Assembly: GCA_038322455.1 (NCBI GenBank)
Contig: JBBQFZ010000002.1
Coordinates: 20,223 to 84,222, forward strand
Length of the DNA: 64,000 nt
Direction: 5' to 3'
From: Gemmatimonadales bacterium
Lineage (GTDB): Bacteria > Gemmatimonadota > Gemmatimonadetes > Gemmatimonadales > Gemmatimonadaceae
The translations under genes were made by a program, and so were the position numbers. Of the stretch, positions 1 through 64,000 are shown one piece after another. Position 1 is the stretch's first letter. Each line of letters begins with the position of its first letter. The notes under the pieces are model-generated. The model was not told the origin of the DNA, did not search any database, and was given only the letters and a program-made list of their open reading frames with translations.

Positions 1-744
1 ATGGGGTCGTCGAATCCCCTCTTCGGTCCCTCGCAAATGCTCGACTATGAAGCCGAAGTCGGTTTCTTCGTCGGCAAAGGGAACGCGATGGGCGAGCCCA
101 TCGCGATCGAGGAGGCCGAGGACCACATCTTCGGCATCTGTCTCGTCAATGACTGGTCAGCCCGCGACATCCAGTCGTGGGAATACCAGCCGCTCGGACC
201 ATTCCTCTCCAAGAACTTCGCGACGAGCATCTCGCCCTGGGTCGTCACCTGGGAAGCGCTCGAGCCCTTTCGCGTCCCCTCTTTTTTCAGGCCGGCCAGC
301 GATCCCCAGCCACTCCCGTACCTCTCGTCGGAGAAGGATAGAAACGAGGGCGGGATCGATCTGACTATCGAGACCTACATCAGGTCGATGCTGATGCGCG
401 AAGGACACCTGCGGCCGTCCCGGCTCAGCTCCGCGTCGCTCGCCGACATGTACTGGACCGCCGCACAGATGCTCACCCACCATGCGAGCAGCGGGTGCAA
501 TCTTAGAACGGGGGACCTCTTCGCAAGCGGAACCGTCTCCGGTCCCGAGGCTGGATCGCAGGGATGTCTACTCGAGCTGACGCGCCGGGGAGCCGACCCA
601 GTCGCTCTTCCCACCGGAGAGGAGCGCAAGTTTCTGCACGACGGCGACGAGATCATCATGCGAGCCCATTTCGCCCGGGACGGCGCCGCCAGGATCGGTC
701 TCGGAGAATGCGCTGGCCTCATAGTCGCATCTTCGGCGCGATAA
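1..744 (+). CDS. fahA: Fumarylacetoacetase, C-terminal part (5'-truncated by the window edge)
   Basis: Motifs LDYEAEVGF, LVNDWSARDIQSWEYQPLGPFLSKNFATSISPWVVT, GDLFASGTVSG and FLHDGDEI. Confidence 0.93.
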   Translation: MGSSNPLFGPSQMLDYEAEVGFFVGKGNAMGEPIAIEEAEDHIFGICLVNDWSARDIQSWEYQPLGPFLSKNFATSISPWVVTWEALEPFRVPSFFRPASDPQPLPYLSSEKDRNEGGIDLTIETYIRSMLMREGHLRPSRLSSASLADMYWTAAQMLTHHASSGCNLRTGDLFASGTVSGPEAGSQGCLLELTRRGADPVALPTGEERKFLHDGDEIIMRAHFARDGAARIGLGECAGLIVASSAR

Positions 745-759
745 CTCTCAAGACAACCG

Positions 760-1281
760 ATGGCCGAATCAAAGAATGGGCAAGAGCCCTTGTACGTCGT
801 CCGCACCTCCCACATTCACGGGCGCGGGGTGTTCGCCAACCGTTACATCAGGAAGGGAACCAGGATCGTCGAGTACGTTGGCGAGCGCATCGACAACGAT
901 GAGGCCGATCGGCGCTACGACGACGACAAGATGAAAAGTCATCACACATTTCTCTTCACTCTGAGCAAAAACGTCGTGATCGATGGAGCCCAGAGCGCGG
1001 GCGGCGGTGACGCTAGCTTCATCAACCATTCCTGCGAGCCGAACTGCGAGGCGGTGATAACGGGAAAGAAGATCTTCATCCACGCGCTCCATGGTGTCGA
1101 GCCGGGAACCGAGCTCGCCTATGATTACCAGTACGAGCGCACGGGTAAAAACGACGCCGAGCTGGAGACGTTCTACCTCTGCAAGTGCGGCGCACCGAAC
1201 TGCCGGGGGACGATCATGAAACCAGCCAGAAAAAAGAGACGGTCGTCGGCAAAACAAAAACGCACGCGGGGGCGCCGCTGA
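760..1281 (+). CDS. SET-domain protein-lysine methyltransferase with post-SET Cys cluster
   Basis: IHGRGVFA, FINHSCEPNC, ELAYDY, post-SET CKCGAPNCRG; Lys/Arg-rich C-terminal tail. Confidence 0.9.
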   Translation: MAESKNGQEPLYVVRTSHIHGRGVFANRYIRKGTRIVEYVGERIDNDEADRRYDDDKMKSHHTFLFTLSKNVVIDGAQSAGGGDASFINHSCEPNCEAVITGKKIFIHALHGVEPGTELAYDYQYERTGKNDAELETFYLCKCGAPNCRGTIMKPARKKRRSSAKQKRTRGRR

Positions 1282-1344
1282 GCCTACTGGACTTCCCAGG
1301 CGCGTGAGGTTTATTCCAGCCTGAACTCTTTTCGGAGCAATTGC

Positions 1345-3384
1345 ATGCGTTTTGTCCATTGCGCGCTGGCTTTCACCTTTGCGCTCGCGACTTCGGCGGC
1401 AGCACAGACCTCGGCCGTCCCGATTCAGACCAGGCCGCTCGACCCCGCGAATCTCGACAGGTCCGTCCCGGCGTGTACGGACTTCTATCACTTTGCCAAC
1501 GGCGGATGGGTCAAGACGCATCCGATTCCCGCGGCGTTCTCCAGGTGGGGTAGCTTCGACGAGCTACAGGAGAACAACCAAAGCAACCTGCTGACGATCC
1601 TGCGAGCGGCGTCCGCGAACGGGAACAACCAGGCGACCGCCGATCTGCGCAAGCTCGCAGTGTACTACTCGTCGTGCATGGACTCCGCCGCGGCGGAGCG
1701 CAATGGCGCTCAGCCAATCGCGAGCGAGCTGTCGCGAATAGCCGCCCTAGCCAATCGCGCTCAGGTTGAATCCGAGATCGCTCGCCTGCACTCCATGGGA
1801 GTTCCGGCTCTCTTTTCCTTTGGCGCCGAGCAGGACGCAAAGAACAGCACGTCCGTAATCGCGGGCATGAGTCAGGGCGGACTGTCGCTGCCGGACCGCG
1901 ACTACTATCTGAATCCAGAGAAGCGCTACGCCGATATCCGCGCCAACTACCAGGATCACGTTGGTCGCATGTTCCGGCTCGCTGGTGAAAGTCCGGCTAA
2001 GGCGGCGATCGATGCGCAAAGAGTGGTTGCGATCGAGACCGCGCTTGCCAAGCCGGCCAAGACACGCGTTGAGCGCCGCGATCCGAACGCCAACTACCAC
2101 AAGATGAGCGCCGCGGAGCTGGCACAGCTCGCACCCGGCTTCCGCTGGCCGGCCTTTTACTCGGGCGAGGGAAGGGCCGACATCTCGACGATCAACGTCC
2201 AGAATCCCGCCTTCGTGAAGGTGGCGGACAGCTTGTTGAGCAATGCTGCGATCGACGACTGGAAAGCGTATCTGCGGTGGCATGTCATCGATGCGACAGC
2301 GCAGAGTCTGAGCTCCCCCTTCGTGAACGAGGACTTTCGCTTCGGAAGCACCTTGAGCGGTGCAAAGGAGATGCTGCCCCGCGACAAGCGCTGCGCCCGC
2401 GCAACCGACAATGGCTTGAGGGATGCGCTAGGTCAGGCCTACGTGGCTCAGTACTTTACACCCGCGGCAAAACAGCGCGCACTCGATATGGTCCGCAACC
2501 TGGAATCGGTTTTCCATGATCGAATCCTGACGCTGGCCTGGATGAGCGACACGACGAAGGCGCAGGCAGAGGGAAAGCTCGCGTCGTTCACAAACAAGAT
2601 CGGATATCCCGACAAGTGGCGCGACTATTCCACGCTCAACATCCAGCCGGGCCCCTTCCTCAACAACGTGCTGGCAGTCCGCCAGTACGAGCGTCGCCGC
2701 AACATGGCGAGAATCGGACAGCCCGTCGACCGCGCGGAATGGGGAATGACGCCTCCGACCGTCAACGCGTACTACAATCCGCAGATGAACGAGATCGTGT
2801 TTCCCGCGGGCATCATGCAGCCGCCGTTCTTCGATCCGAACGCCGATGACGCGGTGAACTATGGCGGAATGGGCGCGGTCATCGGACACGAGATGACGCA
2901 CGGCTTCGACGACCAGGGCGCGCAGTTCGACCGCGATGGCAATCTCAAGAACTGGTGGAGCGCATCGGATCTCGAGAAATTCAAGCACGGCACGGGGCTC
3001 GTGTCGGCCCAGTACGATTCGTACACAGTGCTCGACAGTGTTCACGTGAACGGAAAGCTGACGCTCGGAGAGAACCTCGCCGATCTGGGTGGGTTGTCGG
3101 TCTCCTATGCGGCCCTCGAGAAGGCGCTCGCCCAGAAGGGACGGCCCGCCAACATTGACGGCTTTACCCCCGAGCAGCGCTTCTTTCTCGCCTGGGCGCA
3201 GATCTGGAGAGCGAACACCACTCCGGAGACCGCCCGGTTGCGGATCAACACCGATCCGCATTCCCCGGGCGTGTGGCGAACCAATGGGCCCCTCTCGAAC
3301 ATGCCCCAGTTCGCGGCCGCGTTCGGGTGCAAGCCGGGGGATGCGATGGTGCGCGACGAATCCGTCAGACCCGTCATCTGGTAG
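1345..3384 (+). CDS. Secreted M13-family (neprilysin/PepO-like) zinc metallopeptidase
   Basis: Signal peptide; DFYHFANGGW; VNAYY; HEMTH zinc motif; GENLADLGG; DPHSP; GGAG RBS upstream. Confidence 0.93.
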   Translation: MRFVHCALAFTFALATSAAAQTSAVPIQTRPLDPANLDRSVPACTDFYHFANGGWVKTHPIPAAFSRWGSFDELQENNQSNLLTILRAASANGNNQATADLRKLAVYYSSCMDSAAAERNGAQPIASELSRIAALANRAQVESEIARLHSMGVPALFSFGAEQDAKNSTSVIAGMSQGGLSLPDRDYYLNPEKRYADIRANYQDHVGRMFRLAGESPAKAAIDAQRVVAIETALAKPAKTRVERRDPNANYHKMSAAELAQLAPGFRWPAFYSGEGRADISTINVQNPAFVKVADSLLSNAAIDDWKAYLRWHVIDATAQSLSSPFVNEDFRFGSTLSGAKEMLPRDKRCARATDNGLRDALGQAYVAQYFTPAAKQRALDMVRNLESVFHDRILTLAWMSDTTKAQAEGKLASFTNKIGYPDKWRDYSTLNIQPGPFLNNVLAVRQYERRRNMARIGQPVDRAEWGMTPPTVNAYYNPQMNEIVFPAGIMQPPFFDPNADDAVNYGGMGAVIGHEMTHGFDDQGAQFDRDGNLKNWWSASDLEKFKHGTGLVSAQYDSYTVLDSVHVNGKLTLGENLADLGGLSVSYAALEKALAQKGRPANIDGFTPEQRFFLAWAQIWRANTTPETARLRINTDPHSPGVWRTNGPLSNMPQFAAAFGCKPGDAMVRDESVRPVIW

Positions 3385-3423
3385 TCATCGACGCAACGAG
3401 CCGCAATCGATCGACGAATGAAA

Positions 3424-3454
3424 AAGGGGAGTCCGGTTTTGCCGGACTCCCCTT
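3424..3454. terminator. Perfect 13-bp hairpin, probable intrinsic terminator (U-tract stronger on the minus strand)
   Basis: AAGGGGAGTCCGG-TTTTG-CCGGACTCCCCTT. The A5 run at 3421-3425 becomes the U-tract on the minus strand; TTATGTT follows on the plus strand. Confidence 0.7.
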
Positions 3455-3465
3455 ATGTTGCACGG

Positions 3466-3879
3466 ATGACCGCGCGCAGCTTCTTCTATAAGGAAACGGA
3501 AGGCATTCGTGTCACGGTGCGGCCCGTTTACCTGCGAGATCATTCGGAGCCGTCACAAAGCCATTACGTGTTTGCCTATTTCGTACGAATAGAGAATGTC
3601 GGACCGATGGCCGCGCAGCTCCTTACGCGCCGCTGGCTGATCCACGACTCCGTCGGCGACGGGGTCGACACAGAGGTGATCGGCGAAGGCGTCGTCGGTG
3701 AGCAACCGACTTTGATGCCTGGAGGGGTGCACGAATATCAGAGCTTCTGCATTCTGAAGTCCGGGGAAGGCTGGATGGAAGGCCATTACGGGTTTTTGCG
3801 GCAGGATGGATCTGCATTCGAGGCGAGCATCCCGCGCTTCGTTCTGAGCGCGAGCGAATCGACGAGCTTGCCCTCTTGA
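3466..3879 (+). CDS. apaG: ApaG (Co2+/Mg2+ efflux-associated) protein
   Basis: IRVTVRPVYL, YVFAYFVRIEN, QLLTRRWLI, GEGVVGEQP, GWMEGHY. ATG 3466 preferred over 3418, which lies inside the hairpin. Confidence 0.9.
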   Translation: MTARSFFYKETEGIRVTVRPVYLRDHSEPSQSHYVFAYFVRIENVGPMAAQLLTRRWLIHDSVGDGVDTEVIGEGVVGEQPTLMPGGVHEYQSFCILKSGEGWMEGHYGFLRQDGSAFEASIPRFVLSASESTSLPS

Positions 3880-3910
3880 ATCGCGCACGACAGTTGCTTT
3901 GGTATTGGTC

Positions 3911-4540
3911 GTGAGCCGCATCTACGACATCTCGGTCCCGATTCGCACAGGTGGCCTGGTATATCCCGGGAACCCCGAGATTGATGTCTCGCTGCAGCAG
4001 GCAGTAGCCAAGGGCGCCGGCGCAAACGTTTCCTTCGTCCGGTTCGGCTCGCACACAGGAACGCACGCCGACGCGGCGCGGCATTTCTTCGACGACGGCC
4101 AGACCGTCGATCGCATCCCGCTCGACCGATTGATTGGACCCGCTCTTCTTCTCGGCTTTCCGGACGATCTTCGCGCCGTTGGTGCGGTCGACCTGAAAAA
4201 GCACGACCTGAATGGAGAGAAACGGATCTTGCTCCGCACGCGGAATTCGGCGTTGCTGTCCCAAAGGGAATTCGTGAAGGACTATACGTATCTCGCGCCC
4301 GACGGTGCGCAATACCTCGTCGACAACGGCGTGGAGCTGGTCGGAATCGATTACCTCTCGATCGAGCAGTTCCACTCCGGACACCACAAGACGCATCGTA
4401 CACTTCTCGAACAGTCGGTGGTGATACTCGAAGGGTTGGACCTCTCCGCGCCCGCGCCGGGAAAATACGAGCTGATCTGTCTTCCACTCCGGATCGAAGG
4501 TTGCGACGGGGCGCCCGCGCGCGCGGTGCTGATCGCGTGA
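3911..4540 (+). CDS. Cyclase family protein (kynurenine formamidase KynB-like)
   Basis: YDISVP, HTGTHADAARH (HxGTHxD motif), GIDYLS, ILEGLDL, DGAPARAV; GTG start at 3911. Confidence 0.88.
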   Translation: MSRIYDISVPIRTGGLVYPGNPEIDVSLQQAVAKGAGANVSFVRFGSHTGTHADAARHFFDDGQTVDRIPLDRLIGPALLLGFPDDLRAVGAVDLKKHDLNGEKRILLRTRNSALLSQREFVKDYTYLAPDGAQYLVDNGVELVGIDYLSIEQFHSGHHKTHRTLLEQSVVILEGLDLSAPAPGKYELICLPLRIEGCDGAPARAVLIA

Positions 4541-5160
4541 CCACCATCAGTCACATCTTCTTCGACATCGGCGGAGTGCTCGGCAGCAACGGGTGGGACC
4601 GCGAGCAGCGGGATAAAGCGATCAAGCGCTTCAAGCTCGATCCCCAGGATTTCCAGAGCCGCCATGAGGAGATCGTCGGCGCATGGGAAGAAGGGCGAAT
4701 CGCGATCGACGAGTACCTCGCGATAACTGTCTTTCACAAGCCAGTGGATTTCACCCGCGAGGAATTCATCGAATTCATGTACTCGCAGAGCGTGCCCCAC
4801 GAGGGCGTCATCGCGCTGGCGCGCGCGCTCACGGGACACGCGCGCTACACGCTGATGACGCTCAACAACGAGTCCGACGAGCTCAACCGACATCGGATCG
4901 GGAAATTCGGAATTTCCGAGATCTTCGAGGCGTTCCTCTCCTCGTGCTGGCTGGGGGTTCGCAAACCTACGCAGAAATTCTACGAGCGCGGACTGGGGAT
5001 CGCGCAGGCAAATCCGAAGACCTCGGTCTTTATCGATGACAGGCAACAGAACCTGACTCCGGCGGCCAGTCTTGGAATGAATTGCATCCAGTTTACATCC
5101 GTCTCACAGCTGCGCTCCGATCTGGAGCGCATTCTCGGTCTCGAACTTCCTGGAGCATAA
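4537..5160 (+). CDS. HAD-superfamily phosphatase (YihX-like)
   Basis: FFDIGGVL (motif I), LNNE, RKP, FIDDRQQN (motif IV). GTG overlaps the upstream TGA (GTGA). Confidence 0.85.
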   Translation: MTTISHIFFDIGGVLGSNGWDREQRDKAIKRFKLDPQDFQSRHEEIVGAWEEGRIAIDEYLAITVFHKPVDFTREEFIEFMYSQSVPHEGVIALARALTGHARYTLMTLNNESDELNRHRIGKFGISEIFEAFLSSCWLGVRKPTQKFYERGLGIAQANPKTSVFIDDRQQNLTPAASLGMNCIQFTSVSQLRSDLERILGLELPGA

Positions 5161-5163
5161 GCA

Positions 5164-6063
5164 ATGCGCTTGGCGATGATCGGTCTCGGTCGAATGGGCG
5201 GCAACATGTCGGAGCGGCTGATGAAGGGCGGCCATGAAGTGGTTGCCTACGATCGGGCCGCCGAAGTCACGCAGCGATACGTGGCGCTCGGAGCCACCGG
5301 GGTGAGCAATTTCAGCGAGATCACCGCCAAGCTCAACTCTCCGCGCATCGTGTGGATTATGGTTCCGTCGGGGAAGCCGGTGGACGAGACGATCGCTTCG
5401 CTCTTGCCAGGTCTCGGCAAAGGGGACGTGATCATCGATGGCGGCAACTCGAACTTCCACGACTCGATGCGTCGCGCAGCGGACCTGCAGGCGAAGGGAG
5501 TCCAGTTCGTCGACTGTGGGACGAGTGGCGGGGTATGGGGACTCGCGAACGGATACTGCCTCATGATCGGGGCGTCGCCGGATGCGTTCAAGCTCTGTGA
5601 GCCGATCTTCAAGACACTCGCGCCGCCCGATGGCTACGCGCACATGGGTCCGCCAGGCTCAGGTCATTACGTGAAGATGATCCACAATGGTATCGAGTAC
5701 GGCATGCTTCAGGCTTACGCCGAGGGCTATGAGATTCTGCACGCATCCAAAGACTTCAAGCTGGACCTCCACAAGATCGCCGGCGTGTGGAATCAGGGCA
5801 GCGTCGTGAGGTCCTGGCTGAACGAGCTCGCGGAACTCGCGTTCGAAAAGGATGGGGATCTCACTGACCTGCGTGGATACGTAGAGGACTCGGGCGAAGG
5901 ACGATGGACGGTGCAGGAAGCGATCGATCTCGATGTGCCGGCTCCTGTCATCACGCTCTCGCTGCTTACGCGCCTTCGTTCGCGGCAGGCCGACTCCTTC
6001 TCGGCAAAGGTGATCGCCGCGCTGAGAAACGAATTCGGCGGACACGCGGTGAAGAAGTCATGA
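5164..6063 (+). CDS. gnd: 6-phosphogluconate dehydrogenase, decarboxylating (short form)
   Basis: [51 protein letters not shown]. Confidence 0.95.
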
Positions 6064-7631
6064 AGACGCCGCGCGCTGTGCCGCTCATGCGAGCGCCGAG
6101 GCCGGATGGCAGCCGCAACATGGCCGACGCCTGCACGATGGTGATCTTCGGGGGAGCTGGAGACCTTACGAAGCGAAAGCTGATCTCCGCGATCTACTAT
6201 CTCGCTGAGCAGAAGCTCCTGCCCGAAAACTTCGCTCTGCTCGGCGTGGCGCGGGATGCGAATACCGACGAAGGCTACCGGAAGCTGATGCGCGAGGCGA
6301 TGGCGAACTCGGACGAGATCCACCGCGTGGACGACGGCGTCTGGCAGTGGCTCTGTCAGAGAACCTTTTACGCGAGCGGCGATTTCAGCAAGGAAGACGC
6401 CTACGCGCACATCGGGCAGCGCCTCAAGGAGATCGAGGCGAAGTCGGCGGAGAGCGATCGAAACAGGCTGTTCTATCTGGCGATTCCGCCCAGTGTGTTC
6501 GAGACGACGCTCAAGCATCTGTGCTCGAGCAGGCTTGCCTGGAGAACGCATTCGTACGAAGAGCGGCCATGGGCGCGCGTCGTGATCGAAAAGCCCTTTG
6601 GACGGGATCTGGAATCCGCGTGTGCGCTCAACAGGCTGGTGCTCGATGAGTTTGGCGAGCACCAGATCTACCGCATCGACCACGACCTCGGCAAAGAGAG
6701 CGTGCAGAACATCCTCGTGTTCCGCTTTGCGAATTCCATATTCGAGCCGCTCTGGAACCGGAACTACGTCTCCCACGTTCAGATTACTGCCGCCGAGGCG
6801 GTCGGGGTCGAGGGTCGCGGCAAGTACTACGAGGAGGCGGGCGTTCTTCGCGACATGTTCCAGAATCACCTTCTGCAGCTCCTTACGCTGGCAGCGATGG
6901 AGCCGCCCAGCTCGTTCACCGCGGACGCCGTGCGCGATGAGAAGGTGAAGGTACTGCACTCCCTTCGCCCGTTGATTCAAAACTGCGAGCCCGCGGTGAT
7001 CCGCGCGCAGTACACGGACGGCACAAGCGACGGGAAATCCGTACCAGGGTACAGGGCCGAGCCCGATGTTCCCGCTGGATCCAGCACGCCGACTTTTGCG
7101 GCAATGCGGGTTGAGATCGACAACTGGCGCTGGACGGGTGTACCCTTTTATCTGCGATCGGGTAAGAGGATGGAAAAGCGCATTTCGGAGATAGCGGTGC
7201 AATTCAAGGCTCCGCCATTTCTGCTGTTCGGCCAGAAGGCAGTAGAAGAGATGGCGCCGAGCCTGTTGACGATGCGAGTTCAGCCGGACGAGGGGATCTC
7301 GCTGAGGTTCCAGGTGAAGACCCCGGGCGCGATGCACGAGCTCACGCCTGGGCTCGAGATAACTCCCGTCGACATGGATTTCACCTACGCGGAAGCGTTC
7401 GGCAACGAGGCGCATCCAGCGTATGAAACACTTCTGCTCGATTGCATGATCGGTGACCCGACGCTCTTCACGCGAAGCGACGAAGTCGAGATGGCCTGGG
7501 AGATAATCGACCCCGTGCTCGAGTACTGGGACGAGCATCCCGAAACTCCGATGCTTTCATATCCGGCGGGTAGCTGGGGACCGAAGGAAGCGGATCAACT
7601 GCTCGATGGAGATCACACACGTTGGCGATAG
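6060..7631 (+). CDS. zwf: Glucose-6-phosphate 1-dehydrogenase (catalytic motif reads RIDHDLGKE)
   Basis: [22 protein letters not shown](D)[33 protein letters not shown] 6060 overlaps the gnd stop. Confidence 0.93.
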
Positions 7632-9613
7632 GTCCAGTGCTCTTTCCACTCATCGCGCTCGTCATTTCTTCCAGCGCCTGTCAGAACCCTCAGCCGACGC
7701 GCAAGGATTCCACCGCCGTTCTCGCGGGTGATACCACCGCGCACATCCTCGCACCCGATAGCCGAAGCCTCGTCCTCCGCGCTCGCGCGCTCGATCGCGC
7801 GGACAGTCTCGAGCAGGCGCGCGCGGCGTACGAAGCGGCAGCGAAGAAGCTGCCGCAGATCTCCGACTGGCTCTACCTCCGCGCGGCGGGCGTGACCGCC
7901 GACAGCGCGGCGCGGGCGGCCTACTTTGCCAAGGTGCGCACCGCGGCAGCACGTGATCGCGTCCGCTGGACGGACGCGATCGCACGCGAGCGTTCACGCG
8001 ACATCGCCGGCGCGATACGCGTTTACAACTCGCTCGGGGCGCGCGTCGATGCACTCCGCCTCCGAGCTTCTCCGCCCGCGGACGAAGCATCGAAAGCAGC
8101 CGTGCGCAAAGACCTGCTGTCATTCGTCTCGACGTCGGGCAATCTGCCCGATGTGCGGGAGGCCGTGGGACTCTTCGACAAGGTCTTTACCACGACGACT
8201 CCGCCGGAAGATCTCACGATCGCGCGGGCAGCCTACCGCGCCGGTCTGCCCGATCGGTCCGCCGCAGGCTTTGCGAAAGCGGCTGCCGCGGGACTCGGGG
8301 ATGCGAACGATGAGTTCTCGTACGCATCCGTCCTCTATAAACTGAGACGTTACGCTGATGCCGGCGCACAGTTCGCGAAGATTGGCGCACCGCCCAAGCT
8401 TGCGGCAGCCGCGCAATACCAGCGCGCACGCGCGCAGATCGCCCTCGGTAATACGGAAGCGGGGCGTACGATTCTTCGCAGCCTCACGACGGCGTACCCG
8501 AACGATACGAGCGCAGCATCCGCGATGCTTCTCCTCGCGGATCTCGCCACCGACGACAATCGCGATCAGGACGCGCGGCAGACGCTGCTCGCTCTCCTCA
8601 AGCGGTTTCCCACAGGCCGCCACGCCACGAACGCGCGTTTTCGCGCCGGAATGATTGCGTACATAGAAGGCAACAAGAAGGCGGCCGCCGCGGAGTTCGA
8701 TTCCCTTGTCGCCCGCGACCCGAACAGCACCGAGGCGTTGGCGGCGGGATACTGGGCTGGAAGATCCTACGCGACGCTGGGTGACAACACCAAGAGCCGG
8801 GCGCGGTGGTCCTCCGTCATCAAGCGGGACCCTGTCAGCTACTACGCCGTGCTGGCGGCAAAGCGTCTCAACACAACGCTCGTAACGCCCGACAAATCTG
8901 CCGCGGCGTATCCGCATTTCCCGGCGATCGACAGTGCGACCGCGCGAGTGGCGGCGTTGAAAGATGTCGGAATGGATGTGGAGGCCGGCTTTGAAAACGA
9001 CAAGATGTTCAGCGACGCGCTTTCGGACCCGAGCCGAGTCGTCGCTACCGCGAGCGCCCTGGCGGGGACCGATCAGGCCTCGCGCTCGATTGCGCTTGGC
9101 AGGCGCGCCCTCGACGACGTCGGCCCGACGGCGGCCAACTACCGCCTCTACTTTCCCGTGCTCGAGCGCGAGACGCTGATCTCGAGCTCCAGGGAAAACG
9201 GGCTCGATCCCGTTCTCGTCGCAGCGCTGATCAGACAGGAATCAAACTTCAATCCTCGCGCGACGTCACCGGTGGGCGCGAGAGGCCTGATGCAGCTGAT
9301 GCCTGACGTCGGTCAGGGCCTGGCAAGCTCGAAGGGCATAACGCCGTGGAATGCGGAGATGCTCTACGACCCCGCGGTGAACATCAAGCTCGGAACGGCG
9401 CATTTGAAAGGGCTCATGCGCAAGTATCCGGAAGTCGTTAAATCGCTCGCCGCGTACAACGCGGGCGAATCGCGGGTGGAGAAGTGGTCCACAAAAACGG
9501 GAGCGGCCGATCCGGAAGTCTTCACGGAGCGCATCCCTTTCGTGGAAACGCGGGATTACGTGCGGATAATTCTTCGCAATCGCGCCTATTACGACGCGCT
9601 CTATCCCTGGTAG
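7622..9613 (+). CDS. Soluble lytic transglycosylase (Slt70-like, TPR repeats plus SLT domain), possibly a lipoprotein
   Basis: [11 protein letters not shown] (catalytic Glu), [24 protein letters not shown]; helical TPR-like repeats; N-terminal hydrophobic segment ending SSAC. Alternative start GTG 7637. Confidence 0.9.
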
Positions 9614-9807
9614 GTGTTCCCTCTGGCGCCAGTGGTGCCGCGCTCGGCTTTCCGCCGCTTGAGCCAATCGAGAAGCCACGTTCCTGGCACGATGAACAGA
9701 GGAGTGAGGAACATTCCCAGCAGCGAGTTGAGCCAGATGAGGGCCAGGTAGAAACCAATCAGGCCGAACGCGACCCAGAGCGTGCCGAGCGGACCGTGCG
9801 TTTCCAA
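9601..9807 (-). CDS. Small hypothetical membrane protein (68 aa, two TM segments, basic tail)
   Basis: GGGGAG RBS 6 nt before TTG on the minus strand; two hydrophobic segments then KRRKAER; fills an otherwise empty intergenic gap. Confidence 0.6.
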   Translation of the reverse strand: METHGPLGTLWVAFGLIGFYLALIWLNSLLGMFLTPLFIVPGTWLLDWLKRRKAERGTTGARGNTYQG

Positions 9808-9845
9808 GCGAAACTCCCCAGTGGATTAGGTAGATTAAAACTATC

Positions 9846-10814
9846 ATGAGAGTCGCCGCGGTTGAAGCGTCGCAAGTGGAAAGCGCCGTAAGCGCTGCGC
9901 TCGGTGATTGCGCCCACTCCGTGCTGGCCGTGTCGGGCGGACTGGACTCAATGGTTCTCCTCACCGCCGCGTCCAGGCTCCCGGCGCGCGGACGCCGAGG
10001 TATCACCGTTGCGACGTTTGACCACGGCACGGGCAGGGCTGCCGGCAGAGCCGCCGCTCTCGTGGCGCGCCACTCACTCGAGCTGGGTTTCGCGTGTGTC
10101 AGCGGTCGCGCCTCCACGATCGGAACCAGGGAAGAGGAATGGCGGCACAGTCGCTGGACATTCCTCAGGCAAGTGGCCGACACACGGGGCGCGCAGGTTG
10201 TTACCGCGCATACACGCGACGACCAAATCGAAACCGTTTTCATGCGCATTCTCCGAGAGGCCGGACCGCGGGGGCTCGCGGGCCTTTACGCCGAATCGGA
10301 GATCATTCGCCCCTTCCTCGAGCTGAGCCGCGCCTCTTTGGTGGGATACGCCCACCTGCATCGCGTTCCCTTCGTGCAGGATCCTTCCAACTCTGATCGC
10401 AAGCACCTCCGTAACCGCATCCGGCTTGACATCCTCCCCTCGATCGTCGAGCAGCACCCGGGCTTTTCAGAAGAGCTGCTATCGCTGGCTCGCCGTTCCG
10501 CGGCGTGGCGCCGCTCGCAGGAAGATCTCGCTGGTGATGTCGAGGCCGAGCCTGAGCAGGACGGGGGACTTCGGGTGAGTCGATCCAGCCTCCGAGGGTT
10601 TGATGCGGATTGCCTTCGCGTCCTGTGGCCCGCAATCGCGGCCAGGGCAAGTGTTGTGATGGACAGGAGAGGAACTCATCGCGCCGCGGAGTTTACTATT
10701 AATGGACTGAATGGCGGTACGATTCAGCTGTCGGGAGGAGTGGAAATCGTCATGCGGCGCGACCACATGCTGCTGCGTCGCTGGCGGGTGGCACCCGCGG
10801 ACCTTCAGGCGTGA
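9846..10814 (+). CDS. tilS: tRNA(Ile)-lysidine synthetase (short form)
   Basis: PP-loop AVSGGLDSM, TAHTRDDQIET, DPSN, RNRIR; canonical tilS-hpt-ftsH order. Confidence 0.9.
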   Translation: MRVAAVEASQVESAVSAALGDCAHSVLAVSGGLDSMVLLTAASRLPARGRRGITVATFDHGTGRAAGRAAALVARHSLELGFACVSGRASTIGTREEEWRHSRWTFLRQVADTRGAQVVTAHTRDDQIETVFMRILREAGPRGLAGLYAESEIIRPFLELSRASLVGYAHLHRVPFVQDPSNSDRKHLRNRIRLDILPSIVEQHPGFSEELLSLARRSAAWRRSQEDLAGDVEAEPEQDGGLRVSRSSLRGFDADCLRVLWPAIAARASVVMDRRGTHRAAEFTINGLNGGTIQLSGGVEIVMRRDHMLLRRWRVAPADLQA

Positions 10815-11380
10815 GCAGCACGATTAATCCGGTGGAAGCGAGAAATGATCCGCGTCTTTCGGGCAGGGCTGTAAAACGCATCGCGTTCGACGAGGCAGCC
10901 ATCGCGAAAAGAGTCTCCGAGCTCGGCCGACAGATCACGGAGGCCTATCCCGATGGCGACCTGCTGGTTCTTGGTTTGCTCAAAGGAAGCTTCATCTTTC
11001 TAAGCGACCTGGTTCGTCAGATAACGCGACCGCTTCAGGTCGATTTCCTGGTGGCGTCGAGTTACGGTGAGGGAATGGTGTCGAGCGGGACGGTCAATCT
11101 GGTGTACGACCCGGAGACGGAGCTGGAGGGGAAGGACATCCTTCTCGTCGAGGACATCGTTGATTCCGGCCGCACATTGAATCGTCTGATGGCTATACTG
11201 AAGGAGAGGCAGCCGCGGTCGCTGGAGATCTGCGCGCTGCTGCACAAGAGGATTGCGAACGGACTCCAGCACGATGCGAAGTTCGTTGGATTCGATGCGC
11301 CGAATGAGTTTTTGGTTGGTTATGGGTTGGATCACGCGGAGAACTTCCGCCACTTGCCGTACATAGCGAGCTTGCAGTAA
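10811..11380 (+). CDS. hpt: Hypoxanthine phosphoribosyltransferase
   Basis: GLLKGSFIFLSDL, LLVEDIVDSGRTL, FLVGYGLD. Confidence 0.95.
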   Translation: MSSTINPVEARNDPRLSGRAVKRIAFDEAAIAKRVSELGRQITEAYPDGDLLVLGLLKGSFIFLSDLVRQITRPLQVDFLVASSYGEGMVSSGTVNLVYDPETELEGKDILLVEDIVDSGRTLNRLMAILKERQPRSLEICALLHKRIANGLQHDAKFVGFDAPNEFLVGYGLDHAENFRHLPYIASLQ

Positions 11381-13362
11381 TGCCTATACAGATGCCCAAC
11401 AAAAATCCCAAGAAGCCCACTGACTGGAGCCGGCGCTCAAAGCAGCTCTCGTTCTGGGTATTCGTCATACTCGTCCCCGTCGCCATCATTCAATTCTCGG
11501 CGAAGGGAGCTGATGCGGCGCCCGAGGTCTCCTACACTGAGTACACCGGGCAGCTCCAGCACGACAACATCGACAAGGTCACCATCCAGGGTGGGCGTGC
11601 CCTGATGGGCGATTTCAAGAACAAGATTTCCGTCAAGGGGCGCCTTGTCCAGAAGTTCAAGGTGCTGCTCCCAATGGAGAACTCGGCCGACGACCTAAAG
11701 CAGCTGGTCGCGCACGGAGTTCAGATTCAGGCGGAAGAGCCGCGCACATCGATGACGGCCCTTCTCATCGGACTGTTCCCGTACCTCCTGATCTTCGGAA
11801 TCTGGTTCTTCCTCTTCCGATCGATGCAGGCGGGTGGAGCGAAGGCGTTCAGCTTCGGCAAGTCAAAGGCGAAGCTTCTGACGGGCGACACTCCCAAGGT
11901 CACGTTCGACGATGTCGCGGGCGCCGACGAAGCAAAGGTCGAGCTCCAGGAGATCATCGAGTTCCTGAAGGATCCGCAAAAATTCACAAAGCTAGGTGGC
12001 CGCCTGCCCAAGGGCGCGCTGCTGGTTGGCCCCCCTGGAACCGGTAAGACGTTGCTCGCGCGCGCGGTTGCGGGCGAAGCCGGCCGTCCATTCTTCTCCA
12101 TGTCCGGGTCCGACTTCGTCGAGATGTTCGTCGGAGTGGGCGCGAGTCGCGTGCGCGATCTTTTCGAGCAGGGAAAGGCTCACGCCCCCTGCATCATCTT
12201 CATCGATGAGATCGACGCCGTCGGGCGCCATCGTGGTGCCGGACTTGGTGGCGGACATGACGAGCGCGAACAGACACTCAACCAGCTCCTTGTGGAGATG
12301 GATGGATTCGAGTCGAACGAGGGCGTCATTCTGATTGCGGCAACCAATCGTCCCGATGTTCTCGATCCCGCGCTGATGCGTCCCGGCCGCTTCGACAGGC
12401 AGATCGTGGTCGATTCACCCGACCTTCGCGGCCGCGAGGGAATCCTCCGCGTGCACATCCGCAACAAGCCCATGGCCGAGGACGTGGACGTCACGACGCT
12501 AGCCCGCGGAACTCCGGGAATGGCTGGCGCTGACCTCGCCAATCTCGTCAATGAAGGCGCGCTGCTCGCTGCCCGTCGCAACCACGACAAGGTGTACATG
12601 GCCGACCTCGAGGACGCGAAGGATAAGGTGATGATGGGCGCCGAGCGAAAGTCGATGGTTATGAAGGACGAGGAGCGGAAGCTCACGTCCTACCACGAGA
12701 GTGGTCACGCCATCTGCGCGATCAAGGTCAAGGGCAACGATCCGCTTCACAAAGTCACGATCGTTCCGCGGGGACGGACGCTGGGTGTCGCGTGGACGTT
12801 GCCGGAGGACGACCGCGTATCGGTCACGCGTGAACAGCTCGAAGCCAATCTGGTGAAGGCTTATGGGGGACGCGTCGCCGAGGAGCTCGTGTTCGGACGG
12901 GATCGCGTGACCACGGGTGCTGCGAGCGACATCCAGCAGGCAACGGGTCTTGCGCGACGCTACGTCTCGCAGTGGGGGTTGTCGGACGAGATCGGCCCGA
13001 TCCTCGTGGGTGACAACGAGCAGGAGCTCTTCCTCGGTCGTGAGCTGCAGACCCGGCGTGAAGTTTCGGAGCGCACGGCGCAGCTGGTCGATTCCGAGGT
13101 ATCGCGCGTAATCAAGGAAGCGTACTCGCGGGCGACGCAGGTTCTGCAGGAGAACCTGGACCTGCTTCACGTCGTCGCCGCGGCACTGCTCGATCGCGAG
13201 ACGCTGACCGGTGACGAAGTAAATGCTCTGGCACGCGGCGAGAAGCTTCCCCCGCGCCCGATCAGCCCGCCGCCTTCCGCGCCCGCGCTCGCCACCCCGG
13301 TCATGCATCCCAAGCCGTCCAAGCCACCGCTGTTCGGAGGTCCGGAGGTAGCGCCGGCGTGA
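11380..13362 (+). CDS. ftsH: ATP-dependent zinc metalloprotease FtsH
   Basis: Two TM segments; Walker A GPPGTGKT; Walker B IIFIDEID; [14 protein letters not shown]; HESGH. Confidence 0.97.
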
Positions 13363-14267
13363 GTTTCTCCTGGCCGTCGAAGTCACAGCGGCCAACCATC
13401 TTCGGAATTTTGAACGTTACCCCCGACAGCTTCAGCGACGGGGGTAATTTCGTTTCTACCGAGAGCGCGATCGCGCAGGCCGATCGGATGATCTCGGAAG
13501 GAGCCGATGTGATCGACGTCGGTGGGGAATCAACGCGGCCCGGCGCGGATTCGGTTCCCGTGCGTGAGGAGCTGAAGCGCGTCCTGCCCGCCATTCGCGC
13601 CATTCGCTCGCGCTGGAGCGATGTCCCGATCTCAATAGACACCGTCAAAGCTGAGGTGGCGCGTGCTGCTCTGGCGGAGGGCGTATCGGTTGTGAACGAT
13701 GTCTCCGGCATGTCGCTCGACCCTCAAATGGCTGGTGTTTGCGCGGACGCCGGTTGCAACGTCGTTCTCATGCACTCTCGTGGCACGGTTGGCGAAATGG
13801 CGAGCTACGACAAGGCGGTCTATGGCAACGATCCTGTGGGCGAAATGTTGTCGGAGCTGGAGGAAAGCATCCAGACCGCTCAGCATGCCGGGATCCATCC
13901 CGGGAGAATTGCTCTGGATCCGGGAATCGGCTTCTCCAAGAAAACCGGACACTCGCTTGCGGTGCTCGTCGAGCTCCGGCGAGTCGTGGAGAAGGGCTAT
14001 CCGGTGTTCATCGGCGCGTCGCGCAAGCGCGTGATCGCGGAGCTGATACGCTTCACCTCCGAAAGCGGCCGCGGCTCGAGCGGGACGACGCTGGCGGCGC
14101 AGGCCGTCTCCAACGATGAGCGCGACATGGCGACGGTCGGCGTCAACGTCGTGGCCTTCTTCGCTGGCGCCCGAATTTTCAGGGTGCACAGCGTGCGACC
14201 AAATCGTCTGGCACTTGATGCCGCGTGGGCATTGACCCCGGAGGAGTCTGAGCTGCTCGTCGACTAG
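13359..14267 (+). CDS. folP: Dihydropteroate synthase
   Basis: GILNVTPDSFSDGG, DVGGESTRPG, ISIDT, LDPGIGF, GASRK, FRVH. Confidence 0.95.
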   Translation: MSFSWPSKSQRPTIFGILNVTPDSFSDGGNFVSTESAIAQADRMISEGADVIDVGGESTRPGADSVPVREELKRVLPAIRAIRSRWSDVPISIDTVKAEVARAALAEGVSVVNDVSGMSLDPQMAGVCADAGCNVVLMHSRGTVGEMASYDKAVYGNDPVGEMLSELEESIQTAQHAGIHPGRIALDPGIGFSKKTGHSLAVLVELRRVVEKGYPVFIGASRKRVIAELIRFTSESGRGSSGTTLAAQAVSNDERDMATVGVNVVAFFAGARIFRVHSVRPNRLALDAAWALTPEESELLVD

Positions 14268-14377
14268 CGACGACCGTTGACTGCTGCTCCGGGAAAACCA
14301 ATCGGTGCGCATCAAATGGGCAACTCGCGACCCTGAGAGGTAGCTTTGAGTGATAAAACCAAACTGAGGCGCACCCG

Positions 14378-15985
14378 ATAAGACGCTTTCCTTCGGCGGG
14401 CTGGACGACGGCCGCAATTCTCCTGTTCGTGTACATGCTCACCCTCGCTCCCGGCGTCACGCTGTGGGACTCGGGTGAGTTTCTCGCCGCCATCAAGACG
14501 CTCGGTATTCCGCACCCGCCCGGGACCCCGTTGTACGTTCTGCTGGGCAGGGTTTGGAGTCTGGCGTTCGCGGACCTCTTTGGATTTGCGCGCGCAATCA
14601 ACCTGCTTTCGGCTGTTTGCACAGCGCTCGGATGCGGAATTCTCGCGAGCCTGTTTGCCAAATGGACCGGCGACGGTTTCGCCGGTACAGCGGCGGGAAT
14701 CACTGCGGGCCTGATGGCTACCGTCTGGCTAAGCGCAACGGAGACCGAAGTGTATGCCGTCGCGCTCCTGTTCGGCTGCATCATTCTGTGGGCAGGCGAT
14801 CGCGCGGGTGAGAACTCCGACATGCACTGGGCGCTCCTCGCGGCGTATCTCTCTGGGCTCGCGTGGTCGCTGCACCTGAGCGCGCTTCTCGTCCTGCCGA
14901 GCGCGGTACTGCTCGTTTTCAGCACTCACGATGGGTATTTCGCGGTTCCGGTGGGCAGACGCTACGCCGACGGGCGCCGCGAGGCGCACTCCTTTGCGCG
15001 ATTGCTTCGAGCCTCGATCCTGGTTGCGTTGATCGGGATGTCCTGCGCCCTGTTCATGCTTTTCCGTGCGCGGCACGATCCCGTCATCAATCAGGGCAAT
15101 CCTTCGACGTTCGCGAGCCTCGTCGATGTGATTCTGCGACGGCAGTACGACGTACCCGCGCTCTGGCCGCGGCAGGCCCCGATGTACATTCAGCTAGGCA
15201 ATCTGTTCGAGTACGCCGACTGGCAGTTTGCGAAGGGACTGGGTCCGGATGCGCCGCCGAACTGGTGGCGAACGCCAATCACCGTCCTTTATGCGCTGCT
15301 CGGCCTGGTGGGGTTTGTGACGCACAGAGCCATGGACCGCCGCAGCTGGCGCGCCATGGCGCTTCTTTTTTTCGTTTCCACCATCGGTGTGTTGGTCTAT
15401 CTGAACCTCAAGGCAGGCCCATCGTTCGGCGTCGGCTTCCTTCCGGCGAACGCCCCGCACGAAGCTCGGGAGAGAGACTATTTCTTTTTCTTCGCGTTCC
15501 TGTGCTGGGGTCTCTGGGCAGGCTTCGGCTCGATACGGCTTTCACGTCTGGTCAAGGCGCCGTTCAACATGATCGCGCTCATACTTCCGTTCGCTCCCGC
15601 GATTCTGAACTGGGGAGCCGTCGACCGAAGAACCGATCCCGTTGAAGCCCAGGCGAGGGTGGAATCGGGCGAGATGCTGTCACGGGTTCCGCCCAGCGGG
15701 ATTTTTCTCGCGCTTGGTGACAACGACACCTATCCGCTCTGGTATTTGCAGCAGGCGGAGAACACGCGACGGGACGTCACCATCGTGACGGTCCCGCTGC
15801 TTGGCGCGAAATGGTACCGCGCCGAGCTGGCCAGACGCTACAAGCTTCTGGACCCCGCAGCTGTCGAGACCTGGCTCGGCCGCGACAGCACTGTCGCCCT
15901 GATCACCAAACGCGCCTACCAACAAAACCATCCCGTCATCCATTCGCCATTCTTCGCTGCGGATTCTGCCACAGCGAAGAAGTAG
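14378..15985 (+). CDS. DUF2723 / TMEM260-like GT-C-fold membrane glycosyltransferase
   Basis: TLAPGVTLWDSGEF, GIPHPPGTPLY, TETEVYA, GDNDTYPLWY; many TM helices. Start placed at an RBS-backed ATA 14378; the first canonical start is GTG 14429. Confidence 0.8.
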   Translation: MRRFPSAGWTTAAILLFVYMLTLAPGVTLWDSGEFLAAIKTLGIPHPPGTPLYVLLGRVWSLAFADLFGFARAINLLSAVCTALGCGILASLFAKWTGDGFAGTAAGITAGLMATVWLSATETEVYAVALLFGCIILWAGDRAGENSDMHWALLAAYLSGLAWSLHLSALLVLPSAVLLVFSTHDGYFAVPVGRRYADGRREAHSFARLLRASILVALIGMSCALFMLFRARHDPVINQGNPSTFASLVDVILRRQYDVPALWPRQAPMYIQLGNLFEYADWQFAKGLGPDAPPNWWRTPITVLYALLGLVGFVTHRAMDRRSWRAMALLFFVSTIGVLVYLNLKAGPSFGVGFLPANAPHEARERDYFFFFAFLCWGLWAGFGSIRLSRLVKAPFNMIALILPFAPAILNWGAVDRRTDPVEAQARVESGEMLSRVPPSGIFLALGDNDTYPLWYLQQAENTRRDVTIVTVPLLGAKWYRAELARRYKLLDPAAVETWLGRDSTVALITKRAYQQNHPVIHSPFFAADSATAKK

Positions 15986-15994
15986 CGCGCGGGT

Positions 15995-17485
<1,491 letters not shown>

Positions 17486-17522
17486 TGTTCGCTCCAGAAA
17501 AAGGTCTGCGTTGATTCGCCTG

Positions 17523-18524
17523 TCATGCGGTTTTCATGAGCGGAACCGCGTCCGCTTTCTTTCGTGAGGTGTTTCGGTTTGCCGCGGCTGCGCGGCGCTT
17601 TCCCGTCGCGGCAAAAAGCATCGGTCCCTTTGCTTCCGGGTCGGGAGGCAGCGGGCTATAGCGAAATCCGTCGAGTCCAGCCGCCTGCATCCAGCCGGAC
17701 AACGTCCCGCTGTCGAAGCCCTGCCAGAGGTGTCCCATTGTTTGCCGGAGGTCCTGCCTGTCGTGTGGCATCATGTCGAGAACGAGAAGACGCCCACCCG
17801 GCTTGAGAACGCGTACGGCCTCGGCGATCACGCGCGCCGGGTCCGGGGCGTAGTGCAGCACGAGAAAGAGCAGTGCGACATCGACCTCCCCGTCGGCGAG
17901 TGGAAGCGCTTCGAGCCGTCCATTGCGGATGTCGACGTTCTCTATGCCGTGCAACCGCTTTCGGGCCGCCGCCAGCATCGCGCTCGATTCGTCGACGGCA
18001 ATCACCTGAGACACAAAAGGCGCGATTGCCTGTGCGACCGCGCCGGTCCCTGAGCCCAGGTCTGCGACCTTCCAGCTTTCGTCGAGCAAACCCAGCAGCG
18101 CGCTATCTGCGCGTCGGCCGAAAAGCTCGAGTCGCATACGGTCCCATTGCCCGGCGGAAGTCGAAAAGAACTGCTGCGATCTCGTGCTCCGCTCGGCCAG
18201 CACGGACTGCGTGCGCTTAGCATCGTGCTCGGTGGCGGTGGAATGCACGACTTCCTCGCGGACGAGATGCCAGAGTCGCCGAGTTGCGGGGTCGAGGGAA
18301 TCGGTAGCAATTCTGTAGTGGCGGCTGGTTCCCTCGGCGCGGGCTTCAACCCAGCCCTCCGCGCTCAGCATCTTGAGGTGCCGGCTGATAGTCGACTGCG
18401 GAAGCTGCATTATCGCGCGAAGCTCATTTACGGTAAGCTCGTTGCGCTCGAGCGCGAGCAGGAGCCTGCTCCTCGTGGGGTCGGCGAGGGCGGTCATCTG
18501 CCCGAAGAGGGGGGTCGGTTTCAA
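17523..18524 (-). CDS. ArsR-family HTH fused to a SAM-dependent methyltransferase domain (SahR/SamR-like regulator)
   Basis: [11 protein letters not shown] and QSTISRHLK (ArsR HTH); VADLGSGTG and [12 protein letters not shown] (class I MTase); lies directly upstream of ahcY. Confidence 0.88.
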
Positions 18525-18528
18525 AGCA

Positions 18529-18550
18529 TCAATCCGTTCATCCGGATTGA
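18529..18550. promoter_or_regulatory. Palindromic operator, candidate SahR-like autoregulatory site
   Basis: TCAATCCG-TTCATC-CGGATTGA: perfect 8-bp inverted repeat with a 6-nt spacer, between the -10 box and the start codon. Confidence 0.7.
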
Positions 18551-18579
18551 AGGTTATATATAGCGGACTGTCAAGTCAA
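18551..18579 (-). promoter_or_regulatory. Sigma70-type promoter for the sahR-like/ahcY operon
   Basis: Minus strand TTGACT (18579-18574), 17 nt, TAACCT (18556-18551); an overlapping TTGACA at 18574-18569. Confidence 0.55.
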
Positions 18580-18616
18580 GCGTGTGTCGCGGCCGGAGAG
18601 TCTCTATTTTTCCGCC

Positions 18617-20605
18617 ATGATCTGGAGAACCCTGTATGCAGGTTTGACCGTGACGGTTTTGGGCTGTGCCCCCCACGTCGACCCCCCACTCACCGGGGCG
18701 GCAGTCGACTCCGATTGGCCTTCCTATGGTCGAACTTCATTGGGGGACAGGCACTCGCCGCTGACGCAGATAGATACCAGCAACGTGTCGCAGTTGCAGG
18801 TCGCGTGGCGCTTCCACACCGGCGAGGGTGCCGCCGAGTTCAAGACCAGGGCGCCGACTGCGCTCGAGGTGACTCCCCTGGTCTATCGCGGAACGATGTA
18901 TCTCAGCACTCCGCTCGGTAGGGTGTTCGCTATCGATGCGATAACTGGCGGCGAACGCTGGCGCTTCGATCCGAAGGTTGACCGCACTACCGAGTTCGGC
19001 GATTTCGCGAATCGTGGCGTCGCGCTTTGGGAGGACCCCACTGCGGCGTCGAGCGCCGCGTGCGCGCTGCGGGTTTTCGTGGCAACGATCGACACCCGGC
19101 TCATCGCCCTCGATGCGGCCACGGGCGTACCCTGCCGCGGTTTCGGTGAGGGTGGCGCCATCCAGCTCCGAAATGGGCTGCGCAATGCGCCCGCGTTCGC
19201 ATCCGAATATGAGGAGACGTCGCCTCCCACCGTCGTGAATGGAATTGTCGTCGTCGGGTCGGCGGTCGCGGATAACAACCGCATCGATGCAGCCAGCGGG
19301 GAAGTGCGCGGATTCGATGCGCGCACCGGCGGGCTCCTCTGGACGTGGGATCCGGTTCCGCAGAATTCCACCGATCCGGCCTCGGCAACCTGGGTAGGAC
19401 CCAACGCCCATCGTACCGGAGCGGCAAACGCGTGGCCCGTCTTCGCGTCGGACCCGGCGCGGGATCTGGTTTTCGTCCCGACGGGATCGCCGAGCGTGGA
19501 TTATTTCGGTGGCGAGCGGAAGGGACGGAATCAATACGCGAACTCGATCGTGGCGATCCGCGCGTTGACGGGTCATACCGTATGGTCTTTCCAGACCGTT
19601 CGACACGATCTGTGGGACTATGACAATGCATCCCCGCCTGCTCTGGTGGATGGACAGATCGATGGCCGCGCAGTGCCAGCGGTTCTCCAGGCGACTAAGA
19701 CTGGCCAGCTGTTCGTGCTGGATAGAGACACAGGCAGACCGCTTTTTCCCGTAACGGAGGGCCGGGTTCCCGCGAGCGACGTGCCCGCTGAAGAATCCTG
19801 GCCTACGCAGATCCTGAGCAGCGGCCTGCCTCCGCTCAGCCCGCAGGCGCTATCGCGAAGCGAGGTCTGGGGCGTAACGGCGGAGGACGTCGCCGCGTGC
19901 AGGGCGAGATTCGATGCGCTTCGGAATGAAGGCACATTCACGCCCCCGAGTCTCGGGGGATCGCTCATCATGCCGTCGAATGTCGGCGGCGCCCACTGGG
20001 GTGGGCTCGCATTCGATCCGGCCAGCAACGTGGTGGTGGTTCCCACAAATCGCATTGCGGCTGTCATCACGCTCATACCGCGCGCGAAATACGAGGGACG
20101 CGATATGGACATGGGGCACGAGCGAATTGGAACGGAGTACGCGATGATGCGCGGAACGCCGTACGTGCTGAAGCGGGAGCTTTTCCTCGCGCCCAGCGGC
20201 GCACCGTGCACGCCGCCACCTTTCGGCTCACTGGTCGCTGTGAGTTTGCGTACGCGCTCCGTTCTTTGGAGCGTCCCGCTCGGAACGTCTGAAGGCCTCG
20301 AAAAGGTAGGGATTCACCTGCCCCCCGGCATCGCGGGCACCATCAATCTGGGCGGACCAATCACAACCGCGGGCGGCCTCGTATTCATCGGCGCCGCGCT
20401 GGACAGGTACCTCCGCGCATTCGATCTGAGCAATGGTCGGGAGTTGTGGAAAGGCGCCCTCCCGGCCGGCGGAAAGGCGACACCCATGACCTACCTGGGC
20501 GCGGATGGCCGCCAGTACGTCGTGATCGCCGCTGGGGGAGATGGAAAAGCGTGGGGTTGGAGCGATGAGGTCGTAGCGTTTGCGCTGCCGCGAATCGGCC
20601 GGTGA
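18617..20605 (+). CDS. PQQ-dependent dehydrogenase, glucose/quinate/shikimate family, lipoprotein form
   Basis: Lipobox VLGC; DWPSYG, HSPLTQI, EVTPL, RGVALW, HDLWDYD, GGAHWGG, TTAGGLVFIG, ATPMTY; no N-terminal Gcd TM bundle. Confidence 0.88.
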   Translation: MIWRTLYAGLTVTVLGCAPHVDPPLTGAAVDSDWPSYGRTSLGDRHSPLTQIDTSNVSQLQVAWRFHTGEGAAEFKTRAPTALEVTPLVYRGTMYLSTPLGRVFAIDAITGGERWRFDPKVDRTTEFGDFANRGVALWEDPTAASSAACALRVFVATIDTRLIALDAATGVPCRGFGEGGAIQLRNGLRNAPAFASEYEETSPPTVVNGIVVVGSAVADNNRIDAASGEVRGFDARTGGLLWTWDPVPQNSTDPASATWVGPNAHRTGAANAWPVFASDPARDLVFVPTGSPSVDYFGGERKGRNQYANSIVAIRALTGHTVWSFQTVRHDLWDYDNASPPALVDGQIDGRAVPAVLQATKTGQLFVLDRDTGRPLFPVTEGRVPASDVPAEESWPTQILSSGLPPLSPQALSRSEVWGVTAEDVAACRARFDALRNEGTFTPPSLGGSLIMPSNVGGAHWGGLAFDPASNVVVVPTNRIAAVITLIPRAKYEGRDMDMGHERIGTEYAMMRGTPYVLKRELFLAPSGAPCTPPPFGSLVAVSLRTRSVLWSVPLGTSEGLEKVGIHLPPGIAGTINLGGPITTAGGLVFIGAALDRYLRAFDLSNGRELWKGALPAGGKATPMTYLGADGRQYVVIAAGGDGKAWGWSDEVVAFALPRIGR

Positions 20606-20645
20606 TATTGTTGGTCAGGCCAATCGCCACTTTCATCCCCACCGC

Positions 20646-20858
20646 ATGAACTTCGAAACAAGTCTCCGCCGGCTCGAGGAGATTCTCGCCGCCCTAGAGG
20701 ATCAGCAGGTGGGGCTCGACGCATCGCTCAAGCTATTTGAGGAAGGAGTCGAGCTCCTTCGCACAGCGTCGGCAGAGCTTGGGCGCGCCGAAACGAAGGT
20801 ACAGATGCTGCTCGAGAAATCGGGCGGCGGATTCGAGCTCCGGGAGATGGATCTCTAG
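20646..20858 (+). CDS. xseB: Exodeoxyribonuclease VII small subunit
   Basis: NFETSLRRLEEILAALE...LDASLKLFEEGVEL...AETKVQML; xseB-ispA-dxs order. Confidence 0.92.
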   Translation: MNFETSLRRLEEILAALEDQQVGLDASLKLFEEGVELLRTASAELGRAETKVQMLLEKSGGGFELREMDL

Positions 20859-20862
20859 CGAA

Positions 20863-21747
20863 GTGGCGGGTTCCTTCGATGCCGACCGCGCCACGATCGA
20901 CCGTCGCCTCGACGAGATCTGCGACAATCATTTATCCATGCTTCCAATCGAGATTGCGGAAGCCGTGCGATACGGGCTCAAGAGTCCGGGAAAGCGGATT
21001 CGTCCGCTGCTCGCCGTTTACGCGTACCGCGCTGCGGGCGGTGATGGAGATCCGACGACACTCGCGTGCGCGCTGGAGGTGATTCACGGCTATTCGCTCG
21101 TGCATGACGATCTGCCTTGCATGGACGATGACGACATGCGCCGGGGACGTCCCACCGTTCACAAGGTCCATGGATCGCGAACCGCCATACTTGCTGGTGT
21201 CGCCATGATTCCAATCGCCGCGCTGGTCGTGCGCGACGCCGCGCGTGCGATGCATCTATCTCGTGAGATTGGTGACGCGATTCTTCAGACGCTCATGGCG
21301 GCGGGCGGAGTCTCGGGGATGATAGGGGGGCAGGTTCGCGATCTCGCCGGGGAGGGCCTCTCGCTGACGCTCGAGCAGCGCGAAACAATTCACGCTGCAA
21401 AGACCGGAGCTCTCATAGTTGCGTCGCTCAGAATCGGCGCGCTGGCCGCCAACGCTTCCTCGCCCGCCCTGGCCGCGCTCGAGCGGTTCGGTAGGGCGAT
21501 CGGGCTTTCGTTCCAGATCATGGATGACGTGCTCGACGTAACCTCGACCACCGGGGCGCTCGGCAAGACGGCCGGCAGGGATGTGGCGCTCGGCAAGAGC
21601 ACCTATCCCGCGCTGCTCGGTGTTGACGGCGCCAGGACGAGGGCGAGGGCGTTGATAGATGACGGGTTGACCGCGCTCGCCGAGCAGAAACTGCTCACGC
21701 ACGAGCTATCCCAAGTCGCTAATTTCATAGTCACACGGACGTCCTGA
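20863..21747 (+). CDS. ispA: Farnesyl diphosphate synthase (polyprenyl synthetase family)
   Basis: GKRIRP, FARM YSLVHDDLPCMDDDDMRRGRPT, KTGAL, SARM FQIMDDVLD, GKTAGRD; GTG start inferred. Confidence 0.92.
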   Translation: MAGSFDADRATIDRRLDEICDNHLSMLPIEIAEAVRYGLKSPGKRIRPLLAVYAYRAAGGDGDPTTLACALEVIHGYSLVHDDLPCMDDDDMRRGRPTVHKVHGSRTAILAGVAMIPIAALVVRDAARAMHLSREIGDAILQTLMAAGGVSGMIGGQVRDLAGEGLSLTLEQRETIHAAKTGALIVASLRIGALAANASSPALAALERFGRAIGLSFQIMDDVLDVTSTTGALGKTAGRDVALGKSTYPALLGVDGARTRARALIDDGLTALAEQKLLTHELSQVANFIVTRTS

Positions 21748-21760
21748 AAAGCACCCGGAA

Positions 21761-23695
21761 ATGTCAATTCTCGATAGTATCAATTCGCCCGCGGATCTCA
21801 AGCCGATGACGCGCGACGAGCTGCGCGCCCTCTCTGAGGAAATGCGCGCGCGTCTCATCGAAGTCTGTTCGCGTACGGGTGGACATATTGGAGCGGGTCT
21901 CGGAGTCGTTGAGCTGACGGTCGCTCTTCACGCCGTCTTCGAAACCCCCCGCGACAAGATCGTGTGGGATGTCGGGCATCAAGGCTATCCGCACAAGCTT
22001 CTCACCGGACGCGGCTCCAGGATTGAGACTCTGCGCCAGGAAGGTGGCTTGTCCGGCTTTCTCAAGCGCACAGAGAGCGAGTACGACACCTTCGGTGCCG
22101 GCCACGCCGGTACGGCCATTTCCGCGGGCTATGGCATGGCGGTGGCGCGCGATCTGAACGGACAGGATTTCAAGGTTGTCTCCATACTTGGCGATGGTGC
22201 GCTTACTTGCGGACTTGCGTACGAAGGTCTGAACAACGCCGGCGCGTCAGAGCGCGATTTCATCGTCATTCTGAACGACAACGAGATGTCGATAGCGCCC
22301 AACGTAGGCGCCATGTCCAAATACCTCACGTCGATCCAGCGGAATCCGCTCTACAACCGCGTGAGATCGGCGATCGGTTCGGTAGTCGATTCCGCTCCCG
22401 GCCCGCTCTCCGCGGTGGGTCATCTCGTGAGAAAGTGGGAGGAGAGCATGAAGTCGTTTCTCACTCCCGGCGTTCTCTTCGAGGAGCTCGGCTTTCGCTA
22501 CTTCGGACCGATCGACGGCCATGACATCGATGCGCTGATGGACACCTTCGCCGGCGTGAAGGAATTGGCCGGTCCTCGCCTAATCCATTGCATCACTCAG
22601 AAGGGTAAGGGATTTCCTGCCGGCGAGCACGTCGAGAAGTGGCACGCACTTCCTCCTGGCCACGACCCCGCTACGGGGAAACAGAGAAAGGTGTCGTCCG
22701 CGAATACCGCGTATACCGCGGCATTCGGAACCGGATTGCTGGAGCTCGCGAGGGAGAATCCAAAGATCGTGGCAATAACGGGCGCGATGCCCAGCGGAAC
22801 GGGTACGAGCGCGTTCGCAAAAACCTACCCCGACCGGTTTTTCGACGTCGGAATCGCTGAGGGACACGCGGTGACGTTCGCCGCGGGCCTGGCAACCGAG
22901 GGGATACGCCCTGTTTGCGCGATCTATTCGACATTCCTCCAACGTGCGTACGACAACGTCATTCACGATGTTGCAATCCAGCATCTGCCGGTGGTGTTTG
23001 CAATGGATCGCGCAGGGTTGGTGGGGGAAGATGGTCCGACTCACATGGGGTTGTACGACATTGCGTACATGCTGGCCGTTCCGGGAATGGTCGTGACCGC
23101 GCCGATGAACGGGAAGGAAATGATTGGGCTGCTTCGCAGTGGTCTCGCTTACGACGACGGCCCGTTCTGCGTTCGCTATCCGCGTGATGCGACGCCCGAC
23201 ATCGTTCCGCCGGCGGCCGAGATTGAGCGGATACCGCATGCGTCGTGGGAGATTCTTCGCCGGAGCGGCAGCGCCGGCAGGGATGCCGAGAAGGCGGTAG
23301 CCGTCCTCGCGGTGGGCACAATGGTTCTTCCCGCACTTTCAGCCGCGGACATTCTCGCCGAGAGCGGAGCAAGCGTGACGGTCGTGAATTGCCGCTACCT
23401 CAAGCCGCACGACGAGCAGACGCTGAGCGACGTTATCCGCGATCACCGAAACATTCTCGTCGTTGAGGAGGGTACGGTGGTCAACGGGTTTGGCGCGCAC
23501 ATGGCGGCGGTAATTGGGGAGATGGACCGGTCGGTGAAGGTCGTAGCTCACGGAATTCCGGACGCCTTCATCGATCAGGCGCCGCGAGCAAAGCAATTGG
23601 CGGCGCTGGGGCTGGACGCTCGTGGAATTGCGCAGCGCGCGAGCGCCGCGTTCGGTCTGGAGAGCTCCCGGGGCACTCACCTCCGGGCAGTCTGA
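21761..23695 (+). CDS. dxs: 1-deoxy-D-xylulose-5-phosphate synthase
   Basis: GGHIGAGLGVVEL, WDVGHQ, GDGALT...NDN, DVGIAE, YSTFLQRAYD, DRAGLVGEDGPTH. Confidence 0.97.
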   Translation: MSILDSINSPADLKPMTRDELRALSEEMRARLIEVCSRTGGHIGAGLGVVELTVALHAVFETPRDKIVWDVGHQGYPHKLLTGRGSRIETLRQEGGLSGFLKRTESEYDTFGAGHAGTAISAGYGMAVARDLNGQDFKVVSILGDGALTCGLAYEGLNNAGASERDFIVILNDNEMSIAPNVGAMSKYLTSIQRNPLYNRVRSAIGSVVDSAPGPLSAVGHLVRKWEESMKSFLTPGVLFEELGFRYFGPIDGHDIDALMDTFAGVKELAGPRLIHCITQKGKGFPAGEHVEKWHALPPGHDPATGKQRKVSSANTAYTAAFGTGLLELARENPKIVAITGAMPSGTGTSAFAKTYPDRFFDVGIAEGHAVTFAAGLATEGIRPVCAIYSTFLQRAYDNVIHDVAIQHLPVVFAMDRAGLVGEDGPTHMGLYDIAYMLAVPGMVVTAPMNGKEMIGLLRSGLAYDDGPFCVRYPRDATPDIVPPAAEIERIPHASWEILRRSGSAGRDAEKAVAVLAVGTMVLPALSAADILAESGASVTVVNCRYLKPHDEQTLSDVIRDHRNILVVEEGTVVNGFGAHMAAVIGEMDRSVKVVAHGIPDAFIDQAPRAKQLAALGLDARGIAQRASAAFGLESSRGTHLRAV

Positions 23696-24564
23696 TGCGG
23701 CTTGGTGTCATCGGGCATCAGGGTTACGACGAGCTGCCGGAGATTCTCCGCACGCTCTTTCGTCTTGCGCCCGAGCTCAAGATCGAGGCCTATCTCGAGC
23801 AAGGGCTGCATGAGGTAGCGGGAAAGGGCGGGCGGCTCGAGAATCCTGCCGAGCTCGACGCGCTCGTCACACTGGGTGGGGACGGAACTCTCCTGCGCGG
23901 CGCGCGTCTCCTCGACGGGAAAGACATCCCGATCCTCGGCGTGAATCTCGGCAGGCTGGGCTTTCTTACGAGTTGCCAGAAAGAGGACTTCGAAGCCGCC
24001 CTCAGGAATCTGGCGAGCGGGGACTATGTCGCTCAGCCGAGGATGGCGCTCTCCGCGCGGGCGATCGACCAGGCCGGCCAGGTGCGCAAGCAGTGGAGAG
24101 CGCTCAACGATTTCGTCCTGCACAAGGGCGGCTTCGCGCGCGTCGTTCGCCTGAATGTGTTCGTCGACGACGAAGGCATCGGCCAATATGCCGCCGACGG
24201 AATAGTCATCTCGACTCCCACTGGATCAACTGCCTACAGCCTCTCCGCAGGTGGACCGGTGGTGGTACCCACCCTCGAATCCATAGTCATCACTCCGATC
24301 TCGCCTCACACTCTGGCAGTTCGCTCACTCGTGATTCCTGCAGATGCCGAGGTCACGATCGAGGCAAATGAAAGTCCGACCGAGCTGCTCGTCACCGTCG
24401 ACGGACAGGTCGGCACCAGCTTCGTGAAGGGCGAGAAGCTCAAAGTGAGAAGAGCGGACAGCCCCGTGCGGATCGTACGGTTTCCCGGTGCGACGTTCTT
24501 CGAGCGCATGAGCGTCAAGCTCGGTTGGGGAGGTCTTCCCTCGGAGAGAGATCCAGGGTCCTGA
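23695..24564 (+). CDS. nadK: NAD+ kinase
   Basis: LGGDGTLL, GVNLGRLGFL, ALND, DGIVISTPTGSTAYSLSAGGP. Confidence 0.95.
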   Translation: MRLGVIGHQGYDELPEILRTLFRLAPELKIEAYLEQGLHEVAGKGGRLENPAELDALVTLGGDGTLLRGARLLDGKDIPILGVNLGRLGFLTSCQKEDFEAALRNLASGDYVAQPRMALSARAIDQAGQVRKQWRALNDFVLHKGGFARVVRLNVFVDDEGIGQYAADGIVISTPTGSTAYSLSAGGPVVVPTLESIVITPISPHTLAVRSLVIPADAEVTIEANESPTELLVTVDGQVGTSFVKGEKLKVRRADSPVRIVRFPGATFFERMSVKLGWGGLPSERDPGS

Positions 24565-26237
24565 TGCTCACCGAGCTGAGAATCCGCAACTTCGCGATCA
24601 TCGAGTCGGTCACGCTTCCCCTCGGCGAAGGCTTCAATGTTCTGTCAGGAGAAACCGGTGCGGGCAAATCCATCATCGTTGGCGCCCTCGGCCTCCTCCT
24701 TGGCGAGCGCGCCAGCGCCGATCTCATTCGCTCCGGCGCTGAAAAGGCCACCGTCGAGGGCGTGTTCGACGTGGCGAAGGTGTACGGAATCGAGGCGATC
24801 GCCGACGAGCGCGGAATCGAAGTTGAAGACGACACGCTGGTGCTCAAGCGTGAGATCGCGGCGAATGGCAGGGGACGGGCGTGGATCAATGGTGCGCCGG
24901 TTACGGCAACAATTCTGGCGGAGATCGGACGACATCTCGTCAACCTCCACGGCCAGCACGACGCGCAGACTCTGCTCGATGCGCAATCGCAGCGCGAAAT
25001 ACTCGATGCATTCGGTACTGCCGAGCCGCAGTCTGCGCTCGTGCGCAGCACTTACGGCGACCTTGCCGCGGTTCGCCGGGAATCCGCCGCGCTCACCGCT
25101 CGGAGGGCCGAGGCGGAGAAGCGCGCTGACTATCTGAGACACGTTGCGAAAGAAATCGAGGATGCGCGCATCTCGCCCGGAGAAGATGCGAAGCTGGAAG
25201 ACGAAGCTCGCGTGCTCGAGAACGCGGACGAGCTGCGCACTCTGGCGACCGCATTGAACGATCTGCTTTCGGGAGACGAAGCGAGCGTGCTCACGCAGCT
25301 GGGTCATGCCCAGCGACCGCTCACGTCCATCGAGCGGATCGATCCCGCGGCGGCGCGTATGCAGGAGCTGTTTGACGCGGGCTTCTATGCGCTGCAGGAG
25401 CTGGCGCGAAGCGTTGAGGATTACGCGGGCTCGGTCGATCTCGATCCCGCACGACTCGAGGAAGTGCGTCAGCGTCGCGATCGACTATTTGGTTTGCTCA
25501 AGAAGTACGGTCCGGCACTCGGTGACGTGCTCGAGGCTGGACGGTCCGCCCGCGCGGAGCTCGATATCATCGACACCGCGCAGTTTGATCTAGCCAACCT
25601 GACAATCCGGGAGACCGAGACCAGGCGGCGCCTGATCGAGGAGGCCGAAAAGCTGTCCGACTTGCGGATTGCCGCCGCGAAGAAGCTCGCCAAGTCCGTC
25701 GACGCGCTCTTGCCGCAGCTCGGCATGCCCGACGGCCGGTTCTCCGTCGCGCTGACTGCTCGCGACGAGCCGACCTCGGACGGGGCGGAAGATGTAGAGT
25801 TTCGCGTTGCGCTCAACGTGGGCCACGAAGAGCGTCCGCTCGCGCGCGTCGCTTCCGGGGGCGAGCTGTCTCGCGTGATGCTGGCTCTCAAGACAATTCT
25901 CGCGCGCGTCGATCGTGTGCCCACGTTGATATTCGACGAGGTCGACGCCGGAATCGGTGGGCGTGTCGGACTTCAGGTTGGCGATACTCTCCGGCGCGTT
26001 GCAAATGATCACCAGGTTTTCGCGATCTCCCATCTTCCACAGATCGCCGCGCGCGCGCACCACCACATCGTGGTCGCTAAGGGCGCGAAAGGTGGAGTGA
26101 CCACCGCCGACATCTCCGTGCTCGAAGGAAGCAGCCGAGTGCAGGAGATCGCGCGAATGCTGGGCGGAGATCCGGAGAGCAAGGTGAGCCGAGCTCACGC
26201 CAGGGAGCTGCTGGAGAGCGCTGCGGCGCCAGCCTGA
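24564..26237 (+). CDS. recN: DNA repair protein RecN
   Basis: LRIRNFAII, GETGAGKS, HGQH, ASGGELSRVML, IFDEVDAGIGG, HLPQIAA, EIARMLGG. Confidence 0.96.
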   Translation: MLTELRIRNFAIIESVTLPLGEGFNVLSGETGAGKSIIVGALGLLLGERASADLIRSGAEKATVEGVFDVAKVYGIEAIADERGIEVEDDTLVLKREIAANGRGRAWINGAPVTATILAEIGRHLVNLHGQHDAQTLLDAQSQREILDAFGTAEPQSALVRSTYGDLAAVRRESAALTARRAEAEKRADYLRHVAKEIEDARISPGEDAKLEDEARVLENADELRTLATALNDLLSGDEASVLTQLGHAQRPLTSIERIDPAAARMQELFDAGFYALQELARSVEDYAGSVDLDPARLEEVRQRRDRLFGLLKKYGPALGDVLEAGRSARAELDIIDTAQFDLANLTIRETETRRRLIEEAEKLSDLRIAAAKKLAKSVDALLPQLGMPDGRFSVALTARDEPTSDGAEDVEFRVALNVGHEERPLARVASGGELSRVMLALKTILARVDRVPTLIFDEVDAGIGGRVGLQVGDTLRRVANDHQVFAISHLPQIAARAHHHIVVAKGAKGGVTTADISVLEGSSRVQEIARMLGGDPESKVSRAHARELLESAAAPA

Positions 26238-26301
26238 GGGAAAGAGCCGCCCAATGGGCTGCCTCTTCTCTCACTACCGACCGAAGGAACTCGCTCGGGG
26301 A

Positions 26302-27996
26302 TTACTTCCCGCCGAAGATTCTCGCGTACAAGCGTACCTGCACCTGATCGGTGAAATACTTCGCCTGATTTCCGCCCGATCCTTTCACCGTTTGCCAGTG
26401 CAGGAAGGTCACCTCGAACGGAAGTTTGGCCTTCCCCTGTTCAACGGCGTAGAGGTTGGAATAAGCGAGTCCGCCGCCGACGCGATGCTCTTTCGTTTCC
26501 GTTTCGAGATCGAGTGTCGACGCATCGAGGTTGACGTCCGAGGAACCCGTCATGGCCGCGGGGATGGTGAACGCGCCGGTGTAGTGATCCTGTGCCTTGT
26601 GACGATACACGTACTGAGCGGAAAGGGAGAAAAAGTCGTTGATGACGACGCGTGGCGAGGTCTCGAATTCGAGAGCAGTGCCCAGCTGCCGGTGAACCGT
26701 CTGACGCCGGTAGGCCGGCGCGAGCTCCTCGTTCGGTAAATCCAGGATGCGCATGATCTGATCGTCGGCGAATGGCTTGTTGACGCGCACCACAAAGGAC
26801 TGCCAGAAGTGGCTTCCGATCAGAACATCGCCGAACCAGCGACCCTCCAGCGCCCTGGCGTGGCGACCGGTGCCGATGTCGATGAAGTTGTCCGGCGATT
26901 CCACCAGACTGGTTGGAATGCGAAAAATTCCGCCGACGGCCGTGCGGAAGTTGAGACCTCGTGGTGAGATTCTCGCTGCCGTGTTGCGCCCGAAGGAATC
27001 GAAGATGGAGAACTTCGCCCCGACATCGATATCACCGAGATGGGAATGTCCGGTGTTGGCAAGAGGATCGGCGCTGAATCCAAACGCCCCTTCAGTGAGA
27101 ATCCGCTGTGCGTCGCTGACGGTCAGCCGATTCTGTGCCGCGAACGGACCAGTCGTCGTTGCGGCGATGTTGTTTATGCCGAAACGCTGGTAGAGCGCCC
27201 TGAACGCCGCAACGCGCGCCTCGATGCTGAGCTGCGCGTCCGTCCCGACGATCGGGACGAACGGTGAAGTCGTGTACAGACCGTTAGGCCCTGCCGCGCC
27301 ACCGGCGAATTGATTTGAGGTCGCGATCAGGTTCTGCGCGTTGGCCCGATTTGCGTTGAGCGCGGGGCAGTTGGGAGAGGCGGCTGGATTGGTCTGGCAC
27401 GCGTCGAGAGACGCCTGCAAGGTGCTGGCGGCGGCGGTGAACTGCGCGAGAAACGTCGAGTTCACCGCCTGAGCGTTCTGGTTCGAAATTGCCGGATTGA
27501 ATCCGAGATTCCCCTCGGTCAAACTCGTATTGACGTTGAAGAAGGTCTCCGTACGAGTGACGACATAGGGGACCTGGACGGCAACCGAGAGTCTTCCGGT
27601 GAGTCCGGCCTCGAGGATCAGAGGAAATGTGGCGATTCGGTCGCGCAGGTTGACCTGCGTGTTGCCCAACGTCGCCATCCAGTTGGGGTTTCCGATGAGC
27701 TGTTGGACCCCGTTCTGGACCACGGCCAGGCTGGGGAACTGCTTTACCCCTATGGTATCGAGCGTGAAATCGACGCCGAGCGGCTCGAGCGCACCGTCGG
27801 GCCGGCCCGGCGTGTTCATCCCGTAACGCTCGTTGAAGGATGTCCACTGCGCGAGTGTTCTCAAGCGAAACACCCCGCGGGGCAGCACCAGAGCGTCGTC
27901 CCCGACGCCCAGCACCCGCTGGGCGGAGGCGGAGACCGCAAAGAGTGCGGTGAAAGCGAGTGCGACAGCGGAGAGTCTTACCCAACAACGCTGCAT
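26302..27996 (-). CDS. Hypothetical secreted protein, probable outer-membrane beta-barrel with a large helical insert
   Basis: 564-aa ORF; signal peptide ending ASA|Q; alternating amphipathic strands in the C-terminal half, ending VQVRLYARIF. Confidence 0.65.
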   Translation of the reverse strand: MQRCWVRLSAVALAFTALFAVSASAQRVLGVGDDALVLPRGVFRLRTLAQWTSFNERYGMNTPGRPDGALEPLGVDFTLDTIGVKQFPSLAVVQNGVQQLIGNPNWMATLGNTQVNLRDRIATFPLILEAGLTGRLSVAVQVPYVVTRTETFFNVNTSLTEGNLGFNPAISNQNAQAVNSTFLAQFTAAASTLQASLDACQTNPAASPNCPALNANRANAQNLIATSNQFAGGAAGPNGLYTTSPFVPIVGTDAQLSIEARVAAFRALYQRFGINNIAATTTGPFAAQNRLTVSDAQRILTEGAFGFSADPLANTGHSHLGDIDVGAKFSIFDSFGRNTAARISPRGLNFRTAVGGIFRIPTSLVESPDNFIDIGTGRHARALEGRWFGDVLIGSHFWQSFVVRVNKPFADDQIMRILDLPNEELAPAYRRQTVHRQLGTALEFETSPRVVINDFFSLSAQYVYRHKAQDHYTGAFTIPAAMTGSSDVNLDASTLDLETETKEHRVGGGLAYSNLYAVEQGKAKLPFEVTFLHWQTVKGSGGNQAKYFTDQVQVRLYARIFGGK

Positions 27997-28136
27997 ATCA
28001 TCTCATGACAATGTGAAGACACAGTAGGGGCGCTCGTCAGACCTTGGGGACTCACGCCATCTCGGGGACGTTATCATTCAGTTTGAGGTTTTGGCAACTT
28101 GAAAATGCGTCGCTCGATCAGACGGGTAATCCGCGC

Positions 28137-28165
28137 TTGTTAGCGTCGTTTTGGGCCCGTACCTT
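28137..28165 (+). promoter_or_regulatory. Sigma70-type promoter of the tRNA operon
   Basis: TTGTTA, 17 nt, TACCTT; ends 11 nt upstream of tRNA-Gly. Confidence 0.55.
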
Positions 28166-28176
28166 TGTCGCTGGTT

Positions 28177-28249
28177 GCGGGAATAGCTCAGTTGGTAGAG
28201 CACAACCTTGCCAAGGTTGGGGTCGCGGGTTCGAGTCCCGTTTCCCGCT
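28177..28249 (+). tRNA. tRNA-Gly(GCC), CCA not encoded
   Basis: Cloverleaf: GCGGGAA/TTCCCGC acceptor stem, D arm GCTC/GAGC, anticodon arm CAACC-TTGCCAA-GGTTG, T loop TTCGAGT. Confidence 0.97.
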
Positions 28250-28301
28250 TCGCTTTTCATCGGGGTTGGTGTCGGCCCACAGTGCTGGTGCCTCATCATC
28301 C

Positions 28302-28386
28302 GCTCGGGTGGCGAAATCGGTAGACGCGAGGGACTTAAAATCCCTTGGGACATACTCCCATGCGGGTTCGATCCCCGCCCCGAGCA
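28302..28386 (+). tRNA. tRNA-Leu(TAA), long variable arm, CCA not encoded
   Basis: GCTCGGG/CCCGAGC acceptor stem, anticodon arm AGGGA-CTTAAAA-TCCCT, variable arm TGGGA...TCCCA, T loop TTCGATC, discriminator A. Confidence 0.96.
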
Positions 28387-28390
28387 TACG

Positions 28391-30985
28391 GTGAACGGCC
28401 CGCTGGCACCCACTCGGCGCTCTTACGGACTGCGCCCGCGCCTCATCGTGCTGGTCCTCGGCGCGGTTACGCCGTTCGTCCTGCTCATCGGGATGGTCGC
28501 CAGGCAGCATCGCTTCAACGAGCGGTCCGGCGCGGAGCAACGAGCGCTGGCCCAGGCGCAGGCTCTCGCCGACAGATTGGATAGCCGCTTCGGCACGATC
28601 GAGACATTGCTGTTCACCCTTGTTCACGCCGCGAGCCCGAATCCTCATGATTCGTTGGCCAACGACGCACTTCTTCGTGCCGTTGTTGACGAGCTGCCGA
28701 CGGACTTCGCGCACTTTGCCGTCACGACCGAGTCGGGTATCGGGATTGGCACATCCGATACGTTGTTGAATGGAAGGCGGCGCTCAATGTCTTCGCCGAC
28801 ATCGGTTCCCGATACTCTTCTTGGGTTCGACATCCAGGGCCCCGTGCCGCTCTATGGCGCGGAGGGACCTCTCGCCATTGCAATCTCGCGCGTTGACAGC
28901 GCGCGGGGAATGCGTGTGATCGGCTTCGTGACGACCGCCCGGCTCCAGCGCGAGCTGTCGAAGAGCATCATGCTGGACACCGCACTGGCAACGATCACGG
29001 ATTCGCCGGGAAGGGTGATCTTCAGATCGCCTCTGGCGGGCAACTGGCTCGGTAAGTCCATCAGTGGCACGCCCCTGTTTCGCGCATCGAGTGGCCGAAA
29101 GACCGGCGTCGCCGAGGTGTCTGATGTCGACGGAACTCCGGTCTTTTCCGGCTTCGTTACTTCGAGGCACATTCCCTGGATCGTGCAGGTGGGCACACCC
29201 CAGTCTCTGGCGTTCGCAAAGGAGCGGGCAGATTTCTGGAGAGCCGTCAGGTGGGGCACGTTCGCCCTCTTTGTCGGGCTCGCGCTGGCGTGGATGCAGG
29301 CGACCCGAATCATTGTTCCGATGAGACGGGTGGCAGATGACGCTGCGGTGTTCTCCAAGGGAGATCTCTCGCACCGTTCGGACCTGGCGGGCTCGAATGA
29401 CGAAATCGGAATGCTCAGCAAGACGCTCAACGCCATGGCCGAAGCCTTGGAGATGCGCGAGGACGCTTTGACCCGAAGCGAGCTGCGCTTCAGAGCAATC
29501 ATTGAAAATGTTGACGATATGGTGATCATCGCGGCGCCCGATCTATCCCGGCACTACGTGAGCCCGGCAATGTCGCGAATACTCGGCTATTCGGAGGAAG
29601 AGCTGCTCGCGATAACTGCTCAGGACATGATTCACCCGACCGACTGGCCCGGCGTGCGCGAGCTGATCCGGGATGTGCAGGTGATTCCCGGAGCCAAGGT
29701 ATCTGGTCAGGCGAGGTACCTGCACAAGGACGGATCGTGGCTCGTTTTCGACTCCGCGCTGAGCAACATGCTGGATGTTCCGGGCGTAGAGGGCATTGTT
29801 GTAAACCTGCGCGACGTGACACAGAGGGTGGCCCTCGAAAGCGACCTCAGGCAGGCGCAGAAGATGGAGTCGGTCGGTCAGCTCGCGGGGGGCGTAGCTC
29901 ACGACTTCAACAATCTCCTCACCGTGATCACGGGCAGGATCGACTTCCTCCTTGGAGCACCCAACCTCAGCGCGGAGCAGCAGACGGATCTCGACGAGAT
30001 CATGAAGGCGACGGTGCGGGCGACTGGGCTTACGCGGCAGCTTTTGGCCTTCAGCAGGAAGCAGCTGCTGCAGCCACGCGTTGTAAACCTGAATCGCACC
30101 CTTGCTGACGTGGAGCCAATGCTGCGAAGGCTGATTGGAGAGGACATCCAGATTCGCATTGAGCACGGCGCAGATCTCGGGTCTGTCACGGCGGATCCGG
30201 GGCAGCTTCAGCAGATACTGATGAATCTCGCCGTCAATGCTCGCGACGCGATGCCTTCGGGAGGCGTGCTGACGTTCAGGACGGCGAATGAGACCGTCCG
30301 CAATCGCCCGGCGCCAATTCCCGCGCTCCTCGAGGACGGCGAGTACGTCGTGCTGACAGTCTCGGACACGGGGCTCGGAATGGAGCAGTCGACACAGGCG
30401 CGCATCTTCGAGCCGTTCTTCACCACCAAGACCCAGGGCAAGGGAACGGGCCTTGGCCTCTCGACCGTCTATGGAATCGTCAAGCAATCGGGAGCCGCCA
30501 TTTCGGTGACGAGCGCGCCGAATGCCGGGACGACCTTTCAGGTGCGTTTTCCGCGAACCGACGGGTTTGCGTTGGCGCAGCCGGCTGAACGGGATCCGCA
30601 GTCGGCCCTTTCGGGGACCGAGACCATCCTTCTCGTCGAAGACGACAGCTCGGTGAGAGATCTCGTCGAGCGCGTGCTTCGCTCGCGCGGGTATCATGTG
30701 CTCGCGGCGCAGCACGGGGGCGACGCGCTGCAGCTGGCGTCGCACACGCTGCGCGTTGTGGATCTCGTGCTCACCGACGTGGTGATGCCATCGATGAGCG
30801 GACGGGAGCTGGTGGAGGCGCTAAGAGCCGGGCGGCCGGCGCTTCGCGTTCTTTACATGTCGGGGTACACCGACGACGAAATCATCCGCCGCGGACTTCA
30901 CGATCCCAGCATCTCGTTCATTCAGAAGCCGTTCACGGCCGACAATTTGGCGATGCAGGTGAGAAAAAGCCTGGACGTGGCGTGA
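28391..30985 (+). CDS. Hybrid sensor histidine kinase (TM-Cache-like-TM-HAMP-PAS-HisKA-HATPase-REC, CckA-like)
   Basis: AHDFNNLL H-box, [12 protein letters not shown]-box, [40 protein letters not shown]. The ORF-track start at 28208 runs through the tRNAs, so GTG 28391 is used. Confidence 0.92.
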
Positions 30986-31902
30986 GCCCTGCGGCGACGA
31001 TGAGAGTCGCTCCACGGCGAATCGAGCGCGTATTGCTGATCGTGAATCCCGCCTCGCGAAGGGGACTGCGGGTCCGCGCCAAGGCGGTGAAGGCTTTTGC
31101 CGACGCGGCTGTCGAGTGCGATCTGATGCAGACGCAGGCCCCCGGACACGCGGCCACGCTCGCCCAGGCCCACGCGCATGACTATGACGCGGTGTTCACT
31201 CTCGGCGGCGATGGAACGGTGATGGAGGTACTGGGTGCGCTTGCGCACAAGGGCCCGCCTCTTGGCATTCTGGCCGGCGGTACGGCAAACGTGGTGGCGC
31301 GCACGCTTCGCATCCCGCTCAATCCGGCGCGAGCGGTGCCGATTCTGCTCGCGGGCGACCAGGCTGTGATGGATCTTGGCAGGCTGAGCGATGGCCGAAG
31401 GTTCGCAATTGGTGTGGGTGTGGGGCTCGATGCGACGATGATCTCGGAAGCCCCGGCGAGACTCAAGAAGCGGTTTGGCTTCATGGCGTACGTCATCGGC
31501 GGCTACAAAGCGGTCATCCGGAATCAGAAGTTCAATCTGCGCCTGACCGTCGATGGCGTGGTCTACGAACGCCGCGCGTCGGCGATCCTCGTCGCAAACC
31601 TCGGGGCGGTGCTCAATGATCTGGTTGCTTTCGGCGACGGCATCGTTCAGGACGACGGCGTTCTCAATGCCTGCGTGTTCTCACCCGAGTCGTTGCGGGA
31701 CTCGCTACGGATACTGTGGAGAATGCTCCGGAAGGATTTCAGCCCGGATCCCTGCCTCTTCTACCAATCGGGTCGCGAATTCCACATTGAGACCAGCCCC
31801 CCGATGCCGGCCCAGGTTGACGGAGAGCTCCTGCCCAACACTCCACTATCGGTCTCTGTCGACGCGCTGGCTGGCCGTCTGCTCATCCCAAGAAATGGAT
31901 AG
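30982..31902 (+). CDS. Diacylglycerol kinase family lipid kinase (YegS/BmrU-like)
   Basis: LIVNPAS, LGGDGTVMEV, GILAGGTANVVAR, QVDGE. Confidence 0.9.
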   Translation: MSPAATMRVAPRRIERVLLIVNPASRRGLRVRAKAVKAFADAAVECDLMQTQAPGHAATLAQAHAHDYDAVFTLGGDGTVMEVLGALAHKGPPLGILAGGTANVVARTLRIPLNPARAVPILLAGDQAVMDLGRLSDGRRFAIGVGVGLDATMISEAPARLKKRFGFMAYVIGGYKAVIRNQKFNLRLTVDGVVYERRASAILVANLGAVLNDLVAFGDGIVQDDGVLNACVFSPESLRDSLRILWRMLRKDFSPDPCLFYQSGREFHIETSPPMPAQVDGELLPNTPLSVSVDALAGRLLIPRNG

Positions 31903-32038
31903 CGGACGGCGGGTCGGCTCTGGCACTGCGCGGCTTCGGACACCCATCGTGGGCACAAGTTTCGCTTTGTGGTTATAGTGGAATGAGAAACGATCCTGCG
32001 CGGCGGCGCGGGAGTTCGCCCGATCGCGAGAGGCAAGC

Positions 32039-32563
32039 ATGGAACACGGAAGTGCATTTCTGAAGAGCCGGGTGTCCAACGCCGTTGCGCAGCACCGGAT
32101 GCTTCTGCGCGCGCTGGGAGACCACGAGGCCCAAGCCGATGATGCGCGCTTCCGTGACCTCTGCTTTCACCACATTCCGCACATGCGCGAGAACCAGCGC
32201 ATGCTCGAGGAATACCAATCGCAACTCGGGGCGGTTGTCGGAACGGCCGAGAAGATTCTTGGAGCTGCCTTTGGCGCCGCTCGCGATCTGGCCGATGCCG
32301 CGCGTGAAAGCGATTTCCTCCGTCTCGTGGGGGATATCGCAATGGCCCGTCAAGCCGGGGACACATTCAAGACCTTTCGTGAAGCCGGCCGCATGATGGG
32401 TAATCGGACGCTTCAGGAGATCGGCGACGTCGGTGAACGGCATCAGGACGCATACGTCAGGGATGCGAACCGGCTCGTGCAGCACCTCTTCGTCGAGTAC
32501 ACCCAGGGAATCGACGGGGGAGCCCGCAAATCGACGGGTGCGCACCTCGAAGCGAATCCGTGA
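32039..32563 (+). CDS. Hypothetical helical protein, possibly a ferritin-like four-helix bundle
   Basis: GAGG RBS; 174 aa, all amphipathic helices, His-rich. The fold assignment is a weak inference. Confidence 0.55.
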   Translation: MEHGSAFLKSRVSNAVAQHRMLLRALGDHEAQADDARFRDLCFHHIPHMRENQRMLEEYQSQLGAVVGTAEKILGAAFGAARDLADAARESDFLRLVGDIAMARQAGDTFKTFREAGRMMGNRTLQEIGDVGERHQDAYVRDANRLVQHLFVEYTQGIDGGARKSTGAHLEANP

Positions 32564-32609
32564 GCCACTCCGCGCTTTCGAAGTACTGCTTGCGCATCGC
32601 GGCCTCGTC

Positions 32610-32638
32610 CTGACACCATACGGGGCCGGAGCTAACTT
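32610..32638 (+). promoter_or_regulatory. Sigma70-type promoter giving a leaderless mRNA for the DAP cluster
   Basis: CTGACA, 17 nt, TAACTT, 6 nt, ATG (32645); no SD sequence. Confidence 0.6.
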
Positions 32639-32644
32639 CTCCGC

Positions 32645-33643
32645 ATGACCGATGTCGTGTCGCTCGCGGCCGAGCTCCTCGCAATTCAATCGACCACTGG
32701 TTCCGAGACCGGCGCAGTCGATTTCGTATCGCGCTGGCTCGTCGCGCGGGGATGGAATGTGACGCTACAGGAAGTTACCCGCGGACGCGCAAACGTCTGG
32801 GCATCCCGCTCTGGCGGGGGAGTCACGTTCTCCACGCATCTCGACACCGTTCCTCCATATCTCCCGCCGCGGCTGGAAGGCAGCCGTCTCTTCGGACGGG
32901 GCGCGTCGGATGCGAAGGGCATCGCCGCGGCCATGATGGTGGCGGCGGACCGGCTGGTCGGAGATGGAGAGAAGCGCGTCGAGCTGCTGTTCGTGGTCGG
33001 AGAGGAGAAGGGCTCTGACGGCGCGCGGGCGGCGAACAATCTCGGATCGAAGAGCCGTTACCTGATCAACGGTGAGCCTACCGAGAGCAAGCTCGCAAGC
33101 GGTGCCAAGGGCTCCCTTCGCGCGACCATTCGGACGCGCGGCCGCGAAGCCCACTCGGCGTATCCGCATCTCGGGCGATCGGCGATCGAGCCACTCATCG
33201 AGCTTTTGCCCACGCTCCGTAAGCTTCCGCTTCCTTCCGATCCCGTGCTCGGCGAAACGACTGTCAATATCGGAACGATCAAGGGTGGAACCGAGGCGAA
33301 CGTGATTCCTGCGCACGCCGAGGCGGAGATCATGTTTCGTCTCGTAACGGATGTCGCGCCCATCAAGAAGATGATTAACGACTGGGTGAAAAACGGCAAC
33401 GCGGATGTGGAGTTCGGCTCCCACATACCCGCGCAGAAGTTTGCCACCGTCCCGGGTTTCGAGACTATGCCAGTTGCCTACACGTCCGACATTCCGCTTC
33501 TCTCGAACTGGGGCGAGCCATTTCTTTTCGGTCCCGGCTCCATCCACGTCGCACACACGCCCGACGAGTACATAGATGTCGAAGAGCTGAGAGCCAGCGT
33601 CGACAGCTATGAGCGGCTCGCTCGAACCCTCCTCTCAAGATGA
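32645..33643 (+). CDS. M20-family metallohydrolase (ArgE/DapE-like), probable succinyl-DAP desuccinylase
   Basis: STHLDTV, GRGASDAKG, VGEE, NGEPT, AHS, AHTPDE; heads the asd-lysC-dapB-dapA-dapD cluster. Confidence 0.85.
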   Translation: MTDVVSLAAELLAIQSTTGSETGAVDFVSRWLVARGWNVTLQEVTRGRANVWASRSGGGVTFSTHLDTVPPYLPPRLEGSRLFGRGASDAKGIAAAMMVAADRLVGDGEKRVELLFVVGEEKGSDGARAANNLGSKSRYLINGEPTESKLASGAKGSLRATIRTRGREAHSAYPHLGRSAIEPLIELLPTLRKLPLPSDPVLGETTVNIGTIKGGTEANVIPAHAEAEIMFRLVTDVAPIKKMINDWVKNGNADVEFGSHIPAQKFATVPGFETMPVAYTSDIPLLSNWGEPFLFGPGSIHVAHTPDEYIDVEELRASVDSYERLARTLLSR

Positions 33644-34728
33644 AAACGTCTCCTCTTCCCGGAAAACGCAAAACCAAATGGCCGGTGGCGGTGCTTGGCG
33701 CGACGGGAGCCGTCGGCCAGATGTTCGTGCGCCTTCTCGCGGACCACCCCTGGTTCGAGCTTCGGGAATTGGCGGCCTCGGAGAGATCCGCCGGTAAGAA
33801 GTACGGTGATGTGACGCGCTGGCTCGAGGGGGCGGCGCCTGCGGCTTCGATCATGTCGCGCCGGGTAATCGCGTGCGATCCCGGGGTCGTCACGGCGCCA
33901 ATCGTGTTTTCGGCGCTCGACGCAACAGTCGCGGGCGAGATCGAGGCATCCTTTGCGCAGGCCGGAAAATTCGTGCTGAGCAATGCAAAGAATTTCCGGA
34001 TGGAGCCCGACGTCCCCCTCGTGATTCCCGAGGTGAACGGCGACCATCTCGCGCTCATCGATGGGCAGCGCACAAAGCGCGGCTGGAAGGGTGCAATCGT
34101 GACGAACGCAAACTGTTCCGCCACGGTGGCCGTGGTGGCGCTCGCGCCGCTGCACCAGAAGTTCGGAATCAAGCAGCTCTTCCTCTCGACGATGCAGGCG
34201 GTTTCCGGCGCCGGATATCCCGGCGTCCCGTCACTCGACATTCTCGGAAACGTGATTCCGTACATCGCCGACGAAGAGCCGAAGCTCGAGCGGGAGATGT
34301 TGAAGCTGCTCGGCAAATACCAAGACGACGAGATCATCGACGCCGTTTTCAAAGTGAGCGCGCACACGAATCGTGTCCCTGTCGAGCACGGTCACACGAT
34401 CTGCATGACAATCGGCTTTGAAGAGAAGCCGACGCCTGAAGCCGCGATTCAAACGTTGCGCGAGTGGAGGGGATTTCCTGCAACCGAAGGCCTTCCGACG
34501 AAGCCCGAGCACCCGCTCATCGTGACCGATGCTCCCGACCGTCCCCAGCCCAAGCGAGACGTATCGGCCGGCGACGGGATGACCGTGACGGTGGGTCGCG
34601 TACGTCGTGACGCGGTACTCGATCTCAGGATGGTCGCCCTCGGGCACAACACGGTGCGCGGGGCGGCCGGCGGTTCTGTTCTGAACGCGGAGCTGCTCGC
34701 CGTCAACGGCGCGCTCGACAGCGCGTGA
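33640..34728 (+). CDS. asd: Aspartate-semialdehyde dehydrogenase
   Basis: VLGATGAVGQ, VIPEVN, TNANCS, MQAVSGAG, RVPVEHGH, GHNTVRGAAG. Confidence 0.95.
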   Translation: MKTSPLPGKRKTKWPVAVLGATGAVGQMFVRLLADHPWFELRELAASERSAGKKYGDVTRWLEGAAPAASIMSRRVIACDPGVVTAPIVFSALDATVAGEIEASFAQAGKFVLSNAKNFRMEPDVPLVIPEVNGDHLALIDGQRTKRGWKGAIVTNANCSATVAVVALAPLHQKFGIKQLFLSTMQAVSGAGYPGVPSLDILGNVIPYIADEEPKLEREMLKLLGKYQDDEIIDAVFKVSAHTNRVPVEHGHTICMTIGFEEKPTPEAAIQTLREWRGFPATEGLPTKPEHPLIVTDAPDRPQPKRDVSAGDGMTVTVGRVRRDAVLDLRMVALGHNTVRGAAGGSVLNAELLAVNGALDSA

Positions 34729-36083
34729 TCGTCGTAAAGTTCGGGGGGACGTCGGTCGGCGACGCGGAGGCGATAGCGCGGTCTGCCGCCATTGTGAAGG
34801 GACGACTCGCGCGCCAGCCGGCGGTGGTAGTCTCAGCCTTGGGCGGCGCGACGAATAGCCTGCTGGCCATCGGCGAGCAATCGGCCAAAGGACATCTCAT
34901 CGGCGCGCTCCGCGGCGTCGAGACCCTGAGGGACCGGCACTTTCAGCAGTGCGAGAAGCTGCTCGGCACCTCCGACGTGGCGACCGACGTCGCGTCCGAG
35001 ATGAGCGCGAGCTTCGACGAGCTTGCGAGTCTGGCCGAGGCTCTCTCAGTCCTTGGACACGCCACGCCCCGCAGCTTTGACGCCATCGCCGCGTTTGGCG
35101 AACAGCTCTCCTCCCATCTGGTCGCCGCTTACTTCAAGCTGAACGGAATTCCCGCCGAGCACGTCGACGCGCGCGACGTATTCACCACCGACGCGAATTT
35201 CATGACGGCCGAGCCGCAAACGGACGCCATCGCGGAAAACGCGCGCGAGATCGTGCAGCCGCTGATTCAGGATGGGAAGGTTCCGGTCATGGGGGGATTC
35301 ATCGGCCGCACGGCAGCTGGAATCACCACCACGCTTGGGCGCGGCGGCTCGGACTACAGCGCGTCGCTGCTTGGGGCGGCGCTGCATGCGGACGCGATCG
35401 AGATCTGGACGGATGTGGATGGGATGCTCACCGCCGATCCGCGTGTGGTGAAAGGATCCAAACTCATTGAGCAGATTCGATTCGACGAAGCGTCGGAGCT
35501 CGCCTCGTTCGGCGCCAAAGTCCTGCATCCGAACACCATCGCGCCCGCGGTGAGACTCGGAATTCCCGTTTTCATCTACAACTCGCGAAATCCCGGTGGC
35601 AAGGGAACGCGCATTACCTTCGACGCCCCGCGGCGAGCCGTGAGCGCGATTGCCGGAAAGGGCGGCGTAACCGTAGTGAAGGTTGGTGCGGCGAAGATGC
35701 TGTTCGCCCGTGGCTTTCTGCGCCGGGTGTTCGAGATTTTCGAGGAAAACGGCATCTCGATCGACGTCGTCGCGACATCGGAGGTTTCCGTGTCGATGAC
35801 CGTAGACGATCCGTCGGGACTCGAGTCCCTCGTCGTGGGTCTGTCCCAGCTCGGCGACGTCTCCGTCGAGCGCGATCGCGCCATCGTTGCGGTCGTCGGC
35901 GCCGCGATCAGCGAAGACAGCAGCTCCATGGGTCGCGCGATCGGGGCGCTCGAAGGGATCAAGGTTCACATGATGTCGCTCAGCGCGACGGGAATTAATC
36001 TCACGATCATCGTCGACGGCGATCAGCTGAACCCGGCGATGGACCGCCTCCATAACGCATTCTTCGGACAGGAACAGAAATGA
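34725..36083 (+). CDS. lysC: Aspartate kinase (lysine-sensitive, with ACT domains)
   Basis: VVKFGGTSV, TTTLGRGGSDYSA, IWTDVDG, ELASFGAKVLHP; two ACT domains. Confidence 0.94.
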   Translation: MIVVKFGGTSVGDAEAIARSAAIVKGRLARQPAVVVSALGGATNSLLAIGEQSAKGHLIGALRGVETLRDRHFQQCEKLLGTSDVATDVASEMSASFDELASLAEALSVLGHATPRSFDAIAAFGEQLSSHLVAAYFKLNGIPAEHVDARDVFTTDANFMTAEPQTDAIAENAREIVQPLIQDGKVPVMGGFIGRTAAGITTTLGRGGSDYSASLLGAALHADAIEIWTDVDGMLTADPRVVKGSKLIEQIRFDEASELASFGAKVLHPNTIAPAVRLGIPVFIYNSRNPGGKGTRITFDAPRRAVSAIAGKGGVTVVKVGAAKMLFARGFLRRVFEIFEENGISIDVVATSEVSVSMTVDDPSGLESLVVGLSQLGDVSVERDRAIVAVVGAAISEDSSSMGRAIGALEGIKVHMMSLSATGINLTIIVDGDQLNPAMDRLHNAFFGQEQK

Positions 36084-36796
36084 CAGATCCTGGCCGGAGC
36101 ATCGCGATCATCGGCGACGGCAAGATGGGTCAGGCGATTCGTGAGCTCGCGCTGGTGAAAGGCTGGAAGGTCGCCGCACTGATCGGCGAGAATGAGAGTG
36201 CGGGCGGGCAGGGAATCAACAGGAGTACGCTTGGAGGTGCGCAGGTCGCCGTGGAGTTCACGGAGCCCAAGGCTGCGGTCGCGAACATCGCCGCGACACT
36301 TCGCGCGGGCGTGCCGGTCGTAGTGGGGACAACGGGCTGGTATCAGGAGCTTCCCGAGGTGAGCAGGATCGCGAACGAGAGCGGCGCAGCGTTGCTTTGG
36401 TCACCGAATTTCTCGCTGGGCGTAAACGTCCTCATCGAAGTGGCGCGCTATGCGGGGACGCTGATGCGAGAACTGCATGACTTCGACGCGCACATAGTCG
36501 AGACTCACCACTCCGCCAAAAAAGATGCGCCGTCGGGGACTGCGCTCGCGCTCGGAAAAGCAGCCAGCGATGGGCTCGATCGACCGATACCAATCACCAG
36601 CGTACGGACCGGCTCGGTGCCGGGAACCCACGAGCTTATTTTCGACGGGAGGTTCGAGCAGCTCGCGCTGAATCACGTTGCGCGCGACCGGCTGGTCTTC
36701 GCCGAGGGAGCACTGACTGCCGCCGGCTGGCTGATCGGAAAAACCGGCGTCTTCACAATGCGCGACGTCCTCAGCCTTCCACCGCGCAAGCCGTGA
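36080..36796 (+). CDS. dapB: 4-hydroxy-tetrahydrodipicolinate reductase
   Basis: GDGKMG, VVGTTG, SPNFSLGV, ETHHSAKKDAPSGTA, FAEGAL. Confidence 0.94.
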   Translation: MTDPGRSIAIIGDGKMGQAIRELALVKGWKVAALIGENESAGGQGINRSTLGGAQVAVEFTEPKAAVANIAATLRAGVPVVVGTTGWYQELPEVSRIANESGAALLWSPNFSLGVNVLIEVARYAGTLMRELHDFDAHIVETHHSAKKDAPSGTALALGKAASDGLDRPIPITSVRTGSVPGTHELIFDGRFEQLALNHVARDRLVFAEGALTAAGWLIGKTGVFTMRDVLSLPPRKP

Positions 36797-36842
36797 GCTC
36801 GAGCGCGGTGAAACTCTGCCACCACCCCATCGTAGAGGAGCC

Positions 36843-37286
36843 ATGCCTATGATTCGCGCTAACGTCCTTGTCTCCCTCGCCGTCATGAGCGCACTCGCGG
36901 TTTCGTGCCGCCGCGCCGGTGATTCCGATCCTGTACCCGCGACTGTCCTCGGCTCGTACGAGTACGCCGCCAAGGGATCCACTCTCAGGAAGCCGTGGGA
37001 GTTCGCCGCGCTGCTCGAGCTCCGGCCGGACAAGACCTACGCGTTCACTTTCGACAAGACGATTGAAGGGCAGAAGGATTCCACGGAGAGAAGCGTCGGG
37101 ACCTACGTGGTGACGGGCGACCACGTTGTGATGAACGACCCCAGTGGGGGCAGAGCGGCCAAGGACGTTCACAATCTGCTGATCAGGCCCGACTCGCTCA
37201 TTCCCGAAGTCGGCTGGACCGCGGAGCTCTTTCTGAAGGGAGTCGGAGCCCCGAACATCGTATTCGTCAAGCGCGTGGGCGGCTAG
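36843..37286 (+). CDS. Hypothetical lipoprotein (lipocalin-like beta barrel)
   Basis: GAGGAG RBS; lipobox AVSC; VLGSYEY, LELRPDKTY, GTYVV strand pattern. Confidence 0.7.
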   Translation: MPMIRANVLVSLAVMSALAVSCRRAGDSDPVPATVLGSYEYAAKGSTLRKPWEFAALLELRPDKTYAFTFDKTIEGQKDSTERSVGTYVVTGDHVVMNDPSGGRAAKDVHNLLIRPDSLIPEVGWTAELFLKGVGAPNIVFVKRVGG

Positions 37287-37327
37287 TCACACTCGCTCTT
37301 CGCGGCAATCGCCGCGTAGATTACGGC

Positions 37328-38221
37328 ATGAAATCCCGGCGGCTTGCGGGCTGTGGAACCGCGCTTGTCACACCATTCACGATGCAGGGCGAGATCGACG
37401 AGCAGTCGCTCCGGTCGTTCGTCGACTGGCAGATCGCGAGCGGCGTGCATTTCGTCGTCCCGTGCGGCTCGACTGGTGAAGCCGCGACAATGACGCTCGC
37501 GGAACATCGGCGAGTCGTCGAGATCACCGTAGAGCAGACTGCGGGCAGAGTGCCAGTTGTCGCGGGCGCGGCGTCCAACGATACGAAGAAGGCGGTTGCG
37601 CTGTCGCGCGAAATGGCGTCGGCGGGTGCGACGCACCTGCTTCACGCCTCGCCGATGTACAACAAGCCGCCGCAGCGCGGGATCGTGGCGCACTTTCACG
37701 CAATCGCCGACGCCGTCGAGATTCCCATTGTGGTCTACAACGTCCCTGCGCGCACGGCCAGTAACATCGAGGCGGCGACCACGCTCGAGCTTGCCGAGCA
37801 CGAGAACATTGTTGCGGTCAAGGAGGCGTCAGGAAATCTCGCGCAGATCGGGGAGATCCTCCGGCATCGCCCGGCGCGCTTCTCGGTTCTCTCCGGGGAC
37901 GATCCGCTCACGCTTCAGGTGATGGCTGATGGCGGCGATGGCGTCATATCCGTCACCTCCAACGTCGCTCCCACACTCGTCGCGCAGCTGACCGAGCTAT
38001 GCGCCACCGGCGACTTCGCAGCGGCGCGGGTCATCCACCATCGCCTGGCCGAATGGACCGCCGCGGCGTTCGTGGAATCGAACCCGATTCCTGCCAAGGC
38101 GGCTCTGGCGCTGATGGGAAAGATGGCGAACGTGGTTCGGCTGCCGCTGGTACCGCTCGCGGACAGATTCGAGTCCACCGTGCGCGCGGCGCTCGTGTCG
38201 GTGGGAGCCCTTTCTGCGTGA
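37328..38221 (+). CDS. dapA: 4-hydroxy-tetrahydrodipicolinate synthase
   Basis: TALVTPF, GSTGEAATM, PMYNKP, VYNVP, AVKEASG, SGDD, ESNPIPAK. Confidence 0.96.
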   Translation: MKSRRLAGCGTALVTPFTMQGEIDEQSLRSFVDWQIASGVHFVVPCGSTGEAATMTLAEHRRVVEITVEQTAGRVPVVAGAASNDTKKAVALSREMASAGATHLLHASPMYNKPPQRGIVAHFHAIADAVEIPIVVYNVPARTASNIEAATTLELAEHENIVAVKEASGNLAQIGEILRHRPARFSVLSGDDPLTLQVMADGGDGVISVTSNVAPTLVAQLTELCATGDFAAARVIHHRLAEWTAAAFVESNPIPAKAALALMGKMANVVRLPLVPLADRFESTVRAALVSVGALSA

Positions 38222-39090
38222 CCGCTGACGACACGCGAGAGCTCGAGAAGCGCATCGACGCGCTTGCCGCAACCCCGGCCGGATCCTCGCTATTGGGAGA
38301 CGCGAGGGACGCAGTAGAGAGCCTCCTCGACGCTCTCGAGAAGGGAAGCATAAGGGCGGCCGACAAGGAGCCGGCGAGCGGCGAATGGCGCGCAGTTCCG
38401 TGGGTGAAGCGAGGAATCCTACTGGGATTTCGCGTGGGCGCAATGGTCGACATGTCGCTGGGATCGAGCAAGCCGGGCTTCGGCCTGCATTTCTTCGACA
38501 AGGACACGTATCCGCCGCGGGCGCTCAAGCTCGACGACGGCGTTCGTGTCGTGCCCGGCGGCTCCAGCATCAGGCGGGGCGCATATGTCGCGCGCGGCGT
38601 CGTGTGCATGCCGCCGATGTACGTAAACGTCGGAGCGCACATCGGGGCGGGGACGATGATCGATTCTCACGCGCTGGTCGGATCGTGCGCGCAGGTCGGC
38701 GAGCGCGTGCACCTGAGCGCCGCTGCGCAGCTGGGCGGTGTGCTCGAGCCTGTGAACGCCTCCCCGGTCGTGGTCGAGGACGACGTTATCGTCGGCGGCA
38801 ATTGCGGAATTTACGAGGGTACCGTTGTGAGAAAGGGGGCGGTGATCGGCGCCGGCGTGGTGCTCACGCGGGGAACGCCGGTATATGATCTGGTTCGAGA
38901 GACCGTGCACCGCGCCGACGCGGGACGCGCTCTCGTGATTCCCGAGAACGCTGTCGTGGTCCCGGGGGCGCGACAGGTGAAGGGAAGCTGGGGACAATCG
39001 CAGGGCATCTCGCTCCAGACTCCCGTGATTGTGAAGTACCGCGACGAAAAAACCGACGCGGCAACAGCGCTGGAATCTTGGCTCCGCTGA
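38218..39090 (+). CDS. dapD: 2,3,4,5-tetrahydropyridine-2,6-dicarboxylate N-succinyltransferase
   Basis: WVKRGILLGFR, DKDT, RRGAYV, YVNVGA, VGSCAQVG, GGVLEP; GTG overlaps the dapA stop. Confidence 0.94.
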   Translation: MTADDTRELEKRIDALAATPAGSSLLGDARDAVESLLDALEKGSIRAADKEPASGEWRAVPWVKRGILLGFRVGAMVDMSLGSSKPGFGLHFFDKDTYPPRALKLDDGVRVVPGGSSIRRGAYVARGVVCMPPMYVNVGAHIGAGTMIDSHALVGSCAQVGERVHLSAAAQLGGVLEPVNASPVVVEDDVIVGGNCGIYEGTVVRKGAVIGAGVVLTRGTPVYDLVRETVHRADAGRALVIPENAVVVPGARQVKGSWGQSQGISLQTPVIVKYRDEKTDAATALESWLR

Positions 39091-40361
39091 CCGTTGCCGG
39101 GCGTCTCAAGGTTCCCGGCGACAAGTCTATCTCACACCGCTCGCTGATTCTCGCGTCGCTCGCCGACGGGGAATCGCGAATCACCGGGATCCTGGACTCG
39201 GAAGACGTTCGCTCGACCGCCGGGGTCCTTCGCGCGATGGGGGCTCAAATCCCCGAGCTGTCGCAGGAGATGCTGGTGCGCGGATCTGGCCTGCGGGGAT
39301 TGCGTCCGCCAAAGGGACCGCTCGACTGCGGTAACAGCGGCACCACGACCCGGCTTGTCGCGGGCGTGGTCGCCGGCCATCCCTTTTCTGCGCGCTTCGA
39401 AGGCGACGCCAGTCTCAGCCGCCGGCCAATGAAGCGCATCGCCGAGCCCCTCGCCTACATGGGCGCACGCTTCGTTTTCGAGGGCGGCGATGGGCTTCCG
39501 ATGACCGTTCATGGCGTAGAGCTGCGGAGCATCGATTGGGATACGAAAACGGCGAGCGCTCAGGTGAAGAGCGCCATCCTTCTCGCGGGGCTCGTCTCGC
39601 AGGTAGAGGTTCGGGTGACCGAGAGCGGCAGGTCGCGCGATCACACCGAGAAAATGCTTCGAGCCATGGGCGTCGATGTAGAAAACGACGGGACTCAGGT
39701 TTGCCTGAGACCTTCGCGAAAGTTGAACGCAGTTGACATCGCCGTACCCTCCGACCCTTCCTCGGCGGCCTTTTTTATCGCGGCCGCGGCACTGGCGCGA
39801 GAAGGCGAGCTCCGGCTGGAAGATGTGTGTCTCAATCCGACGCGAATCGGCTTTATCGAGGCGATCAGGAAAATGGGCGGCAACATTGTCGCAGCGACCC
39901 GCCTCAGCGCGGCTGGCGAAGAGATCGGCACCCTCACGGTGCGTCCCTCTGTGCTCGGGGATATAAGAGTGACGGAGGCAGAGGTCCCTTCGCTGATCGA
40001 CGAGCTGCCGCTTCTGGCGTGCGTCGCCGCCGCCGCCGGTGTCGAGCTCGAGGTTACGGGTGCCTCCGAGCTGCGGGTGAAGGAGAGTGATCGCATCAGC
40101 GTCGTCGTCCAGAATCTTCGCGCGGTTGGTGTCGGCGCGGATGAAATGCCGGACGGCCTTCGTGTGCGCCGGGCGAGACCGGCGACAGCCGCGGCGAGAA
40201 AGTTCTCGGGTGTCGTGGACCCTCGCGGAGACCATCGAATCGCGATGGCATTCGGCGTTCTCTCCGCTGTGTCGGGGAACCAGATCAGGATCCTCGATCC
40301 GGAAATCGTGGCCGTGTCGTACCCGCGCTTCTGGGAAGATCTCAGGCGGGTCGTGTCGTGA
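39078..40361 (+). CDS. aroA: 3-phosphoshikimate 1-carboxyvinyltransferase
   Basis: PGDKSISHR, CGNSGTTTRL, SAQVKSAILLAG, RDHTE, IDELP, RVKESDR, DHRIAMA. Confidence 0.96.
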   Translation: MAPLTVAGRLKVPGDKSISHRSLILASLADGESRITGILDSEDVRSTAGVLRAMGAQIPELSQEMLVRGSGLRGLRPPKGPLDCGNSGTTTRLVAGVVAGHPFSARFEGDASLSRRPMKRIAEPLAYMGARFVFEGGDGLPMTVHGVELRSIDWDTKTASAQVKSAILLAGLVSQVEVRVTESGRSRDHTEKMLRAMGVDVENDGTQVCLRPSRKLNAVDIAVPSDPSSAAFFIAAAALAREGELRLEDVCLNPTRIGFIEAIRKMGGNIVAATRLSAAGEEIGTLTVRPSVLGDIRVTEAEVPSLIDELPLLACVAAAAGVELEVTGASELRVKESDRISVVVQNLRAVGVGADEMPDGLRVRRARPATAAARKFSGVVDPRGDHRIAMAFGVLSAVSGNQIRILDPEIVAVSYPRFWEDLRRVVS

Positions 40362-41029
40362 ATCGCCGCACAGTGGTGATCGCGATCGATGGACCGGCGG
40401 CATCGGGCAAGTCGTCAACCGCCCAAATGGTCGCCGACAAGCTCGGGTTTCTTCACGTGGATTCCGGCTCACTCTATCGAGCCGCAACCGCGGCCATTCT
40501 GCGGAAGGAAGTCGATCCCTCTCGTTGGACCGACGCCGCCGTTCTCGAGGCCGCCAGCTCCGTCGGGCTGCGGGCGGCCCGCACGTCCTTCTATCCAGTC
40601 CTCGACGGACGTGCGATCGAGGAAGAGATCCGTGGCTCCGAGGTCACCCGCAGCGTCTCACGGGTGGCCCAGATGCCGCGCGTGCGCGAGTGGGTGAACG
40701 ACCGCGTTCGTGAGGCGGCGGCCGCGGCCAACGTGGTGGTCGATGGGCGCGATATGGGCACCGTCGTATTTCCCGATGCCGACCTCAAGATTTTTCTCGT
40801 CGCGGATTCGAGGGAGCGCGCCTTGAGGCGTCTTCGCCAGCGCGGGACTCCTACCTCGGAACAATTGCTCGACGATGAGACCATACGCATAATGGAACGC
40901 GATGCCCGCGATGCCAAGCAAACCGTTCCCGCCGAAGACGCTGTCACGATCGACACGACGGCGCTGACCCAGCCGGAGCAGGTTGCCCAGATCGTTGCGC
41001 TGGCGGAAGAGCGATCGGGAGCGAGATAG
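40358..41029 (+). CDS. cmk: Cytidylate kinase
   Basis: IAIDGPAASGKSS, DSGSLYRA, VVDGRDMGTVVFPDADLKIFL. Confidence 0.95.
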   Translation: MNRRTVVIAIDGPAASGKSSTAQMVADKLGFLHVDSGSLYRAATAAILRKEVDPSRWTDAAVLEAASSVGLRAARTSFYPVLDGRAIEEEIRGSEVTRSVSRVAQMPRVREWVNDRVREAAAAANVVVDGRDMGTVVFPDADLKIFLVADSRERALRRLRQRGTPTSEQLLDDETIRIMERDARDAKQTVPAEDAVTIDTTALTQPEQVAQIVALAEERSGAR

Positions 41030-41031
41030 CG

Positions 41032-41109
41032 ATGGGTATGCCCGTCGGAGCACTCGAAGGACTTACCGACGAGGAGCTGATTCTGTTGCTCACGAAAGGG
41101 CTACGATAA
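41032..41109 (+). other. 25-codon small ORF or gene remnant (MGMPVGALEGLTDEELILLLTKGLR)
   Basis: Starts 2 nt after the cmk stop and is missing from the ORF track because of its size. It could be a small protein, a remnant or chance. Confidence 0.35.
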
Positions 41110-41150
41110 GCGAAGTCCGGTAGTGGGCCGACCCACTACCGCGAAGTCCG
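41110..41150. repeat. 10-bp direct repeat pair enclosing a perfect 10-bp hairpin
   Basis: GCGAAGTCCG at 41110-41119 and 41141-41150; CGGTAGTGGG-CCGA-CCCACTACCG at 41118-41141. Confidence 0.9.
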
Positions 41151-41156
41151 CTGGCG

Positions 41157-41185
41157 TTGACCCCAAGGGTTGGACGGCCTACATT
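41157..41185 (+). promoter_or_regulatory. Sigma70-type promoter of rpsA
   Basis: TTGACC, 17 nt, TACATT. Confidence 0.7.
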
Positions 41186-41227
41186 TAAAGGCTTGATTCG
41201 AACGCACCCAACCCTTTAACCCGCAAC

Positions 41228-43048
41228 ATGATAGACTCTGCCAGCGAAACACAAACCTCTACCGGCGCGACGCTGACCGCGCGCGAGAAGCGCGATCTGC
41301 AGAAGGCGCAGCTGCGTCCGCTTGCCAACCTCAGGCCCGAGCTTTACGACGACGACGATTATTCGCAGGACGAGCTCGAGACAATGATGGAGATGTACAA
41401 CGGGACGATGGCCTCGATCGAAGAGGGAGAAATCGTCAAGTCCCGCGTGCTGGATATTCGCGACAACATGGTCGTCCTCGACATCGGCTTCAAATCCGAA
41501 GGGACGATTCCGCTCGAAGAGTTCAAGGATCTTCCCGACCTCAAGCCGGGCGACGAAGTAGAAGTTCTTCTCGAGCACCTCGAGGATCAGGAAGGATCCG
41601 TCGTTCTTTCGAAGAAGAAAGCCGACTTCATGCGCGTGTGGGAGCGCATCCGCGTTGCCTACGAGAACGACGAACCAGTGCGCGGCTCATTGATCAAGAA
41701 GATCAAGGGCGGCGTGGTAGTCGATCTCATGGGAGTCGATGCATTTCTCCCTGGATCTCAGATCGCCCTCCGGCGCGTTCCCAACGTCGACGAGCTGCTC
41801 GGCCAGACCTTCGACTTCAAGATCATCAAGCTCAATAAGCGCCGGCGGAACATCGTCGTCTCGCGTCGCGTCATCCTCGAGCAGGAGAGAGCGGGCAAGC
41901 GCGAGAAGCTGATGAAGGAGCTGCAGAAAGATCAGGTCCGCAAGGGCGTGGTCAAGAACATCACCGACTTCGGCGCATTCATCGATCTCGGCGGCGTTGA
42001 CGGTCTGCTCCACATCACCGACATGTCGTACGGTCGCATTCAGCATCCGTCCGAGATGGTGCACATCGGCCAGGAGCTCGAGGTCAAGGTTCTCGACATC
42101 GATTGGGACCGGGAGCGCATCTCCCTCGGCCTCAAGCAGCTCCAGAGCTATCCGTGGAAGGATGTCGCCGAGAAGTATCCGGTCGGCACGCGCGTCAGTG
42201 GCAAGGTTGTTTCGATCACCAACTATGGCGCGTTCATCGAGCTCGAGCCGGGCATCGAAGGCCTCGTTCACATCAGCGAGATGAGCTGGACGCGCAACGT
42301 TCGTCATCCGTCGAAGCTGGTGTCGATCGGCGAAGCGATCGAAGCTGTCGTGCTCAAAGTCGATCCGAACGAGGAAAAGATCTCGCTCGGCATGAAGCAG
42401 ACGGAGCAGGATCCGTGGATGATGCTGCCGGATAAGTATCCGATCGGCACGCGTCTCAACGGCAAGGTCCGCAACCTCACCAGCTTTGGCGCGTTTGTAG
42501 AGATCGAGCCGGGCATCGACGGACTGATTCACATCTCCGACATGTCGTGGACCAAGCGCGTTCAGCATCCTTCGGAAGTTGTGAAGAAGGGCGACTCGGT
42601 CGACGTCGTGATATTGAACGTCGATGCGGAGAACAAGCGCATCTCACTGGGTCTCAAGCAGGCGACCGAAGATCCGTGGCTGCGTATCGGCGAGACCTAT
42701 CCGGTCGGCACCGAGCTGCGCGGCAAAGTCGTGCGTCTGATGGATAAGGGCGTCGTCGTCGACATTGGCAACGACATCGAGGGCTTCGTTCCCGTAAGCC
42801 AGCTGAACTTCGGCCAGCCGGTGAACAGTCCCGCGGACATCGTCTACGAGACGATGAATCTCGACCTCAGGGTTCTCGAGGTGGATCCGATCCATCGGCG
42901 GATCGTTCTGGCAGTGACGGCGATTCCAGAGGATCAGCCTCCGCGTCCGGAAACGCCGTCCAAGGTGATTCCGATGGAGTCCGACGATTACAATCTGTCC
43001 GATCCCATCCCAACGCCGCCTGATTCATACGTGGAAGAGCCGGCATAA
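41228..43048 (+). CDS. rpsA: 30S ribosomal protein S1
   Basis: Six S1 repeats (DIGFKSEG, AFLPGSQ, ITDFGAFIDLGGVDGLLH, YGAFIEL, FGAFVEI, IEGFVP). Confidence 0.97.
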   Translation: MIDSASETQTSTGATLTAREKRDLQKAQLRPLANLRPELYDDDDYSQDELETMMEMYNGTMASIEEGEIVKSRVLDIRDNMVVLDIGFKSEGTIPLEEFKDLPDLKPGDEVEVLLEHLEDQEGSVVLSKKKADFMRVWERIRVAYENDEPVRGSLIKKIKGGVVVDLMGVDAFLPGSQIALRRVPNVDELLGQTFDFKIIKLNKRRRNIVVSRRVILEQERAGKREKLMKELQKDQVRKGVVKNITDFGAFIDLGGVDGLLHITDMSYGRIQHPSEMVHIGQELEVKVLDIDWDRERISLGLKQLQSYPWKDVAEKYPVGTRVSGKVVSITNYGAFIELEPGIEGLVHISEMSWTRNVRHPSKLVSIGEAIEAVVLKVDPNEEKISLGMKQTEQDPWMMLPDKYPIGTRLNGKVRNLTSFGAFVEIEPGIDGLIHISDMSWTKRVQHPSEVVKKGDSVDVVILNVDAENKRISLGLKQATEDPWLRIGETYPVGTELRGKVVRLMDKGVVVDIGNDIEGFVPVSQLNFGQPVNSPADIVYETMNLDLRVLEVDPIHRRIVLAVTAIPEDQPPRPETPSKVIPMESDDYNLSDPIPTPPDSYVEEPA

Positions 43049-43070
43049 CATTCGGCTGATTTCAGCGAGT

Positions 43071-43105
43071 AACGGTCCGTTCGTAAGAGCGGGCCGTTTT
43101 CTTTT
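43071..43105 (+). terminator. Intrinsic terminator after rpsA
   Basis: AACGGTCCGTTC-GTAA-GAGCGGGCCGTT followed by TTCTTTT. Confidence 0.85.
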
Positions 43106-43197
43106 CCCGGAACCGGGCGTTCGATACTCAAATCCCCACGAATCGTCCTACTTATGCCGGATTAGCTCCCCCCTTTCCCGCTCAATCCTCGCCCCAA

Positions 43198-44307
43198 TTG
43201 CCAACCTCAGCCGAACGCGAAGCCCTTCTCGTATTGGATCACGAGCTTACAGTCCGTGCCGCGAACAGGGGGTTCTACTCCATGTTTCGCCTTGCTCCGG
43301 AGGAGTGCGTCGGCCAAAAGGTCTACCAGCTCGGCGGTCGAGCTTGGGACGAACGCCTTCGTTCGTTGCTCGAGACGGTTCTAAGCGGTGAGCCGCAGGC
43401 TGATCATTTCGAGCTGATTCACGACGAGAAGGAAGGTGGCCGCGGAGTGCTTTGGGTCAGTGCCCGCCTGATGCCCGCCGACGATCCCGCCGACGCGACG
43501 ATTCTCCTCGCCATCGAAGACCTGACGACTGGTCGCACGGTAGAGCAGTCTCTGCTGACGAAGAGCCAGGAGCTGTTCACCTTGGCCGACCTGGCAGGTC
43601 GCAGCGCACACGAGCTGAACAATCTGTTGACCGTGATCCACATGAACGCGGATCTCATCGAGACCGCGCTTGCTTCTGCCAAGAAGTCGACGCTCGAAGC
43701 GGCCGACATTCGTCTGGCCGTCGAGCGGGCTCAATCGATCACGAAGAAGTTGTTGCTCACGAGCAGGCGGGTGCTGCCGCAGCCGACAGGCCTCGACAGA
43801 AACGACGGGTCCGTCCCTCTTCCCGGATCTCCGCTCAAGGAATCGGACACCGAGCGAGCTGAGCGCGAAGAAGCACAGGCGCAGTCTGGCCGACTCCGCG
43901 GGCCGCGGGAAGGCGTGCCGGCGGGGCACGAAACGATTCTCCTCGTTGACGACGAGAAATCCCTGCGCAAGCTCGCAAATCGAGTGCTCTCGGCGGCGGG
44001 CTATCGCGTGCTCGAGGCATCTGACGGCGCAGTCGCTCTTCGTGTCGCTGCCGAGGAGGTAGGCGAGGTCGATCTGGTTCTAACCGACGTGGAAATGCCG
44101 ACGCTTGGCGGCCGCGGAATGGTGGACGAGCTGCTCGAGTTGAGTCCAGGCACCCGGGTCCTGTTCATGTCCGGGTACACCGACAACGAGATTCTCCGGC
44201 GTGGAATAAGGACTTCCGAGACGAACTTCCTTCAGAAGCCATTCACAGCCGAGTCATTGATTGCAGCGGTGCGTGCGACGCTGACCAAGCCCGCGACTGC
44301 ACCGTAG
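43198..44307 (+). CDS. PAS-HisKA(DHp)-receiver protein lacking the HATPase domain
   Basis: CheR-type PAS (LVLDHELTVRAANRGFY), H-box AHELNNLL, ~45-aa linker, then REC (LLVDD, LTDVEMP, FMSGY, QKPF). No N, G1, F or G2 boxes. The TTG start is uncertain. Confidence 0.8.
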   Translation: MPTSAEREALLVLDHELTVRAANRGFYSMFRLAPEECVGQKVYQLGGRAWDERLRSLLETVLSGEPQADHFELIHDEKEGGRGVLWVSARLMPADDPADATILLAIEDLTTGRTVEQSLLTKSQELFTLADLAGRSAHELNNLLTVIHMNADLIETALASAKKSTLEAADIRLAVERAQSITKKLLLTSRRVLPQPTGLDRNDGSVPLPGSPLKESDTERAEREEAQAQSGRLRGPREGVPAGHETILLVDDEKSLRKLANRVLSAAGYRVLEASDGAVALRVAAEEVGEVDLVLTDVEMPTLGGRGMVDELLELSPGTRVLFMSGYTDNEILRRGIRTSETNFLQKPFTAESLIAAVRATLTKPATAP

Positions 44308-45368
44308 TGGCGTCCAAGCGACTGAATGGCTTTGAAGCCAAGGCACGCATACTCGTCATCGATGACCATGAAGAGAACATCAAGCTCGTAACCAGAGTTC
44401 TCTCAAAGGCCGGATACAAGCACATCGCCTCCACGATCAACTCCGCCGAAGCCCTGTCGCTTCACGTGGAGTTCAAGCCGGACCTCGTCCTGCTGGATCT
44501 CCACATGGGGGATAAGGACGGCTTCGAAGTCCTCCAGGAATTCGCTTCCCTGAACGGAGGCGGTGAGCGTGTTCCAGTGCTCATGATCACGGCGGACGAC
44601 AGCGCGGAGACCAAACGCCGCGCGCTCGCCTTGGGGGCAAAGGACTTCGTCGGAAAGCCGTTCGACGGACCCGAGGTGCTGCTTCGCATCGCCAACCTCC
44701 TGGAAACTCGATTTCTTCAGCTGGCGCTCGAGGGGCAGAACTCGGAGCTGGAGCAGAAAGTCGCTGAGCGAACGAAAGCGCTCGAGGAATCGCAGCTCGA
44801 AGTGCTCGAGCGATTGGCGGCCGCGGTCGAATTCCGGGACGACGACACCGGTCAACACACCAAGCGGGTCGGCAAGGTCTCGGCGATGCTGGCCGAAGCG
44901 ATTGGGCTTCCCCCGGAAACCGTACAATTGATCGAACGCGCCGCGCCCCTTCACGATATCGGAAAAGTCGGAATCCCCGACAACATCCTCCTCAAGGCCG
45001 GGCCGCTAACGTCTGAAGAGTTCGAGATCATGAAGTCCCACACGGTCATCGGGGCGAGGATGTTGTCAAATGGGGGCTCGGAGCTTGTTCGGATGTCACA
45101 ACGGATTGCGCTCAGCCATCATGAGTGGTGGGATGGCTCGGGGTATCCGCACCGTACATCAGGGGACCGGATTCCCCTCGAAGCGAGAATTGTTGCGATC
45201 GCCGATTTCCTCGACGCACTCACTCACGACCGTCCGTATCGTCCAGCGTGGTCGCTCGCCGAAACGCTTCAGGAGATCAAGAGCAGATCGGGCACGCACT
45301 TCGAGCCCCTCATCGCCACTACTCTCGCCAAGATCGACTGGCGGGCCAATTACGCGCTCGTAACGTAG
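44307..45368 (+). CDS. Response regulator with HD-GYP phosphodiesterase domain (RpfG-like)
   Basis: REC (VIDD, LLDLHM, MITA, GKPF); HDIGKVGIP, HTVIG, HHEWWDGSGYP, RIVAIADFLDAL, RPYR. GTG overlaps the upstream TAG by 1 nt. Confidence 0.93.
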   Translation: MASKRLNGFEAKARILVIDDHEENIKLVTRVLSKAGYKHIASTINSAEALSLHVEFKPDLVLLDLHMGDKDGFEVLQEFASLNGGGERVPVLMITADDSAETKRRALALGAKDFVGKPFDGPEVLLRIANLLETRFLQLALEGQNSELEQKVAERTKALEESQLEVLERLAAAVEFRDDDTGQHTKRVGKVSAMLAEAIGLPPETVQLIERAAPLHDIGKVGIPDNILLKAGPLTSEEFEIMKSHTVIGARMLSNGGSELVRMSQRIALSHHEWWDGSGYPHRTSGDRIPLEARIVAIADFLDALTHDRPYRPAWSLAETLQEIKSRSGTHFEPLIATTLAKIDWRANYALVT

Positions 45369-45431
45369 CTGCGGCGGGTTTTTTGCTTTAGCCACCCTTC
45401 AGAGAAACGGTCACCTTTCTGGAGGGGAGCG

Positions 45432-46265
45432 ATGCTTTGGACACCCGGGGGGCGAAGCCCCAATCTCGAGGACCGCCGTTCGAGCGGCGGCGGAGGTATG
45501 GGCAGAGGTTTGGGCATCGGCGGGACCATTGTGGTTCTTGGCTTGAGCCTGCTCTTCGGCCGAAATCTGTTCACGGACCTGGGTGTACAGCCCGCCGGCG
45601 TTTCGACCGCATCAACCCCACTGAGCGCCGCGGATTCTGCCGCGCAGGAGACGGAAGTCCAGTTCGTCTCGTTCGTCCTCGACGACGTGCAGAAGACGTG
45701 GGCGAGCACGCTGTCCAACTCGAGCACCCCATTCCATCCGGCGAGGCTCGTGCTATTTCGGAATTCCACCGACTCCGGTTGCGGGCCCGCCCAGTCAGCC
45801 ATGGGTCCCTTTTATTGTCCCGTGGATCAGCGCGTCTATCTCGACCTCGGCTTTTTCGACGAGCTGAAGCAGCGTTACAGTGCGTCCGGTGACTTCGCAC
45901 AGGCCTACGTAATCGCCCACGAGCTTGGACACCACATTCAGCATCTTCAAGGCATCGACGCACAGATGCGCCAGGCCCAGGAGTCGGATCCGTCACGGGC
46001 GAACCGGATGTCGGTTGCCCTCGAGCTACAGGCCGATTGCTATGCAGGCGTGTGGGCGCACTCCACGCAGGGCAGACTTCTTCAGGCGGGAGACGTTGAC
46101 GAGGCGCTGACTGCGGCCTCCGCCGTCGGGGACGATCGGATTCAGCAGCGCACGACCGGCCGCGTAAATGTCGATTCGTTCACCCACGGCTCGGCGGCAC
46201 AGAGGTCGGCATCGTTCAAGCGCGGCATGGAGACCGGCGATCCCAGAAGCTGCGCGATGAGCTGA
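45432..46265 (+). CDS. Putative neutral zinc metallopeptidase (YpfJ family)
   Basis: NLEDRR, GPFYCP, GDFAQAYVIAHELGHHIQ, LELQADCYAG, FTHGSAAQR. Confidence 0.9.
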   Translation: MLWTPGGRSPNLEDRRSSGGGGMGRGLGIGGTIVVLGLSLLFGRNLFTDLGVQPAGVSTASTPLSAADSAAQETEVQFVSFVLDDVQKTWASTLSNSSTPFHPARLVLFRNSTDSGCGPAQSAMGPFYCPVDQRVYLDLGFFDELKQRYSASGDFAQAYVIAHELGHHIQHLQGIDAQMRQAQESDPSRANRMSVALELQADCYAGVWAHSTQGRLLQAGDVDEALTAASAVGDDRIQQRTTGRVNVDSFTHGSAAQRSASFKRGMETGDPRSCAMS

Positions 46266-46267
46266 GC

Positions 46268-46792
46268 TTACAGGTAGCGCGTCTGGAGCATCTCGCGGTG
46301 GTGCAGCTCGTGCCCGGCGACGATGTAAGCCAACGCCCTCACCGTCACCTCGGCGCCATTCGCTGTGCCGCGCCGCATCCAGGCGTCTTCGCTGAGATGC
46401 GTGAAAAATAGAACGGTCGATCGCCTGAGACTCTCCAGCTCCGAGGCGAGCTCGGCGAGCACATAGTCGTCGAACGTGGCGTTTCGAACGTAGTCATCCT
46501 GCTCGAATCCCGGCAACGCCGTCAAATCGTTGCGGGCGAATCTGAGCGCGCGCGCGACGAAGATCCGCTCGCTGTCCATCAGGTGACCGATCATTTCGTT
46601 GACGCTCCACTTATCCGGTGCGTAGCGGTAGGTCCCCACTGAGGAAGGTAGACTATTAATGAGCGCCTGCGTATCCGACATCTGCTGCGCGAGCGTCGTG
46701 AGGATGTCGCCCGGTGCAACGAGATCTATGTACCTGCCGTAGTAGGGAAGAAACTCGCCCGCTTCCGGCTTCATCGTTCTTACGGCTGACAA
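46268..46792 (-). CDS. DinB/YfiT-family protein
   Basis: PYYGRYI, YAPDKWSVNEMIGHL, PGFEQDDYV, AGHELHH. The start could be ATG 46774. Confidence 0.88.
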   Translation of the reverse strand: MSAVRTMKPEAGEFLPYYGRYIDLVAPGDILTTLAQQMSDTQALINSLPSSVGTYRYAPDKWSVNEMIGHLMDSERIFVARALRFARNDLTALPGFEQDDYVRNATFDDYVLAELASELESLRRSTVLFFTHLSEDAWMRRGTANGAEVTVRALAYIVAGHELHHREMLQTRYL

Positions 46793-46920
46793 CGTTGTCT
46801 CCGCTGATTTGATGGCGTTCGAGAAATAGAATGCTGGGGAGGCCCCCGCGCCACCGCCACATTGCTGCCCCGGGCTGGTGGGCGTATCATGCGGTCACAA
46901 ACTCTTGGGCCCCCGGGGGA

Positions 46921-48153
46921 ATGCCAGACCCGCACGATCCGTACATTTCTCTTCGCAACTCCAATTTTCTCTGGTACGTCGCCAGTCTTGTCGCGATAAC
47001 CCTGGGCACGCAGATCCAGGCGACTGTGGTTGCCTGGCAGGTGTACGCCCTCACGAAGGACCCTCTATCGCTTGGGATAGTCGGGCTGGCAGAGGCGCTG
47101 CCGTTCATCACCGCGGCTCTTTACGCGGGACACGTGGCCGATAGGAAAAATCGAAAGACCCTTTCGATGGTGGCAATCGGTATACAAGTGATTTGCGGAA
47201 TTGCCCTGCTCCTCCTCACGGTTCGCTCGAGCGCGCTGCTCGCCGGCCGTGTGTGGCCGATCTACGCGGTTGTGAGCGCGAGCGGTCTCGCGCGCAGCTT
47301 CCTTCAGCCCGCGCGCACCGCACTCGGGGCCGAAATCGTGCCGCGTGAGACTTATGCGAATGCGGTTACCTGGCGCTCTTCGCTGTGGCAGTTTGCGGCC
47401 GTCGTCGGACCTGCATTGGGCGGACTGATCTACGGATTCTCGGGACCGAGGCTCGCCTATGTCGTGGAGTCCATTCTTTGCGCGATCGCGCTCGCCCTGT
47501 TCGCACGGATTGCCTACTCGCGGCATCCGGTAGTCGCGGACGAGGCAACGATCGGGGAAAATCTGACGATTGGCATCCGATTTCTCCTCACCCAACCCGA
47601 ACTGCTCGGGGCCCAGCTTCTCGATCTCTTCTCTGTCCTGTTCGGGGGCGCGCCCGCGCTCCTGCCGATTTTTGCGTCGGAAATCCTACATGCGGGTCCG
47701 CAGGGACTCGGAGTTCTGCGGGCAGCGCCGGCAGCGGGCGCGGTGCTGATCTCGGTGCTGTTGGTACACCGAAGGCTGCGCAGAGCGGGGCCGATACTGT
47801 TCCTTTGCGTGGCCGGCTTTGGCGCCAGCTGGATACTTTTTGCCCTTTCGCGTTCGTTCTGGTTGTCGCTGATGCTGCTCTTCATCGGTGGCATGTTCGA
47901 CAACGTCAGCGTGGTGATTCGCTCTACTCTGCTCACTTTGCGGACACCCCGGCATCTCCTCGGCAGGGTCTCGGCGGTCAACCAGATCTTCATCGGATCC
48001 TCGAACGAGATCGGCTCGTTCGAGTCGGGCGTTGCGGCCAGGATCCTGGGAACGGTCAGGTCGGTGATTTTTGGCGGGATAGTGACGTTGGGGGTCGTCG
48101 GCGTGACGGCCTGGAGGATCCCGGCCCTCAGGCGGCTCGACCAACTCGATTGA
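46921..48153 (+). CDS. MFS transporter (EntS/DHA3-like)
   Basis: About 12 TM segments; GHVADRKNRK (motif A), LFSVLFGGA...LLPIFA, LLGRVSAVNQIF, SNEIGSFESG; GGGGGA RBS before ATG 46921. Confidence 0.9.
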   Translation: MPDPHDPYISLRNSNFLWYVASLVAITLGTQIQATVVAWQVYALTKDPLSLGIVGLAEALPFITAALYAGHVADRKNRKTLSMVAIGIQVICGIALLLLTVRSSALLAGRVWPIYAVVSASGLARSFLQPARTALGAEIVPRETYANAVTWRSSLWQFAAVVGPALGGLIYGFSGPRLAYVVESILCAIALALFARIAYSRHPVVADEATIGENLTIGIRFLLTQPELLGAQLLDLFSVLFGGAPALLPIFASEILHAGPQGLGVLRAAPAAGAVLISVLLVHRRLRRAGPILFLCVAGFGASWILFALSRSFWLSLMLLFIGGMFDNVSVVIRSTLLTLRTPRHLLGRVSAVNQIFIGSSNEIGSFESGVAARILGTVRSVIFGGIVTLGVVGVTAWRIPALRRLDQLD

Positions 48154-48211
48154 CGGAGTAAAGAGCACAAAATCCACTGTTCCGAAATCGCGCCGAGTGA
48201 CACATTAGGCC

Positions 48212-50332
48212 ATGGACTCCAGCTCCTCCATGCTCGACTCGATGACGTTGGCGCCCTCCTCCGCCGTTCCCGGCTGGACCGCCGAGTACGCCGTGCCTCT
48301 CGGAGGCCCGGGCCACCTCCTGCTGGCCACTTTCGAGCAGGCTGCCATCGGAATCGCGCACCTCACTCTTGGCGAAGAGTGGATCTCCGTTAATCAGCGA
48401 TATTGCCAGATCACCGGATACAGCCGCGAGGAGATTCTCCAGCTCAAGCTCGAGGCGTTGACCCACCCCGAAGATGTTCCCGCCAGTCGCGAGTTCATCA
48501 CACGAATTCGATCGGGCGAACTGCCAGAATACAAGATGGAGAAGCGTTACATCCGGAAGGATGGTGCGATCATCTGGGTGAACCTCACTGTGTCAATCGT
48601 GAGGGCCAGCAGTGGAGAGCCGTTGTATCTCGTCGCGTTCATCGAGGACATAACCCAGCGCCGCGAGGCCGAATACCAGGCGAACAGATCGTTGTCGCTG
48701 CTGCGCGCGACGCTCGAATCGACGGCGGATGGCATTCTCGTGGTCGATGTCAGTGGAAAGATCCTCAGCTTCAATCAGAAGATGCCGGACATGTGGGGAA
48801 TCCCGCCGGAGATCTTTGCATCGGGTGACGACGAGCGCGCGATCACCGCCGCGCTCGCCAAGCTCTCGCATCCCGAGGACTTCATGGCGAAGGTCGTGGA
48901 GCTATACAACAATCCCGACGTCGCGAGCTATGACGTGCTGCAGCTGAAAGATGGGAGGATCTTCGAGCGGTATTCCCAGCCGCAGCGGATCAATGACGTC
49001 GCGGTCGGAAGGGTGTGGAGCTTTCGCGATGTAACCGCGCGCCGCCGCGCGGAGGAACAGGGACGCGCGCTGGAGCGGGAGCAGGCTGCGCGTGCGGAAG
49101 CCGAGAACTCACAGAAGCGCACGGCGCTTCTTGCGGAAGCGAGCAGAGTGCTCAGCACGTCGTTCGACTACCAGACGACCCTGGCCGCGCTCGTTCGGCT
49201 CGCCGTCCCCACGCTGGCCGACTACTGCGCCCTGGACATCCTCGAGGGGGACGACGAGTTCAAGCGCATCGGAGAAGCGCACGTCGATCCAACCAAGTCG
49301 ACGCTCATAAGAAAAGTCGCGACTTTTCCGAGAAGCGCGCTCACCGCGCAGCACCCCTTGAACCGCGTGATGACAACCGGCTATCCGGTCCTCGAGGCTG
49401 AGGTTACACCGGCCTTCATTCGTGCGTCCTTTGCTGAGCCGACCCAGAGACAAACGGTCGAGGCGCTCGATCCGCGCTCGCTGATTTGCGTGCCGCTGGT
49501 GAGCTCCGGAAAGATCCTGGGCGCCTTGACGCTGGTGACTTCCGGCTCGGGACGCCGGTACGACGAAGCCGATCTCTCGCTGGCGGCGGACGTCGCGCGT
49601 CGCGCCGCGATTGTGGTGGAGCACGCGCGCCTTTTTCACGAGGCGCAGCAGGCCACGAAAGCGCGGGACGACGTTCTTGCCGTCGTGGCGCATGATCTTC
49701 GTAATCCGCTGAACACGGTTACGATGGCGATCAGCCTCATGCTCGAAAACACGCCCCCTGAACGGACGCAGGAGCGAAGACAGGTCGAGATAGTGCGTCG
49801 GGCCGCCGATCGGATGAACCGAATGATTCAGGATCTGCTCGACGTCAGGAGGATGGAGAGCGGGCGTCTCGCGATCGATCTGAAAGCCGAAGACGTCAAC
49901 GTGATCATCAATGACATGATCGAGATGCTTCGTCCTCTGGCAGAGGGCAGCTCGATAGTCCTCGAGCCCAGCGTCCCCGAGGGGCTTCCGTCCGTTCTCT
50001 GCGATTCCGCGAGAATTCAGCAGGTGCTTTCGAATCTGGTTGGAAACGCGGTCAAGTTCACGCCCCGGCAGGGGCGAATCACCGTCTGCGCGGAGCTCAT
50101 TGACGGCGAGGTGCGGTTCGGGGTAATCGATACCGGCCCCGGAATTCCCCCTGAGCAGGTGCCGCACATCTTCGGGCAGTTCTGGCAGGCCTCACCATCG
50201 GACCGCCGCGGAATCGGCCTCGGACTGGCCATCGCGAAGGGAATCGTGGAGGCCCATAAGGGGACTATCTGGGTGGAAAGCCACGTCGGCCTCGGTAGCA
50301 CCTTTTACTTCACGCTGCCGACCGCGACCTAG
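48212..50332 (+). CDS. Cytoplasmic PAS-PAS-GAF sensor histidine kinase
   Basis: PAS/PAC (THPED, EKRYIRKDG), second PAS, GAF, H-box AHDLRNPL, NLVGNAVKF, DTGPGI, GLGLAI. Confidence 0.92.
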   Translation: MDSSSSMLDSMTLAPSSAVPGWTAEYAVPLGGPGHLLLATFEQAAIGIAHLTLGEEWISVNQRYCQITGYSREEILQLKLEALTHPEDVPASREFITRIRSGELPEYKMEKRYIRKDGAIIWVNLTVSIVRASSGEPLYLVAFIEDITQRREAEYQANRSLSLLRATLESTADGILVVDVSGKILSFNQKMPDMWGIPPEIFASGDDERAITAALAKLSHPEDFMAKVVELYNNPDVASYDVLQLKDGRIFERYSQPQRINDVAVGRVWSFRDVTARRRAEEQGRALEREQAARAEAENSQKRTALLAEASRVLSTSFDYQTTLAALVRLAVPTLADYCALDILEGDDEFKRIGEAHVDPTKSTLIRKVATFPRSALTAQHPLNRVMTTGYPVLEAEVTPAFIRASFAEPTQRQTVEALDPRSLICVPLVSSGKILGALTLVTSGSGRRYDEADLSLAADVARRAAIVVEHARLFHEAQQATKARDDVLAVVAHDLRNPLNTVTMAISLMLENTPPERTQERRQVEIVRRAADRMNRMIQDLLDVRRMESGRLAIDLKAEDVNVIINDMIEMLRPLAEGSSIVLEPSVPEGLPSVLCDSARIQQVLSNLVGNAVKFTPRQGRITVCAELIDGEVRFGVIDTGPGIPPEQVPHIFGQFWQASPSDRRGIGLGLAIAKGIVEAHKGTIWVESHVGLGSTFYFTLPTAT

Positions 50333-50392
50333 CCCGCGCTTGCGGCGGGTGCCTCCAGGCGTAGCGGAGGGTTTGGCGGGGGGTCGCGCGCG

Positions 50393-51670
50393 TTGCCGGG
50401 AGACAGCTCTAGCGTCCATACACGACGCTCCGCTCCTCGGCCCAGGCCGGCCAAAGCGACCGGGCGTGCCCTTCAGGAGGACAAGCTGGGACAGTCAGTA
50501 TCTCGGGAGTATATAGACACGGCGGAAGCCGCGGGACTCCGCTACGTCACAGATGCGATGCCGGGAATTCGCCGTCAGCGCCACGGTCGCGGGTTCAATT
50601 ACATGGACCCCGATGGCCGTGTCATTCGCGCGCCCGAGATGCTGCAACGGTATCGCTCGCTTGTGATCCCGCCGGCATGGACCGATGTGTGGATCTGTCC
50701 CTATCCCGACGGGCATCTTCAGGTGACCGCCCGCGATGCGAAAGGGCGTAAGCAATACAGATATCACTTGGGTTTCCGGCAGCACCGCGATGGCACCAAG
50801 TTCGAGCGTATGTTCGAGCTGAGCGATGTCCTCTGGAAGATCCGTGAGCGCGTAGAAACTGATATCGAGCTGGATGGTCACCCCCGAAACAAGATCATGG
50901 CGACTCTCGTCTGGCTTCTGGAGACGACGCTCATCCGCATCGGGTCCGACGAATACGCGAAGGCGAACAAATCCTACGGCCTCACGACTTTCCGTCGGAG
51001 ACACGTGGCAGTGGTCGGCTCGGAGCTTCGCTTCGAGTTTCGCGGCAAGAGCGGAATCCAGCACGCCGTCGCGGTAACGGACCGGCGAATCGCACGCATC
51101 GTCCAGAGGTGCCAGGAGCTGCGCGGGGAAGAGCTTTTCAAGTATCTCGACGACGAGGGGAAGAGGCAGGTCGTCCAGGCCGAAGACGTGAACGCCTACC
51201 TTCAGGACGTCACCGGTCGCGAAATAACCGCCAAAGACTTTCGAACCTGGGCAGGAACGATGCTCGTGGCCGAGGCGCTCAGGCAGATCGGGCCAGCGGC
51301 CACCAAGCGCGAAGCCGAGAAGAACATCGTTGCCGCGGTGGACGTAACGGCGAAGCGGCTGGGCAACACGAGAAGCGTCTGTCGCAAATACTACATACAC
51401 CCGGTCCTGCTCGAGGCCTATCTCGAGGGTTCGGTGCTTCCGCCGCTTCCAGAGCGGAAATGGAGCAAGCGCAAGTCAAAGGGTCCGACTCTTCGGCAAC
51501 ACGAGATGGATGTGCTGGCCTTCATCAAGGCGAGGCTCAAGCCGCAGAAGCGTCGCATCGCGGCAAGTCGCTACAAGAAATCGCCGGCCGCCGAGCCCGC
51601 CGGCGAAGACTCGAGGAAACCAAGCGACGCGCCGACAGAAGGGCGCGTGCTGGACCGGGCCGTCTCCTAG
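50393..51670 (+). CDS. DNA topoisomerase IB (bacterial, poxvirus-like)
   Basis: AAGLRYV, PPAWTDVWI, GRKQYRYH, IRIGSDEY, FRGKSG, AKDFRTW, LGNTRSVCRKYYIHP. The true start may be CTG 50486, behind AGGAGG. Confidence 0.92.
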   Translation: MPGDSSSVHTRRSAPRPRPAKATGRALQEDKLGQSVSREYIDTAEAAGLRYVTDAMPGIRRQRHGRGFNYMDPDGRVIRAPEMLQRYRSLVIPPAWTDVWICPYPDGHLQVTARDAKGRKQYRYHLGFRQHRDGTKFERMFELSDVLWKIRERVETDIELDGHPRNKIMATLVWLLETTLIRIGSDEYAKANKSYGLTTFRRRHVAVVGSELRFEFRGKSGIQHAVAVTDRRIARIVQRCQELRGEELFKYLDDEGKRQVVQAEDVNAYLQDVTGREITAKDFRTWAGTMLVAEALRQIGPAATKREAEKNIVAAVDVTAKRLGNTRSVCRKYYIHPVLLEAYLEGSVLPPLPERKWSKRKSKGPTLRQHEMDVLAFIKARLKPQKRRIAASRYKKSPAAEPAGEDSRKPSDAPTEGRVLDRAVS

Positions 51671-52113
51671 TCGAGATAGGGATAGTCCGGGTCCGCGAGC
51701 CGCTCCGCGCGCGCGGCCGCCTCGGGTCCGGCGATCTCCTTGGCGAGATCCAACAGCATCGGACTCAGGTGTCCTCCGTACCGCAGCAAGCTTGCGGCTC
51801 GCGCTCTGCGGGCGAGCAGGAACGCCAGGAAGGGCTGGTCGGCCTTGAGCGCGTTGCACGCCGGGCAGGCGAGTACCAGGTTGTCGCGCCGATCATAGGC
51901 GGTCTTTCCCTTTCGCGGCGTCACATGGTCCAACGTGATCGCGACGGCGCTCACTCGACGCTCGCAATACGCGCACAGCGGCCCGTGCCTGTTGAGGAGC
52001 CACTGCCGCGTTTCCATGTACGCGTTCCGGCTAGTGGGCAGGGAAGTGTGCTGCTGCGCCGGTCTACGGGCGCGCTTACGCGGCTTGCGTGATCGTTTTC
52101 GTGGTGGGGTCAA
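51667..52113 (-). CDS. HNH endonuclease
   Basis: CAYC...TLDHVTP...NLVLACPACNALK (Zn ribbon plus H-N-N); basic N-terminus. Confidence 0.88.
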   Translation of the reverse strand: MTPPRKRSRKPRKRARRPAQQHTSLPTSRNAYMETRQWLLNRHGPLCAYCERRVSAVAITLDHVTPRKGKTAYDRRDNLVLACPACNALKADQPFLAFLLARRARAASLLRYGGHLSPMLLDLAKEIAGPEAAARAERLADPDYPYLD

Positions 52114-52220
52114 AGTGGACGGGTGTATTTGTGCCGGTCTGACTTCACAACGATAATAACTACCGCTTACGCGCCGTGGCGCTAGATGCCCATTCCGCTG
52201 GGCGTTAGCTTTTCGCTCTT

Positions 52221-53771
52221 ATGACGATGCGAGAGAAGCTCGAGGTCCTGGCCCGCCGCCGGGCGGAGTCGGAGCAGGGCGGAGGCGAAGCGCGCCTCAA
52301 GGTGCAGCACGAGAAGGGGAAGCTCTCCGCGCGCGAAAGGCTCGACCTTCTTCTCGACGAGGGCTCTTTCGTAGAGCTGGATCGCTTCGTCGTCCACCGC
52401 TCGACCGATTTCGGGCTCGAGGCGCAGAAGTTCTACGGCGATGGCGTAGTCACGGGACACGGGAAGATCGACGGCCGGCTTGTTTATGTCTTCTCCCAGG
52501 ATTTCACGGTGTTCGGCGGCTCCCTATCCGAGTCCTTCGCTGAGAAGATCGTGAAGATCATGGACCTCGCGATGCGGAATGGGGCGCCGGTGATAGGGCT
52601 CAACGATTCCGGCGGCGCGCGCATCCAGGAGGGAGTCGTCTCGCTCGGCGGGTACGCGGAGATATTTCTCCGGAATACGCTCGCGTCCGGAGTGGTGCCC
52701 CAAATTTCCGCGATCCTCGGACCATGCGCGGGCGGGGCGGTCTATTCGCCCGCCATCACTGATTTCACGTACATGGTGCGTGGAACGTCCTACATGTTCG
52801 TGACAGGGCCGAACGTAGTGAAGACCGTGACGCACGAAGACGTCACCATGGAGGAGCTCGGCGGCGCGGACACACACGCGGGCACCTCGGGCGTGGCGCA
52901 CTTTGCGTGCGATTCCGAGCCCGAGTGCCTCCAGCGCATTCGCGACATCTTCCGGTTCATTCCATCCAACAATCTCGGAGATCCACCGCGAGGGCCGGCC
53001 ACTGATCCGCGCGACCGCCGTGACGAATCGCTGCTCGACATTGTGCCCGACAACGCGAACAAGCCGTACGACATGCACGAAGTCATCAAGCGCATCGTGG
53101 ACGACGCGGACTTCTACGAGGTGCAGAGCGAATATGCGGCGAACATCATCTGCGGGTTCGCGCACATCGGCGGCTTCAGCGTCGGCATCGTTGCGAATCA
53201 GCCGGCGGTGCTGGCGGGCGTGCTCGACATCAACGCCTCGCTCAAGGCCGCGCGCTACATACGCTTCTGCGATGCATTCAACATCCCGATCGTGACGTTC
53301 GAGGACGTTCCTGGATTTTTGCCGGGCGTCGCGCAGGAACACGGTGGCATCATCAAGCATGGAGCAAAGCTCCTCTATGCCTACTGCGAGGCCACGGTCC
53401 CCAAGCTCACGGTCATCACGCGAAAGGCATACGGCGGAGCATACGACGTCATGAGCTCCAAGCACATTCGTGGCGACTTCAACGTGGCGTGGCCGACGGC
53501 CGAGATCGCAGTGATGGGGCCGAAGGGCGCGGTAGAGATCCTGTTTCGGAAAGAGATCGCGGAAAGCGGCAATGAGACTGCGTCAACTGATGCGAAGATC
53601 GAGGAGTACCGCGAGAAGTTCGCGCATCCGTATATCGCTGCCGGCCGGGGATACGTCGACGACATCATCGATCCGCGTGACACGCGTCCCGCGCTCATCG
53701 ACGCTCTCGAGAGCCTTCAGACGAAGCGCGACAAGAATCCGCCGAAGAAGCACGGTAACATCCCCCTTTAG
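52221..53771 (+). CDS. pccB: Acyl-CoA (propionyl/methylmalonyl-CoA) carboxylase, carboxyltransferase subunit
   Basis: [55 protein letters not shown]. Confidence 0.92.
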
Positions 53772-53776
53772 CCGGC

Positions 53777-55306
53777 GTGTTTCGCAAAGTACTGGTTGCT
53801 AACCGCGGCGAGATCGCGCTTCGCGTGATCCGCGCGTGCCAGGAGCTCGGCGTGAAGACCGTCGCGGTATACAGCGAGGCCGACGCGCGCGCTCCCCACG
53901 TGCGCGAAGCCGACGAGGCGGTTCTCATCGGGCCACCCCCGTCGACGGAGAGCTACCTCCGTGGCGACAGGATCATCGAAGCGGCCAGGCTCACCGGAGC
54001 CGACGCGATACATCCGGGATATGGTTTTCTCTCCGAGCGCGAATGGTTCGCGCGGGCGGTGAGGGACGCCGGGCTCGTCTGGATCGGGCCGCCCGCGGAG
54101 GCGATTGCAGCCATGGGCAGCAAGACTGCCGCGCGCACGCTGGCCGTTGCCAACGGCGTTCCGATTGTGCCAGGTACGACCGAGCCGTTCGAGAACGCAA
54201 AAGAAGCCGAGCCGCTGGCCGGGAAGTTCGGATATCCGGTGCTTCTCAAGGCGGCCGCGGGCGGAGGGGGAAAGGGAATGCGCGTGGTCGCGTCGCCCAA
54301 GGATCTGGCGCGCGCGCTCGAAGCGGCCCGCAGGGAAGCGAAGAGCGCCTTCGGCGACGACGCCATATACCTCGAGAAGTTCGTGGAGCGCCCGCGCCAC
54401 GTGGAGATCCAGATTCTCGCCGACTCTCACGGCACGGTGCTTTCGCTCGGTGAGCGCGAATGCTCGGTCCAGCGCCGTCATCAGAAGATGATCGAGGAGG
54501 CGCCGAGCGTGGCGGTGACGCCCGAGCTTCGAAAGAAAATGGGCGAGACGGCCGTACGCGTGGCGCGCGCGGCGGGTTACGTAAATGCAGGTACGTGCGA
54601 GTTTCTGCTGGCCGAGAGCGGAGAGTTTTATTTCCTCGAGATGAATACCCGTCTCCAGGTGGAGCATCCGGTGACCGAGCTCGTCACCGGCATCGATCTG
54701 GTTCAGTGGCAGCTGCGGATCGCGTCGGGAGAGAAGCTGCCCTTTCGCCAGGAGGAGATCGTCCCGCGTGGGTGGGCGATGGAATGCCGCATCACCAGCG
54801 AGGATGCGTCGAACAACTTTCTGCCTTCCACCGGTCGCATCGAGCATTTGCATCTCCCCAGTGGGCCAGGAGTGCGCTGGGACGGCGGAATAGAAGCGGG
54901 CAGCGAGGTCGGACTCTACTACGACCCCATGCTCGGCAAGCTCATCGTGTGGGGAGCGGATCGCGAGCAGGCAGTAACGCGAATGAGGCGCGCCTTGGTC
55001 GACCTGATCATTCTCGGCGTCGAGACATCGCGTGACTTTCACATCCGGATGATGGACGACGAGGAATTCCGTCGCGGCGACATCGACATTCAATGGCTGG
55101 AGCGACGGCTCGCTTCCATTCTGGAGCGCCGTCCCTCAGAAGAGACGACGCGCGTGGCAGCCATCGCCGGCGCCCTGCTTGCCGAACGGGACCGCGCGAC
55201 GCGCAGCGTTACGGGAGGATCGGGCTCATTCACGACCGCTCGCAACCCGACAACGGCCGCGGATTCGTGGAAGCAGGCGGCCCGCCTCGAAGGGCTTCGC
55301 GACTGA
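53777..55306 (+). CDS. accC: Biotin carboxylase subunit of an acyl-CoA carboxylase
   Basis: VANRGEIA, HPGYGFLSE, KAAAGGGGKGMR, ERECSVQRRHQK, EMNTRLQVEHPVTE, YYDPMLGK. Confidence 0.92.
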   Translation: MFRKVLVANRGEIALRVIRACQELGVKTVAVYSEADARAPHVREADEAVLIGPPPSTESYLRGDRIIEAARLTGADAIHPGYGFLSEREWFARAVRDAGLVWIGPPAEAIAAMGSKTAARTLAVANGVPIVPGTTEPFENAKEAEPLAGKFGYPVLLKAAAGGGGKGMRVVASPKDLARALEAARREAKSAFGDDAIYLEKFVERPRHVEIQILADSHGTVLSLGERECSVQRRHQKMIEEAPSVAVTPELRKKMGETAVRVARAAGYVNAGTCEFLLAESGEFYFLEMNTRLQVEHPVTELVTGIDLVQWQLRIASGEKLPFRQEEIVPRGWAMECRITSEDASNNFLPSTGRIEHLHLPSGPGVRWDGGIEAGSEVGLYYDPMLGKLIVWGADREQAVTRMRRALVDLIILGVETSRDFHIRMMDDEEFRRGDIDIQWLERRLASILERRPSEETTRVAAIAGALLAERDRATRSVTGGSGSFTTARNPTTAADSWKQAARLEGLRD

Positions 55307-56550
55307 TGGCAATCGTGAGCGTTGCAATCGAGTCGATCGCGGCCGGGGGAGATGGAGTCGGGCGGAACGAGGGACTCGTCGTGTTCGTGCCGCGCACAGC
55401 TCCGGGCGACGTCGTCACCGCACAGATATCGGGGCGAGGGCACTTCGCGCGCGGCTCGCTGCGGAGCATAGTGACTCCGGCCTCCGTCCGGATCGAGCCA
55501 TCATGTCCGCACTACACACGTGACCGGTGTGGAGGTTGCCAGCTCCAGCACATGACGTACGAGTCGCAGCTCGCCGCGAAACAGCTGATAATCCGCGATT
55601 CGCTTCAGCGCATCGGGAAACGGCCGATCGGGCCGCCGCCAATAGAGCGCAGCCCGAAAGAGTGGCGCTATCGCACCAAGCTCACTCTCGCGATGCGACG
55701 GCGTGGTGCACGGTGGATAGCGGGGCTTCATCCGTACGATGATCCGGGGCGTGTCTTTCCGCTGACGGATTGTCCCATCACCGACAGCGGCGTCGTCTCG
55801 GCCTGGCACGAGGTTATGCAAGCCGACTCCTATTTTCCCGACGCGAGTGAGCTGCGGGGAAGTATTCGCATGACGAGCGGCGGACCTACGTTGGTCATGA
55901 TTGGCGGCGAGAGCTGGGCGGCCCGCGACCAATTTGCCGCTGCCGTTCCTTCACTCTCCGCTGTCTGGTGGATGCCCGCCGAGAACAAACCTCGGCGGCT
56001 GGTCTACGACAGGCGCGCCGATAAGTCACCGAGTGCTTCCTTTGCACAAGTGAACGCCGAGATGGCGGAGGTTCTGCGCGCATACGTGCTTCAACGCGCG
56101 TCATCGTTCGTGCCGCGCACCGCGGTCGACGCCTACGCTGGAGCCGGGGAGATCGCGACAGCATTGAGTGAGGCCGGGATCGTCGTCACCGCTATCGAGC
56201 TCGACGCCGAGGCTTCGGCGTGGTCTGCGGCAAGGCTTCTGCCCCCCTCAGCCGCGGTGGTTGGAAGAGTTGAAGACATCCTCCCGACAGTGCTGCCCGC
56301 GGATCTGGTGTTGCTGAATCCGCCGCGTGCAGGGGTCGATGCTCGGGTAACCGAAACACTCGAAACGCACGCCGGTCTGATCCGCAACGTGATTTATGTG
56401 AGCTGCAACGCCGCGACTCTTGCTCGGGATCTGGCGCGGCTGCCGAGCTATGTGATCGAGAGCACTCGCGCGTTCGACATGTTTCCGCAGACCGCACATG
56501 TGGAGACCGTTTGCGAGCTGCGCCCGGTTACTGGCGAGGCCGCACCGTGA
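55306..56550 (+). CDS. rlmD: 23S rRNA (uracil-C5)-methyltransferase, RlmD/RumA family with TRAM domain
   Basis: TRAM domain; CPHY...CGGCQLQH and TDCPI (Fe-S ligands); SFAQVN, DAYAGAG, NPPRAG, YVSCN, DMFPQTAHVE. The exact target is uncertain. Confidence 0.85.
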   Translation: MAIVSVAIESIAAGGDGVGRNEGLVVFVPRTAPGDVVTAQISGRGHFARGSLRSIVTPASVRIEPSCPHYTRDRCGGCQLQHMTYESQLAAKQLIIRDSLQRIGKRPIGPPPIERSPKEWRYRTKLTLAMRRRGARWIAGLHPYDDPGRVFPLTDCPITDSGVVSAWHEVMQADSYFPDASELRGSIRMTSGGPTLVMIGGESWAARDQFAAAVPSLSAVWWMPAENKPRRLVYDRRADKSPSASFAQVNAEMAEVLRAYVLQRASSFVPRTAVDAYAGAGEIATALSEAGIVVTAIELDAEASAWSAARLLPPSAAVVGRVEDILPTVLPADLVLLNPPRAGVDARVTETLETHAGLIRNVIYVSCNAATLARDLARLPSYVIESTRAFDMFPQTAHVETVCELRPVTGEAAP

Positions 56551-57050
56551 AATACGTTGTGCAGGTCAACGATGAGCGGAAGATCGTCTCGGTGGATCCC
56601 GACGGAGTCAGCTACGAAGGCGGCGCACCAGCCACTGCGGAGTTATCGGATATAGAGGGCAGTCAGGTGCGGATGGTGAAGATCGGCACTCACGTCTACC
56701 GCGTCGTGGCAGAGAAGCGGGAAGGCCGCGGCCGTTACACGCTCTGGGTCGATGGATATCGCTTTGAGACCGAGGCGCTGGATGAGCGCACGCGCGCGAT
56801 TCGGGACACGTCTGCAGCGACGGCAGCTCCCACCGGTCCCGCACCCGTTCGCGCGCCGATGCCCGGGCTGATCGTCCGCGTCAGCGTGAGCGTTGGTGAT
56901 ACTGTTGAAGCGGGTCAGGGCGTAGTCGTGATGGAAGCAATGAAGATGGAGAATGAGTTGCGCGCAACGGCACCGGGACGAGTAAAAAGTGTCGAGGTGG
57001 TGCCAGGTACGACCGTGGAGAAGGGAGCTCTGCTCGTCGCGCTCGAATAA
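56547..57050 (+). CDS. Biotin carboxyl carrier protein with N-terminal BT-like domain
   Basis: RAPMPG, MEAMKMENE (biotinylated Lys), VEKGALL; GTG overlaps the rlmD stop. Confidence 0.92.
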   Translation: MKYVVQVNDERKIVSVDPDGVSYEGGAPATAELSDIEGSQVRMVKIGTHVYRVVAEKREGRGRYTLWVDGYRFETEALDERTRAIRDTSAATAAPTGPAPVRAPMPGLIVRVSVSVGDTVEAGQGVVVMEAMKMENELRATAPGRVKSVEVVPGTTVEKGALLVALE

Positions 57051-57148
57051 TCGCAGGGAAGCCAGGATGTAATGCTGCTGTAAGCTTTCTACTGCGGGCA
57101 CAACCGTTGCTCCTCACGAATGCATACCCTTTAGGCGCTGGAGGTACG

Positions 57149-57727
57149 GTGCTCCCATCAAGAAATTGGATTTTGACCACTGCGATTGGCGTAGTGTTCG
57201 CGACCATGTCGGCCACGTCGCTGCAGGCGCAGGCAGCCGCCTCGATCTGCAAAGACGGAACGACATCGATTTCATCTGGACGTGGCGCGTGCTCGGGTCA
57301 CGGAGGCGTCGACAAGAAAGCAGTAGCCCATCAGAAAAGAGTTGTAAAGGCGCAAACCAAGGTGTCGAAGGCAGCAGTCAAGAATACCGCGGGTGCACAG
57401 GTAACAACCGTCTGCGTCGATGGAACCACCTCGAATTCCACTGGCCGCGGCACCTGCTCCGGTCATGGCGGAGCGAAGGGGGCGGAAGTCACCTCGAAGA
57501 CCACAGGCGCGCCGCTGCCCATTCCGAGAACGGCGGCTCCTACCCGGGCCGCTGCGAGTGCGCAGACCCGGGCGAACAGCAACTCAGCCGTTGCTCGTGG
57601 CTCGGGCTCTGCCGAGGACAACAACCCGTCCGGCGCTATCGCGCGTTGCAAGGATGGTCTGTACTCACACGCGCAGCATCGTCGTGGCGCGTGCAGTCGT
57701 CATGGTGGTGTCGCCAGCTGGATCTAG
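57149..57727 (+). CDS. Secreted DUF3761-like protein with three C-x-DG...C-S-x-HGG repeats
   Basis: GGAGG RBS; signal peptide; repeats with first Cys codons at 57248, 57413 and 57647. Confidence 0.75.
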   Translation: MLPSRNWILTTAIGVVFATMSATSLQAQAAASICKDGTTSISSGRGACSGHGGVDKKAVAHQKRVVKAQTKVSKAAVKNTAGAQVTTVCVDGTTSNSTGRGTCSGHGGAKGAEVTSKTTGAPLPIPRTAAPTRAAASAQTRANSNSAVARGSGSAEDNNPSGAIARCKDGLYSHAQHRRGACSRHGGVASWI

Positions 57728-57751
57728 ACAGCATTCCCGACGCATAATTTC

Positions 57752-57780
57752 CGAAAGGCCGAGCATCGCTCGGCCTTTCG
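57752..57780. terminator. Perfect 13-bp hairpin, probable terminator (no clear U-tract)
   Basis: CGAAAGGCCGAGC-ATC-GCTCGGCCTTTCG, between the DUF3761-like gene and the rplM promoter. Confidence 0.65.
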
Positions 57781-57800
57781 AGCGTTGAGGGCTGACGCGG

Positions 57801-57829
57801 TTGACACAAACCCGAAGGCCGGATACCTT
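57801..57829 (+). promoter_or_regulatory. Sigma70-type promoter of the rplM operon
   Basis: Consensus TTGACA, 17 nt, TACCTT. Confidence 0.8.
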
Positions 57830-57922
57830 AAAAGGCTGTCACAAAACCACTTAGTCGCAGTCAACCGCTCGGAACCCAACTCGAATCGAAGGGGGCCGGC
57901 ACTTACTTACGTTCTGCTACAC

Positions 57923-58369
57923 ATGAAGACCTACTCCGCGACACCGCGGGATATCGAGCACCAATGGTACATCGTCGACGCCGAAGGCATGGTCCTCGGC
58001 CGTCTGGCTACGCAAGTCGCGAAGATAATTCGTGGCAAGCACAAGCCGATGTACACTCCGCACATGGATACTGGCGACAACGTCATCGTCATCAACGCGT
58101 CGAAGGTTCGTGTCACGGGCAAGAAGGCGGAGCAGAAGCTCTACTTCAGGCACACCGGCTACATGGGTCACGAGCGGTTCACCCCGTTCGCCGCGATGCT
58201 GGAGAAGCACCCCGAGCGCGTGATCGAGAAAGCCGTCTATGGCATGCTTCCCAAGACGGCTCTCGGACGCCAGGTGCTCCGCAACAAGCTCCGCGTGTTC
58301 GCCGACGGCAAGCACACGCACGCCGCGCAGCAGCCCAAATTGCTCGACCTCAACAAGAGTGAGAAGTAA
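57923..58369 (+). CDS. rplM: 50S ribosomal protein L13
   Basis: WYIVDAEG..LGRLA, RGKHKP.YTPHMDTGD.VIVINA, AVYGMLPK. Confidence 0.97.
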   Translation: MKTYSATPRDIEHQWYIVDAEGMVLGRLATQVAKIIRGKHKPMYTPHMDTGDNVIVINASKVRVTGKKAEQKLYFRHTGYMGHERFTPFAAMLEKHPERVIEKAVYGMLPKTALGRQVLRNKLRVFADGKHTHAAQQPKLLDLNKSEK

Positions 58370-58761
58370 TGCCTGATACGACGACGCACACGATCGGGCG
58401 GCGCAAGGAAGCCGTCTGCCGTCTCTACATCAAGCCCGGCTCGGGCAAATGGTCGGTCAACGGACGCACGCTCGGAGATTACTTTCCACGTCCCGCGCAC
58501 GTGTCCGCCATTCAGCAGCCGTTCACCATCACCGACACGCTTGGCCGTTACGATGTAAAGGCGAAGGTCGAAGGCGGTGGACTCACTGGCCAGGCCGGGG
58601 CACTGCGCCTCGCCGTCGCCCGTGCGCTGGTGAAGCTGGATGAATCGCACCGCCGGAAGCTGCGCGATCTTGCTCTTCTGACCCGCGATGCAAGAGCGGT
58701 CGAGCGCAAGAAGCCAGGCCGTCCCAAAGCACGAAAGAAGTTCCAGTTCTCGAAGCGCTAA
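58369..58761 (+). CDS. rpsI: 30S ribosomal protein S9
   Basis: GRRKEAV, GGGLTGQAGA, LTRDARAVERKKPG..KARK.FQFSKR. Confidence 0.97.
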   Translation: MPDTTTHTIGRRKEAVCRLYIKPGSGKWSVNGRTLGDYFPRPAHVSAIQQPFTITDTLGRYDVKAKVEGGGLTGQAGALRLAVARALVKLDESHRRKLRDLALLTRDARAVERKKPGRPKARKKFQFSKR

Positions 58762-58783
58762 ACCCCGAAGGACTCCTTACTTA

Positions 58784-59677
58784 ATGGCTCAGCCCAATCT
58801 GGAGCAGTTGCTCGAAGCCGGTGTCCACTTCGGACACCAGACCCGCCGCTGGAACCCGAAGATGCGTCGTTTCATCTTCGCCGAGCGTAACGGCATCCAC
58901 ATCATCGATCTGCAGAAAACGCTGCGCCAGCTCGAGCTGGCCCAGAAGCTCGCCCGCGATGTCATCCTTCGCGGCGACAACGTTCTCTTCGTCTGCACGA
59001 AGCGGCAGCTCGTGAATATTGTGAAGAGCGAGGCCGAGCGTTGTGGCGCGATGTACGTCACGGAGCGCTGGCTCGGTGGCCTGCTCACCAACTTCCAGAC
59101 GGTGAAGAAGCAGGTTCGCCGGCTGAAGGAGCTCGAGGCGGGCAGCGAAGCCGGTGGTGACTTCGAGAACTACACCAAGAAAGAGCAGCTGATGATGAGC
59201 CGTCAGCGCGACAAGCTTTCGAAGAATCTGAGCGGTATCAAGAACCTGACGCGTTTGCCCGGTCTCATGTTCGTGATCGACTCCAAGAAGGAGCGGATCG
59301 CGGTCAACGAGGCGAACAAGCTTCAGATTCCGCTCATTGCCCTGGTTGATACGAACGCCGATCCGGATCTGATTACGGTGCCGATAGCCGGCAACGATGA
59401 CGCGATTCGCTCCGTCGAGCTGATGACGAAGTCGATCGCCGATGCGATCGTCGAAGCGCGACGGGAAGCCCCGGTGCGCGAGGAAGTCGAGGAGTCCGAG
59501 TCGTACACCTACAGCTCCGACCGGGGCGCCGAGCCGGAAGGTGAAGGCGACAAGAAGAGGAAGAGACGGCCGCGCAGGCGACGGGCGAAACCAGAGGCGA
59601 TCGCCGCGCGACTCAAGACAGGCGGCGAAGAGGGTGGCGGAGCAGAAGAGGCCGCCGAGCCCGAGCAGGAAGGTTAA
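58784..59677 (+). CDS. rpsB: 30S ribosomal protein S2
   Basis: LLEAGVHFGHQTRRWNPKM, ERWLGGLLTNF, DTNADPD, GNDDAIRS; long charged C-terminal tail. Confidence 0.97.
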   Translation: MAQPNLEQLLEAGVHFGHQTRRWNPKMRRFIFAERNGIHIIDLQKTLRQLELAQKLARDVILRGDNVLFVCTKRQLVNIVKSEAERCGAMYVTERWLGGLLTNFQTVKKQVRRLKELEAGSEAGGDFENYTKKEQLMMSRQRDKLSKNLSGIKNLTRLPGLMFVIDSKKERIAVNEANKLQIPLIALVDTNADPDLITVPIAGNDDAIRSVELMTKSIADAIVEARREAPVREEVEESESYTYSSDRGAEPEGEGDKKRKRRPRRRRAKPEAIAARLKTGGEEGGGAEEAAEPEQEG

Positions 59678-59682
59678 CTTTC

Positions 59683-59713
59683 ACGCCGCCGGAAAAAACT
59701 CCGGCGGCGTTTT
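59683..59713 (+). terminator. rpsB-tsf intergenic hairpin, probable leaky terminator or attenuator
   Basis: ACGCCGCCGGA-AAAAAC-TCCGGCGGCGT followed by TTT. Confidence 0.7.
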
Positions 59714-59726
59714 AACGAGAGACATT

Positions 59727-60338
59727 ATGACAACTACCAAAGAGAATTTCACAGCGAAAGACGTTCAGGCCCTGCGACAGAAAACCGGCGCGGGCATGAT
59801 GGAGTGCAAGAAGGCACTGGCTGAAAACGATGGCGACATGAACAAGGCCGTCGAGTACCTGCGCACAAAGGGAATCGCGAAAGCGGAGACGCGCCAGGGC
59901 AAGCAGACGAGCGAGGGAGTCATCGGCAGCTACATCCACCACAACGGCAAGGTCGGCGTGATGGTGGAAGTGAACTGCGAGACGGACTTCGTCGCGCGCA
60001 CGGATGATTTCAAGACACTCGTCAAGTACATCGCGGAGCACATCGCCGCCGCGGCCCCGGTCGCGGTGGACAAGGATCAGGTTCCGCAGGACAAAGTCGA
60101 GCGCGAGCGTCGTATCTTTGTCGAACAGGTGAAGGAAAGCGGCAAGCCTGATCATCTGATCGAGAAGATCGTCGCCGGGAAAGTCGAGGCGTACTACAAG
60201 GACGTCGCGCTCGTGCACCAGGCGTGGGTGAGAGAGCCGAAGAAGTCCATCGGTGATCTGATCAAGGAAGCCTCCGCCAAGCTCGGCGAGAACATCCAGG
60301 TTCGCCGCTTCGTTCGTTTTCAGATGGGCGAGGAGTAG
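59727..60338 (+). CDS. tsf: Elongation factor Ts (short form)
   Basis: LRQKTGAGMMECKKAL, EVNCETDFVA, ENIQVRRFVRF; about 203 aa. Confidence 0.96.
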   Translation: MTTTKENFTAKDVQALRQKTGAGMMECKKALAENDGDMNKAVEYLRTKGIAKAETRQGKQTSEGVIGSYIHHNGKVGVMVEVNCETDFVARTDDFKTLVKYIAEHIAAAAPVAVDKDQVPQDKVERERRIFVEQVKESGKPDHLIEKIVAGKVEAYYKDVALVHQAWVREPKKSIGDLIKEASAKLGENIQVRRFVRFQMGEE

Positions 60339-60347
60339 AGAGCAGCT

Positions 60348-61061
60348 TTGGCTGAACTCAAGTACAAACGGGTTCTGCTCAAACTGTCCGGCGAGGCTCT
60401 CGCCGGACAGAAGGGCACCGGTTTCGATTTTACGATTCTCGAGCGCCTCGCTACGGAGATATCGGACATCGTGAAGATGGGTGCCGCTGTCGGCCTCGTG
60501 ATTGGCGGCGGTAACATCGTGCGTGGCGCCCAGCTTTCGAAGATGGGAATGGATCGGGTCGGCGCCGACTACATGGGGATGCTCGGCACCGTCATCAATG
60601 CGCTTGCGTTGCAGGATGTTCTCGAGAAGGCGGAGCTCGAGACGCGCGTCATGACCGCGATTGCGATGGAGTCGATTGCCGAGCCGTTCATCAGACGCCG
60701 CGCGATGCGTCACTTCGAGAAGGGACGCGTGGTGATCTTCGCGGCCGGAACCGGAAATCCCTATTTCTCGACCGACACCGCCGCGGCGTTGCGCGCGATC
60801 CAGATCCACGCCGACGTCATCATCAAGGCGACGAGCGTCGACGGAGTCTATAGCGCGGACCCCAAGCGCGATCCCGACGCGACGCGATACGAGTCAATCA
60901 GCTACCGGGACGTCATGCTCAACGAGCTCGGCGTCATGGACCAGACGGCGATAACGCTGTGCAAGGAAAACAAGCTTCCCATAATCGTCCTGAACATTCA
61001 CCGCCACGGAGAGGTTGCCCGCGCGCTCACAGGTGAGCGAGTCGGAACGATCGTACAATGA
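60348..61061 (+). CDS. pyrH: Uridylate kinase
   Basis: [50 protein letters not shown]. Confidence 0.97.
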
Positions 61062-61612
61062 CGACAATTCCTCAGATCTCGAAGGACTGCCGTACCGCGA
61101 TGGATAAGTCGTTCGAGGCATCGAAGCGCGAGCTTGCCTCGATTCGGACTGGAAAGGCGACAACCAGCTTGCTCGACACGGTTCGCGTCGATGCCTACGG
61201 GCAGCAGATGCCGCTCAACCAGGTGGGGAGCGTATCCGCACCGGAGGCCAGGCTTCTCACTGTGACTCCGTGGGACAAGGGTCTCGTGACGGCGATCGAA
61301 AAGGCGCTGCGCGAGTCAGATCTGGGCTTGAACCCGCAAACGCAGGCCGGCGTGATCCGCGTTCCACTTCCGGCGCTGAACGAGCAGCGGAGGAAGGAGC
61401 TCGTCAAGGTCGTGCACAAGCTGGCCGAAGAGGCCCGCATTGGAATTCGGCACGCGAGAACAGCGGCGCGGGATCAACTGAAGAAGTTGGAAAAAACGTC
61501 GGAAGACGATCAGAAAAAGGCGGAGAAAGAGCTTCAGAAGCTTCACGACGACTACATTGGGAAGATCGATGAGTTGCTGAAGGGGAAAGAAGCAGAAATC
61601 ATGGAAGTGTAG
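61058..61612 (+). CDS. frr: Ribosome recycling factor
   Basis: IRTGKA...[33 protein letters not shown]. Confidence 0.97.
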
Positions 61613-61614
61613 GC

Positions 61615-62469
61615 GTGTCGGAGCTGACACGTCGCATCATCTTCGCGATCATTGCCGCGCCCGCAAGCGTCGCCATCGTCTACTTCGGCGACTGGATTCT
61701 GGCGATCGTGCTCTCCATTCTGGCCGCGCTAGGCGCGTGGGAATTCTTTCGTATGGCGCGTGAGACCGGCGCCTCCCCGCTCGAGCCCGCGGGAATCGCT
61801 CTCGCCGCCCTTCTGCCGCTAGCGGTACACGCAGAGCGGCTTGGAGTGTACACGCTGTCGCTGACGGCCGTCGTCGCGATGATACTCGTGCTGTTCGCGA
61901 GCACCATCTGGCTCCGTGGGCCCTCCGGGAAACCGCTTTCGGCCGTCTCGGTCACGGCCTTCGGAATACTGTATGCCGGTTTGATCTCGTACATATATGC
62001 TGTCCGGTACCACGACTACGCCGTCGGCGCGGGGGCAGGCACGGCGCTCGTATTTCTGCCGATACTTCTCACCTGGTCGACGGATGTCGGAGCATACGCG
62101 TTCGGGCGCATCTTCGGGAAGAAGAAGCTGATCCCGTCCGTCAGTCCTGGAAAAACCGTAGAGGGAGCCGTTGGCGGATTGGGCCTCACCATCGTGATCT
62201 GTCTTCTGTACGTGCGATTCATTCTGATGCCCTACGCGCAGCTCGGCCTCACTATTCAAGGAGCCGTTCTCTTCGCGATCGTCGTCAGCGTCGCGGGACA
62301 GACGGGTGATCTTGCCGAGTCGCTGCTGAAGAGAGAGGCCGGCGTCAAGGACAGCTCGCGGATACTTCCAGGGCATGGCGGAATACTCGATCGGTTGGAC
62401 AGCCTGCTGTTCGTAATGCCGATTGCGTTCCTGCTGCTGGGCCGGTTGCTGCTGCCCGTTCCCCAGTGA
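61615..62469 (+). CDS. cdsA: Phosphatidate cytidylyltransferase
   Basis: TDVGAYAFGRIFGKKKL, SPGKTVEGA, GDLAESLLKR.AGVKDS, PGHGGILDRLDS. Confidence 0.95.
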   Translation: MSELTRRIIFAIIAAPASVAIVYFGDWILAIVLSILAALGAWEFFRMARETGASPLEPAGIALAALLPLAVHAERLGVYTLSLTAVVAMILVLFASTIWLRGPSGKPLSAVSVTAFGILYAGLISYIYAVRYHDYAVGAGAGTALVFLPILLTWSTDVGAYAFGRIFGKKKLIPSVSPGKTVEGAVGGLGLTIVICLLYVRFILMPYAQLGLTIQGAVLFAIVVSVAGQTGDLAESLLKREAGVKDSSRILPGHGGILDRLDSLLFVMPIAFLLLGRLLLPVPQ

Positions 62470-63617
62470 CGCGCGATCCCGCCACTTCGCCGAAAGGCGT
62501 GGCGGTGCTGGGCTCGACGGGCTCGATTGGCACGACGGCGCTCCGTGTTCTGGACCGTCAGCGCCAGCGCTTCAGAGTGAGAGCGCTCACGGCAAACAGC
62601 AACGGCGCGCTCCTCAAGGAGCAGGTCAGGCAGTTCGAGCCATCGTTCGTCGGGATGGTCGAGTCGAACGCGGATGGCGATGATGCCTGGGAAAGCGGGA
62701 CCGATGCCCTCGTCGCCGCCGCGACACGCGATGACGTCGACATCGTCCTCAACGCGATCGTCGGCGCCGCTGGACTCGATGCGACGCTTGCTGCCCTCGA
62801 GAAAGGCAAGCGCGTTGCCCTCGCCAACAAGGAATCGCTGGTGATCGCCGGCGATCTCGTGCGCGCGGCGTGCGCGTCGGGATCGGGCGAGGTGATTCCC
62901 GTCGATAGCGAGCACAGCGCCATCCTTCAATGCATCACGGGGCGCCCTGCGTCTCAAGTACGCCGGGTCGTGCTTACGGCCTCCGGTGGTCCCTTTCGCG
63001 ATTGGAGCAGTGACCGACTTGCCAGCGCAACAATAGAGGATGCGCTCAGGCATCCAACGTGGCGCATGGGTCGCAAGATCACGATCGACAGCGCCACGCT
63101 GGCCAACAAGGCGCTCGAAGTCATAGAGGCGCACTTTCTCTTCGGGCTGCCGTACAGTCGCATCGAGGTCGTGGTCCACCCACAGAGCGTGGTGCACTCG
63201 TTCGTCGAATTCATCGATGGCAGCGTCGTGGCTCAGATGAGCGTTCCGACGATGGAGCTCCCGGTGCTCTACGCGCTGACGCATCCGGATCGTGTGGAAG
63301 ATGATGGTGTGCCGCCGTTCGATCCTGTTAAACTTTCTCCAATGACATTCGAGCCTGTGAACAACGAGCGATTCCCGGCGCTCGGCTTGGGAATCGCCGC
63401 CGGCGAGGCCGGCGGCGCGGCCCCCGCCGTGTTCAACGCTGCAAATGAATGCGCGGTCGCGGCGTTTCTCGCCGGCAAGATCGGGTTCATGGACATCGCG
63501 CGCGCAATTTCTTCCGCGCTCGAGGAGCTGCAGGAACTTCCTTCGGCCACCCGCGACCAGCTGCTGGCGGCCGACGCAACGGCGCGCCGCCACGTCCAAC
63601 TGATGCTCAAGTGCTGA
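62466..63617 (+). CDS. dxr: 1-deoxy-D-xylulose 5-phosphate reductoisomerase
   Basis: LGSTGSIG, LANKESLV, PVDSEHSAI, LTASGGPF, HPTWRMG.KITIDSATLANK.LE.IE. Confidence 0.97.
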   Translation: MTRDPATSPKGVAVLGSTGSIGTTALRVLDRQRQRFRVRALTANSNGALLKEQVRQFEPSFVGMVESNADGDDAWESGTDALVAAATRDDVDIVLNAIVGAAGLDATLAALEKGKRVALANKESLVIAGDLVRAACASGSGEVIPVDSEHSAILQCITGRPASQVRRVVLTASGGPFRDWSSDRLASATIEDALRHPTWRMGRKITIDSATLANKALEVIEAHFLFGLPYSRIEVVVHPQSVVHSFVEFIDGSVVAQMSVPTMELPVLYALTHPDRVEDDGVPPFDPVKLSPMTFEPVNNERFPALGLGIAAGEAGGAAPAVFNAANECAVAAFLAGKIGFMDIARAISSALEELQELPSATRDQLLAADATARRHVQLMLKC

Positions 63618-64000
63618 GCTGGCTCGCTCCGATAATCGTGTTCGGGCTCGTGGTCTTCGTCCACGAGCTCGGGCATTTCATCGCCGCCAAACTCACGGGC
63701 GTGTATGCGCCGCGCTTTTCGATCGGGTTTGGTCCATCGCTCATCAAGCGTCGCTTTGGCGAAACCGAGTACGTCCTGGCCGCACTGCCCCTGGGTGGCT
63801 ACGTCCGCATGGCGTCGCGCGAGGACGAAGCAACCGCTTTTCTCGAAGGTGGCAGTGAGAACTCCGCCACCACTCCCGGGACCGCGAAAGACGGAAACGA
63901 TCCGGAAGCCATGATCCCCTTCGGGCCTAAGCCGATTCCGGAATCACGGTGGTTCGAGTCGAAGCCGCTGCCGGCCCGCTTGTTCATCATGCTATCTGGC
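63611..64000 (+). CDS. rseP: RIP metalloprotease RseP (3'-truncated by the window edge)
   Basis: GTG CTG AGC TGG... translates to VLSWLAPIIVFGLVVFVHELGHF; FSIGFGP, TEYVLAALPLGGYVRM. Missing from the ORF track. Confidence 0.93.
   Translation, partial: MLSWLAPIIVFGLVVFVHELGHFIAAKLTGVYAPRFSIGFGPSLIKRRFGETEYVLAALPLGGYVRMASREDEATAFLEGGSENSATTPGTAKDGNDPEAMIPFGPKPIPESRWFESKPLPARLFIMLSG

Follow-up and report, generated by a model that had tools for sequence, protein, structure and literature searches.

Two-component systems are mostly interpreted as pairs of one kinase and one regulator, and 'incomplete' kinases are often misannotated as kinases or as plain response regulators. A sensor joined to a HisKA-like domain with a conserved histidine and no recognisable HATPase defines the 'HisKA, no HATPase' proteins, a category of 'possible incomplete histidine kinases' in P2CS (Galperin et al. 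2018, PMC5847659). The term iHKs is also used for incomplete histidine kinases (bioRxiv 10.64898/2026.02.27.708494). The census includes REC+PAS/GAF+HisKA proteins such as A. fulgidus AF_1472, and phosphoacceptor, phosphotransfer or phosphatase roles have been raised for its members, which are mainly archaeal and none of which has been studied experimentally (PMC5847659). Our literature search for experimentally studied bacterial proteins without a catalytic domain found no such case, only passing mentions in censuses, engineered truncations, split CheA kinases and pseudokinases lacking the histidine.

Several described systems come close to such proteins. ChpT and Spo0B show that a kinase-derived four-helix bundle can serve as a phosphotransferase without ATPase activity (PMC9981736). 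Natural split CheA kinases exist (PMC7656254) and PsmA is a histidine pseudokinase with a purely structural role (PMC12963549). In the RpfC–RpfG system of Xanthomonas, a DHp+REC sensor is encoded beside a REC-HD-GYP phosphodiesterase which is set by receiver phosphorylation. The isolated DHp of EnvZ ('domain A') can be phosphorylated in trans, transfers the phosphate and dephosphorylates its regulator, and the DHp and catalytic domains of EnvZ function as separate polypeptides. The phosphatase activity of this histidine kinase is reportedly found without the kinase catalytic domain.

Here we analyse a locus in a 64,000-nucleotide stretch of Gemmatimonadales DNA (the window), where a gene for a PAS-DHp-REC protein (gene A) is followed by one for a REC-HD-GYP protein (gene B; Table 1). 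The best explanation of protein A is that it would be a functional sensor incapable of phosphorylating itself, made up of a PAS domain, the DHp half of a four-helix bundle and a CckA-type intermediary receiver. Most likely it passes phosphate on or takes it off, in most cases on behalf of the adjacent enzyme that degrades c-di-GMP.

Table 1. Features of the A–B locus and of a candidate partner kinase, in window positions
Feature	Position	Strand	Basis
Terminator-like hairpin 3' of rpsA, 12-bp stem then T run	43071..43098	+	
Gene A, PAS-DHp-REC, 369 aa, TTG start, no catalytic ATPase domain	43198..44307	+	ORF, Pfam, AlphaFold
PAS_4-type sensor domain of A, residues 8-110	43219..43527	+	Pfam E 4.6e-11
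DHp helical hairpin of A, residues 115-190, H-box AHELNN	43540..43767	+	AlphaFold helices, conservation
Two conserved short motifs of A, LPQPTGLDR (43774-43800) and VPLPGSPLKE (43813-43842)	43774..43842	+	Predicted disordered segment
Receiver domain of A, residues 246-363; phospho-acceptor Asp297 = GAC 44086-44088	43933..44286	+	
Gene B, REC (44349-44687) and HD-GYP (44823-45308), GTG start, 353 aa	44307..45368	+	Pfam, PmGH match
Orphan PAS-PAS-GAF-HisKA-HATPase kinase, candidate partner of A	48212..50332	+	Domains, synteny

The rpsA gene ends at 43048, and the hairpin downstream of it sets the A–B transcription unit apart. The TTG start of A has no Shine-Dalgarno sequence; it lies at most one codon from the ATG start of most orthologs, and residues 8-28, before the next methionine, are under purifying selection (pN/pS 0.22). 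The PAS subtype is that found in tandem in large CheB/CheR-type multi-PAS kinases, and Cys37 of this domain is conserved. In the AlphaFold monomer model, the PAS domain is followed by two helices (115-160 and 166-190) which form the DHp hairpin and by the receiver (246-363), with disordered stretches at 191-215 and 229-243. Foldseek searches with this model gave generic REC and PAS-DHp matches only. The Pfam HisKA match is weak (residues 136-190, 17.9 bits, under the 26.9 cut-off); many orthologs carry a precomputed PF00512 match. The H-box motif H-E/D-x-x-T/N (defined in PMC3510030) is present as H138-E-L-N-N142: the codon of His138 is CAC 43609-43611, Glu139 stands at H+1 and Asn142 at H+4. 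The receiver matches Response_reg (residues 247-359, E 4.7e-21), and its active site is complete (D251/D252, D297, S325, K347). The ORF and the residue check thereby confirm the phospho-histidine, the H+4 asparagine and the complete receiver given in a preliminary description of this DNA.

The receiver also carries the FxSGY ('FATGUY') motif as VLFMSGY (residues 321-327, invariant in the homolog alignment). This motif, on β4 and its loop, is typical of intermediary (Rec_inter) receivers (PMC9981736). By its full active site and this motif, the receiver of A is classed as intermediary. Among PDB sequences it matches the Rec domain of CckA best (6TNE, E 2.4e-21), and it also resembles Spo0F.

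No HATPase_c domain was detected in A with Pfam, a six-frame scan of the whole genome placed none of its 56 HATPase_c matches within the locus, and the AlphaFold model contains no hidden ATPase fold. From the end of the DHp to the start of REC there are 48 aa, against 180-183 aa in six and 170-210 aa in four of the full-length relatives, a set which includes the 28208 kinase of the window. The earlier statement that the ATP-binding domain is missing in frame holds. Protein A thus combines the DHp histidine and the C-terminal REC aspartate of a hybrid histidine kinase but lacks the catalytic ATP-binding domain, and its predicted domains place it among the incomplete histidine kinases as defined above. 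This architecture class is already catalogued and has never been studied experimentally; the locus had at first been put forward as a candidate for an undescribed system, which is no longer tenable given the REC+PAS/GAF+HisKA members of the census (PMC5847659).

Intact orthologs of A, free of internal stops, occur in 48 of the 101 species sampled of the same genus. The group which bears the gene consists of uncultured soil Gemmatimonadaceae, and the gene is under strong purifying selection, with dN/dS 0.087 overall (REC 0.042, DHp 0.134, PAS 0.084) and 0.05 against the closest relative at a dS of about 1. These data reduce to near zero the probability that the gene is decaying from a hybrid kinase or arose from faulty assembly. 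The start codon without a Shine-Dalgarno sequence and frameshift-like copies in the cluster representative P0128 and in genome G203 would fit decay. However, ATG stands at the homologous position in most orthologs, and the 48 intact copies together with the dN/dS rule out a unique deletion or a pseudogene. The junction is identical in all of them; it is common to about 50 independent assemblies and misassembly is thus excluded. The preliminary description had proposed comparing other genomes, and had named as signs of decay relatives with a full-length kinase in this position, a unique deletion and relaxed selection. None of these signs is present: nine genomes without A (six of the same genus, three of other genera) carry unrelated genes behind rpsA or lack a kinase there, and the deletion is shared by 48 species.

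Selection has also held the active residues in place. His138, Asn142, Asp297, Ser325 and Lys347 are retained across synonymous codon changes; D252, D297, S325 and K347 are invariant across 35 homologs, as are H138, N141 and N142 in the homolog alignment. The pN/pS of the H-box is 0.086, with CAC and CAT as histidine codons and AAT and AAC as asparagine codons. Glu139 is at least 90% conserved; it is present in all 30 codon-aligned orthologs (30/30), and an equivalent is found in both other kinase-less paralogs of the genome. Such conservation makes it very improbable that A works as an adaptor independent of phosphorylation, a scaffold of the pseudokinase type which, like DivL or PsmA, would bind partners through its PAS, DHp or REC surfaces. 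Although these two demonstrate that structural histidine pseudokinases exist, PsmA is devoid of the histidine and of the D/ExxT/N motif, whereas in A His138, Glu139 and Asn142 are retained together with the complete active site of the receiver, residues which would be expected to drift in a pure scaffold.

The origin of A can be traced through its relatives. The genome has four hybrid kinases of the HDFNN type that belong to the same family. The CckA-like HDFNN hybrid kinases (28208/28391-30985 and the PAS-DHp-CA-REC proteins P0173 and P0265) have the H-box family H-[DE]-x-N-N-L-L-T and an FxSGY receiver, as A does. Between DHp and REC they hold a HATPase domain of ~180 aa which is absent in A, and sequence comparison identifies theirs as the ancestral architecture. 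The PAS subtype of A recurs in P0173 and P0265, whereas the 28208 kinase has only DHp and REC in common with A. BLASTP against the latter gives 52% identity for REC (6e-29) and 33% for the DHp (4e-11), in agreement with the likeness first noticed under the start 28391; over the full-length paralogs, DHp identity is 33-39%. Two more kinase-less genes, for a DHp-REC and a PAS-PAS-DHp protein, adjoin each other (HisKA scores of 35.9 and 29.9 bits). In a concatenated DHp+REC tree, A and the DHp-REC paralog form one kinase-less clade with support of 100/99, the tree from the receiver alone being unresolved. The kinase-less proteins of this separate clade have H-E where the HDFNN hybrid kinases have H-D. 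The clade implies that one old internal, in-frame deletion took out the catalytic domain and that the product was later duplicated. A further H-box protein, on contig C24, which looked like a fourth kinase-less one, proved to be an ordinary kinase truncated at the end of the contig.

The deletion has probably left traces in the linker. The motifs LPQPTGLDR and VPLPGSPLKE (pN/pS 0.081 and 0.089) lie in a segment with pLDDT below 50, at positions corresponding to 'LQPRVVNLN' and 'TFQVRFPR' of the 28208 kinase, and are probably stumps of the first and last strands of the catalytic domain. That they are as constrained as the H-box despite the predicted disorder could indicate that A borrows a catalytic domain. 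The DHp would heterodimerise with an ATPase-bearing kinase, or A would dock such an ATPase domain transiently, and His138 would be phosphorylated in trans as in a natural split class-I kinase, with the stumps as docking site; or A would poison its partner as RetS does GacS. The conserved acidic Glu139, specific for autokinase activity, the four same-family hybrid kinases, the separable domains of EnvZ and the split CheA kinases all speak for such an arrangement. Nevertheless we consider it unlikely. DHp dimerisation is normally paralog-specific and the DHp of A is no closer to the full-length paralogs than the identities given above; the DHp-REC paralog and one ortholog (G180) are short of one or both stumps; and a stand-alone catalytic-domain polypeptide which could complete a split kinase is not evident among the 56 HATPase matches, the short frames being contig-end truncations or anti-sigma-factor-kinase-like. 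Even less probable, in our judgement, is a wider network in which the three kinase-less DHp proteins (PAS-DHp-REC, DHp-REC and PAS-PAS-DHp), derived from one catalytic-domain loss, would have their histidines charged by the ATPase domain of another kinase docking at LPQPTGLDR/VPLPGSPLKE. If true, these would be natural split class-I histidine kinases with several sensors per catalytic engine.

The product of gene B scores 118.2 bits for HD_5 and 82.7 bits for HD in Pfam and matches the HD-GYP phosphodiesterase PmGH (4MCW) with E 1.2e-51, HDIGK and HHEWWDGSGYP being aligned; B is presumed to be the c-di-GMP phosphodiesterase output of A. As described earlier, the stop of A overlaps the start of this intact gene: TAG 44305-44307 and GTG 44307 share one base (TAGTG). 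This GTG is the sole in-frame start which preserves strand 1 of the receiver, and the overlapping or abutting arrangement of stop and start is conserved among orthologs. B adjoins A in at least 36 of the 48 genomes. In at least eight genomes, however, A occupies the same locus with an HD-GYP partner nowhere in the genome, and its dN/dS there is 0.075. The A–B link is ancestral and common but not obligatory. Since A is kept under selection without B, B is not the sole acceptor, and cyclic-dinucleotide turnover, to which the role of A had been tied, cannot be its only function.

For the phosphate path itself we tentatively put first, at somewhat under even chances, a fused receiver and histidine-phosphotransferase relay analogous to Spo0F plus Spo0B or CckA-Rec plus ChpT. 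We infer its phosphotransfer steps, its donor kinase and the PAS gating as follows. A donor kinase with an ATPase domain would phosphorylate Asp297 of the receiver; the most likely donor would be the syntenic orphan PAS-GAF kinase 48212, the alternative being the HDFNN-type hybrid kinases. The phosphoryl group would move back from Asp297 to His138 of A's own DHp, acting like Spo0B or ChpT, and then to the receiver of the co-translated B, switching c-di-GMP hydrolysis. The PAS domain would gate the DHp conformation and thereby set which way the phosphate flows. The same DHp site, its Asn142 being intact, might also dephosphorylate B.

The missing ATPase domain, the widespread intact orthologs with their active residues, the receiver nearest to CckA Rec and Spo0F and the conserved overlap with B are all consistent with a relay. 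The α1 helix of the B receiver, through which a DHp docks, is suggestive only: in similarity to that of A it is third of 41 other receivers of the genome (score 37, tied with one hybrid kinase), and it tops those less than 40% identical to the A receiver overall, B itself being 30% identical. At the interfaces that the DHp of A would form with the receiver of B or with the DHp of 48212, residues vary hardly at all from ortholog to ortholog. On the other side, a DHp-type transferase is not required, as the genome has ordinary Hpt domains; the idea that one was needed for want of them was dropped after three good Hpt matches were found. The genomes which keep A without B also tell against this path, and a receiver tethered beside its own DHp might run a futile Asp-His-Asp cycle.

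As to the donor, 48212 had been proposed as a CckA-like kinase, but its domains are those of a canonical non-hybrid orphan PAS-GAF HisKA kinase, and it is cytoplasmic. It is flanked by an MFS transporter and a topoisomerase IB, with no response regulator adjacent. In most genomes with A it is syntenic with that gene, as in L001, L002, L078 and L079. Orthologs (at least 72% identity) are found in 40 of the 48 genomes with A, or 43 if three genomes with A fragments are counted, and also in three genomes with no A found. Co-occurrence and synteny favour a relay fed by 48212, but they are confounded by shared ancestry and linkage, and eight genomes have A without a 48212 ortholog. Through synteny, we infer that 48212 is the better-supported candidate partner of A; the kinase 28391 is only a family relative.

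The main rival to a relay is that A serves as a dedicated phosphatase under PAS control, or as a sink for phosphate. Its DHp would dephosphorylate B and/or hybrid-kinase receivers while the receiver of A competes for phosphate, so that A would be the 'off' half of a bifunctional kinase with the 'on' half in a separate kinase. The invariant Asn142 fits this equally well, because T/N at H+4 is required exclusively for HisKA phosphatase activity (PMC3510030). Galperin et al. considered that 'HisKA, no HATPase' proteins might be phosphatases (PMC5847659). If A acts on several receivers, its retention without B would be accounted for as well, and the isolated EnvZ DHp provides a precedent. In contrast, His138 is invariant and Glu139 nearly so, although Glu/Asp at H+1 is kinase-specific and dispensable for phosphatase activity (PMC3510030); the retention of Glu139 in orthologs and kinase-less paralogs suggests that the histidine itself is phosphorylated. 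A complete intermediary-type receiver, with its low dN/dS of 0.042, exceeds the needs of a sink. We hold this function to be possible but doubtful.

Protein A is an unusually clean case: the architecture of its ancestor and the limits of the deletion are both legible, the loss dates far back and is under strong purifying selection, and the module has been duplicated. With a candidate donor kinase on one side and a defined enzymatic output, the HD-GYP domain, on the other, it is a tractable model in which to find out if proteins of this kind pass phosphate on, take it off or borrow a catalytic domain. An answer would alter the annotation of thousands of 'incomplete kinase' genes and the view of c-di-GMP wiring in the abundant soil Gemmatimonadota.

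Compared with the catalogued 'HisKA, no HATPase' proteins, A comes from a bacterium and its domains follow the hybrid-kinase order PAS-DHp-REC; it can be traced to an internal deletion, belongs to a set of three paralogs per genome and has an HD-GYP partner. PsmA of Streptomyces (PMC12963549) and DivL of Caulobacter are, like A, kinase relatives incapable of autophosphorylation, but they have kept the catalytic fold and lost the histidine, whereas A is the reverse, with the histidine kept and the catalytic domain gone. The EnvZ 'domain A' is likewise a DHp without catalytic domain; it is a laboratory truncation, while A is a natural gene under selection. RpfC–RpfG resembles A–B in its gene pair, but RpfC possesses a functional catalytic domain as well as a C-terminal Hpt which phosphorylates RpfG, and A is without either. 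In ChpT (Caulobacter CckA-ChpT-CtrA/CpdR) and Spo0B (Bacillus Spo0F-Spo0B-Spo0A), a histidine on a kinase-derived four-helix bundle shuttles phosphate between receivers without ATP, and the receivers which feed them, CckA-Rec and Spo0F, are those which the A receiver resembles. Both proteins keep a degenerate catalytic-like α/β domain and have no PAS domain or receiver, and no sequence relationship to A is detectable beyond the general DHp fold. In A, the catalytic fold is fully lost apart from two short disordered stumps, and the DHp is fused to its own sensor and receiver.

Protein A, which joins a PAS domain to His-bearing dimerisation and phosphotransfer helices (DHp) and a receiver (REC), is devoid of a catalytic ATPase (CA) domain and cannot autophosphorylate. 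Pfam reports no HATPase_c within it, and none of the 56 HATPase_c matches in a six-frame scan of the whole 2.9-Mb assembly lies at its locus. An AlphaFold model built from 35 homologs (mean pLDDT 70.7) contains a PAS fold, a DHp hairpin (helices 115-160 and 166-190) and a receiver fold (246-363), with disorder predicted at 191-215 and 229-243 and no hidden ATPase fold. The end of the DHp and the start of the REC are 48 aa apart, compared with 170-210 aa in 10 full-length relatives (180-183 aa in six, among them the window's CckA-like kinase 28208). The receiver residues D251/D252, D297, S325 and K347 are present. In BLASTP comparisons with kinase 28208, the REC is 52% and the DHp 33% identical. 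The missing ATPase domain, the phospho-His in AHELNN with a complete receiver, and the likeness to the CckA-like kinase, all proposed in the preliminary description, are thereby confirmed. So is the overlap with the next gene: the stop codon of A (TAG, 44305-44307) runs into GTG 44307, the sole usable start of gene B. Protein B is an intact REC-HD-GYP protein (HD_5 score 118 bits). Its match to PmGH (4MCW), an HD-GYP phosphodiesterase, has an E-value of 1.2e-51, and the alignment includes HDIGK and HHEWWDGSGYP. The genome encodes at least five GGDEF proteins and therefore possesses c-di-GMP signalling.

Features of the A-B locus (window positions or protein residues) and of the second kinase-less locus
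Feature	Position	Strand	Description
rpsA	41228-43048		ORF, upstream neighbour of gene A
Terminator-like hairpin	43071-43098		between rpsA and the A-B pair
Gene A	43198-44307	+	ORF, TTG start, 369 aa, directly after rpsA
PAS_4 in A	residues 8-110		Pfam
HisKA in A	residues 136-190		Pfam, sub-threshold match
His138 codon	43609		CAC, inside AHELNN
Linker motif pair	43774-43842		LPQPTGLDR and VPLPGSPLKE
Response_reg in A	residues 247-359		Pfam
Gene B	44307-45368	+	ORF, GTG start, 353 aa
DHp-REC gene	own genome, contig C47, locus L005: 1486-2211	-	241 aa, VAHELNNLLTVI; outside the window
PAS-PAS-DHp gene	own genome, contig C47, locus L005: 2359-3411	+	350 aa, VAHEMNNVLTVL; outside the window

Gene A is functional and not decaying. 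A large-scale protein search gave over 120 clusters of proteins ~371 aa long (73-90% identity), all with PAS(+HisKA)+REC and no HATPase, annotated at source as 'response regulator [Gemmatimonadaceae]'. Among whole genomes of the family, A occurs in one of 77 genera, the window's own, where 48 of the 101 sampled species have a full-length copy (51-90% identity), none with internal stops. Nei-Gojobori estimates over 30 orthologs give a dN/dS of 0.087 for the whole protein (PAS 0.084, DHp 0.134, REC 0.042); dN is 0.05 and dS ~1 in comparison with the closest relative. His138 (CAC/CAT), Asn142 (AAT/AAC), Asp297 (GAC/GAT), Lys347 (AAG/AAA) and Ser325 (four codons) are kept despite synonymous changes. 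In most orthologs the start is an ATG no more than one codon away from the TTG of gene A, and purifying selection acts on residues 8-28, a segment missing if Met29 were the start. Decay or artefact is an extremely improbable account of A. A unique deletion, relaxed selection and misassembly, the weaknesses considered in the preliminary description, are ruled out, respectively, by the 48 full-length kinase-less orthologs, by the dN/dS together with the retained active-site residues, and by a junction common to about 50 independent assemblies. In one genome an ortholog is split over two frames (G203:C101:973-2002), and the representative of cluster P0128 has a low-complexity, frameshift-like middle section; both may reflect mistakes in sequencing or assembly, or genuine but rare inactivations.

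How did such a protein arise? HMMER, run against 1.84 billion cluster representatives, picked out only three collinear kinase-less clusters, P0121 (65% identity), P0122 (51% identity) and the frameshifted-looking P0128, the next best matches being large hybrid kinases. P0173 (548 aa) and P0265 (528 aa) share the PAS subtype, H-box family and receiver type of A, whose own H-box is AHELNN around His138, and carry a full catalytic domain; they represent the ancestral PAS-DHp-CA-REC architecture. The window's own genome encodes four HDFNN-type hybrid kinases, all with a catalytic domain, and three DHp proteins of the HE[LM]NN type that lack such a domain: A, the DHp-REC protein and the PAS-PAS-DHp protein. 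Since a maximum-likelihood tree of DHp+REC unites A orthologs and DHp-REC paralogs in one clade apart from CA-bearing kinases (support 100/99), the most economical history is a single loss and a later duplication. A full-length kinase at this locus in relatives, also considered earlier, was not found: in the examined members of the genus without A, unrelated genes follow rpsA. Within the linker, LPQPTGLDR aligns with the strand that comes first after DHp helix 2 in full-length relatives and VPLPGSPLKE with their last CA strand; the two are probably the stumps of an internally deleted catalytic domain. Disorder is predicted for both, yet their constraint equals that of the H-box (pN/pS 0.08-0.09). 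The 'GSPLK' in the second resembles a proline-directed Ser phosphorylation site. The PAS subtype of A (…REPLxVLDxxLRVxxANxxFYxxFxVxPEET…WDIPxLRxLLE…) recurs in large kinases of other organisms (P0126, P0133, P0138, P0140, P0167, P0168) as tandem arrays of up to four to five nearly identical copies.

The DHp-REC and PAS-PAS-DHp genes are divergently transcribed, and neither product contains a HATPase domain. The divergent pair is also kept in genomes G011 and G084, and throughout the genus the DHp-REC paralog is found along with A. The pair looks like protein A in split form, and DHp-mediated heterodimers of its two products are conceivable.

The order rpsA, A, B, (Zn-peptidase), DinB, (MFS transporter), PAS-GAF kinase is repeated in independent contigs. 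At least 36 of 48 genomes have B immediately after A, the stop and start codons overlapping or abutting (TAGTG, TGATG, TAAATG, TAAGTG), and the pairing is probably ancestral because the most divergent lineage, G184, has it too. The two genes need not occur together. A without any B-like gene at E<=1e-50 was seen in at least eight genomes (G084, G153, G156, G160, G164, G177, G209, G213), and in G180, G195 and G198 the sole HD-GYP paralog that accompanies A is distant and unlinked. Between two B-less genomes A remains constrained (dN/dS 0.075, dS 0.77); some function of A therefore does not depend on B. Of the proposed A-B module, the anatomy and the coupling stand, and control of cyclic-dinucleotide turnover as its purpose has to be corrected. 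Insertions of unrelated genes separate A from rpsA where the HD-GYP gene is lost: in G084 (L078 7501-9939) a gene for an 812-aa Ser/Thr protein kinase carrying TPR repeats, in G180 (L079 1529-4366) one for a 945-aa M16-type peptidase. G209, without the HD-GYP partner, has two full-length copies of A (C74:536-1624, C129:17811-18899), 71-72% identical to the window's.

Among solved structures, the A receiver is closest to that of CckA, an intermediary receiver (6TNE, E 2.4e-21), and next to Spo0F; the A receiver also bears the FxSGY 'FATGUY' motif, a mark of intermediary receivers (PMC9981736). Of the 41 other receiver domains found in the genome, with close paralogs set aside, that of B has the helix alpha1 most similar to A's; overall the two are only 30% identical. 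We tentatively favour a PAS-gated phosphorelay, all of whose phosphotransfer steps are inferred. An ATPase-bearing kinase, most likely 48212, would phosphorylate Asp297; the phosphate would return to His138 on A's own DHp, acting like Spo0B/ChpT, and would pass to the B receiver, with the PAS domain gating the DHp. Next to the acceptor His138, A retains H+1 Glu139 and H+4 Asn142, positions specific in HisKA kinases for autokinase and phosphatase activity, respectively (PMC3510030). A possible if doubtful alternative is a PAS-gated phosphatase or phosphate sink, which agrees with the invariance of Asn142 and with genomes that keep A but have no B. Borrowing of another kinase's catalytic domain, or heterodimerisation with such a kinase, agrees with Glu139 and with the constraint on the stumps, but we consider it unlikely; a phosphorylation-independent scaffold is more unlikely still. 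The genome encodes ordinary Hpt domains, and the six-frame HATPase_c scan found no stand-alone catalytic-domain protein in it; neither result decides among these mechanisms.

For the phosphorelay, kinase 48212 is the best candidate phosphate donor. This PAS-PAS-GAF-HisKA-HATPase orphan kinase is flanked by an MFS transporter and a topoisomerase IB. Its orthologs (at least 72% identity) accompany A in 40 genomes (43 including three with A fragments), while A alone occurs in 8, the kinase alone in 3 and neither in about 47. The candidacy rests on this association, in which shared ancestry and linkage are confounders. Of the two partners suggested initially, 48212 thus gains by co-occurrence and 28391, the CckA-like kinase, is merely a family relative. 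A CA-bearing kinase stays near A even without the usual one, since in G195 a different 510-aa kinase, with only 31% identity to the PAS-GAF kinase, lies by A with DinB and the Zn-peptidase gene on its two sides (L080 2100-3632). The topoisomerase IB directly after the PAS-GAF kinase (50393-51670) is a bacterial homolog of the eukaryotic-type enzyme (Topoisom_I + Top1B_N_bact), and its synteny is kept in relatives.

The architecture class of A is catalogued but unstudied. 'HisKA, no HATPase' and REC+PAS/GAF+HisKA proteins were described by Galperin et al., who noted that these proteins are misannotated as kinases, suggested phosphoacceptor, transfer or phosphatase roles and stated that none had been studied (PMC5847659); the class, also termed iHK, appears in PMC1183210 as well. 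The literature searched for experimentally characterised bacterial proteins of A's type yielded none. The A family comprises hybrid-kinase derivatives without a catalytic domain, duplicated, strongly conserved and usually coupled to HD-GYP, in about half of the species of one genus. ChpT and Spo0B act in a comparable way but keep a pseudo-catalytic domain and have neither PAS nor REC. RpfC-RpfG follows the same sensor-plus-HD-GYP logic, but there the kinase is functional and an Hpt domain is present. PsmA and DivL, in contrast, are opposite pseudokinases, which have lost the His and keep the catalytic-domain fold.
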